Source: a virus. Taken from it: DNA of 38,551 nt. The stretch lies in IMG/VR virus record IMGVR_UViG_3300029110_000001; one strand, 5' to 3'. Position 1 is the first letter of the stretch, and every line of letters starts with the position of its first letter. The notes under the pieces are model-generated. The model did not search any database. It was not told the DNA's origin and saw only the letters and a list, made by a program, of their open reading frames with translations. Below, piece after piece: positions 1-38,551 of this stretch. The position numbers were made by a program, and so were the translations under genes.

Positions 1-79
1 TCGAAGGTGGAAGTAAAGCCTACGTTATTGACGGATTCAATGCTTGCATCAGAAGGCGTGGATATATTGGACATTTATG
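1..79. repeat. Terminal overlap, copy 1. It is identical to 38473-38551, indicating a circular or circularly permuted genome opened arbitrarily.
   Basis: I compared the first 79 nt (tcgaaggtggaagtaaagcc...ggacatttatg) base by base with the last 79 nt and they match exactly. An ORF runs through the junction in frame. Confidence 0.95.
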
Positions 80-350
80 CGGATATGTCGAAGTGCCTGA
101 CGGATTGGATATCGACATTGACGAAATTTACTGTCACGGTGGTATTACATTCAATGACTGTTGGGACGAGCTCCCGACTGACGGCCACTATATCGGTTTT
201 GATTGCATGCACTTCGGAGATTGGGACCCACTCTTAGCTAGCAATGGGTGGTCATTTGTCAGCCACACTTACAAAGACACCGAGTTTGTCTTGAACGAAA
301 TCAAAAGCATTATCAAACAACTAAAGGAGAAACAACATGAAAATTTTTAA
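3..350 (+). CDS. Hypothetical early protein, 3' part. This is the same gene as 38430-38551, which wraps around the window ends. The full product is about 130 aa and rich in His/Cys/Asp.
   Basis: The open frame from nt 3 continues the ATG at 38430 through the 79-nt overlap. Stop TAA is at 348-350. Motifs seen: HLCGYVEVP, CHGGITF, GFDCMHFGDW. Confidence 0.75.
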   Translation, partial: EGGSKAYVIDGFNACIRRRGYIGHLCGYVEVPDGLDIDIDEIYCHGGITFNDCWDELPTDGHYIGFDCMHFGDWDPLLASNGWSFVSHTYKDTEFVLNEIKSIIKQLKEKQHENF

Positions 351-477
351 CTGGATTTGGAGCAAGAAACAAGAACAAGTAGAAGTCTATGAAGTTCCAC
401 AATGGGAATCTTACACAGCTAAAGCTAGACGTTACAACCTAGATCATGGGCTACCAGAAGACAGACTAGTGGGGTAA
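337..477 (+). CDS. Small hypothetical protein (46 aa)
   Basis: ATG at 337 lies 7 nt after a strong AAGGAG (324-329) and overlaps the upstream stop, as in translational coupling. Stop TAA is at 475-477. The ORF is too short for the supplied ORF track. Confidence 0.55.
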   Translation: MKIFNWIWSKKQEQVEVYEVPQWESYTAKARRYNLDHGLPEDRLVG

Positions 478-480
478 CTC

Positions 481-600
481 ATGAAGTTATTAAAGAAATT
501 GCTAACCAGAAAAAAACCTAAAGAGCCAGAATACTTTTTCGAGGTGGTTGAAACCCCAGAGGAAAAGAGAGAAAGGCTCAAAAACAAATATACAAACTAA
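481..600 (+). CDS. Small basic hypothetical protein (39 aa)
   Basis: ATG at 481 lies 3 nt after the preceding stop, with only a weak GGGG Shine-Dalgarno. Stop TAA is at 598-600. Confidence 0.35.
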   Translation: MKLLKKLLTRKKPKEPEYFFEVVETPEEKRERLKNKYTN

Positions 601-607
601 CGTCAAT

Positions 608-765
608 CTCTCAACGTGCAGCCATGGCCCTGCCGTGGAGTGTAACTTATACCCATAAAATTTCCCCAAAATTATACTAAATTACTTTTTTCCTAATATT
701 CCCATTTTACAAGTCTAACAAACATTGAAATGTTCTACGGTGGGGCTATGGGTGCACGTTGAGAG
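608..765 (+). repeat. Long imperfect inverted repeat with 31-bp arms (608-638 and 735-765) around a 96-nt AT-rich, G-poor loop. Candidate structured RNA or MITE-like element.
   Basis: Hand pairing with i + j = 1373 gives 26 Watson-Crick pairs, 4 G-U pairs on the + strand only, and 1 G/G mismatch. It starts 8 nt after the stop at 598-600. Confidence 0.8.
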
Positions 766-775
766 CACTAAAAAA

Positions 776-795
776 GCATGGGTTAGGGCCCATGC
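776..795 (-). terminator. GC-rich hairpin (gcatggg/cccatgc) whose T-tract polarity fits a minus-strand intrinsic terminator
   Basis: A 7-bp stem (776-782/789-795) is flanked by A6 (770-775) and AAGAAAAAAA (796-805). A U-tract follows the hairpin only when read on the - strand. Confidence 0.35.
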
Positions 796-826
796 AAGAA
801 AAAAACATCTATAAGGAGATTATATC

Positions 827-2701
827 ATGAAATCTTTTAACACTCAAACAGTCGCTAAAACAAGCTATGTAAAAACTAAAGCATTTGGCTTGTGCGGTAC
901 ACTCGCACTCGCTACAGCTCTATTGCTTGGAGCTGGATCAGTGTCAGCCGATGAAACTACAGCGCCAGTAGCAGATACTCAGCCACCAGTAGCAAATGTA
1001 TACACTGCTGACAATGGTGGGAATGTTACAGTTACACCATCTGAAACAGTAGCACCAGCAGAAACTGCTACACCAGTGGTTGAAACAGCACCAGTGGCAG
1101 AACCTACACCGGTTACAGAAACACCAGTAGCGCAACCAGTGGCAGAAACTACAGCGCCAGTCGAAGCGCAACCTACTACATTCGTTAAAGAGGGTGACAC
1201 TATCCAAGTATCTAACCCTAATGTTGAGGTTGACCAGTCTCAAGGAACTGGTAAATACCAAGGCTTCACAGTGGAATACAAGGATGTAAAATTCCCTGAC
1301 GATATGGCTATCAATGAAGGGGATAAGGTTAAGTTCACTTTACCTGAAGAAGTGAAATTTCAAACTAACTTTGACTTTGATGTTTACAATCCTGACAAGC
1401 AAGTTGTTGGTAAAGCTACTACAGACACAGCAAGCAATACTGTGACTACTGTATTTAACAACTACTTTGCATCTCATCCGCTTAACAAGCAAATGAGTCT
1501 TAAAATGGACGCTACTTGGACAGACAAGGTCGAAAGTGGCAAGCCAGTCACAGTAAACTTCAATGGGACAGTGATCACCGTTAACATCGGCAAAGAACAA
1601 GAAATTGGTAAAGATGAATTACTTTCTAAATGGGGTAGTCAAGACGAGAATGACCCAACTGTTATCAACTGGACTGCTCGTATTAACTACGCTAAACGTC
1701 TATTGAATTACGTCACAATCATTGATGAGATGAGTGATAATCAAAAGCTTGTTGATAATTACTTCGAAATCAAATCGATTGAAAGCGTAGACCCTTGGAT
1801 TGATAAAGGTTCTGCTATGGATTTAGTAAAATCAATCAGTAAATCAGACCACGGTTTCACAATTAAAATGGATCGCCTTGATCATATGATTTATATTAAC
1901 TATAAAACTAAATTGATTAACGCGGTTAAAGAAAGCGTAAACCCAACCAATAAGGTTGAGTTGAAAGCTGAGTCAGACGGTGCTATCTCATACAGTTATG
2001 TTCAACTTGTCGGTGGTAAAGGCGATGCCAGTGGTGAGAACAAACCAGAGCCAACTTTTGAAATTCCACACGATGCACCTAAAGTTGAAATCCCTGAATT
2101 TAACGGTGGCGTTCCGGGTATTCCTGAAGAACGTGTAAAACCAGAATATACTGAGCCAATCGGAACAGTACCGAACGAAGCGCCAGTTTTGGATAAACCA
2201 GAGTGGAACGGTGGAACAGTACCGTTCGACGCTCCGAAATACGATAAGCCCGAATGGAACGGGGGCGTTATTCCTAATGATGCGCCACAGTATGATAAAC
2301 CCGAATGGCATGGCGGAACAACTCCATTCGATGCACCAAGCATTGATAAACCTGAATGGTCAGGCGGTGTCGTACCATTTGATGCACCTATCTTGGATTT
2401 GCCAGAGTTGCACATCCCAGAGGAACCAACTAAACCAACACCAGAGAAACCAGTAGAGCCTAAAAAGGTACCTAGCAAGCCCGTAGACGCTCCGAAAGCG
2501 AAAGAGGTAGAAATTACCGAGGTTGCTTATAAGCTCGATTCTGAGCCAAAAGAGGTGGCAAATACAGCCGTTTACGGCGGTGTTCTACCGAATACTGGTG
2601 AAAAAGAAGGCATCATGTCAACTCTTGGTCTTGTAGTCATCGCAGCGGGTATCGCAAGTTTGACATTAAGCTTTAAGAAGCACAACGAATGTGAGGAATA
2701 A
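827..2701 (+). CDS. LPXTG (LPNTG) cell-wall-anchored surface protein, MSCRAMM/adhesin-like, 624 aa
   Basis: RBS AAGGAG precedes the ATG at 827. The product has a signal peptide ending ...GAGSVSA/DE, a T/P/V/E-rich spacer and an Ig-like adhesin-type region. It also has 17-aa tandem repeats and LPNTG at 2585-2599, followed by a hydrophobic segment and a KKHNECEE tail. Confidence 0.9.
   Translation: MKSFNTQTVAKTSYVKTKAFGLCGTLALATALLLGAGSVSADETTAPVADTQPPVANVYTADNGGNVTVTPSETVAPAETATPVVETAPVAEPTPVTETPVAQPVAETTAPVEAQPTTFVKEGDTIQVSNPNVEVDQSQGTGKYQGFTVEYKDVKFPDDMAINEGDKVKFTLPEEVKFQTNFDFDVYNPDKQVVGKATTDTASNTVTTVFNNYFASHPLNKQMSLKMDATWTDKVESGKPVTVNFNGTVITVNIGKEQEIGKDELLSKWGSQDENDPTVINWTARINYAKRLLNYVTIIDEMSDNQKLVDNYFEIKSIESVDPWIDKGSAMDLVKSISKSDHGFTIKMDRLDHMIYINYKTKLINAVKESVNPTNKVELKAESDGAISYSYVQLVGGKGDASGENKPEPTFEIPHDAPKVEIPEFNGGVPGIPEERVKPEYTEPIGTVPNEAPVLDKPEWNGGTVPFDAPKYDKPEWNGGVIPNDAPQYDKPEWHGGTTPFDAPSIDKPEWSGGVVPFDAPILDLPELHIPEEPTKPTPEKPVEPKKVPSKPVDAPKAKEVEITEVAYKLDSEPKEVANTAVYGGVLPNTGEKEGIMSTLGLVVIAAGIASLTLSFKKHNECEE
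2180..2383 (+). repeat. Four tandem 51-nt (17-aa) repeats, AP..DKPEW.GG..P.D, inside the LPXTG gene. Degenerate copies flank them at about 2072-2179 and 2384-2415.
   Basis: I read four consecutive 51-nt units starting at 2180, 2231, 2282 and 2333. They encode APVLDKPEWNGGTVPFD, APKYDKPEWNGGVIPND, APQYDKPEWHGGTTPFD and APSIDKPEWSGGVVPFD. Confidence 0.9.
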
Positions 2702-2706
2702 CAACC

Positions 2707-3027
2707 ATGAAAGAAAACAATAAAAACATCGTATTCTACAGCGCTGAAAAGGATGGCTTTCTTACGAGCTATAAAGACAAAGGGAACATAGCGTTTACAG
2801 CGACTTTTGACGACAGACTTCGGGAAGCGTTACAGCTATCATTTGAACCATACGAAAAACAAAAAGCTGACATTGGCAAGCTTGCTGAAGCGTTTGGCTG
2901 CGAAGCGCTTATCGTAGAAGCTGAATACAACGTAACTAAACTTGACGGCTCGGACTTCGAACGCACAGAACGTGAACCAACCTTTGAAGACGGCTTTAAA
3001 GCACTTATGGAATTGTTTGCGAAGTAA
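2707..3027 (+). CDS. Hypothetical protein (106 aa), closely following the adhesin gene
   Basis: ATG lies 5 nt after the adhesin stop, and a GAGGA sits within the end of the upstream gene. No recognisable motif. Confidence 0.65.
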   Translation: MKENNKNIVFYSAEKDGFLTSYKDKGNIAFTATFDDRLREALQLSFEPYEKQKADIGKLAEAFGCEALIVEAEYNVTKLDGSDFERTEREPTFEDGFKALMELFAK

Positions 3028-3064
3028 TTAAATAAAAGCAGTGGTGGGAGGGTAGGCATTAAAC

Positions 3065-3247
3065 ATGGAACAAGAAACTTACGAAGTCGAGAACCGTTGG
3101 CGGAACAAGTACATGAATTTAGGTCGAGAGTTGGGGGAGATTATCAATAGTCAGCAAGACAGAATTTTGTCGCTAGCTCAAGAAAACACCAAGCTCAAAA
3201 GAGAGCTTTGGCACCTAAAAAAGTCAAAGGGCAGAAAATGGCTCTAA
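3065..3247 (+). CDS. Small coiled-coil hypothetical protein (60 aa)
   Basis: An ORF with a GGGAGG-type RBS upstream (3046-3052). The sequence is basic and helical. Confidence 0.55.
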   Translation: MEQETYEVENRWRNKYMNLGRELGEIINSQQDRILSLAQENTKLKRELWHLKKSKGRKWL

Positions 3248-3360
3248 AATCGCTTGTAACCGCCCTAAATAATCTAGTGGCACAATTACACTAGAGAAAC
3301 GGTAAAACGGCAAATAACCCCCAAAATTTGAGAATTAGGGGCATATAAAAAGGATATGAC

Positions 3361-4056
3361 ATGGAAGAAATGACATTTACAGAGTTGCAACAACGGATGC
3401 AGCTTAAAAAAAAGAAAGAAGGGACTGCCAAGTACGCTTCAAGGCACGCCGAGGACATTTACAACGTTTTTAAAAGTTTGAAATCAAATTGGAGCGTAGT
3501 AGTCAACTATGATCTAGTCGAATTTTCTGGCAAGGTTTTTATCAAGGCTATTGCAACGGCATCTAACCGAGAGGAGAAAGAGCAAGCAGTAGCGTTCGCA
3601 GAATTATCTCCCGTACCGATTTTGAAAACCCGCAACGGAGACTTAAAGCAAATGAATGAGCCGCAATGGGTAGGGGCCGTACAATCATACGCTGGGAAGT
3701 ACGCCTTGCAAGCACTATTTGCAATTGGCGAGGAAGACGTGGACCACTTCGAAGTGGCAGAGGAAAGTTTGAGACCAAACCAACCTCACAATGGTCAATA
3801 TCAAAACCAACAACCGAAAGCACAACCACAACCGCAAAACAACCCGCAGCCTAACTTTATCAGCAATGACCAGCATGATCTTATTATGCAACAAGTCAAT
3901 GAGTTGGCATTGTTGAGTGGCAAAGATTTCGAATATATCGAGAACTACTATCTACAGAAATACAAACTCAAGAATTTCCATGAGTTACTAGTTCCGGGGC
4001 TTGAAATTGTTGTCAATGACATTCAAGGGGAAATCAACAAAAGGAGAGGAAACTAG
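3361..4056 (+). CDS. Single-strand annealing protein, Erf-like (tentative)
   Basis: It sits immediately upstream of the DUF1351-like and SSB genes, as in Erf-type recombination modules. The N-terminal region resembles Erf, and it has a Q/P-rich linker (QYQNQQPKAQPQPQNNPQPN). Confidence 0.5.
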   Translation: MEEMTFTELQQRMQLKKKKEGTAKYASRHAEDIYNVFKSLKSNWSVVVNYDLVEFSGKVFIKAIATASNREEKEQAVAFAELSPVPILKTRNGDLKQMNEPQWVGAVQSYAGKYALQALFAIGEEDVDHFEVAEESLRPNQPHNGQYQNQQPKAQPQPQNNPQPNFISNDQHDLIMQQVNELALLSGKDFEYIENYYLQKYKLKNFHELLVPGLEIVVNDIQGEINKRRGN

Positions 4057-4058
4057 AC

Positions 4059-5030
4059 ATGAAGGACGTAACAAACAATTTTCTTGAAACGATTGAACCG
4101 GTCTATACGCCGGGGCAGATCAACTTTGATTTTGAAAAATTCGATGCAGCTATTCAAGCAGCAGTTAGCGAGCTATCAGACGAACAACTAGACAGCTTGG
4201 AATATAACGAGGTCTTAAAAGAAATCACACGCTTCAAAGGGCTTGGCGACAAACTTGACGATAAGCGTAAGGAAATCGGCAGGATCTACAAAGACCCACT
4301 CACTGAGTTTGAATCTAAACTAGCGACCTCGCTAGAGCCATTGGAGGCACTCCTTGAAAAGCTACGTGCTAAACGTGATGAAGTCAAAGAACACAAAAAA
4401 ATGCTGCGAATTGACCACGTTAGATCGGTATTTGAAAGCAAATGCGAGCTAGCTGGACTAGACAAGGACACATTCAAGGACAAGTACGAGAGCTTTTCTA
4501 AGGTCGGTGACTTCATGAATAAGAAAATGAAGCTCAAAAAAGAGACAGAAGAAAAGATTGACGCTCTTGTTTTGGCTGAGTATGACCGACTGGAAGAATA
4601 CAAGTCTAACGTGGGCATGATTGAGGAACAAGCCCTTGACTATGAGTTACCAGCTGAACCATACACTAGAGCATTGCAGAACGACACACCTCTAGTTGAA
4701 ATCTTGCAACAAATGAAAAAAGACCGTGATGCAGCTATTGAACGTAAGCAGCAAGCGGAAGCTAAACAAAAAGCAGAAGCGGCACGCCTAGCAGAAATTG
4801 AAGCAATGGCTAAGCAATCAGTAAGCGAGGAAATCAAGGCAGTAAATGCTGAAACTGGTGAGGTTATCGAAGGCACAAAACCAGTCGAGGAAATGCCTAG
4901 CAAGCCCGTTGAACCGTACAAGGTCAATCTTGCTCTTACGTTCCACGGTGGTGAAAACCAATGGCATCAATTCGCTAAATTGCTTGATGACAACTTTGTA
5001 AATTACGAAATTCTAGGAGAAAATCAATGA
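4059..5030 (+). CDS. Coiled-coil phage protein, DUF1351-like (tentative), 323 aa
   Basis: Its size, charged helical composition and position between the annealase and SSB are typical of this family in Gram-positive siphoviruses. Confidence 0.45.
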
Positions 5031-5527
5031 TCAATTCGACCGTACTAGTTGGGCGCCTAACCCGTGACCCCGAACTAAAATACACGACCAGTAACATTGC
5101 AGTAGCTACGTTTAGCCTAGCTGTTAACCGCAACTTCAAAGATGCTAACGGCGAACGTGAAACGGACTTTATCAACTGTGTTATCTGGCGTCAGCAAGCC
5201 GAGAATTTGGCTAACTGGGCTAAAAAAGGTGCATTGATTGGCATTACTGGACGCATTCAGACTCGTAGCTATGAGAATCAACAAGGTCAACGGGTGTATG
5301 TAACTGAGGTAGTCGCTGAGAACTTCCAAATGTTAGAGAGCCGTGCGGCGCGTGAAGGTAGCAATGCTACTCAAGGAAATACATCGGGAGCCTTTGGCAA
5401 TGATAACGGCTACGCTGGGCCTTACCAACAAGCACCACAACAACAAGGGCCAAACTTTGCGAGAGATAACGGTCCGTACGGGAACAGTAACCCAATGGAC
5501 ATCACTAGTGACGATTTACCCTTCTAA
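5027..5527 (+). CDS. ssb: Single-stranded DNA-binding protein
   Basis: An OB-fold N-terminus ([20 protein letters not shown]...[19 protein letters not shown]...[11 protein letters not shown]), a Gly/Gln/Asn-rich tail and the acidic C-terminal DDLPF. Confidence 0.95.
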
Positions 5528-5539
5528 TTTGGTGAAAAC

Positions 5540-6001
5540 ATGAAAATGATTTTAAATATCGAGCCTAAACCTCAAACAAGGCCACGATTTAGCAAGTTTG
5601 GAACTTATGAAGACCCTAAAATGAAGGCATGGCGTCGTCAATGCTCGCAACTTATCGAGCAAGAATATGACGGGCAATTCTTTGACGGCCCTATTATGGT
5701 TGATGTCACCTTCTATATGAAGGCACCTTTGAGCGTATCAAAAAAACCTACGCCAAAGGCTAGAGCTAAAACGTGGGACGCATTCAAGAGGTTCATGTCC
5801 GAGACACTTTGGCATTTCAGAAAACCCGATATTGACAATTTGGTCAAAGCGCTCTTTGATAGCATTTCAAACGCTGGTTACAACAAGGTTGATAAGAAGG
5901 GTATCGTCTGGACGGATGACAGTATTGTTTGCGATTTAAGAGCTCGCAAGAAGTACAGTCCTAACCCACGCATTGAATTTGAAATCAAGGAGCTCGAATG
6001 A
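5540..6001 (+). CDS. rusA: RusA-family Holliday junction resolvase
   Basis: Motifs PKPQTRPRF, DIDNLVKALFDS and VWTDDSIV match the RusA pattern. Confidence 0.8.
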   Translation: MKMILNIEPKPQTRPRFSKFGTYEDPKMKAWRRQCSQLIEQEYDGQFFDGPIMVDVTFYMKAPLSVSKKPTPKARAKTWDAFKRFMSETLWHFRKPDIDNLVKALFDSISNAGYNKVDKKGIVWTDDSIVCDLRARKKYSPNPRIEFEIKELE

Positions 6002-6036
6002 ACAGCAAACGACAAAAGAAGGAGATCAATTGAGCA

Positions 6037-6195
6037 ATGAAATATAAAGTTATAGTTTACTACGACAGCATGGAAGACAGTGAGCAAGTCTTCAGCAATA
6101 AAAACGATGCGATTAATGAATTACACAGATTAGGTGTTAAATATCGCAATGCAAGGAAATATAAGGTAGAAATGGTGGAAGTGAGCAATGGCTAA
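6037..6195 (+). CDS. Small hypothetical protein (52 aa)
   Basis: ATG at 6037 follows AAGGAG (6018-6023). Its stop at 6193-6195 overlaps the next ATG at 6188. Confidence 0.5.
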   Translation: MKYKVIVYYDSMEDSEQVFSNKNDAINELHRLGVKYRNARKYKVEMVEVSNG

Positions 6196-6398
6196 ATTTA
6201 TTAGAGTCACAAACATATCACAAGGAATTGACGTGGACACGATTTTAAATGTCGATGATATCGGACATATCTCTATTGGATCTAATATCATTTTTTGTAA
6301 AAACGCCGTTCGCAGACGGGACAAATCGGATTTATGTAAGAACCGAAACGATTGAGCAGTTAGAAAAGATTTTGCTAGAGGGAGAAAACAATGGATAG
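6188..6398 (+). pseudogene. Small phage gene interrupted by a +1 frame change at a T6 run (6291-6296). The reconstructed product is about 70 aa.
   Basis: Frame A (ATG 6188) reads MAKFIRVTNISQGIDVDTILNVDDIGHISIGSNIIF, then an unnatural basic tail. The adjacent frame reads VKTPFADGTNRIYVRTETIEQLEKILLEGENNG and ends at 6396-6398, overlapping the next gene's ATG at 6391. Confidence 0.6.
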
Positions 6399-6897
6399 AC
6401 AAGAAGCAGTGCAGAAATTAGCAAAGGTAGCACGTATTTCGGTAGCTTATGCTGAGGATTTATATGACTCGTTCTTCCCTAAACCAGTGGTGCCGCAGTA
6501 CGTGGCGGATTGGTATGAGGAACATAAGGACGATTTTGAAATAAAACTATTTCAATGTATCTGCGAAGCTGTTGAAAATTACGACGAAAACTCGGCAAAT
6601 GATTTTGAGAATTGGTTGATGTCTGATGATACCGAAGTAATCAAAACCCTCGTCAACATGCACCGATTCGGCTATGAGGTAGAGAAGGAGACTAGGTATA
6701 CGGTTCGGATTAAAGGGGTTGGTGGATACGCTACCCATCTAAATGAAAATTTAGACAATCATGAATGGTTCTTTGCATCAGATGACGAATTTAAAGGCTA
6801 TAGAATCAAGCACACCCGCAAAGAGCTTGAAGCGAACGGGTTCGGGTGGGTGTTCAACTGCCAAGGAGTGGAAGTGGAAGAGGTAACGGATGAATAA
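6391..6897 (+). CDS. Hypothetical phage protein (168 aa)
   Basis: A long ORF coupled to its neighbours at both start and stop. No catalytic motif recognised. Confidence 0.7.
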   Translation: MDRQEAVQKLAKVARISVAYAEDLYDSFFPKPVVPQYVADWYEEHKDDFEIKLFQCICEAVENYDENSANDFENWLMSDDTEVIKTLVNMHRFGYEVEKETRYTVRIKGVGGYATHLNENLDNHEWFFASDDEFKGYRIKHTRKELEANGFGWVFNCQGVEVEEVTDE

Positions 6898-7204
6898 TCT
6901 AATCAATAAAATCAATCGTTGGGCAGTTAGCCGTGGATTAAAGCAAGCTGACCCAAAAATTCAGTGGATGCGTGTGACTGAAGAGGTCGGAGAAATTCGA
7001 GATGTACTCTTGAAACCGACTAAATTCACGGAACCGCAAGCAGCACTTAAGGACGCAATCGGAGACACGTTGGTAACGATTATCGTGCTAGCACATCAAT
7101 TAGACCTCGATGTTACTGAGTGTCTAAGCATTGCATACGAGGAAATTAAGAATAGAAAAGGAAAGATGGTAAATGGAACATTCGTCAAGGAGGAAGATCT
7201 TTGA
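6890..7204 (+). CDS. MazG-like nucleotide pyrophosphohydrolase
   Basis: An EEVGE metal-binding motif (VTEEVGEIRD) and a downstream IGDTLVTIIVLA helix, with a size typical of phage MazG. Confidence 0.7.
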   Translation: MNNLINKINRWAVSRGLKQADPKIQWMRVTEEVGEIRDVLLKPTKFTEPQAALKDAIGDTLVTIIVLAHQLDLDVTECLSIAYEEIKNRKGKMVNGTFVKEEDL

Positions 7205-8436
7205 AGTTTATTGACTTATTCGCAGGTATTGGCGGGTTCAGACTAGGAATGGAATCGGCAGGACACGAATGTGTGGCATTCTGTGAAATCGACAAGTTCG
7301 CTAGAGCTAGCTATAAAGCAATTCACAACACGGAGGGAGAAATAGAACTACATGACATTACCACAGTCACAGACGAAGAAATCAGAAACATCGGACACGT
7401 TGACGCAATTTGCGGAGGATTTCCGTGTCAAGCTTTCAGCATTGCAGGACATCGAAGAGGATTCGAAGATACTAGAGGAACTCTCTTCTTTGAAATCGCA
7501 AGGTTCGCCGCTATTCTCAAACCTAAGTATCTATTCCTTGAAAACGTCAAAGGACTCCTTAACCACGACAAGGGAGATACCTTTCAGACAATCCTCTCAG
7601 CGTTGGATGAACTCGGGTATGATGTGGAATGGCAAGTGCTTAACAGTAAAGATTTCGGAGTACCACAAAATCGGGAACGTGTGTTCATTATCGGACATCT
7701 TAGAGGACAACGTGGACGAAAGATTTTTCCTCTCAGCGGAGAAAGTCAGTCGATTAGTAATCAATCAGTCGTGAAAATTGGGAATGTGAACCCGTCTGGA
7801 AACGGCATTAATGGAGAAGTCTATCAAGCTGAAGGTCTAGCTCCTACGCTTACAACGAATAAGGGAGAAGGACAGAAGATAGCAGTAAAAAGTAATACCA
7901 TAAAACGATTTGGGGTATTGCAACCTAACTTTAATCAATGTGGGGTTGTTTACGAAACAGATGGACTATCGCCAACCATCAGATCATACCAAGGTGGGGG
8001 CCTTGAACCCAAAATAATTCAGCGCAGTCATGGTTATAACAATGGCGGAGAGCATTGCATTGCACCAACTCTTACAAGTAATAGCTATCACGAAAATAAC
8101 TTTTTAAAACTAAAAATCCGTGAAGCAACTAAGCAAGGATACGCTGAAGCGAGCGCGGGGGATAGTGTTAATTTGTCGCACCCCAACTCCAAAACACGAA
8201 GAGGGCGAGTTGGCGAGGGCATAGCTAACACGCTAGTAACTGGTGATAACCAAGGTGTGGGAACCTCTAACTTCCGTATTCGCAAGCTAACCCCTAGGGA
8301 ATGTTGGAGATTGCAAGGTTTCCCCGACTGGGCATTTGACAAGGCGCAAGAGGTCAATAGCAACAGTCAGCTATACAAGCAAGCTGGCAATAGCGTGACC
8401 GTCAATGTAATTAAAGAAATAGCGAGGTATTTATGA
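7201..8436 (+). CDS. DNA (cytosine-5)-methyltransferase with a long variable region
   Basis: TTG start 7 nt after AGGAGG. C5-MTase motifs are present: I FAGIGGF, IV GFPCQAFS, VI ENV, VIII QNRERVF, IX-like RKLTPRECWRLQGFP and X GNSV. No adjacent restriction gene. Confidence 0.92.
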   Translation: MKFIDLFAGIGGFRLGMESAGHECVAFCEIDKFARASYKAIHNTEGEIELHDITTVTDEEIRNIGHVDAICGGFPCQAFSIAGHRRGFEDTRGTLFFEIARFAAILKPKYLFLENVKGLLNHDKGDTFQTILSALDELGYDVEWQVLNSKDFGVPQNRERVFIIGHLRGQRGRKIFPLSGESQSISNQSVVKIGNVNPSGNGINGEVYQAEGLAPTLTTNKGEGQKIAVKSNTIKRFGVLQPNFNQCGVVYETDGLSPTIRSYQGGGLEPKIIQRSHGYNNGGEHCIAPTLTSNSYHENNFLKLKIREATKQGYAEASAGDSVNLSHPNSKTRRGRVGEGIANTLVTGDNQGVGTSNFRIRKLTPRECWRLQGFPDWAFDKAQEVNSNSQLYKQAGNSVTVNVIKEIARYL

Positions 8437-8720
8437 AACATAAAGATCTAACGATAGCGACAATTCTACTACTGGTCTCACTAGCGATTAACGTTACTAC
8501 TGTTCTACGAGTGGTTAACCGACCTATCGAGACAGTGGTTATCCATAAGGCTGATAATGCCGTTGAATTACATGGCAAGGTCACTGGAAAATCTATGGTA
8601 GGCAAGCTCTACACGCTCGATTGTGGGGCGTATGGTAAGTTTCTAGTGAGCAAAGAGCAGTACGATAGCGTGCAAGTCGGGGATGATATCCCGAGTTATT
8701 TAAGGGGGCGAGGACAATGA
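8433..8720 (+). CDS. Small membrane-anchored hypothetical protein (95 aa)
   Basis: An N-terminal hydrophobic helix (LTIATILLLVSLAINVTTVL), coupled to the flanking genes. Confidence 0.6.
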   Translation: MKHKDLTIATILLLVSLAINVTTVLRVVNRPIETVVIHKADNAVELHGKVTGKSMVGKLYTLDCGAYGKFLVSKEQYDSVQVGDDIPSYLRGRGQ

Positions 8721-9103
8721 TACCTAAATTTAGAGCGTGGGACGAAAAGAATAAAGAAATGTTTAAAGACACTTTTGCAGTTACTGAAAGCGGGGAAGTT
8801 GTAACGGTTGAGCAGGATTTTATCACAAACGCCCCAGATTATATCTTCGTAGACCATCTAACCATCATGCAATCAACTGGACTGACTGACAAAAATGGCA
8901 AAGAAATCTTCGAAGGGGATGTAGTCAAAATGGCTAAGAATGTCTATTCTGAGCCAACTTATTACGAAGTTGTAAGACATCGAGGCGGAGCATATCGCCT
9001 TGAATCTAAGCAATACGGATGTGAATTGTGGCTACGACATACCGACTGCGAAATTGCAGGGGATATATACGAGAATCCGGAACTGGTAGAAGTAAGCTCA
9101 TGA
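8717..9103 (+). CDS. YopX-family protein
   Basis: MIPKFRAWD start, QSTGLTDKNGKEIFEGDVV and a GDIYENPEL end are characteristic of YopX. Confidence 0.8.
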   Translation: MIPKFRAWDEKNKEMFKDTFAVTESGEVVTVEQDFITNAPDYIFVDHLTIMQSTGLTDKNGKEIFEGDVVKMAKNVYSEPTYYEVVRHRGGAYRLESKQYGCELWLRHTDCEIAGDIYENPELVEVSS

Positions 9104-9810
9104 GCGTGAGATACAAATATTCCGGACTGACCGAGGAATTATATCAACGGTTGGTCAGTGAGCATGAAGCACTCAAACAAGCACATAAAAAAGGCTCTTA
9201 TAAGCAGTTTTTCCAAGATGTGAAACAGTGCAGTGAAGTACAAGCTCGTATCATTTACCAAGCATTTAACAGTGCAGTCGTAGAACGTGCGAGGATATCG
9301 CCCAAAACTGTCGACAGACTAGAAGGCATTATCTCCTATGAACTATTCGACGACCTTCAAGACTATCTGTCTACGCATTACACAAGAGGCAAAACCACAC
9401 GCCCCGTTTTGGATAAAACCAATGCAGGACTGCCAGAGGAACTTTTCAAGCGGTTCCAAGAAGAAGTGGAAGAACTACGCAAGGAACACCCTAACAATCT
9501 AAATAACTACATTAGAGAGGTCAAGGGCTGCGACCAGAAAAATGCTAACAGAACCCAAAACGCCCTCAATCTGTGCTATGCGGAGAAAGCCGCCCTAACT
9601 CCGTTGAAGGCAATTCAAATGGAAGGACTACTTTCGAGAGAGTTATTCGGCAAAATTATTGATTATGTATTTAATAACTATGAATGGAGCGAGAGGTTGG
9701 ACGATGAAGTTGATCGCATCATACTTAAATATCGCACCAAGGGCAAGGTTGGACGTAATAAAATCACGGTCAGAAAAGCCTTATATAAAGCCTATGCACT
9801 AGGCGTGTAG
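9100..9810 (+). CDS. Hypothetical protein with an internal ~85-aa duplication (236 aa)
   Basis: I prefer the ATG at 9100 (an ATGA overlap with the YopX stop) to the track start at 9028. The two repeats share GL(T/P)EEL..R...E.L...H......VK.C......P......EG..S.ELF....DY. Confidence 0.65.
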   Translation: MSVRYKYSGLTEELYQRLVSEHEALKQAHKKGSYKQFFQDVKQCSEVQARIIYQAFNSAVVERARISPKTVDRLEGIISYELFDDLQDYLSTHYTRGKTTRPVLDKTNAGLPEELFKRFQEEVEELRKEHPNNLNNYIREVKGCDQKNANRTQNALNLCYAEKAALTPLKAIQMEGLLSRELFGKIIDYVFNNYEWSERLDDEVDRIILKYRTKGKVGRNKITVRKALYKAYALGV

Positions 9811-9849
9811 CTAGAACGGTTTATGAGGGTTCGACTCCCTTGCTAGCTA
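9809..9849 (+). ncRNA. tRNA-like minihelix: an acceptor stem plus T-arm, with no D or anticodon arms
   Basis: The 5' strand agctaga (9809-9815) pairs with gctagct (9842-9848), giving 6 bp plus an A/G mismatch. The T-stem is gaggg/ccctt (9825-9829/9837-9841) around the loop TTCGACT. A discriminator A follows at 9849, with no encoded CCA. Confidence 0.35.
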
Positions 9850-10178
9850 TTGTCTGTCAAAACATCCAAGAGACACTTTTTAACACCGGGCAAGCTGACA
9901 GACCTTGTCCGAATAAACCCAGCAAATTTAAGAAAAAAGGATGTGAAAAACCCTCTTTCTTATTGATATCTTGCATTACAAAATAGCCAAAGGCCTTGCT
10001 GGTGTCTATGGCTAGAAGGAGGTAATAAAAGGCTCGAGAAACACCCAAAGAATAAATACGTATTCTATCTTTTCAATAAAATCTCTTAACGTTTCTTGGG
10101 CTAAAATAAAAAAAGACCGACACAATGGCCGGCACTCTTTGGAAATCAACACTACTATTATACCAGAGAGGGCTTAAA

Positions 10179-10595
10179 ATGCTATTGCCGGAAATTGATG
10201 AAAAAGCAACAATCAAACGTTGCAAGCGAAAACTTCGAGAATATCCACGCTGGCGAGAGATTGCACACGATAGCGCTGAACAAAAGATAACACAAGAGTT
10301 TACCTTCATGCCCAGAGGTGGCAGTGGGGTAAGTAGACCGGTGGAAAATATTGCAGTTAGGCGAGTTGATGCAATGAACGAGCTAGAAGCCATAGAGCAA
10401 GCAGTTAGTGGGCTATATCGCCCAGACTATCGCAGAATACTGATTGAGAAATATCTAGCTTATCCACCGAAACCGAACTGGCAAATCGCCCAGGCAATCG
10501 GATTCGAGAGAACGGCTTTTCAAGAGCTACTTAATAATGCTATCCTAGCATTTGCTGAATTGTATAGAGATGGCAAATTAGTTGTAGAATGTTGA
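10179..10595 (+). CDS. ArpU-family late transcriptional regulator (138 aa)
   Basis: I prefer the start at ATG 10179 (MLLPEIDEKATIKRCKRKLREYPRW...), which follows AGAGGG. Size, position immediately upstream of terS and N-terminal motif fit the ArpU/RinA-like class. Confidence 0.65.
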   Translation: MLLPEIDEKATIKRCKRKLREYPRWREIAHDSAEQKITQEFTFMPRGGSGVSRPVENIAVRRVDAMNELEAIEQAVSGLYRPDYRRILIEKYLAYPPKPNWQIAQAIGFERTAFQELLNNAILAFAELYRDGKLVVEC

Positions 10596-10598
10596 AAT

Positions 10599-10657
10599 GA
10601 CGGTATTTTGACGGATAAAGCACGGTATCTTACAACTGTTTAAAGTGGTATTATTAT
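10599..10657 (+). promoter_or_regulatory. Putative late promoter region: three ACGGTAT-like repeats at 11-bp phasing, followed by TTACAA-16 nt-TATTAT
   Basis: gacggtat (10599), gacggata (10610) and cacggtat (10621). A -35-like TTACAA is at 10630-10635 and a -10-like TATTAT at 10652-10657. Confidence 0.4.
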
Positions 10658-10673
10658 ATTATCGAAGAAAATC

Positions 10674-10704
10674 AGAGACAGCTCACTTTGTGGGTTGTCT
10701 TTTT
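10674..10704 (+). terminator. Leader hairpin with a short U-tract between the putative late promoter and terS. Weak terminator or attenuator candidate.
   Basis: agagacagc (10674-10682) pairs with gttgtcttt (10694-10702): 9 bp including 2 G-U, with an 11-nt loop, followed by tt. Confidence 0.3.
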
Positions 10705-10723
10705 CAGTATCAGAAAGGAGTTG

Positions 10724-11167
10724 ATGGAAAATGGGATGACCGAGAAACAAATGAAGTTTGCCGATGAGTACATCATCAGCCTAAATGCTTCGCAAGCGTA
10801 TAAGAAGGCTTATCCTAATATTAAGAACAATGATGTTGCGAAAGCTAACGGAAGCAGACTGCTTGCTAAAGCTAACATCAAGGCTTATATAGACGAGCAG
10901 CTTGAAAAATTAAAGTCGGAACGTGTTGCGGATCAACAAGAGGTCATGGAATTTCTCACTGCCGTAATGCGTGGTGAGGTTGAAGAACCCTTACTTGTCC
11001 TGGATGGTGAGGGTATGCAGCGCATTGCTCAAGCTAAGCCGAATGTTGCCACCCGTCGAGCTGCGGCAGTTGATATCGGTAAACGTTACAGAATGTGGAC
11101 AGATAAGGTCGAAGCCGATGTAACGCAAGATATCAATATTAATGTCGGTGAATGGAATGACGATTAA
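10724..11167 (+). CDS. terS: Terminase small subunit
   Basis: The sequence MTEKQMKFADEYIISLNASQAYKKAYPNIKNNDVAKANGSRLL is a typical Terminase_2-type HTH N-terminus. The start is ambiguous between ATG 10724 and ATG 10736. Confidence 0.8.
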   Translation: MENGMTEKQMKFADEYIISLNASQAYKKAYPNIKNNDVAKANGSRLLAKANIKAYIDEQLEKLKSERVADQQEVMEFLTAVMRGEVEEPLLVLDGEGMQRIAQAKPNVATRRAAAVDIGKRYRMWTDKVEADVTQDININVGEWNDD

Positions 11168-12422
11168 TCTTGAAATCAATCCAAGCAGGGTGTTTAACCG
11201 TCACATCTATGAACATCTATTTGATTACGACACATTCACTGAGGTACATTACGGTGGAGCGTCAAGCGGTAAGAGCCATGGGGTCTTCCAGAAGATTGTC
11301 CTTAAAGCTCTTAAAAAGTGGGACAAACCCCGAAAGATATTGATATTGCGAAAAGTAGGTTCCACTGTTCGTGACTCGGTATTTGCTGACGTTCAAGCAG
11401 CGCTGTCTTATTTCGGTGTACTTAATCTATGCAAAGTTAACATGAGCGCATTCCGAATCGAATTGCCAAACGGTGCTGAGCTGATTTTTAAAGGGATGGA
11501 TAACCCAGAGAAGATTAAGTCTATCAAAGGCATTTCGGACGTGGTTATGGAAGAAGCGTCAGAGTTTACGCTTGATGATTATACACAGCTGACACTTCGC
11601 TTGAGGGATAAAGCTCACAAGCAGAAACAAATCTATTTGATGTTTAACCCTGTTTCTAAAGCTAACTGGGTATATAATGCGTTCTTTGTGAAGAACCCTA
11701 AGAATACAGTGGTTTACCAAACAACGTATAAGGCCAATCGTTTCCTGGACGACTTGACCAAGGAGAATATCGAGGAACTAGCGAATCGGAACGAAGCCTA
11801 CTACAAAATCTATGCTTTGGGTGAATTCGCAACACTCGACAAACTAGTTTTTCCAAAATACGAAAAGAGATTACTTAACAAGGACGAACTTAAACAGTTA
11901 CCGTCCTTTTTTGGTCTTGACTTTGGGTTTACTAACGACCCCACGGCGTTTATGCACGTCAAAATAGACCGAGAGAACAAGCGGCTATATATCCTTGAGG
12001 AATATGTCAAAAAGGGCTTGCTTAACAACCAAATAGCAGAAGCCATCACTAGCCTTGGCTATTCAAAAGAGGTGATTATGGCTGACTCAGCGGAGCAGAA
12101 ATCTATTGCAGAATTGCAAACACTGGGATTGCGTCGAGCTATTCCAGTAGATAAGGGTAAAGGTTCGGTCCTTCAAGGGATTCAGTTCTTGCAGCAATTA
12201 GACATCATTGTCGATGAAAGGTGCGTCAAGACGATTGAGGAGCTTGAGAACTATACATGGCAGAAAGATAAACATACAAACGAGTATATCAACAAGCCGT
12301 GTGATAGTTATAACCACTGTATCGACGCTATTAGATACGCACTTCAAAACCTTATTTTCGTCAAGGACAGACAGGACGTAGACGCTAAGATTAGAAGGGT
12401 TAACAAACTGATAAGGAGATAG
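11142..12422 (+). CDS. terL: Terminase large subunit (PBSX/SPP1-like headful type)
   Basis: A Walker A motif (GGASSGKS), an ATPase plus nuclease architecture, about 420 aa. The start could instead be ATG 11157. Confidence 0.88.
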   Translation: MSVNGMTINLEINPSRVFNRHIYEHLFDYDTFTEVHYGGASSGKSHGVFQKIVLKALKKWDKPRKILILRKVGSTVRDSVFADVQAALSYFGVLNLCKVNMSAFRIELPNGAELIFKGMDNPEKIKSIKGISDVVMEEASEFTLDDYTQLTLRLRDKAHKQKQIYLMFNPVSKANWVYNAFFVKNPKNTVVYQTTYKANRFLDDLTKENIEELANRNEAYYKIYALGEFATLDKLVFPKYEKRLLNKDELKQLPSFFGLDFGFTNDPTAFMHVKIDRENKRLYILEEYVKKGLLNNQIAEAITSLGYSKEVIMADSAEQKSIAELQTLGLRRAIPVDKGKGSVLQGIQFLQQLDIIVDERCVKTIEELENYTWQKDKHTNEYINKPCDSYNHCIDAIRYALQNLIFVKDRQDVDAKIRRVNKLIRR

Positions 12423-12423
12423 A

Positions 12424-13923
12424 ATGACGAATACAACACATAGTGCTGACGATATTTTGCATGAAGGCCAGTATATCCCTAGATCGTACCAATTCGAGCG
12501 TGACATGGAGCCGACTAGCTTGCAAAAGCGTGAAGACTTTCTTCGCTTTCCCAAAGAAGCTAACACCCACTTCATGGCTCAATCAGCGGACGACCTAGTG
12601 GACACGTTCCAAGGGCGTGAGAAGTTAGAGAAGATGGTAGTTCAGTTCCAAGACGGACAGATAGACCGCTTGAATATCCTAGAGAGCTACTCAAACGGGA
12701 ACAACTACACCATTCTAAATGGTCGTAAACGACTAGAACCAGAGAAAGCTGACTACCGTATTAGGCATGACCTGGGGGGACAAGCTAGCCGCTTTTTTAC
12801 CGGTTATACAGTGGGGCAGCCTATTTCAATCGGAGCCACTGATGCTAATAGCGACTTGACGGCTATTGACGATTTCAACGCTTACAACGACATTGAAGCC
12901 CTTAACCGTGAATTAGTCTATGACGCTTCACGCTTTGGGCGAGCGTTTGAGTTGCATTATTATGACGAGTTTGGCAATCCTGCAGTGGTCTTGATTGACA
13001 CAAGAGAGATGTTCACAATCCGCAGTGCAGACGTCCGAAAGGATATCATTGCGGCTGTGCATTGCCCAGTTTACAACGGTGAAATGTTTGTCACGGTCTA
13101 TACGGACAACAAGATTGTTAGCTATGATCCAAACTGGCAGGAAATCGAACGAAAAGAAAACCCGTTCGGAATGGTGCCAGTGGTTGAATGGCAGAACAAC
13201 CGAGAGCGTTCGGGAGACTGGGAGAAAGGTATTCCAATCATTGACGCTTATGACGCAGCAGAATCTGACACGGCTAACTATATGTCAGACCTTAACGATG
13301 CCATGCTAGTTATCAAGGGAGATGTTGAAAGTACGGGTATGAATGCATCTGACATCATGAAAATGAAACACGCTAACATGCTAGTGCTTGAGAGTGGTGT
13401 CGGACACAACGGACAGCAAACGTCACTAGATGCCGGCTATATCTACAAGCAATACGATGTCAGCGGTGTTGAAGCGTATAAATCACGTTTGATTAAAGAC
13501 TTCTTCCGCATTGTCGGACTACCTAACTTGCAAGACGATTCGACTTTCTCAGCTACGTCTGGGATTGCTATCCGCTACAAGCTAGTTGATTTGCAGCAAG
13601 TTACAGCAGTTAAGCGTGGGTTCTTTGTTAAGGCACTTCGAAGACGCTATAAGCTGCTTGAGTTGCTATCTAACAATCTTAAAGGTATTGAACCAGTGGA
13701 CGCTGACATGCTGACATTTACGTTCCATGAGAATTTGCCAACGGACGTATGGGCTGAGATTCAATCAGCTATCAATTCTGGTATGGAAATCTCGCAAGAG
13801 ACACTGATGGAATCAGCTAGCTTCACCGACGCTCGCAAAGAAAAGAGCCGTTTGCTCAAAGAGGGCGGGGCTACTGATCTAGAAGTTAGTCAGATTGTAG
13901 GTGTTGAGGATGATGACGAATAA
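12424..13923 (+). CDS. Portal protein (SPP1 gp6-like)
   Basis: 499 aa, immediately after terL, with a typical acidic C-terminus (VGVEDDDE). Confidence 0.8.
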   Translation: MTNTTHSADDILHEGQYIPRSYQFERDMEPTSLQKREDFLRFPKEANTHFMAQSADDLVDTFQGREKLEKMVVQFQDGQIDRLNILESYSNGNNYTILNGRKRLEPEKADYRIRHDLGGQASRFFTGYTVGQPISIGATDANSDLTAIDDFNAYNDIEALNRELVYDASRFGRAFELHYYDEFGNPAVVLIDTREMFTIRSADVRKDIIAAVHCPVYNGEMFVTVYTDNKIVSYDPNWQEIERKENPFGMVPVVEWQNNRERSGDWEKGIPIIDAYDAAESDTANYMSDLNDAMLVIKGDVESTGMNASDIMKMKHANMLVLESGVGHNGQQTSLDAGYIYKQYDVSGVEAYKSRLIKDFFRIVGLPNLQDDSTFSATSGIAIRYKLVDLQQVTAVKRGFFVKALRRRYKLLELLSNNLKGIEPVDADMLTFTFHENLPTDVWAEIQSAINSGMEISQETLMESASFTDARKEKSRLLKEGGATDLEVSQIVGVEDDDE

Positions 13924-14866
13924 TGAGCGCTACAATGCTGAACGAAAGGCGCAATCAGACCTAATCAAGCGTGACATAGAACGTGACAAGGTCTTAAAAG
14001 AGCTTTATCAAGCGTCTTATAGCCGTATGCAGAGCCAAATAAACGGCTTTTACATGCGCTACGCTGACAAAGAGGGGCTAAGTCGTGCCGAAGCTATGAA
14101 GCGAGCTAGTGAGTTCGATGTTACTGAGTACAGAGACCGAGCAAGAAAGGCAGTAGTCGAGAAAGATTTCTCACACGGCACTAACCAATGGCTAAGACTG
14201 TTTAACCTCAAAATGAAAGTCAGCCGTTTGGAGCTACTCAAAGCAGAATTAAGGCTTGAAATAGCTAGCCTTATATCAGACGTCAACGAAGTCTTTGACG
14301 AGGCGCGTGAGAACGAATATTTAGCCGAATTTAAGCGTCAAGCGGGTATCTTGGGCAATTCTGCCGTCAATGCAGTAAGTCGCATGAGAGCGATTTTAGA
14401 CGCTGATTTCTACGGACAGAATTTTAGTCGTAGAGTTTGGGGCAGAAATGGACTTCATGCAAACATGCAGAAGGATGTGTTTAGCTCGTTAGCGCGTATC
14501 TTCACCGACATGGACGGTTTTAAGCAGGAACGGCAGCGGTTAGCTAAGAAATATAACACAAGCCAAGCCAACGCCCAACGATTGCTCAAGACCGAAATAG
14601 CTCGCATTAATGCTGATACAGAATTGATGATGTTGAAAGAGAATAACTTCACACATTTAATCTATGTAGCAGAAAGCGGGGCTTGCGATATCTGTAAACC
14701 TTTGGATAAAAAAGCTATACCAATTAACAAGGCAGAAAAAGGGGTTAACATGTACCCGATGCACCCAAACTGTCGCTGTTCAGCGTATGGACATATCGAA
14801 ATGGAATATAAAGCTGGCGGCAGCACTCTTGACGAAGAAGCTGTCAACGGCGTTTGGGGTGAATAA
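13910..14866 (+). CDS. Minor head protein (Mu F / SPP1 gp7-like)
   Basis: A C-terminal NMYPMHPNCRCS motif and a position after the portal gene. The track start at 13901 is GTG, and I prefer ATG 13910 or 13913. Confidence 0.75.
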   Translation: MMTNNERYNAERKAQSDLIKRDIERDKVLKELYQASYSRMQSQINGFYMRYADKEGLSRAEAMKRASEFDVTEYRDRARKAVVEKDFSHGTNQWLRLFNLKMKVSRLELLKAELRLEIASLISDVNEVFDEARENEYLAEFKRQAGILGNSAVNAVSRMRAILDADFYGQNFSRRVWGRNGLHANMQKDVFSSLARIFTDMDGFKQERQRLAKKYNTSQANAQRLLKTEIARINADTELMMLKENNFTHLIYVAESGACDICKPLDKKAIPINKAEKGVNMYPMHPNCRCSAYGHIEMEYKAGGSTLDEEAVNGVWGE

Positions 14867-14952
14867 CCCCTTGTCCAGACCGTGCTGAGGACACTAAAAG
14901 CTGCATGAGTTCGTCGAGGTTGGACGTTAAAGCGTAAAGAAAGGAGCCTATC

Positions 14953-15504
14953 ATGGCAGAAAAAGAACTTGAAACAGTTGAGAATCCTCAAGAGGTTGAA
15001 GCTAGCCAACCAGAAAAAGAGGAGAAAATGGTGTCAGTTGCTGAAATGCAGCGTAGACTCAAGCAGATGGAAGAGAAACACACTCTTGAAATTGCTGATA
15101 TGCAGACCGGTATTCAATCTCAAATCGAGGAAGCCGTTGCTAAAGCTAAAATGAGTGAAGAAGAACTTCAAGAGCTGCAACAGAAACAGCGTGATAAAGA
15201 ATTCGAAGAAGCACAGAGCACAATTGCAGCACTTCAAGCTCAAATCGCTCAACGTCAAATGCAGGATGTCGCTATTAAAGAGCTCGAAGCTCAAGGCGTC
15301 CCCGTTAATGAGTCAACGCTTGCATTTGTTGTCAAAGGCGACGAAGAAGCTACCAAGTTAGCTGTTTCAAATATGGCTAACATTCTAAACTTGCAGAAAC
15401 GAGAGGAAGCCAAAGCTCTACCACCTCGCACTAGCGGCGGAGAGGAAGGGCGTTCTCATCGTGGAAAAGACAAGTTTGACAAAGCCAAAATCACTAATTT
15501 CTAA
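14953..15504 (+). CDS. Scaffolding protein
   Basis: An acidic, helical 183-aa protein directly upstream of the capsid gene. Confidence 0.65.
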   Translation: MAEKELETVENPQEVEASQPEKEEKMVSVAEMQRRLKQMEEKHTLEIADMQTGIQSQIEEAVAKAKMSEEELQELQQKQRDKEFEEAQSTIAALQAQIAQRQMQDVAIKELEAQGVPVNESTLAFVVKGDEEATKLAVSNMANILNLQKREEAKALPPRTSGGEEGRSHRGKDKFDKAKITNF

Positions 15505-15522
15505 TTTAAGAAAGGAGAGCGC

Positions 15523-16455
15523 ATGGCTCAACAAAAATTCAATCCAGACACAGTCCTATTGTCTGATTCTCTTGGAAAAGAGGTCACATCAGAACAAATC
15601 ACTGATCTATTCACTGACGAACTCGTTAAAACTTCAAAACTTATTCAACTTGGCCAAAAAGTTGAAATGGACGGCAAAATGGTCCGCAAAGGTGTTGAAG
15701 TTGGTCAATTGACAGACGCTTACTTCGTGGGTGAAGGTCAAAAAATCGGTACAGCAAAAGTACAAACTAAATCTTACGTTCTTGAATCTCGCAAATTGGC
15801 GGTTATCTTGCCAGTGACAGAAGAAGTCCTCAACTACACTTGGACTGACTTCTTCGAATCTATCAAGGACAAGATCGTTGACTTGTTTAACAAGAAAATC
15901 GACGGGGCTGCGTTCCTTGGTTTGTATAACAACCCATTCGGTGCTAACGTTTTGGCGTCTGCTAAACGTGCTCAAAACATCGTGTCTGGCGACATCAACC
16001 TCAATAACATCTATGATGTTGAAGATAAATCAGAAAAAGAACCTAACGCATTCGTAGGTCACCGCACAATCAACCGCACACTTCGTGGGATTGTGGACAA
16101 CGTGAACGGCGGTCAACACATCTTCACTAAGCCAGCCAACCCTAATGCAATCGGTGAGCTTGATGGCCTTCCATATTCTCAACTTCAATTGCAAGATGGA
16201 CAAACTTACCCAGCAGGCACTTTGATCACTGGTAACTTCAACGGTTTGGTTTACGGTATTCCAAATGGGACTAACTTGCGTCTTAAAATCGCAGACCAAG
16301 CTACTTTGTCTAAAGTTCAAAATGATGGCACACTTGATTCTGGGGACGTTCACTTGTTTGAACAAGACATGCAAGCACTTCGTGCAATCTTTGAAATTGC
16401 CGTAGCGATTCCAAACGACGAAGCATTTGCAGCGATCCAACCAGTAGGGGTCTAG
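15523..16455 (+). CDS. Major capsid protein
   Basis: 310 aa with a strong RBS (AAGGAGAG), positioned after the scaffold gene. Codon usage looks highly expressed. Confidence 0.75.
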   Translation: MAQQKFNPDTVLLSDSLGKEVTSEQITDLFTDELVKTSKLIQLGQKVEMDGKMVRKGVEVGQLTDAYFVGEGQKIGTAKVQTKSYVLESRKLAVILPVTEEVLNYTWTDFFESIKDKIVDLFNKKIDGAAFLGLYNNPFGANVLASAKRAQNIVSGDINLNNIYDVEDKSEKEPNAFVGHRTINRTLRGIVDNVNGGQHIFTKPANPNAIGELDGLPYSQLQLQDGQTYPAGTLITGNFNGLVYGIPNGTNLRLKIADQATLSKVQNDGTLDSGDVHLFEQDMQALRAIFEIAVAIPNDEAFAAIQPVGV

Positions 16456-16468
16456 TCAGGAGGTTTAA

Positions 16469-16741
16469 ATGACCTATAAAGCTAAGATTACATTCCGTGA
16501 CTTGCAAGATAACGAGTATATCTATCAAGCCGGGGAAGTTTATCCACGAGAAGGCTATGAGCCATCTAAAGAGCGCGTGGCAGAGGTTCTTGAAAAAGGC
16601 GGTATCGAACCAGTCGAGCCGTCAAAAGAGCTTACAGTCAAAGAGCTCAAAGCAAAACTTGATGAAGCTGGTGTCGAGTACGATGCCAAAGCAAAGAAAG
16701 CAGATTTAGAAGAACTTCTAAAGGCTGCGGAGGAGGTCTAA
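16469..16741 (+). CDS. Small head-module protein with a C-terminal HeH/SAP-like (Rho-N-like) motif
   Basis: LTVKELKAKLDEAGVEYDAKAKKADLEELL resembles HeH/Rho_N helix-extension-helix motifs. Confidence 0.55.
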   Translation: MTYKAKITFRDLQDNEYIYQAGEVYPREGYEPSKERVAEVLEKGGIEPVEPSKELTVKELKAKLDEAGVEYDAKAKKADLEELLKAAEEV

Positions 16742-16742
16742 A

Positions 16743-17090
16743 ATGAACGATATCCAGCTCGAAAAGATTAAGCGTCGGTTGGGTATCGACGTTGAAGACG
16801 ATCTTGAGGATGAATTGATTGAAGACTTAGTCAACGACGCTGAGAGTTATTTCAAAGCATTAGTCGGAACAACCGAGATTGACAAGAAATATCATTTCAT
16901 CATCGAAAATGTGGTTTACAAACTCTATGGTCGTAAGGGGTCAGAGGGTGTCAAAACCGAAAACGTAGACGGCTATTCAGTCACCTACGAGGATTGGGAC
17001 GACATGTTCAAGCCTTACAGAAAGATTCTGGATAAAGATTTTGGCCTAGATGGCTCGTTAGCTCGAAAAGGTAAGGTGAAGTTTCTATGA
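16743..17090 (+). CDS. Head-tail connector (gp6/gp15-like)
   Basis: Assigned from position and an acidic N-terminal helix (DDLEDELIEDLVNDAESYF). Confidence 0.55.
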   Translation: MNDIQLEKIKRRLGIDVEDDLEDELIEDLVNDAESYFKALVGTTEIDKKYHFIIENVVYKLYGRKGSEGVKTENVDGYSVTYEDWDDMFKPYRKILDKDFGLDGSLARKGKVKFL

Positions 17091-17395
17091 AAACACCACA
17101 CCGCATTAAGCTAGTGAAGCAAGGTGTTTCGACTTACAACCCAATCACTGATAAGCACGAAGAAAAGGCACAGTCTAGCAAGATTGTGCCTTGTTTAGTC
17201 AATTTTATTGACCAACAGCGTGTATTTGAAGCCTACGGGAGTAGGTCGGACGTGGTCATGATATGCCGATTCGATCAAGAGCAGAAGCCGTTTGACTACG
17301 CTCTATACGAGGGTAAGAAGTATTATCCTATCGAACGCATTGACGCACCGATAAAAGGCGCAATCCGATTGAAACGAGGTGAGCTAAATGGCTAA
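17087..17395 (+). CDS. Head closure / head-tail joining protein
   Basis: Assigned from position and size (102 aa) in the conserved siphovirus gene order. Confidence 0.5.
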   Translation: MKTPHRIKLVKQGVSTYNPITDKHEEKAQSSKIVPCLVNFIDQQRVFEAYGSRSDVVMICRFDQEQKPFDYALYEGKKYYPIERIDAPIKGAIRLKRGELNG

Positions 17396-17741
17396 TTTCA
17401 CAATCGAGTGGAGAGGGGACACAGTCCTCGCTGCCGCTTTAAACAAAGCAAGTCAAGGAGTTAGAACACAAGCTCAAAACGCTCTTAAAAACTCAGCTGA
17501 GAAAGGCAAGAGCATTTCAAAAGGTCTTGCGCCAGTGGATACCGGTTTCTTGAGAGCTAATATCACCACTAGGCACATGGGTGAAGAATCACACATTCAT
17601 TCAGCCGCCTCTTATAGCGGTTTTCAAGAGTTTGGGACACGCTATCAGCCCGGTAAGCCGTTTATGCGTCCAATGATGCAACAAATCGAGCCTTACTTCA
17701 CGGAGCAAATCCGGAAAGTTATGGAAGGAGCCTTTAAATGA
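17388..17741 (+). CDS. HK97 gp10-like tail-proximal protein
   Basis: The GFLRANI ... EFGT...PGKPFMRP pattern is typical of the HK97 gp10 family. Confidence 0.6.
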   Translation: MANFTIEWRGDTVLAAALNKASQGVRTQAQNALKNSAEKGKSISKGLAPVDTGFLRANITTRHMGEESHIHSAASYSGFQEFGTRYQPGKPFMRPMMQQIEPYFTEQIRKVMEGAFK

Positions 17742-18118
17742 CACCTAGCCACGACTTATTCAGAAATCTATTCGCTATTGCTAGTGAGACGCTAGCAACT
17801 TACGACTACTTACCCGATTCATCCGCAAGCTATCCTTTCGCTTTCATTGGTGAGAATAGCTCAGCACCTACACTCAATAACGACAATTTTGGAACGATAA
17901 GACAAACCGTCCATATCTACGGGACTAGAGTGCAGCGTGCAGAGTTAGACACCTACTGCCAAGCGTTAGAACAGGCTAGCGAACGAATTAAAGGGTTTGA
18001 ATACAACTTATTGAAAACTGGTACAGACAAGCAAGCTTTACCAGATAATACAGACGTCCAGCCATTGATTCACATTGTGCTGGATTTTTCATTTTCATAT
18101 ACCAAAAAGGAGGAATAA
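17738..18118 (+). CDS. Tail terminator/completion protein (by position)
   Basis: A 126-aa ORF immediately upstream of the major tail gene. Confidence 0.45.
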   Translation: MTPSHDLFRNLFAIASETLATYDYLPDSSASYPFAFIGENSSAPTLNNDNFGTIRQTVHIYGTRVQRAELDTYCQALEQASERIKGFEYNLLKTGTDKQALPDNTDVQPLIHIVLDFSFSYTKKEE

Positions 18119-18661
18119 ATGGCAGAACTTATTTTGGGTAAAGACCTAATGGTCTTTTTCCGTCGTGTTAAAGACCAAAAGACGCAAGACGCTGCTAAAG
18201 TACGTTTCCAAACAGAACACACTATCAATGCTGAGAAAGAGGTTGAAACAACCAAAACCAAAGACGGTGTAGTTAACTCTATTTCAGACGGTGAAGTGTC
18301 TGGGGAATTCGTATCACTTGCTTATCGTGAGGATGGCACAACTACTGAAATGTGGCGTGAAATGCGTAAATGGTTCATTGCAGGCGAAAAAGTAGAGTGC
18401 TGGCAAGTTGACCTTGCTTCAAAACGCACTTCTGGTGGCAAGGATGTCTATGACGTTGAATATTACCAAGGCTATCTTAAGAACTTTGAAATTTCAGCAC
18501 CGGCTGACGACAAAGTGGAGCTTTCTTATGAAATGGCTATCGACGGCAACGGTATTATTTCAACTGACAGCTTGACAGAAGCTCAGAAGAAAGCAGTCGC
18601 AAGCGCTCAATACGACTACCACACTCTTGCTAAAGAAGACAGCCTAGTTTCATCTATCTAG
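18119..18661 (+). CDS. Major tail protein
   Basis: 180 aa, followed by a strong intrinsic terminator and then the chaperone pair. Confidence 0.65.
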   Translation: MAELILGKDLMVFFRRVKDQKTQDAAKVRFQTEHTINAEKEVETTKTKDGVVNSISDGEVSGEFVSLAYREDGTTTEMWREMRKWFIAGEKVECWQVDLASKRTSGGKDVYDVEYYQGYLKNFEISAPADDKVELSYEMAIDGNGIISTDSLTEAQKKAVASAQYDYHTLAKEDSLVSSI

Positions 18662-18668
18662 TCTAACT

Positions 18669-18696
18669 GCAGGGGCTTTGTGCCCTTGCTTTTTTT
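18669..18696 (+). terminator. Intrinsic terminator after the major tail gene
   Basis: gcaggggc (18669-18676) pairs with gcccttgc (18682-18689): 8 bp including 1 G-U, then T7 (18690-18696). Confidence 0.75.
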
Positions 18697-18716
18697 GTAT
18701 AAAGGAGAAATAAAAC

Positions 18717-19058
18717 ATGATTCTATCTATCAACGGACGAGACTTTAATTTGATTTTCGGACTTGCGTTCTTGCGTGAGATCAACAAATTGCACTCAGCA
18801 GAGCTTGAAGGCATGAAGACTGGCTACGGGGCTATGACATTGATTTCAGCCGGTGTTGCTATCAACGACCCTCTTGCATTTGTAGATATCATCAAAGCTG
18901 GTACGATTACAGCGCCACAAAAGCCAAGTGATGCTGACATTGAAGCCTATCTTGCTGATTTGATTGACAAAGGTAAATACAAGGAGACAATCGACTCTAT
19001 TATCGACGAGTTAAAAGCGTCATCCCTACTCAAACTCGCAATGAACGTTCAAGAGTAG
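18717..19058 (+). CDS. Tail assembly chaperone (gpG-like)
   Basis: Positioned between the major tail and tape measure genes, 113 aa. Confidence 0.55.
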   Translation: MILSINGRDFNLIFGLAFLREINKLHSAELEGMKTGYGAMTLISAGVAINDPLAFVDIIKAGTITAPQKPSDADIEAYLADLIDKGKYKETIDSIIDELKASSLLKLAMNVQE

Positions 19059-19099
19059 GGCAAAGTCAACCAGATTATGATTTCAGCTATGATGACGCA

Positions 19100-19432
19100 A
19101 TGGCTCTATTGATTGCAAGGCACGGCATGAGCTACGTTGAAGCTGCCAGGACAACTCTTGTTGAATTTGAGGTATACAATACCGCCTACGCAATTAAACA
19201 AGAGGATATCCGCTTCAATGCAGCAATCCAAGCATGGTATAACCAGACCGTGCAAGCTACCAAAGGCAAGGGCAAGAGTGTTCGCTCAGCTTACAGAACC
19301 TTTAATGAGTTTTATGACCATGAAAAAGAGTTCAGTAAGATATTTAAACCAGAGGACACTGCGCCTAAGAATCGAATGCTTTCGTTAGCTGATAAGAATA
19401 GAATCATCAATCAACAAAAAGAAAGGGGGTAG
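19100..19432 (+). CDS. Tail assembly chaperone, second part (gpT-like). It may be expressed as a -1 frameshift fusion with 18717-19058.
   Basis: Its reading frame is the -1 frame relative to 18717-19058 and is open back to 18977, overlapping the end of the gpG-like ORF. I found no canonical slippery heptamer. Confidence 0.5.
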   Translation: MALLIARHGMSYVEAARTTLVEFEVYNTAYAIKQEDIRFNAAIQAWYNQTVQATKGKGKSVRSAYRTFNEFYDHEKEFSKIFKPEDTAPKNRMLSLADKNRIINQQKERG

Positions 19433-19435
19433 TTA

Positions 19436-22400
19436 ATGGGAGCATCTTTTGACGTTACGGCCATACTCCGGGCAAATTCAAGTGATTTCACTAACGGCGT
19501 CAACGCTGCCCGGTCTGCCCTTGCTGATTTGAGAAATCAGTCTGGGGGCATGCTTGCTCAAGTTGGTAGCAGCTTGAAGTCAGTTGGTAGCGCCATGCAG
19601 TCAGTCGGAGCTGGGATGACTACAGCTTTCACACTGCCCATGGTCGGAGGTCTGACGGCCGTAATCAAAGGTTATGCAGACCTTGAGCAATCGTTAGGCG
19701 GTGTTTCTACACTGTTCAAACAGAATGGCTCAAGTGTCAATACACTTGCCAGAGATTACGGCATGACCAGGGAGCAAGCCCAAGCGCTTTATAACACAAT
19801 GGACCGTGAGGGGACCAATGTTATCGAGAACGCCAACCGAGCTTATAGGACGGCTGGTGTGTCTGCTAACAGATACATGGAGCAGGTCACATCGTTCTCA
19901 GCTACTTTGCTACAAGGTCTAGGCGGGGACACTGCCAAGGCTGCGAAATACGGGGATAAAGCCCTTGTCCAAATGTCAGATAATGCGAACAAGTTCGGCA
20001 CTAACATGACGGACATTCAAAACGCTTATCAAGGTTTTGCCAAAGACAACTATTCCATGCTGGATAACTTGAAACTTGGTTACGGTGGTACCATGTCCGA
20101 AATGGCTCGTTTGGTCAATGAATCTGGTGTCTTGAATGGTGAATTTGAGGCCACAGCTGATAATATCCGTGACATTCCATTCCATACCTTGATTGATGCC
20201 ATCGGTATTACTCAAGATAGACTTGGAGTAACCGGAACGACCGCAAAAGAAGCAAGTACAACCGTTTCGGGGTCGTTCAATTCCATGAAGGCAGCCGCTG
20301 AAAACTTAGTGGCCGGTCTTGGTAATAACGAAGCTAATATCAAGCAGCTAATGGAAAACATGAAGCAGACTATCATCACATTCAAAGACAATGTGGTGCG
20401 TGTTCTAGGGACTATCTGGGACAATCTGCCTGTTGACGGCTGGGTTAAATGGGCGGCACTTATCGTTGGAGCAGCAGGGCCCATTATAGCAATACTTGGA
20501 ACCTTAATCATTTGGGTCGGAAACGTCGTTTCTGCACTAAGCACAATCGGTGGCGCCATCAGCTCGCTTGCAGGGTTCTTCTCAAGCGGTACAGCAGCAG
20601 TAGAAGATTTTTCAATGGCTTTTGAAGGCGGCGAAGCTATGATGGTTTCATTTGGTAGTGCTGCCAGTGGTGTTTCTGCTGCTGCCCTTGCTGCGTTCGC
20701 TGGGATTGCGTTAGCGGTTGGGATGGTAGTAGCGGCGCTTGTTGATTTGTGGAATAATAACGAGAATTTCCGTTCACAAGTCATTGCAATCTGGGAAACC
20801 ATTAAGAGTGCAATCACTAACGCCGTTCAAGCAATTGTGTCGTTTGTCATGTCAATCTGGGGCCAGTTGACTTCCTTCTGGAACGAAAACCACGCCTTGA
20901 TTATGCAGACAGCGACAACTTACTGGAATATGTTCAAGGGCATAATTGAAAGTGTCATGAACGCTATTCTCCCAGTGGTTCAAACTGGCTTGAATTTGCT
21001 TATTACATTGTTTTCTACATCTTGGCAACTTATTACCACTGTCATTTCCACGGCTCTTGAAATCGTGTTAAACATCATTAAGATGGCTATGCAAATCTTA
21101 CAAGGTGACTGGTCTGGAGCGTGGGAGACATTCAAAACCATCTTGTCTACAGTGTGGGAAGGCATCAAGTCTCTTGTTTCAATCGGTATCAATGCCATTG
21201 GTCCGATTATCCAAGCGGGGATTCAGTTTATTCTCGCTATCTGGAACGCAGCATGGGCATTGTTAGCTATTCCATTCCAAACGCTTTGGGCATTGCTGCA
21301 ACAAATCGCTGGCGGAGCTATGACTGCCATTAGCGGTGTGATTAGTGCCGGTATTGCCGTGATTCAGTCCATTTGGTCTGCAGCATGGACGGCTATCCAG
21401 ACAGTGTTCTCAACGATTTGGAATACAATCATGTCTATTCTGTCACCTATAATGGCCGGTATCTCAAGCATTATCTCAAGTACCTTGTCAGCTATTCAAG
21501 CAATTTGGAACGCTATCTGGACCGGTATTCAAGCTGTTTTGGCTGGTGTATTGGCTGCTATTGTCGGGTTGGTTACTGGTAACTTCTCGCAAGTCCAAGC
21601 GGCTATTTCGTCAATCATGTCAGCTATTCAAGCCACTATCAGTGCGATTTGGAACGCCATCCTGTCGCTTATCAGCAGTGTACTGAGTGCGATTGCTAGC
21701 ACTGTATCGAGTACATGGTCGTCTATCCAGTCAATCGTTTCAAGTGCTATGAGTTCCGTTCAGAGCATTATCAGCTCAGCTTGGAGTGCTGTTAGATCAG
21801 CGGTAAGCAGCGCCATGAGCTCAATTCAGTCAGCTATCACTAGCGGATTTAGTGCCGTGGTATCAGCGGTAACAAGTGCCGGTCAGCGTATCATTTCAGC
21901 GGTCCGCTCAGCGTTCAGCGGTGCACTTAGTGCAGCCCGTGGATTCGTTGGACAAGCTGCAAGCGTCGGTTCTCAATTGATTAGCGGTTTCGTTAGCGGG
22001 GTTACATCCGCAGCCGGCAAGCTGATTTCGGCAGTTAAAGGCGCGGTAAGTAATGCGATTAATGGAGCTAAAGCCTTGCTTGGTATCAAATCACCATCCC
22101 GTGTGTTCCGTCAATTCGGTATCTACACGGATAAAGGTTTCATCATCGGTATTGATAGCAAAGCGGACCAAGTAGCCCGTTCAATGCGCTATATGGCTCA
22201 AGGTGCTATCGACGCATTCACCGGTCAAGATATCAACGGAGCCATCACTGATGAGCTCGGAAACATGGACGGTCAGCTAGGTCGTTTGGCAGGGTATGAT
22301 CCATCCGTTTCATTCAATGGCGGCAAGATGTCAGTCACCCAACAAGCAGCGGATATCGTTCTAAAAATGGGTGATACAACTTACAGAGCATTTACTGAGG

Positions 22401-22447
22401 ACATCACTAACGCTCAATCAATGGAATTAATGCTTGATAACTATTAA
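19436..22447 (+). CDS. Tape measure protein (1003 aa)
   Basis: Assigned from length and position. It has long Ala/Ser/Ile-rich helical repeats with regularly spaced Trp (AIWNAIW, SIWSAAW, STWSSIQ). Confidence 0.9.
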   Translation: MGASFDVTAILRANSSDFTNGVNAARSALADLRNQSGGMLAQVGSSLKSVGSAMQSVGAGMTTAFTLPMVGGLTAVIKGYADLEQSLGGVSTLFKQNGSSVNTLARDYGMTREQAQALYNTMDREGTNVIENANRAYRTAGVSANRYMEQVTSFSATLLQGLGGDTAKAAKYGDKALVQMSDNANKFGTNMTDIQNAYQGFAKDNYSMLDNLKLGYGGTMSEMARLVNESGVLNGEFEATADNIRDIPFHTLIDAIGITQDRLGVTGTTAKEASTTVSGSFNSMKAAAENLVAGLGNNEANIKQLMENMKQTIITFKDNVVRVLGTIWDNLPVDGWVKWAALIVGAAGPIIAILGTLIIWVGNVVSALSTIGGAISSLAGFFSSGTAAVEDFSMAFEGGEAMMVSFGSAASGVSAAALAAFAGIALAVGMVVAALVDLWNNNENFRSQVIAIWETIKSAITNAVQAIVSFVMSIWGQLTSFWNENHALIMQTATTYWNMFKGIIESVMNAILPVVQTGLNLLITLFSTSWQLITTVISTALEIVLNIIKMAMQILQGDWSGAWETFKTILSTVWEGIKSLVSIGINAIGPIIQAGIQFILAIWNAAWALLAIPFQTLWALLQQIAGGAMTAISGVISAGIAVIQSIWSAAWTAIQTVFSTIWNTIMSILSPIMAGISSIISSTLSAIQAIWNAIWTGIQAVLAGVLAAIVGLVTGNFSQVQAAISSIMSAIQATISAIWNAILSLISSVLSAIASTVSSTWSSIQSIVSSAMSSVQSIISSAWSAVRSAVSSAMSSIQSAITSGFSAVVSAVTSAGQRIISAVRSAFSGALSAARGFVGQAASVGSQLISGFVSGVTSAAGKLISAVKGAVSNAINGAKALLGIKSPSRVFRQFGIYTDKGFIIGIDSKADQVARSMRYMAQGAIDAFTGQDINGAITDELGNMDGQLGRLAGYDPSVSFNGGKMSVTQQAADIVLKMGDTTYRAFTEDITNAQSMELMLDNY

Positions 22448-22469
22448 GAGAGAAAAGAGGTTTTAGCTA

Positions 22470-23261
22470 ATGTATGATTATGCTTCATTGAAGCGCACGG
22501 AATCAACGGTGCTGCAAAGAGCGCCGGTTGATAACATGCGTATCAACGGGACGCCTATAGAAGATATCATCCAAGGGTATCGACAGCTCACAGTTAAGGG
22601 ACGTTCATTGCTCAATCGTGAAATTTCAACTACTCGTGTTCCTGGGCGACGTGGTGTCTGGGTGGACAGTGTTAATGACTCAGAGCGTGAGATTGAAGTT
22701 AAGTATCAGTTAACTACGGTTACTAGCCAAGTCATGAGGACCTCTTTCCGAGAGCTTAACCGCATTTTGAGAGAGGTAGGGCCTAGCGGCTATCTTGAAG
22801 TCACATTTGACGATGAGCCGGATTTCACTTACTACGCAATATTCAAGGAAGCGGACGAAGTCGAGGAAGATAGGCTTTCAGTCATTAGCAGTTTCGTTTT
22901 GCTAGTGCCAGACGGCTATAAAAAACGGGTTCCAGAGCGTTCTAACGACGTTGTTTATCTAACTTACGCTAAGCAGGTAATACCTGAGAAGATTGTAGCC
23001 GTGACATCTACAGCGGCAACGGAATTTGAAATTATCAACGGTCAAACCAAGCTATCGTTTAAGGGTAGCTACGCAGCTAATAAGGAAATCGTCATTAAAT
23101 TCGGTACAGAAGAAGTGACAGCTACTTACGACGGACGTAATATCCTAAGTGAATTACAACGATTTAGCCCGCTTGAGCAGTTTTATGTGAAGGACGGCGA
23201 CAGATTGACAGGCAAGAATGTAACTATCCGTGAGGTACAGTGGAGGGATGAAAGTCTATGA
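22470..23261 (+). CDS. Distal tail protein (Dit)
   Basis: A 263-aa ORF directly after the tape measure gene, in the conserved gene order. Confidence 0.6.
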   Translation: MYDYASLKRTESTVLQRAPVDNMRINGTPIEDIIQGYRQLTVKGRSLLNREISTTRVPGRRGVWVDSVNDSEREIEVKYQLTTVTSQVMRTSFRELNRILREVGPSGYLEVTFDDEPDFTYYAIFKEADEVEEDRLSVISSFVLLVPDGYKKRVPERSNDVVYLTYAKQVIPEKIVAVTSTAATEFEIINGQTKLSFKGSYAANKEIVIKFGTEEVTATYDGRNILSELQRFSPLEQFYVKDGDRLTGKNVTIREVQWRDESL

Positions 23262-26200
23262 TCTATTTATTCGATAAGGACGAAAAACTTATCAAGATTA
23301 TTCGCAAACCTGCAATTAAGAAGGCTTTGCAGAAATTCAGTCTTACCACTGAAAACTACATTTCAGACCGCTTGACTGTCGAAATGAAAGCTTTGAAGGA
23401 TGATGAACTGGCAAAACTGGAATACATGGCTATTCAGTCAATCGACGATACGCATAAATTCCATTACTTCTACATTGCCCAAGGCAATACCAAAGGGGAT
23501 ATCACAACGCTTATTGGTGTTCAGTCTGGCATTGAGGAATTACGCAAGACAGTCGTTTACGACAAACGCCCAACAGACCAACGTGCTAGACCAGTCATCG
23601 AATGGCTTTTAACTGGCACAAACTGGTCCCCTCGCTTCGTTGCTGAAACAAACCCAAAGAGCACTAATTTCTATTACATTTCCACATTTGATGCACTGAA
23701 AAAAGTGTGCAAGGTGTGGGGCCTAGAGATGCAGTTCTTTGTTGAAATGAACGGCAGTCAGATTGGCGCTAGATACATTGATTTCAAGCACAAAATAGGT
23801 GAAGCAGTCGGTAAGCGTGTTGTCTACGGTCATAACGCCCTTGAAATTCTGCAAGAAGTTGAAAAGACAAACCTATACACCGCCTTGGTTGGTCGTGGTA
23901 AAGGGGAACAAGTCAGCTCGGCGGAAGACACCGGCAAAGATGCTGACGGTTACGGACGCAAAATCAACTTCGAGGAAGTTGTCTGGTCAAAAGCCAAAGG
24001 GGACCCACTAGACAAGCCCCTTGGTCAGAAATACCTTGAAATTCCAGAAATGACCGCTAAATACGGCATTAAACAACCAGACGGCAAGATGCGCCCAAAG
24101 ATTGGCTTTGTCGAATTTAGCGAGGAAGAAGACAAGAACGAACTTATCAAGCAGACTTACGATGCTTTGATTGAGTCTTCAAGACCTAAACTGACACTTA
24201 AAACGTCAACGGTTTATCTCAAGGGCGTCCAAATTGGTGACACTATCCGAGTGGTCCGACATGACAGACACCTTGATTATGATACACGTATCTTTGAAAT
24301 CACATTCAACCGCTTAAACAACGAATCTAGCGACATCAAGCTAGGGGACCGAGTTAGCGAGAGCAATGACGCAAAGGTACAGAGTACCGTCAACAAGGCT
24401 CTTGACGAGTTTAAAGCTGGTGAGTTTACTGAGTTTGTCAAAAAGCTGCCAGAGTTTATCCCGTCAGCTAATGGTTTTAACCATAACTGGTACACAAGCA
24501 CTGATCCAACAGAATCTCACCCTGGACAAGTCCTAATCAATGATTCTTGGTACAAACCAGACCCAGAACATGAGGGACACACTATCATGTATCGCTGGAC
24601 TGGGGAAATGTGGCAAGAGGTACTGAGAACATGGGACGGCACGGGGCTTCAAGACAAAATCAAGAAAGAATTCGAGAAAGTCGCAGCCGACATGGCTAAA
24701 CAGCAATCAGAACACGACAGAGTGGTTGCTGAAATCACAGCCAAGGCTACTAATGCGGAAACATTAGCTAGTTCAGCTAAATCAACCGCAGAGGACGCTT
24801 TTAACCGCTTAAACGACGTTAAGAGTGAAGTTATCGCAGAAGCTCGTTACTTGGACACCGTCGAGCGTGCAGAGACAGAGAAGAAGATTGCTGCATCTAA
24901 AAAAGACGCACTATCAGAAGCTGTCAAACTGGTTGATAATGCTAAAAGTACGCTAAACACGGACTTATCAGAGACTGAAAAGAGAGTTGAAGCTCTAAAG
25001 GGTTCTATTGGTACATTGTCAAACGATACGTCAGTACAGTTTGCCAAAATCAATAACGCTCTTATTTCAGTAGCTAGCAAGCAAGACGTTGACAAAGTCA
25101 GTCAGCGCGTGTCTAATGCTGAGACGGTTTTGACACAGCAAGCAGGGCAGATTTCAGCCAAAGCTAGCAAAGAGGAAGTCAATGCTGTTTCTGGGCGTCT
25201 AAACAAGGCTGAGAGCTCGTTGACAGTGCAGGCTGGGCAAATCAGCCAGAAAGCCAATAAGCAGGACGTAGACACGCTGACAGGGCGTGTGAATCGTGCT
25301 GAAACGTCTATCACTCAGCAAGCGGACATGATTGCATCCAAAGCCAATAAGCAAGAACTTGACAATGTCAATAATCGAGTGCTAAACGCAGAAAGTCGTA
25401 TCACTCAGCAAGCTAACGAGATTAGCCAACGAGTGAAGACAAGCGATTTTAATAATGCTACTCAGAGACTTGCGACGACTGAGAGCTCAATCACTCAACT
25501 AGGAAATAAGATCACTACTGAGATTAGCCGTGTGGATAGTAAGATCCCGACAGACTTTGGCAGTCGTAACTTGATTTTGAAATCAGCAGATTTCGAGAAT
25601 CTACACCGTCAACCCGGAGGAAGCGGAAATACTACTACTACTACTACGGACGGGCAAGCTTTCCTAATCAAGTCTCATAGCTATTCGAGCGACGTTTACG
25701 GTGGTATCTCATGGAACATGGCTATTCCAGAGATTAAAGCCGGTGAAACATTCTCGCTCTTGGTTCCGGTTTACATCGACAGCGGGGTAGACATTGACCG
25801 TGGCGCTATGATTATCATTAAAAATCATAAAAACAATGACAATCTAGTTGCTTACAATATCCCGACAGACCTCAAAAATGAGTGGTTTGACGTTAAGCTG
25901 ATTTTCACTGCCGGCAAGGACATCACCCTCGGTGAATGGCCGTTCTATATTACAGTTATTAGAAACGGCTATCTAAGAATCAAACCGCCTATGTTGGTCA
26001 GAGGGACGCTCATTCCCTTGCAGCATACAGTGGCCCCAGAGGACACAGAAGCTGAAATCAGCACGGTTAAAACGACGATAACGCAGACCGAGCAGGGTGT
26101 CAGTCAGCTATCTCAGAAACAATCTGAAACAGATAGCCGCATGACTAACGCTGAAACTACGGTCAATCACTTGGTCGATGAAGTATCATCAAAAGTGTCT

Positions 26201-28309
26201 AAGACTGATTTTGACAAACTGTCTAAGAGCGTAGCGGCTAATAGTACCGCAATCACTCAGACTGATAACAAAATTAGTTTGAAAGCAGACCGGACAGAAG
26301 TCCAAACTGCCAAAGCTACGGCTGACAGTGCAGTGTCTAAAGGTCAAGAGCTAGAGCGTAAGATCAACCAGACTAATGCAGAGTTACGTGTTACAGCGGA
26401 TTCTATCGCTCAAAAGGTTTCAAGAGTTGATTTTGACAACCTTGGGAATAAAGTCACTAACGCTGAAACGCAAATCAGCACATTAGCTGGCAAGATTGAG
26501 ACAAAGCTGTCTAGGGTTGACCTAGATAGTGCTATTGATAGCAAAGGCTTTTTGAAAGAGTCTGATGTCAATAGATTGGTTGATAACAAAGGTTTTGCGA
26601 CGGCTACGGCTGTAACAAACCTTATCCAACAGTCTGAGCAAGGGACAACGCAGCTTATTAGCGAGGTCAAGAAGCAGATTCCGTCAATTGACACACTTTC
26701 TGTTGGCGGTGAGAACTTGATCCGTAACTCAGCGTTTCCGGACAACTTGGACGGTTGGGGCTATTGGGTAGCTACGCAACCTAACTCGAATCTATCTATA
26801 TCAAGTCATTCACTCTATTACAACGGTTCTAAGCCGTTGTTTTTGCTTTCAACAACAACAACAACAACAACAACGCCTAGCGCTACGCTGAGATTTCCAG
26901 TGAAGCGAAATACTAACTATTCTCTTAATATTTCAATTTTGGCAGGCGGCAACCTAAAGGGGATGGATATCTATTTCCTTGGGCGCAAGTCAAACGAAAC
27001 CAAAGATTTTAGCAAGGTTGTCAATATCAAACACTTTGACGGTTCGCCATCAACAAGCGGTGTTAAGAAATTTCACTTCACTTTTAACTCCGGAGACTGT
27101 GATGAAGGTTTCATCCGTGTCGATAATACGGGTACGACAAACGGCAGTCAGTCGTTGCTATTCTTCACCGAGCTTGATTGCTATGAGGGAACTATGGACC
27201 GTGCTTGGCAACCGTCTCCAAAAGACGCAAGTCAAGAGGTAACAGTCAAGTTCAACGAAATCAAGTCAACCGTTGACAGTTTCAGCCGTACCATTGGCGA
27301 ACATGGGCAGTCTATTTCTCAGATTATCCAAGATGCCAAGGGTACAGTTTGGAAGGTGGAGAACCTAGAGGATAAGTGGGCGTTTAATCTTGGTGTTACT
27401 AACAAGCAACTAGACAAGCTAGATACTGGCCTTGAAGCTACCAAGTCCGAAATGTCCCAGATTGCTGGTTCATGGGCAGTCAAGAATTTGACAAGGTCTG
27501 GTGATGTGCTTAACCAAATCAACCTTAATAAAGACGGTTCGGTTAAAATCGATGGCAAACTGGTTCAAATCACTGGCTCTACCTACATCGAAGATGGTGT
27601 TATTAGCTCAGCTAAAATCGGTGAACTTTCAGCAAGCAAAATCACTAGCGGACGCTTAAACGCTTCACTCGTTGACGTCGTCAACCTAAACGCCAAGAGT
27701 ATCACTAGCGGTACGTTTACTGGTCTTAATTATCGTGGTGGACGGGTTGAGTCGTTAAATGGTTCAATGTTCTTCGATTTGAATAGCAACTATCTTCAAA
27801 TGGGAGCAGATACTGCTTCAATCAGACGTGTTCAGCCCGGATATCCTGCACAGTTTATCCGCTACGAGACAAGTATCGACCAAGGCAACTATCGTTCAAA
27901 AACCATTATCGGGTCAAACCGTGAAGGGACGGATGCTTATAATGCTACGACGTTTTCTGGCGTTGTCATCCAGAACAACACTAACAACGACATCGATACA
28001 TTGCATCTCTATGGCGATAGAACATATTTTAGACATACGTTTACTAACGATGGATGGGATTTAGACGCGGTAACGCAACGACTTCGTCCGGGCATGATGG
28101 AAAAAGATTCACAGATTTGGTCAGTCCAGTTTGCGACACCAAAAAACGGGAAAGATTTTAGCACCGGAGCTATCAATATCACCGAATCTCTTGCGGCGGT
28201 TTGGCGGATGTTCAAACACTTCGAAGGAAATATCAAAATGCCAACCGAGCTAAAAACACTCATTCAGCACGGTTACAATAACTACGGTATCCACATGCCG
28301 GTGTTGTAA
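23258..28309 (+). CDS. Tail-associated / host-recognition protein (Tal-like N-terminus, coiled-coil repeats, two CBM-like modules), 1683 aa
   Basis: Positioned after Dit. There are 30-aa coiled-coil repeats (R.N.AE..(I/L)TQQA..I..KA.K..(V/L)D) at about 25106-25555 and a second repeat block at about 26100-26530. Two modules open with NLI(L/R)(K/N)SA(D)F motifs. Confidence 0.75.
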   Translation: MIYLFDKDEKLIKIIRKPAIKKALQKFSLTTENYISDRLTVEMKALKDDELAKLEYMAIQSIDDTHKFHYFYIAQGNTKGDITTLIGVQSGIEELRKTVVYDKRPTDQRARPVIEWLLTGTNWSPRFVAETNPKSTNFYYISTFDALKKVCKVWGLEMQFFVEMNGSQIGARYIDFKHKIGEAVGKRVVYGHNALEILQEVEKTNLYTALVGRGKGEQVSSAEDTGKDADGYGRKINFEEVVWSKAKGDPLDKPLGQKYLEIPEMTAKYGIKQPDGKMRPKIGFVEFSEEEDKNELIKQTYDALIESSRPKLTLKTSTVYLKGVQIGDTIRVVRHDRHLDYDTRIFEITFNRLNNESSDIKLGDRVSESNDAKVQSTVNKALDEFKAGEFTEFVKKLPEFIPSANGFNHNWYTSTDPTESHPGQVLINDSWYKPDPEHEGHTIMYRWTGEMWQEVLRTWDGTGLQDKIKKEFEKVAADMAKQQSEHDRVVAEITAKATNAETLASSAKSTAEDAFNRLNDVKSEVIAEARYLDTVERAETEKKIAASKKDALSEAVKLVDNAKSTLNTDLSETEKRVEALKGSIGTLSNDTSVQFAKINNALISVASKQDVDKVSQRVSNAETVLTQQAGQISAKASKEEVNAVSGRLNKAESSLTVQAGQISQKANKQDVDTLTGRVNRAETSITQQADMIASKANKQELDNVNNRVLNAESRITQQANEISQRVKTSDFNNATQRLATTESSITQLGNKITTEISRVDSKIPTDFGSRNLILKSADFENLHRQPGGSGNTTTTTTDGQAFLIKSHSYSSDVYGGISWNMAIPEIKAGETFSLLVPVYIDSGVDIDRGAMIIIKNHKNNDNLVAYNIPTDLKNEWFDVKLIFTAGKDITLGEWPFYITVIRNGYLRIKPPMLVRGTLIPLQHTVAPEDTEAEISTVKTTITQTEQGVSQLSQKQSETDSRMTNAETTVNHLVDEVSSKVSKTDFDKLSKSVAANSTAITQTDNKISLKADRTEVQTAKATADSAVSKGQELERKINQTNAELRVTADSIAQKVSRVDFDNLGNKVTNAETQISTLAGKIETKLSRVDLDSAIDSKGFLKESDVNRLVDNKGFATATAVTNLIQQSEQGTTQLISEVKKQIPSIDTLSVGGENLIRNSAFPDNLDGWGYWVATQPNSNLSISSHSLYYNGSKPLFLLSTTTTTTTTPSATLRFPVKRNTNYSLNISILAGGNLKGMDIYFLGRKSNETKDFSKVVNIKHFDGSPSTSGVKKFHFTFNSGDCDEGFIRVDNTGTTNGSQSLLFFTELDCYEGTMDRAWQPSPKDASQEVTVKFNEIKSTVDSFSRTIGEHGQSISQIIQDAKGTVWKVENLEDKWAFNLGVTNKQLDKLDTGLEATKSEMSQIAGSWAVKNLTRSGDVLNQINLNKDGSVKIDGKLVQITGSTYIEDGVISSAKIGELSASKITSGRLNASLVDVVNLNAKSITSGTFTGLNYRGGRVESLNGSMFFDLNSNYLQMGADTASIRRVQPGYPAQFIRYETSIDQGNYRSKTIIGSNREGTDAYNATTFSGVVIQNNTNNDIDTLHLYGDRTYFRHTFTNDGWDLDAVTQRLRPGMMEKDSQIWSVQFATPKNGKDFSTGAINITESLAAVWRMFKHFEGNIKMPTELKTLIQHGYNNYGIHMPVL
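25631..25645 (+). repeat. (ACT)5 in-frame trinucleotide repeat. With the following ACG it encodes Thr6.
   Basis: Read directly as actactactactact. It is in frame with 23258 and precedes the first CBM-like module. Confidence 0.95.
26852..26872 (+). repeat. (ACA)7 in-frame trinucleotide repeat. With the following ACG it encodes Thr8.
   Basis: Read directly. It is in frame and lies within the N-terminal part of the second CBM-like module. Confidence 0.95.
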
Positions 28310-28320
28310 AAGGAGAATTT

Positions 28321-28548
28321 ATGAACGAACAAATTTACACTTCAATGATTCAAGACATCGCAAGTCAGAACGCTAACTTGACGATTGAGAAAGCTGAGTT
28401 TAAGGCTCGCTTGCAGGCAACAGTTAGCGAACTTGAGCAAGTCAAATCACAACTAGAACACTATCAAAATGTACTAGCGTCTGATTCTGACCTTAACGAC
28501 CTCTTTAACGAGGTAGCACAGAAAGGAGTGGATAATGAACAAATCTAA
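28321..28548 (+). CDS. Small coiled-coil hypothetical protein (75 aa)
   Basis: RBS AAGGAGA upstream, positioned after the tail genes. Confidence 0.6.
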   Translation: MNEQIYTSMIQDIASQNANLTIEKAEFKARLQATVSELEQVKSQLEHYQNVLASDSDLNDLFNEVAQKGVDNEQI

Positions 28549-29134
28549 TTTCAGTGTCACATCAAGCTATCTGACCAACCCGACAACAACAAGGATTGCT
28601 ATCCAGTCCAAAGATGGCTCGACGTGGTTGACTCGTGATGTACCAGGCGACCATACTAACAAGACGGATGAAGCTAAAATCCAGCTTATTCTGGACATCT
28701 TAGCGACTGAGTTGGACCCTGCTGGAGCATTGGCACGCTACCAAGCCAAGTCAGAGGAATCGATTAAAGACCTTGACAGCCGCTTGAATTTAGCTGAGAA
28801 AGTCGCTGAACAAGGCGAGTTAACTCGTAAAATCGCTAACGTGTCCATTCTCAATGCGGTAATGAGTCAGAATATCCAGTATGGCACAATCTACAAGCAA
28901 TACTTGGAATTGTTGCCAGTCGCTAAAAAAGGCGATGCATTTAACGCCGGGGATATCTTCGCTATCGAAGACCCGAACCACGAAGAAGTGGACGGAGAAG
29001 GCAAACTGGTACTTATCCAAGTTAACGGGTCGTTCACTTACGAAAATCAACCATTCACTGGCTTTGCAAAGGGTGGCGAACTTGAAAACAATGGGCTTGC
29101 TACTGCATGGGTATTCAAACCGAAGGAGAATTGA
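28535..29134 (+). CDS. Hypothetical protein (199 aa)
   Basis: A long ORF overlapping both neighbours. No motif recognised. Confidence 0.65.
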   Translation: MNKSNFSVTSSYLTNPTTTRIAIQSKDGSTWLTRDVPGDHTNKTDEAKIQLILDILATELDPAGALARYQAKSEESIKDLDSRLNLAEKVAEQGELTRKIANVSILNAVMSQNIQYGTIYKQYLELLPVAKKGDAFNAGDIFAIEDPNHEEVDGEGKLVLIQVNGSFTYENQPFTGFAKGGELENNGLATAWVFKPKEN

Positions 29135-29565
29135 TGGCACAGAAACCAGACGGTATTTTTGGGGTTTTCGATGTGGTCAGAGACTTCTATGCACACGGTA
29201 TCGATGAGCATCTATGGGTGTTTCTGCTAATGATTATCATTTTTAGCGACATCGTTATCGGTGTGTCGAGGGCTTGGGCCGCTCATGAGTTTTCAAGCTC
29301 TAAATTTCGTAAAGGGCTAGTCAGCCATACCGCCATGATTACATTCGTAGCCATCTTTTACCCGTTCGCAGTATTCATGAATCTAGGCGGTGTCCTAGAT
29401 ACATTTATCTTTGCCATGATTGCCGCTTACGGCTCTAGTATTTTGGCTAGTCTATCAGCACTAGGGGTGGAAATCCCTTATATTGACAAGTATATTAAGA
29501 AAAATATTGATAAAGAGAAGTTTTTTCTTAACTCAGAAGAAAAGGAGAATACAGACAATGATTAA
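29134..29565 (+). CDS. Holin (multi-pass; holin_4_1/TcdE-like by pattern)
   Basis: I prefer ATG 29134, which follows GAAGGAGAA and overlaps the upstream stop. It has three hydrophobic segments, an FSDIVIGVSRAW...SSSKFRKGL motif and a charged C-terminus. Confidence 0.7.
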   Translation: MAQKPDGIFGVFDVVRDFYAHGIDEHLWVFLLMIIIFSDIVIGVSRAWAAHEFSSSKFRKGLVSHTAMITFVAIFYPFAVFMNLGGVLDTFIFAMIAAYGSSILASLSALGVEIPYIDKYIKKNIDKEKFFLNSEEKENTDND

Positions 29566-29788
29566 CTTTAAACTACGCCTACAAAACAAAGCTACTCTTG
29601 TAGCTCTTATCTCAGCAGTTTTCCTTATGTTGCAACAATTCGGGCTTAATATCCCTAGCAATATTCAAGAGGGTGTAAACACTCTCGTTGTGATTCTGGT
29701 AATTTTGGGAATCGTTACAGACCCAACAACTAAGGGTGTCGCTGACAGCGAGCGTGCATTGAACTACCATCAACCTCGTGAGGACTAG
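29558..29788 (+). CDS. Second holin (phi LC3 / LL-H-like small holin)
   Basis: ATG 29558 follows AAGGAGAA. MINFKLRLQNKATLVALISAVFLMLQQFG matches the N-terminal pattern of this holin family, with two TM segments. Confidence 0.7.
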   Translation: MINFKLRLQNKATLVALISAVFLMLQQFGLNIPSNIQEGVNTLVVILVILGIVTDPTTKGVADSERALNYHQPRED

Positions 29789-29791
29789 CTT

Positions 29792-30244
29792 ATGGCTAAA
29801 CTCATGACCTCGATTAACCAAATTGAAGGCGGTGATGTCCTCAAAAGTGGGGACACCACTTCCGTTTTTGGTTTTGAAATTCTAGGGTACGATGGTAAAC
29901 GCATGGAGCTGTCCGGAACCGGTAAGCTGACACTTTCCAATGACGAAACGGTGGCACTCTATCAAGATGTTACTGTTGAGAATGGGGTGTTCTCATTCTC
30001 AATGGGCAATGTAGTAGCTACTGGCACTTACTATCTTGAAATTAAACTGGATGGACATATTTTTCCATCTAATAATTTTAAGGTAAAAGTTAAGAGCTCA
30101 CTAAATGCGGACAGTGCGATCCCATCGGACAAGAGCCCTAAACTAAAACTACTAGCGGACGAATTGCGAGATTCCGGGTTAATTACTGGTGGCAGTGAAA
30201 CTACGGAAGATCTCGTTAATGTCTACAATCTAGCTAAAATTTGA
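29792..30244 (+). CDS. Hypothetical Ig-like/fibre-associated protein (150 aa) ending EDLVNVYNLAKI
   Basis: A beta-rich N-terminal part. Its C-terminal motif is shared with the next ORF. Confidence 0.6.
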   Translation: MAKLMTSINQIEGGDVLKSGDTTSVFGFEILGYDGKRMELSGTGKLTLSNDETVALYQDVTVENGVFSFSMGNVVATGTYYLEIKLDGHIFPSNNFKVKVKSSLNADSAIPSDKSPKLKLLADELRDSGLITGGSETTEDLVNVYNLAKI

Positions 30245-30256
30245 AAGGAAACATAA

Positions 30257-30583
30257 ATGAGTAAATTACATGATTTCGCCCAAGCTGTGGGTGCTGATAT
30301 CAAAGAAATCAAGGCATCGATTGCCAGCAAAGCTGACAAGGGTTCGCAAGGTATTACCGAAGAACGTTTGACGCAAGCTATCACACAAGTTAAGACTGAT
30401 ATCATCGGTAATGCACCGGAAGAGCTCGACACACTCAAGGAAATCGCTGACAAAATCACTGCTGCTGGTGGAAACACCGACAGCGGTATCATCTCGAAAA
30501 TGACTGAATTGGGAACTCGTCTCGATACTATCGAGCAAGAAGACCTTGTGAGTGTTTATAATACTGCTAAAAACACCCTCTAA
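30257..30583 (+). CDS. Small tail-fibre-like coiled-coil protein (108 aa)
   Basis: It contains GNAPEELDTLKEIADKI, the APE.LDTL.E.A motif common in phage tail fibre proteins, and ends EDLVSVYNTAKNTL. Confidence 0.6.
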   Translation: MSKLHDFAQAVGADIKEIKASIASKADKGSQGITEERLTQAITQVKTDIIGNAPEELDTLKEIADKITAAGGNTDSGIISKMTELGTRLDTIEQEDLVSVYNTAKNTL

Positions 30584-30595
30584 GGAGGTTGATTT

Positions 30596-30868
30596 ATGAG
30601 CAATTTAAGCAAGGCCATTGAAGCCATCGGGCATGATATTGGGGAGATTCAAGGCAAACAATCTTCATTCTTGTCTATCAGCCAAGCGTATGGACTATTT
30701 CCAACATATAATAACTTTTTTCTACAGGTTCTAGAACAAAATAAATTTGCGGAAGACCCGCTTGTGACTAAATCTCAATTACCAACAAGCGAAATTGACG
30801 CTTTAAAACAGAAGGTCGAAGAGTTAGAGAGAACTATCTCGGAAATTAAACAAGCTATTCAAAAATAA
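30596..30868 (+). CDS. Small coiled-coil protein (90 aa), with an N-terminus paralogous to 30257-30583
   Basis: MSNLSKAIEAIGHDIGEIQGK compares with MSKLHDFAQAVGADIKEIKAS. RBS AAGGAGG upstream. Confidence 0.6.
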   Translation: MSNLSKAIEAIGHDIGEIQGKQSSFLSISQAYGLFPTYNNFFLQVLEQNKFAEDPLVTKSQLPTSEIDALKQKVEELERTISEIKQAIQK

Positions 30869-30885
30869 TTTGAGAAAGGAGAAAC

Positions 30886-32271
30886 ATGACATCAAAAACA
30901 CAGTTATTAAACACGCTTGAAAGTCTAGTGAATCAACGTGTAACCGTGCCCACTAATCCTTATGGCGGGCAATGTGCAGCTTTGATTGACTACGTTTTAC
31001 AGTATGCAGGTCTATTTAATCTTGATTTCAGCTACATGAATGCGATTGACGGATTAGATCGTGCTGAAAACCTAGGGCTTAAAGTCACACGTTTTAACGG
31101 TGCAAACAATCCACCAGTAGGGAGTGTATGGGTAACTAACTGTCTACCATACCACCAATTCGGACATATCGGTTTTGTGGTCGCAGAGAATCCAGATGGA
31201 ACTGTTACCACTATCGAGCAAAATATTGACGGAAATGGTGATGCCTTGTATAACGGCGGGTGGACTCGCAAGGTTACTAGAAATCTTGATAGTGCTGGTA
31301 ATTTCAGCTATATTGACTGGAGTGCACCAAGTCAGCAAATGGTTGGATGGTTTGAATTACCATTCGATGGCATGACTGAAAATGCCTATTTTATCGACGT
31401 ATCAGCGTATCAACCGGGAGACTTGACTGGTATCTGTCAAGCGTCTGGGACTAATAACACGGTTATTAAAGTTACTGAGGGCGTGGGCTGGGTTAGCTCA
31501 GTAGCTACTCAACAAACTAACACAAGTAATTGTATCGGTTACTATCACTTTGCTCGTTTTGGTGGAGATGTTGCAACGGCGCAAGCTGAAGCGAATTACT
31601 TTATCAGTAACTTGCCATCGCATCCACGCTATTTAGTGTGCGACTATGAAGACGGGGCTAGTGGTGATAAACAAGCGAACACTAATGCAGTTCTAGCATT
31701 CATGGATATCTGTAAGGCGAATGGCTTTGAGCCTATCTATTACAGTTACAAGCCATATACATTGGCTAACGTGTATGTAGATCAGATCACTGCACGCTAC
31801 CCTAGCAGCTTATGGATTGCAGCGTACCCAGATTACGAGGTACGCCCAGAGCCTTATTGGGGTGTGTATCCAAACATGGAACACACACGCTGGTGGCAGT
31901 TTACATCGACTGGCCTAGCTGGTGGATTGGATAAGAATGTAGTCATTATCAACGATGGCGACAGTTTAGTAAATAAGAAAGAGGAAGAAGATATTATGAA
32001 TTTTGTAGTACGAAGCGAAAGCGGTAAAGAAGGCTGGGTGGCAGTTGTTAACGGGCGTGTATTTGGTATTGGCTCAATGGGTACAGTGGACGCTCTCGAA
32101 GCGACTGGAGCTAAACGTTTGCAATTGGATGATGCAGACTTTGAGCGTTTCCTATACAGTCAATCAAACGACGCCGAAGCGGTTTCTAAAGCAATCAATG
32201 AAGCTAGTGCTTCAGTAGTCAAGGCTATTGAAGAACGTGCACAAGCCACACAAGGCCAAACTGGAAAATAG
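30886..32271 (+). CDS. Endolysin: N-terminal CHAP amidase/peptidase, central GH25 muramidase and a C-terminal ~90-aa domain
   Basis: CHAP motifs (GGQCAALIDYV ... FGHIGFVV ... TIEQN). GH25 motifs (FIDVSAYQ ... VIKVTEG ... YYHFARF ... CDYED). Confidence 0.88.
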   Translation: MTSKTQLLNTLESLVNQRVTVPTNPYGGQCAALIDYVLQYAGLFNLDFSYMNAIDGLDRAENLGLKVTRFNGANNPPVGSVWVTNCLPYHQFGHIGFVVAENPDGTVTTIEQNIDGNGDALYNGGWTRKVTRNLDSAGNFSYIDWSAPSQQMVGWFELPFDGMTENAYFIDVSAYQPGDLTGICQASGTNNTVIKVTEGVGWVSSVATQQTNTSNCIGYYHFARFGGDVATAQAEANYFISNLPSHPRYLVCDYEDGASGDKQANTNAVLAFMDICKANGFEPIYYSYKPYTLANVYVDQITARYPSSLWIAAYPDYEVRPEPYWGVYPNMEHTRWWQFTSTGLAGGLDKNVVIINDGDSLVNKKEEEDIMNFVVRSESGKEGWVAVVNGRVFGIGSMGTVDALEATGAKRLQLDDADFERFLYSQSNDAEAVSKAINEASASVVKAIEERAQATQGQTGK

Positions 32272-32350
32272 ACCACGCAAACTAAAAAACGAAAAGGAGT
32301 ATATCACCTCCCGACAGACCACAGTTCGGACATCATGGTGGTAGTGGTCG

Positions 32351-32379
32351 AGCCTCAGCATTGTGCTGGGGCTTTTTTT
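32351..32379 (+). terminator. Intrinsic terminator of the late operon
   Basis: agcctcagc (32351-32359) pairs with gctggggct (32365-32373): 9 bp including 1 G-U, then a T-run to 32379. Confidence 0.8.
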
Positions 32380-32389
32380 GTGTTATAAT
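32361..32389 (+). promoter_or_regulatory. Candidate extended -10 promoter: TTGTGC, a 17-nt spacer ending TGt, then TATAAT
   Basis: TGtTATAAT at 32381-32389 is a perfect extended -10. A -35-like TTGTGC lies at 32361-32366, inside the terminator. Confidence 0.4.
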
Positions 32390-32425
32390 GATATTGGTTT
32401 TGAGAATAGCCTTCATAGGTAGACG

Positions 32426-32449
32426 CCGCCCTTTTATGGGCGGTTTTTT
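32426..32449 (+). terminator. Second intrinsic terminator
   Basis: ccgccc (32426-32431) pairs with gggcgg (32438-32443), with loop ttttat, then T6 (32444-32449). Confidence 0.75.
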
Positions 32450-32580
32450 ATTTTGTGCATAGCATTAGACATTTAATCTAAATAAAGGTACACTATACAT
32501 GTACTTTAGGCGATTACGCGCTGAATGTTTTTGTTTTTCATGTCACTTGGTAGCGTGGGCTGCCAAGTCTTTTTTTATGC

Positions 32581-32610
32581 TCAATCAAGAATTTTAGTGT
32601 CCTTGATTGA
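32581..32610. other. Candidate attP core: perfect 9-bp inverted arms tcaatcaag / cttgattga around a 12-bp spacer, 22 nt from the integrase stop
   Basis: Read directly. No U-tract follows it on either strand, so it is not a terminator. Serine-integrase attP sites are short imperfect dyads next to int. Confidence 0.35.
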
Positions 32611-32631
32611 AATAAATGTCACTAAAACTCT

Positions 32632-34068
32632 CTATAATTTCCATAAAATAACGATGGTTTCACTAGTAACTCTAACCTTGCTTATCAAGGCGCGTGCTAT
32701 GGCTTTTTGCTGATCGTAGTCAAGGCTAAATACATCCTTGGTATCAAGTACCCGTTTAATATCTTCCTTTCGTTCTACGGCTTTAACAGAGCTGTCAGCG
32801 TCTAGCTCTTTTTCAAGAGCTGTTCTTTCTGCCATAAAGTCGCTTGACCGTTTTTGTAATTCCTCTAGTGAAATCCTATCGTCGATGTATAGATCATTAA
32901 GCCTGCTAATTTTAGCGGTCAGATTATCAATCTGTTTCTGGTAACTATCACGGTCTATTGTCTCTTTTCCAGTGTTTGAAAATAGCTTGTCGATATAGTC
33001 TGAATCAGTTTGCAACTTGCTGATTTCAGTTAGGACGAAGTGCTCTATATCATCCTTGAAATAGAACCCAGAATCACACTTTTCATTGTTGTTATATACC
33101 GTCACACCCTTGGTTTTTCGAGGGTGTCGCTGCTTACACTCATACTTGACTAAGCGTGTGCCGTCTTTTCGTTTCATGCCCAGCTTGATGGCAAGAGGGG
33201 CTGAACAATAGCCGCATTGAGCTATACCAGAAAGCATGTATTTAGCTTGAAATGGCCTTGGATTGAAACGCTGGGCGGCTGTCCTTTGTCTCGTTTTAAT
33301 TTCCTCTTGCGTCTTGTTAAAATCTTCCTCGGAAATGATGGGCTCATGAGTGCCGGGGAAGATCTGGCCCTTGAATTGATTATATCCACAATATACCGGA
33401 TTTGAGAGGATAACCCTAACTGTCCTATAGTTCCACTCTTTATCTTGCCCGTATTGCTCATTTAGAGTGTCTCTGAGCTTGGTTATCGACATACCTGATA
33501 AATACCATTCGAACATCTTTCGGACGATTAGTGCTTGATATGGATTGATTGAGAGTGTGCCCGTCTCTTTGATGTAATCATAGCCAAACGAAGTCTTTGC
33601 CCACTGCATCGACTTGCCGGACTTTGCTCGCCCTAGCTTGCCTAACTGCATGCGTTCCTTGATTTGTTCTCTTTCGAGTTGGGCAAACACGCTGAGGAGC
33701 CCAATCATAGCCTTACCGAATGGCGTTGAGGTGTCGAAGTTTTCGAGCAAACTGACAAATTCTATATCATTTTCCAGAAATACATCTTCAATCAGATAGA
33801 GTGTATCTTTCTGACTACGACTTAACCGGTCTAGCTTATACACTAGGACCGTATCAAACAGCTTTCTCTTTGCGTCTCTTATCAACTGCTCTAGTGCTGG
33901 GCGTTCCGTGTTAGACCCGGAGAAACCGCCGTCTGTGTATATCTCGTAAATATTCCAGTCCTTAATATCGCAGTAGCTTGTCAGCTTTGCTTTTTGTTCA
34001 TCGATAGAATAGCCCTCATCAACCTGCGATGTGGTTGATACTCGGACATAGATAGCTACTTTATGCAT
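32632..34068 (-). CDS. int: Large serine recombinase (integrase), 478 aa
   Basis: An N-terminal resolvase catalytic domain (VAIYVRVSTTSQ ... YKLDRLSRS), a recombinase domain, a Cys-containing zinc-ribbon region (CGYCSAPL ... YECKQRH) and a C-terminal coiled coil. Confidence 0.92.
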   Translation of the reverse strand: MHKVAIYVRVSTTSQVDEGYSIDEQKAKLTSYCDIKDWNIYEIYTDGGFSGSNTERPALEQLIRDAKRKLFDTVLVYKLDRLSRSQKDTLYLIEDVFLENDIEFVSLLENFDTSTPFGKAMIGLLSVFAQLEREQIKERMQLGKLGRAKSGKSMQWAKTSFGYDYIKETGTLSINPYQALIVRKMFEWYLSGMSITKLRDTLNEQYGQDKEWNYRTVRVILSNPVYCGYNQFKGQIFPGTHEPIISEEDFNKTQEEIKTRQRTAAQRFNPRPFQAKYMLSGIAQCGYCSAPLAIKLGMKRKDGTRLVKYECKQRHPRKTKGVTVYNNNEKCDSGFYFKDDIEHFVLTEISKLQTDSDYIDKLFSNTGKETIDRDSYQKQIDNLTAKISRLNDLYIDDRISLEELQKRSSDFMAERTALEKELDADSSVKAVERKEDIKRVLDTKDVFSLDYDQQKAIARALISKVRVTSETIVILWKL

Positions 34069-34169
34069 TGTGTTTGTACCTCGTTTTTGATAAAATGGGT
34101 ACAGAAAAAAGAAAGTATAACCTCAATTCGTTTTTACTGGTTAGACCTTGTTTTTTTCTGTGATGCATA

Positions 34170-34214
34170 AGCTCTATAATCTAACTTTGGCGAGGGAGAT
34201 TATAGGGCTTTTTT
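34170..34214 (+). terminator. Strong plus-strand intrinsic terminator between int and the lipoprotein gene
   Basis: agctctataatct (34170-34182) pairs with agattatagggct (34197-34209): 13 bp including 1 G-U, with a 14-nt loop, then T5 (34210-34214). There is no U-tract in the minus orientation. Confidence 0.65.
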
Positions 34215-34220
34215 ATTGTC

Positions 34221-34649
34221 TTATTTCAGATTTTGGACAGCGTAGTCAGCTTCTTCTTGTGTAAATTTGTCGAAATTTACCAATTGATCACGTATTGCGT
34301 CTGGAGACATAGCCACAGTATCTTGATATTGTTTCGCTTTTTCAACAGCTTGTTTGTTGTAATCAATACCAGAATTCTCTACAGCATAGTCAGCGGCCTC
34401 TTGAGAGTATTTATCAAAACTTACTAGTTGAGCACGCAATCCCTCTTTAGACATATAAACGGTACTAGCGTACTGCTTAGCTTTGGTTACAGCTGTTTTG
34501 TACTCCTTGGGGACTTTGCTCTCACTTGACTGCTCAGTTTTAGCCTTTGACGTCGAGCTAGTTTGAGAAGACGTGCTTTTGGCTTGAGAACAAGCAGCAA
34601 GGCTTACAATGGAAAGGCTTATTAAGCCGATAGACAATATTTTTTTCAT
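34221..34649 (-). CDS. ltp: Ltp-type surface lipoprotein (superinfection-exclusion family), 142 aa
   Basis: A lipobox (LAAC) follows the signal peptide, then a Ser/Thr-rich linker. There are two repeats of A..KAKQY......MS.......QL..FDK(Y/F)(S/T)QE(A/E)ADYAV(E/Q)N. The position between int and the repressor matches TP-J34 ltp. Confidence 0.8.
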   Translation of the reverse strand: MKKILSIGLISLSIVSLAACSQAKSTSSQTSSTSKAKTEQSSESKVPKEYKTAVTKAKQYASTVYMSKEGLRAQLVSFDKYSQEAADYAVENSGIDYNKQAVEKAKQYQDTVAMSPDAIRDQLVNFDKFTQEEADYAVQNLK

Positions 34650-34697
34650 AAAATTTCCTCCCAGCTTTTAATGTGGTTCAGTGATTGCACATATTTT

Positions 34698-35066
34698 TTA
34701 AATTTCCTTTAGTTTTAAATATTCATTTTTTACAAACGTCTCATCACAAATCGTGGTGAGATTATATTTTTCCATGAAGTGTAAGTAATTGAAATCGTCC
34801 AGATTTTCATTTTTCAACAATTCATGAATCATAGTCCTATTTGCTTGAGCTTCAAACTTCTCCCGTAGACGCTCATAGTGTTTAGGATCGTGCTCTAAGT
34901 GCCCTAACTCATGCAGTAGGACCTTTAAACGTATTTCGATGGGTAAATCCCTATTGATGTAAATCACACGGTTAACAGGGTCTAGGAACCCATCTCGTGG
35001 CCATTGGCTAGAGTCGAACTCACAAAGAGACACGTCGAACTGCTCAAGCAATTCACTTTCAGTCAT
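34698..35066 (-). CDS. ImmA/IrrE-family zinc metalloprotease
   Basis: An HEXXH motif (LLHELGHLEH), 122 aa, immediately downstream of the XRE-type repressor gene. Confidence 0.8.
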   Translation of the reverse strand: MTESELLEQFDVSLCEFDSSQWPRDGFLDPVNRVIYINRDLPIEIRLKVLLHELGHLEHDPKHYERLREKFEAQANRTMIHELLKNENLDDFNYLHFMEKYNLTTICDETFVKNEYLKLKEI

Positions 35067-35072
35067 AGCACC

Positions 35073-35435
35073 TCATTCCTTGCTACTCATATAGCCGGCA
35101 ATGATGCCACGAATGGCACGCTTGTCATCCTCGGTAAGTGGTTTACCGTCGAACATCATTGCATTAGCTATGATTTCATCAATATCGTGGGCGTTGGTTG
35201 GTTGTTCCTCGGTGGTTTCTGGGCCATCTCCAAAAAGAATGTAATCTGTCGAAGTCCCCAAGGCTTGAGCTAATTTTACAATCTTTGTCCCCGTTGGAAT
35301 ACTAGCGCCGCTTTCCCACTTTGAAATAGTTGAGTCAGACTTATACCCTAACATTTTCGCTAACTCAAGTTGACTAATACCCTTGCTAGCTCTCAAGCTT
35401 TCAATTCTGCTTCCTCTTTGCTTATTCAAATCCAT
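35073..35435 (-). CDS. cI-like repressor (XRE-family HTH)
   Basis: The HTH is RIESLRASKGISQLELAKMLGYKSDSTISKWESG. It is divergent from the cro-like gene. Confidence 0.88.
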   Translation of the reverse strand: MDLNKQRGSRIESLRASKGISQLELAKMLGYKSDSTISKWESGASIPTGTKIVKLAQALGTSTDYILFGDGPETTEEQPTNAHDIDEIIANAMMFDGKPLTEDDKRAIRGIIAGYMSSKE

Positions 35436-35462
35436 ATCTTTCTCCTTGCTGTTTATATTAAT

Positions 35463-35491
35463 ATTATATAGTAGACTTTCCTAATTTTCAA
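35463..35491 (-). promoter_or_regulatory. Putative repressor promoter (TTGAAA-17 nt-TATAAT on the - strand)
   Basis: The -35 is the complement of tttcaa (35486-35491) and the -10 is the complement of attata (35463-35468). The spacer is exactly 17 nt. Confidence 0.6.
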
Positions 35492-35541
35492 GTTAATTTA
35501 TAAAAAAACCAAAAAAACTTGAAAAAAAATCAACAAAACTG

Positions 35542-35570
35542 TTGACATTGAATTTAATTCAAGTTATAAT
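35542..35570 (+). promoter_or_regulatory. Early lytic promoter (consensus TTGACA-17 nt-TATAAT)
   Basis: TTGACA at 35542-35547 and TATAAT at 35565-35570. The spacer is occupied by the operator palindrome. Confidence 0.8.
35547..35564. promoter_or_regulatory. Operator palindrome (a)TTGAATTtAATTCAAGT within the lytic promoter spacer
   Basis: Dyad symmetry read directly. It has the same core as the perfect palindrome at 35824-35842. Confidence 0.65.
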
Positions 35571-35603
35571 ACATTTGTAAGTTAGTTAGAGAGGAGGAAC
35601 AAA

Positions 35604-35807
35604 ATGACAAAAACAGTTCCAAAGATTACAATCAAAGAACTTCGAGCCCGTCATAATCTAACACAGGCGAAATTCGCTGAAAGCATTGGTACTACAGCTC
35701 AAACGGTTAGCGCTTGGGAGAAAAATGCTCTTTCTATTTCTCCTAAGCACATGGTAACTATTTGTAATAAATACCACATTAAATCATCTGATTTGTACGG
35801 TATTTGA
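35604..35807 (+). CDS. Cro-like XRE-family HTH protein (67 aa)
   Basis: RBS GAGGAGG upstream. The HTH is LTQAKFAESIGTTAQTVSAWEKN. Confidence 0.85.
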   Translation: MTKTVPKITIKELRARHNLTQAKFAESIGTTAQTVSAWEKNALSISPKHMVTICNKYHIKSSDLYGI

Positions 35808-35823
35808 TATTTTTTACAGTAAA

Positions 35824-35842
35824 ACTTGAATTTAATTCAAGT
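35824..35842. promoter_or_regulatory. Distal operator copy: a perfect 9+1+9 palindrome, ACTTGAATTTAATTCAAGT
   Basis: Read directly. It lies 17 nt after the cro stop and upstream of the nuclease-like gene. Confidence 0.65.
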
Positions 35843-35866
35843 CAAGAATTAAGAAAGGAAGTGGCA

Positions 35867-36427
35867 ATGAACGAATTAATTAATGTTACGTTAAACAAGG
35901 ATTATGAGTTTATTTCTTTTGAAGAATTGTTTTTGTGGGCAGCTAGAGAAAAGCAAAAATGCAATTACAACTCACAACAAATCAAAAGGTTGAGAACTTT
36001 TATTAAAGATAAATATCTGAATAAGTTCCAAGGAACAATATATCTCATTGACTTTTTAGATTTAGAATTCATTCACGCCCTAGAATGTGAAAACGGCAGG
36101 GAAAATCGTGAAAATGATATGCAGAATTATATCTGTCAAAACTTCGAAACGCTGTTTCCTAATTTTGAATTTGTAAAAAGTGAATTTGCAATAAAAAGTG
36201 GCCGAATTGACATTTTAGCAGAAGAAAAAAGCAGCAAGCGACCAGTGATTATTGAATTGAAAACGGATAATAAAAATCCGACTATTCAATTATTAGCCTA
36301 TTCAAAAGAATTTATCAATCCAATTTTAATAGGAGTCACCGAGAAGAAACTTGCCAATTCAAAAATGGACGACGATATTACATATTATGTTATGAACAAT
36401 AAAAAAATGGAAGAGGTGATTAAATGA
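35867..36427 (+). CDS. PD-(D/E)XK nuclease-like protein (NucS/DUF91- or Shedu-like core), 186 aa, AT-rich
   Basis: I prefer ATG 35867, which follows AAGAAAGGAAG. The track start at 35804 would run through the operator. The core reads EFAIKSGRIDILAEEKSSKRPVIIELK ... TIQLLAYS (D ... E.K, then Q..Y). Confidence 0.6.
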   Translation: MNELINVTLNKDYEFISFEELFLWAAREKQKCNYNSQQIKRLRTFIKDKYLNKFQGTIYLIDFLDLEFIHALECENGRENRENDMQNYICQNFETLFPNFEFVKSEFAIKSGRIDILAEEKSSKRPVIIELKTDNKNPTIQLLAYSKEFINPILIGVTEKKLANSKMDDDITYYVMNNKKMEEVIK

Positions 36428-37164
36428 ATGAGTTGATTCGTATAGATTTCAAAGACGACAGTGCTGTTGTTTCAGCTCGTGACTTACATAGAAGTTTAGA
36501 GGTTAAAACCCGCTTCAGTCAGTGGGTTGAGCAAAACTTCAAAATGTTTAAAGAGAACGAAGACTTTAGCTCCGTAGTTACAACTACACAGCAAAATCAA
36601 TACGGCGGAACAAAGAAATTACAAGACTATGCCGTCACAATCCGAATGGCCGAACATCTAGCTATGATGTCGAAAACAAGTAAAGGACATGAAGTTAGAG
36701 AATACTTCATCCAAGTAGAAAAGGACTTCAACAGCCCAGAGAAAATCATGGCTAGGGCGTTGCTCATGGCTGATAAGAAAATCAAGCTCTTGGAAAGTCA
36801 AAACGAAAACCTCTTGATTGAGTTGGAAGAAGCGACTAAAAACGCTGATTACCTAGATTTAATCTTGCAGACCAAGGACAGCTTGACAATCACCCAAATT
36901 GCTCAAGATTATGGAATGTCAGCTCGCAAAATGAACCAACTCTTGAAGCGAGAGCGAATCCAACGCACTGTCAATGGTCAGTGGGTACTATATGCTAAAT
37001 ACCTTGCTAAAGGCTACGCAACAAGCCGAACATTTGATTATGTTGGTAAAGACGGCAAACCCCACAGCAACATGACAACAGTCTGGACGCAGCTTGGAAG
37101 ACGTTTCCTATACGAGCGTTTAAAAGCTATCGACATCCTGCCAATCATCGAACAAGAGGATTGA
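36424..37164 (+). CDS. Antirepressor (AntA-like N-terminal domain plus KilAC C-terminal domain)
   Basis: The N-terminus VSARDLHRSLEVKTRFSQWVEQNF...ENEDF fits AntA/AntB. The C-terminus LTITQIAQDYGMSARKMNQLL...W.LYAKYLAKGY fits KilAC. Confidence 0.8.
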   Translation: MNELIRIDFKDDSAVVSARDLHRSLEVKTRFSQWVEQNFKMFKENEDFSSVVTTTQQNQYGGTKKLQDYAVTIRMAEHLAMMSKTSKGHEVREYFIQVEKDFNSPEKIMARALLMADKKIKLLESQNENLLIELEEATKNADYLDLILQTKDSLTITQIAQDYGMSARKMNQLLKRERIQRTVNGQWVLYAKYLAKGYATSRTFDYVGKDGKPHSNMTTVWTQLGRRFLYERLKAIDILPIIEQED

Positions 37165-37173
37165 GGATGTCAT

Positions 37174-37307
37174 CTTGACGGCACTAGTGAGCTAGCGGGG
37201 CAACGATTCAGTTGAAACGTAAGCAATACCATTAGATGATTTGATTTATAAAAACTCCTAAAAATTAGTAAATTCAAAGACCTCGCTAGTTCTCTAGTGT
37301 CGTCAAG
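37174..37307 (+). repeat. Long imperfect inverted repeat with 27-bp arms (37174-37200 and 37281-37307) around an 80-nt loop
   Basis: Hand pairing with i + j = 74481 gives 23 Watson-Crick pairs, 3 G-U pairs on the + strand only, and 1 T/T mismatch. It starts 10 nt after the antirepressor stop. Confidence 0.8.
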
Positions 37308-37373
37308 GCAACAAAAAAGGCTGACCCCTGCCAGAGTCAGACCCTAAGATATTGAAATCAAGGTAATTATAAC

Positions 37374-37514
37374 ATGAAACGAAAAAAATGGGAACCAGTC
37401 ATAATCAACATTATGGCAGACGGTTCCAGAGTTGATGATCTAACTAAGTACACGATACCAGCAGGGCATAGCTACTACGATATCGTGGCAAGCATCTACC
37501 AGAAAGGAGCATAG
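37374..37514 (+). CDS. Small hypothetical protein (46 aa)
   Basis: An ORF from ATG 37374 to TAG 37512-37514 (MKRKKWEPVIINIMADGSRVDDL...). It is too short for the track and its RBS is weak. Confidence 0.45.
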   Translation: MKRKKWEPVIINIMADGSRVDDLTKYTIPAGHSYYDIVASIYQKGA

Positions 37515-37524
37515 GTCATGGGAT

Positions 37525-37890
37525 ATGAAGTATATCCAACGAAACATCGACAGTAACTATACTCAAATGAATAACCACTCAGCCCAAAACGCTGAACTGA
37601 GTTTACAAGCTAAAGGCTTGTTATGGGTGCTAATGACCAACAAAGACGATTGGCGGCCTTACATTGAGGAACTTTCCAAGCGTTCAAAAAGCGGCAGAGA
37701 TGCACACCGAACAGCCTTTAACGAATTGAAGAAAGCGGGATATATCCGTATCTATCGAAAGAGTTCGGGACGTGGTAAAGGGGTTCAGACCTATCCGCTT
37801 GTCCAAGACATACCGATTACAGATAGCTATTGGAATTATTGGGTTAGTCGGATTGAAAAAGAGTTATCCACAGAAGTTGTGGATAACTGA
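37525..37890 (+). CDS. Winged-helix replication-initiator-like protein (121 aa)
   Basis: LSLQAKGLLWVLMTN...AFNELKKAGYIRIYR resembles the wHTH of plasmid/phage replication organisers, and DnaA boxes and iterons follow directly. The start is uncertain: the best-spaced ATG (37518) opens only a 12-codon ORF in another frame. Confidence 0.5.
   Translation: MKYIQRNIDSNYTQMNNHSAQNAELSLQAKGLLWVLMTNKDDWRPYIEELSKRSKSGRDAHRTAFNELKKAGYIRIYRKSSGRGKGVQTYPLVQDIPITDSYWNYWVSRIEKELSTEVVDN
37863..37887. promoter_or_regulatory. Inverted pair of perfect DnaA boxes (TTATCCACA at 37864-37872 and TGTGGATAA at 37878-37886)
   Basis: Read directly. They form a 10-bp-arm palindrome, gttatccaca-gaagt-tgtggataac, overlapping the last codons of the Rep-like gene. 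Confidence 0.75.
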
Positions 37891-37906
37891 GTTACAACTT
37901 ACTGAC

Positions 37907-37987
37907 TTTACGTAAGTTGAAAAGTTCAAAAGTTGAATTTTACGTAAGTTGAAAAGTTCAAAAGTTGAAAAGTTCAAAAGTTGAAGA
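37907..37987. repeat. Iteron array: a 31-nt direct repeat (37907-37937 and 37939-37969) plus an extra 16-nt unit, built from 8-nt phased GTT(G/C)AAAA octamers
   Basis: tttacgtaagttgaaaagttcaaaagttgaa occurs twice. Nine consecutive octamers run from 37916 to 37987. Confidence 0.9.
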
Positions 37988-37990
37988 ATC

Positions 37991-38130
37991 CGACACTAAT
38001 AATAACTAATAAACAATAAAGACTAAGTAATAATAATATGGCGTTGTCACGCACTAACCAACAACAATCTAGAGCCTACCGGCACTAATTAATAATAATT
38101 ACTAACTGATAACAATACAGTGATCATAGT
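37991..38130. repeat. AT-rich region with repeated ACTAA / (G/A)CACTAA(T/C) motifs and taataataa runs. Candidate DNA-unwinding element.
   Basis: acactaat begins at 37993, gcactaac at 38051 and gcactaat at 38082. Additional ACTAA pentamers are present. No ORF. Confidence 0.5.
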
Positions 38131-38156
38131 TAGAAGAATAAGAGAGGTAATCAAAA

Positions 38157-38420
38157 ATGGCTGATTTTAAATATAAGAAAATCCAAACCGCGCTAGGGAA
38201 CAACTGGCACGTAGTAGTGGATGGTTCATGGTTGTTCTATCCATGCGGTGAAAACTTGGACGAGGTCAAAGCGTTTGTGGAGAGTTACAAAGAAGCCGTA
38301 ATAGACAAACGTTATAGTCGTGAAAACTACGGTTTAGCTTATCACATTTGCGGGTACAACGGAGGCGCTCAAAGCCGTTTACGTGACAAATGGGCTGAGC
38401 GTGGTGTCCATGTATTCTAG
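38157..38420 (+). CDS. Hypothetical early protein (87 aa)
   Basis: An ORF with RBS AGAGAGG upstream. No motif recognised. Confidence 0.65.
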   Translation: MADFKYKKIQTALGNNWHVVVDGSWLFYPCGENLDEVKAFVESYKEAVIDKRYSRENYGLAYHICGYNGGAQSRLRDKWAERGVHVF

Positions 38421-38429
38421 GAGGTAAAA

Positions 38430-38551
38430 ATGACTAATCAAGAACGTTACGAGAATGATTTAAAAATCATTCTCGAAGGTGGAAGTAAAGCCTACGTTAT
38501 TGACGGATTCAATGCTTGCATCAGAAGGCGTGGATATATTGGACATTTATG
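38430..38551 (+). CDS. Hypothetical early protein, 5' part. It continues at nt 80 of the window through the circular junction.
   Basis: ATG at 38430 lies 6 nt after AGGAGGT. The frame runs into the terminal overlap and on to the stop at 348-350. Confidence 0.75.
   Translation, partial: MTNQERYENDLKIILEGGSKAYVIDGFNACIRRRGYIGHL
38473..38551. repeat. Terminal overlap, copy 2 (identical to 1-79)
   Basis: Base-by-base identity with nt 1-79. Confidence 0.95.

Follow-up and report, generated by a model that had tools for sequence, protein, structure and literature searches.

What does a gene for a cell-wall-anchored adhesin do in the early operon of a bacteriophage? This question is raised by a 624-residue ORF in a 38,551-nucleotide stretch of viral DNA (IMG/VR record IMGVR_UViG_3300029110_000001, hereafter the window). 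The 38.5-kb window is a complete phage genome of the salivarius group, assembled circularly, with a 79-bp terminal repeat that gives the circular junction. It is a temperate Streptococcus phage, with a lysogeny and early gene set that consists of a serine integrase, Ltp, an M78 peptidase and HTH repressor, a perfect pR promoter, Cro, and Ant. Base composition gives no hint of recent foreign origin. A preliminary description proposed that the gene encodes either a lysogenic-conversion (moron) adhesin or a protein that remodels the surface of the infected cell. Our answer, which we hold as moderately probable, is that this protein is a phage MSCRAMM adhesin, anchored by sortase A and made with the early genes, that alters the adhesion of the carrier cell to the benefit of the phage.

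Architecture of the predicted adhesin

The features of the locus are listed in Table 1. The ORF call, hydropathy, composition, and the NCBIfam model NF043031 bear out the proposed order of signal peptide, spacer, repeats, and wall spanner. Based on heuristic analysis, the n-region of the signal peptide has a net charge of +4, and the hydrophobic core at residues 20-34 has a Kyte-Doolittle value of 2.09. The protein contains no lipobox, as its FGLC sequence does not fit, and no Ltp domain is detected by Pfam. In the N-terminal spacer, 18-nt tandem DNA repeats are found at positions 1028-1122 (TRF), and both the length and the sequence of this segment differ among homologues. The SIALI-17 region scores 76.8 bits against NF043031 (cutoff 30) in five stretches, and a regular-expression search of the adhesin for DAPxxDKPEWxGG locates four clear copies in addition to degenerate ones. 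The number of copies differs among homologues.

At the C-terminus, the LPNTG motif lies exactly where it had been placed, followed by the described hydrophobic segment and KKHNECEE tail. The sorting signal scores above cutoff with TIGR01167 (17.8 versus 15.9). With the Pfam model Gram_pos_anchor (PF00746), it falls slightly under the cutoff (17.4 versus 20). In 83/83 distinct full-length homologues, both the signal peptide and the sorting signal are intact, and the anchor motif is solely LPxTG or LPNAG. These sequence features support the assignment of the gene product as a Sec-exported, sortase-type wall-anchored, MSCRAMM-like adhesin.

The signal peptide, two IgG-like subdomains, stalk, and LPXTG sorting signal are held in common with Cna of S. 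aureus, Ace of E. faecalis, and Cnm of S. mutans. In contrast to these chromosomally encoded proteins, the phage adhesin is encoded in an early operon and lacks the Cna_B repeats, in place of which it has the SIALI-17 repeats and the Pro-rich stalk. NF043031 provides the name that the NCBI pipeline would assign, but this model describes the repeats alone and is silent on the head, on function, and on carriage by a phage.

Table 1 Features of the adhesin locus and of the early region of the phage.
Feature	Position	Strand	Description
Small 39-aa ORF	481..600	+	End abuts leader start
Structured 5' leader RNA	601..826	+	226 nt, untranslated, between 39-aa ORF and adhesin ORF
Leader stem P1	~608-640 paired with ~735-767	+	Encloses A/U-rich variable loop
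Leader hairpin P2	776-795	+	A-runs on either side
Shine-Dalgarno AAGGAG	814-819	+	Sequence
Adhesin ORF	827..2701	+	ATG start, 624 aa
Predicted signal peptide, residues 1-42	827..952	+	Cleavage VSA/DE; charge, hydropathy, -3/-1 rule (heuristic)
N-terminal spacer, residues 43-118	953..1180	+	Thr/Ala/Pro/Val/Glu-rich (composition)
Ligand-binding head, residues 119-405	1181..2041	+	Two IgG-like subdomains, Cna/Ace/Cnm MSCRAMM type
SIALI-17 repeat region, residues 406-526	2042..2404	+	~4.5 copies of 17-residue unit (..VPFDAPxYDKPEWNGG..)
Wall-spanning stalk, residues 527-586	2405..2584	+	Pro/Lys/Glu-rich (composition)
Sorting signal	2585..2701	+	LPNTG (2585-2599, residues 587-591), hydrophobic 595-612, tail FKKHNECEE, stop
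106-aa ORF	2707..3027	+	phrog_2486 (PHROGs, 2.5e-29); starts 5 nt after adhesin stop
Erf gene	3361-4056		Downstream of adhesin gene
DUF1351 gene	4059-5030		Downstream of adhesin gene
SSB gene	5027-5527		Downstream of adhesin gene
RusA gene	5540-6001		Downstream of adhesin gene
Ltp exclusion lipoprotein gene	34221-34649		Pfam 4e-34; within lysogeny module
Early promoter pR	35542..35570	+	TTGACA-17-TATAAT, 12/12 (promoter scan); directly 5' of Cro-like gene
Cro-like HTH gene	35604-35807		Pfam HTH_3

The head has an MSCRAMM-type fold

Two Pfam domains match the head above their cutoffs: Big_8 at residues 153-234 (4e-11) and Collagen_bind at residues 264-369 (4.8e-11). A direct phmmer search of the adhesin against PDB sequences returned nothing, and a family profile was therefore needed. 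This profile matches Ace (PDB ID: 2z1p, 5.9e-16) and Cna (PDB ID: 2f68, 2e-12), with both subdomains covered. In agreement with these matches, the AF2 model of the head has a pLDDT of 93.8 and a pTM of 0.83, and nearly all of its top 50 Foldseek matches in the PDB are MSCRAMM ligand-binding regions. The best of these are SdrE, ClfA, Bbp, Cna, Cnm, RspB, SdrG, and Ace, with E-values down to 4e-17. TM scores to Cna, Ace, and Cnm are 0.64-0.69, at an identity to solved adhesins of just 13-16%. The proposal of an Ig-like region of the MSCRAMM or collagen-binding type, originally made from short motifs, is thus upheld by domain, model, and structure comparison. Fold likeness alone names no ligand, and the modeled fold is therefore not a sufficient basis for assigning collagen binding.

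A covarying leader RNA precedes the gene

The untranslated region upstream of the adhesin ORF had been described as structured, and folding of positions 598-830 agrees with this description: the predicted energy is -76.7 kcal/mol (z = -7.4), and none of 200 shuffled sequences folds as well. A conserved motif, GAGUGUAACUUAUACC, opens the variable loop inside P1. Pairing extends to 99.1% of cells in a set of 92 leaders; the corresponding values are 94.8% for shuffles (0/500) and 26-41% after sliding. Double changes are found in 173 cells versus 60 in shuffles. Many of the paired columns alternate between Watson-Crick and G.U pairs. Because this alternation can be formed in plus-strand RNA alone, the leader is taken to be a plus-strand RNA. 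Two other readings of the long inverted repeat, namely a cruciform, origin, or recombination site at the DNA level and a minus-strand RNA, were rejected based on eight columns that alternate Watson-Crick and G.U pairs. When read on the minus strand, P2 has the form of an intrinsic terminator.

A search of the whole window against Rfam at gathering thresholds gave no match, and at a relaxed E-value only hairpin-shaped chance matches to miRNA models, far under threshold, were obtained. As judged from the alignment, the structure of this plus-strand leader RNA is conserved and covaries, and no Rfam family covers it. Related phages likewise retain the C-terminal coding sequence of the 39-aa ORF ahead of the leader (alignment).

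The gene lies within the early operon

The adhesin gene is co-oriented with the early/recombination operon, and annotation of its neighbors confirms the described position among early genes near Erf, SSB, and RusA, as well as the 5-nt spacing to the next ORF. In related loci, the gap between the adhesin gene and the following ORF is mostly 2-80 nt. The phrog_2486 ORF follows the adhesin gene in 39/77 loci, with a gap of 2 nt in about half of the related loci, and is also present in the phages YMC-2011 and SA-TP2.

This arrangement bears on the moron proposal. In classic lysogenic conversion, a promoter hidden in the leader would allow the repressed prophage to express the adhesin and the lysogen to colonize better, as is known for SasX, a sortase-substrate surface protein on an S. 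aureus prophage that improves colonization by the lysogen. The temperate nature of the window phage, the location of all close relatives from isolate genomes in prophages, and the 226-nt conserved non-coding stretch 5' of the gene are consistent with this explanation, as is a 10/12 promoter match reached by 10/86 distinct leaders in a consensus scan. LPXTG genes on phiD12-like prophages of group B Streptococcus (GBS) have also been proposed as colonization factors (PMC6546898). However, neither the consensus scan nor inspection by eye reveals a positionally conserved sigma-70 promoter match across the 86 leaders, and in the window itself the scan finds no plus-strand promoter-like site at positions 601-826. 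Similarly, a simple consensus scan finds no plus-strand terminator-like site at positions 1-3500, including after the adhesin gene. The gene also lies outside the lysogeny module, where the phage keeps its Ltp gene. In other backbones, no leader precedes it and replication genes flank it on either side at distances of 2-19 nt, and it is also carried by a ~61-kb phage lineage without a detectable lysogeny module. Based on these observations, lysogenic conversion is considered unlikely, and its moron form is not supported.

The perfect pR promoter is located ~3.7 kb upstream of the adhesin gene across the circular junction, and the simple consensus scan finds no plus-strand terminator-like site between the two. 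Transcription of the adhesin gene most likely starts from this promoter, although a weak or non-canonical promoter could hide in the A/T-rich loop of the leader. The best reading is that the adhesin is co-transcribed with the early genes and is not a classic self-contained moron, and it is from this arrangement that we infer the timing of its expression.

Relatives of the adhesin occur in unrelated phage backbones

Relatives of the adhesin are found in at least 260 IMG/VR contigs and nine GenBank Streptococcus phages. These genes are always co-oriented within early or replication operons, at differing positions and in unrelated backbones. In one backbone, the gene follows RusA after a 12-nt gap; in S. 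mitis Javan311, it lies between a SNF2-type helicase and a primase; and in the ~61-kb phages, of which IMGVR_UViG_3300045988_048708 is one, it lies between a primase-helicase and DUF1642/DNA polymerase A, with a 2-nt gap. For this last lineage, a search with five query proteins over ~57 of the 61 kb, all but ~4 kb of the late arm, detected no integrase or repressor, and positive controls matched. A megablast comparison with GenBank phages revealed no relative of the lineage, and its nearest primase-helicase is 28% identical at the protein level. The ~61-kb lineage appears to be virulent. All ten matches from GTDB species genomes fall within prophage-like DNA and, together with the IMG/VR contigs, support a phage-specific distribution of the gene.

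The LPXTG protein of YMC-2011 (AEJ54387) and proteins of SA-TP2 and Javan534/535/536/539/311/371 are orthologues at 56-77% identity, and those of the S. salivarius phages YMC-2011, SA-TP2, and Javan535 occupy the same slot behind the same leader RNA. The replication modules 3' of the GenBank orthologues differ from that of the window phage. These proteins are labeled 'sialidase', 'WapA precursor', 'hypothetical', or 'collagen binding domain protein', and no functional study of the family was found in the literature searched, which did not extend to the YMC-2011 paper. The location that had been called unusual is therefore uncommon only beside textbook conversion genes; among oral streptococcal phages it is common and already annotated in GenBank.

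The distribution of the gene also addresses whether it is a passenger or an assembly artefact without phage function. Two prophage copies are frameshifted, which indicates that the gene is dispensable, and PHROGs contains no family for the adhesin. Against a functionless passenger stand its presence in more than 260 viral contigs and in cultured phages, the conserved and covarying leader, the intact export and sorting signals of the homologues, and the selection on the head described below. In addition, over 100 independent contigs share the order of leader, gene, and downstream genes, as do the cultured phages YMC-2011, SA-TP2, and Javan534/535/536/539, which in practice excludes mis-assembly. 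The passenger or artefact explanation is close to refuted, and we give it almost no weight.

The head is conserved and can be exchanged

Comparison with three other phage backbones gives a dN of 0.10-0.15 for the head, with dS saturated, and a dN of 0.6-1.1 for the signal peptide and anchor. As judged from these sequence comparisons, the head is under strong purifying selection, and the signal peptide and anchor are replaced between lineages. The head is 75-96% identical among phages of S. salivarius, S. mitis, S. parasanguinis, and S. gingivalis, the backbones of which differ. At seven loci, the leader, stalk, and anchor are retained but the head is of the AgI/II type (Adhesin_P1_N and GbpC). 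The presence of an unrelated second adhesin head in the same cassette supports adhesion as the selected function. The domains of this alternative head are shared with Antigen I/II (SpaP/P1, SspA/B) and GbpC and not with the Cna-type window protein, and the phage AgI/II-type versions are far shorter than the chromosomal AgI/II proteins.

These data also bear on superinfection exclusion or receptor masking, in which a wall-anchored protein would cover the receptor or bind incoming or progeny virions. A precedent is the Llp lipoprotein of phage T5, which mediates receptor-related exclusion early in infection, and the probable early expression, the surface location, and a plausible benefit to the phage would all suit such a role. 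However, the window phage already encodes a separate Ltp-type exclusion lipoprotein. Moreover, the head is conserved across phages of four host species with different backbones, a glucan-binding AgI/II-type head can take its place, and the long stalk thrusts the head away from the wall. PADLOC also gives no match for the adhesin or its small neighbors, including the 39-aa ORF. Exclusion is thus judged improbable. Of the two roles first proposed, remodeling of the infected cell surface fits the data better than a moron does, but receptor masking, which had been offered as its example, is not favored.

Discussion

In the proposed mechanism for an early phage adhesin, the protein would be exported by Sec and then covalently anchored to the streptococcal wall by the host sortase A. 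The SIALI-17 repeats and the Pro-rich stalk would hold the Cna/Ace/Cnm-type head off the wall. The gene is most likely transcribed from pR as part of the early message, downstream of the structured leader. The protein would then appear whenever the early genes are expressed, either following infection or upon induction, and any leaky expression in the lysogen would add to its amount. The binding of the carrier cell to host matrix or pellicle proteins, or to biofilm partners, would then change, and the phage would gain. One possible gain is that the producing cell is kept in a dense community of susceptible hosts.

A wider proposal is offered as a speculative extension that may well prove wrong. 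Oral streptococcal phages, including the apparently virulent ~61-kb lineage, may use an early, sortase-anchored cassette with exchangeable Cna-type or AgI/II-GbpC-type heads to redirect how the cell they have seized adheres. This would be a manipulation of host behavior during the lytic cycle and not conversion, such that the tethered cell bursts among new hosts on host surfaces, in the glucan matrix, or beside neighboring streptococci. In phages of the salivarius group, expression would be gated by the previously undescribed leader RNA.

SasX and the phiD12-like LPXTG genes are described as accessory cargo. Like the window protein, both are sortase-substrate surface proteins on temperate phages (PMC6546898 for GBS). 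Unlike them, genes of the window type reside in early or replication operons, can have a conserved RNA leader, undergo head swapping, and have carriers without a detectable lysogeny module.

Surface adhesins of phages have mostly been treated as cargo with which a prophage helps its lysogen to colonize, whereas the genes described here are found within the early/replication operons of several unrelated streptococcal lineages. The findings also bear on misannotation, as members of this family are labeled 'sialidase', 'WapA', or 'outer membrane protein', and the covarying leader may represent a new cis-acting RNA motif in streptococcal phages. The proposed role is directly testable in S. salivarius, for which lysogens of YMC-2011 (57.I) and SA-TP2 (DBO_AE_2) exist. 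If the adhesin is made during lytic growth, it would exemplify how a phage can promote its own transmission by changing the way in which an infected Gram-positive cell adheres. The gene also bears on the adhesin repertoire of oral and gut streptococci and on strain-level differences in their colonization.

Organization of the adhesin gene in a temperate streptococcal phage

Bases 1-79 of the window are repeated exactly at 38473-38551. The window is therefore a circular assembly, and the genome measures 38,472 bp. The phage is a temperate siphophage of salivarius-group streptococci that carries lysogeny genes for a serine integrase, an Ltp-type lipoprotein, an M78 peptidase, and an HTH repressor, the latter two encoded on the minus strand. 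The Ltp gene is found in this lysogeny module, with the integrase on one side and the peptidase/repressor pair on the other. DNA-level likeness to cultured phages is confined to the lysis module. No plus-strand terminator-like site was found in the ~3.7 kb scanned from the pR promoter across the junction to position 827, where the adhesin gene begins. The early region also holds genes for a C5 cytosine DNA methylase and a DUF1642 protein.

The adhesin open reading frame (ORF) encodes 624 residues, and all protein parts named in the preliminary description were recovered. A signal peptide, assessed by a heuristic based on charge, hydrophobic core, and cleavage-site context, is predicted at the N-terminus (net charge +4), and the spacer is rich in Thr/Ala/Pro/Val/Glu. 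The ligand-binding head matches two Pfam models, each above its curated cutoff, and the tandem repeats comprise five SIALI-17 stretches (NCBIfam, 76.8 bits versus a cutoff of 30). After the LPNTG motif come 18 residues of hydrophobic segment and the tail FKKHNECEE; TIGR01167 (LPXTG_anchor) recognizes this sorting signal above cutoff, whereas Pfam Gram_pos_anchor, at 17.4, falls slightly below its cutoff of 20. The surroundings likewise agree with that description. On the 5′ side, the preceding ORF stops at position 600, so that 226 bases ahead of the adhesin gene are untranslated; on the 3′ side, another ORF begins 5 nt beyond the adhesin stop codon. Further downstream lie genes for Erf, DUF1351, SSB, and RusA. 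The ORF directly 3′ encodes 106 residues (phrog_2486, function not assigned). It is found downstream of the adhesin in 39 of 77 related loci, mostly after a 2-nt gap, and may be a functional partner. In four loci (L018, L111, L115, and L120), it is replaced by repetitive pentapeptide-repeat-like ORFs, as judged by eye from translations, which begin at or overlap the adhesin stop codon.

Features of the adhesin gene, its leader, and the surrounding phage regions
Feature	Position	Strand	Basis or remark
P1 (leader stem)	about 608-640 with about 735-767	+	covariation, fold
P2 (leader hairpin)	776-795	+	covariation, fold
Adhesin ORF	827-2701	+	
Signal peptide (predicted)	hydrophobic core residues 20-34, VSA/DE	+	heuristic
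Spacer	residues 44-118	+	composition, 18-nt DNA repeats
Big_8	residues 153-234	+	Pfam, above cutoff
Collagen_bind	residues 264-369	+	Pfam, above cutoff
LPNTG	nt 2585-2599	+	sequence; TIGR01167 above cutoff
106-aa ORF	2707-3027	+	phrog_2486
DUF1642 protein	6391-6897		
C5 cytosine DNA methylase	7201-8436		
Ltp-type superinfection-exclusion lipoprotein	34221-34649	-	Pfam Lipoprotein_Ltp, 4e-34
pR	35542-35570		perfect consensus; ahead of Cro-like gene, then Ant

The head resembles collagen-binding MSCRAMMs and is interchangeable

A direct sequence search of the PDB with the adhesin protein returned zero matches. A profile of 31 family members matches Ace (2z1p, 5.9e-16) and Cna (2f68, 2e-12) over both subdomains, as well as Cnm, RspB, SdrE, and ClfB. 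The AlphaFold2 model of residues 107-428 is all-beta and confident (pLDDT of 93.8, pTM of 0.83). Nearly all of its best 50 PDB structure matches are MSCRAMM ligand-binding regions, with maximum TM values of 0.69 for Cnm and 0.68 for Cna. This agreement between sequence profiles and predicted fold supports the earlier designation of the head as MSCRAMM-like. In profile and fold, though not necessarily in ligand, the nearest subgroup is the Cna/Ace/Cnm collagen-binding type; the window protein shares 13-16% sequence identity with this group and is devoid of Cna_B repeats.

Relative to the copies in an uncultured ~61-kb phage lineage, in RusA-type phages, and in Streptococcus phage Javan311, the head shows a dN of 0.10-0.15 with saturated synonymous sites. 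In the same three comparisons, dN for the signal peptide/spacer and the anchor is 0.6-1.1, and these parts have in effect been replaced between lineages. An LPxTG or LPNAG motif is kept in all 83 distinct full-length homologues from leader-bearing loci. That the gene is an artefact or a passenger without function is effectively excluded. In seven IMG/VR loci (L030, L034, L072, L100, L108, L114, and L120), leader, SIALI-17 stalk, and anchor are unchanged, but the head is an alternative one, Adhesin_P1_N plus GbpC, of the antigen I/II V-region type. One cassette thus accepts two heads, which are therefore interchangeable. Because these unrelated adhesin heads share one slot, we argue that adhesion itself, rather than a specific masking interaction, would be the selected function. 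The preliminary description had proposed a conversion moron or surface remodelling, for example by receptor masking. Exclusion or receptor masking is less likely, given that the phage already has a separate Ltp gene, that the head is both conserved across host species and swappable, and that PADLOC gave no match.

A conserved leader RNA precedes the adhesin gene

The 226-base leader, at 601-826, folds far better than shuffled sequences (z = -7.4). A 20-nt leader pattern was found in 113 IMG/VR loci (L029 is a chance match), and in loci with enough downstream DNA, an LPxTG ORF of 546-645 aa follows at a distance of about 50 or 81-85 nt. Across 92 leaders, which are related and vary in few haplotypes, the predicted P1 and P2 structure, derived from the same sequences, is 99.1% paired, compared with 94.8% in shuffles (0 of 500) and 26-41% with partners slid; double changes occupy 173 cells versus 60 in shuffles. 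Three P1 columns are fully compensatory, all at NNN positions that the search pattern left free, and eight columns alternate between Watson-Crick and G·U pairs. As such alternation fits neither DNA nor the minus strand, a DNA element or minus-strand RNA is disfavoured, and the leader is predicted to be a conserved, covarying plus-strand RNA structure. It matches no Rfam family. No conserved promoter was found within it; classic lysogenic conversion, driven from a hidden promoter, is possible, at well below even chances. Two phages of S. thermophilus, CHPC640 and CHPC676, have sequence that matches the 3′ portion of the leader, and CHPC640 keeps the base of P1 and P2 with the adhesin gene absent. 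The element is thus a feature of the early region, with no strict link to the adhesin. Comparison with the early mRNAs of phages suggests that it may serve as a site for RNase III processing or stabilise the 5′ end. When the minus strand is read, P2 has the form of an intrinsic terminator.

The adhesin occupies early operons of diverse streptococcal phages

On other backbones, the adhesin gene is always co-oriented and within early/replication operons, at varying positions: directly 3′ of RusA (12-nt gap) in RecT-DUF1351-SSB-RusA phages, between genes for an SNF2-type helicase and primase in Javan311, and between those for primase-helicase and DUF1642/DNA polymerase A (2-nt gap) in ~61-kb contigs. 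DUF1642 adjoins the adhesin gene in both the 61-kb and RusA-type phages. The ~61-kb lineage (L004-L006, L137-L158, and L237-L318; IMG/VR and metagenome contigs) consists of uncultured Streptococcus phages for which no cultured relative was found. Its early and late arms are divergent, with portal and terminase beside the early genes; the DNA polymerase A gene is split by a LAGLIDADG ORF, and one late protein has a MucBP domain. Its adhesin, whose head is 83-85% identical, is encoded inside the replication module. When 81 loci of this lineage were searched by tblastn, four integrase queries and one CI-type repressor query gave no match, while the same queries matched temperate control loci. The lineage is therefore probably virulent, as judged from the ~57 of 61 kb read, which covers the convergent junction of both arms and all but ~4 kb of the late arm.

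Orthologues with 56-77% identity are encoded by the Streptococcus phages YMC-2011, SA-TP2, Javan534/535/536/539, Javan311 (host S. mitis), and Javan371 (S. parasanguinis). In YMC-2011, SA-TP2, and Javan535, the slot is that of the window, between switch/antirepressor genes and the replication module. Among 5.8 billion proteins searched, 1,667 are relatives of the head, and the best 120 of these are 82-96% identical. The family is narrow when searched for among 50%-identity cluster representatives (316 matching clusters, 38 at E <= 1e-30), and almost every full-length member has a terminal LPxTG. Relatives are encoded on at least 260 viral contigs of IMG/VR, and BFVD holds a single good structural match. 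All 10 hits among GTDB species genomes are in Streptococcus with flanking ORFs that match viral-contig ORFs; all ten therefore lie in prophages. The adhesin is apparently frameshifted or truncated in prophages of Streptococcaceae bacterium AF13-5-6.0 (L133, 423 + 205 aa) and S. parasanguinis DFI.4.46 (L134, 344 aa), and thus can decay in resident prophages. A 476-aa homologue (31% identity) has the same position, ahead of the replication genes, in MW057932.1 ('Campylobacter phage CJLB-5', L125); the lysogeny module of this record is Gram-positive in style, and its host label looks doubtful. Orthologues in MK448799/800/979 (Javan535/539/534), MK448743 (Javan371), and nr 'MAG TPA' entries are labelled 'sialidase', 'cell wall-associated protein precursor WapA', or 'putative outer membrane protein', names that mismatch their domain content.

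Discussion

GenBank phage records (e.g., YMC-2011) already annotate this gene, and NCBIfam would name its protein. The YMC-2011 paper reportedly deals with switch promoters, not the adhesin gene. A literature search found no paper characterising the family; LPXTG genes of GBS prophages were noted earlier as possible adhesins (PMC6546898). New here are the placement of the gene within early operons in different lineages, the strong selection that acts on its head, head swapping, and the leader RNA, together with carriers that are probably virulent. The best-supported reading, which we favour by somewhat better than even chances, is that the adhesin gene would be transcribed together with the early genes and that host sortase would display its product on cells harbouring an active phage. 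The displayed adhesin would then alter cell adhesion, from which the phage would benefit.
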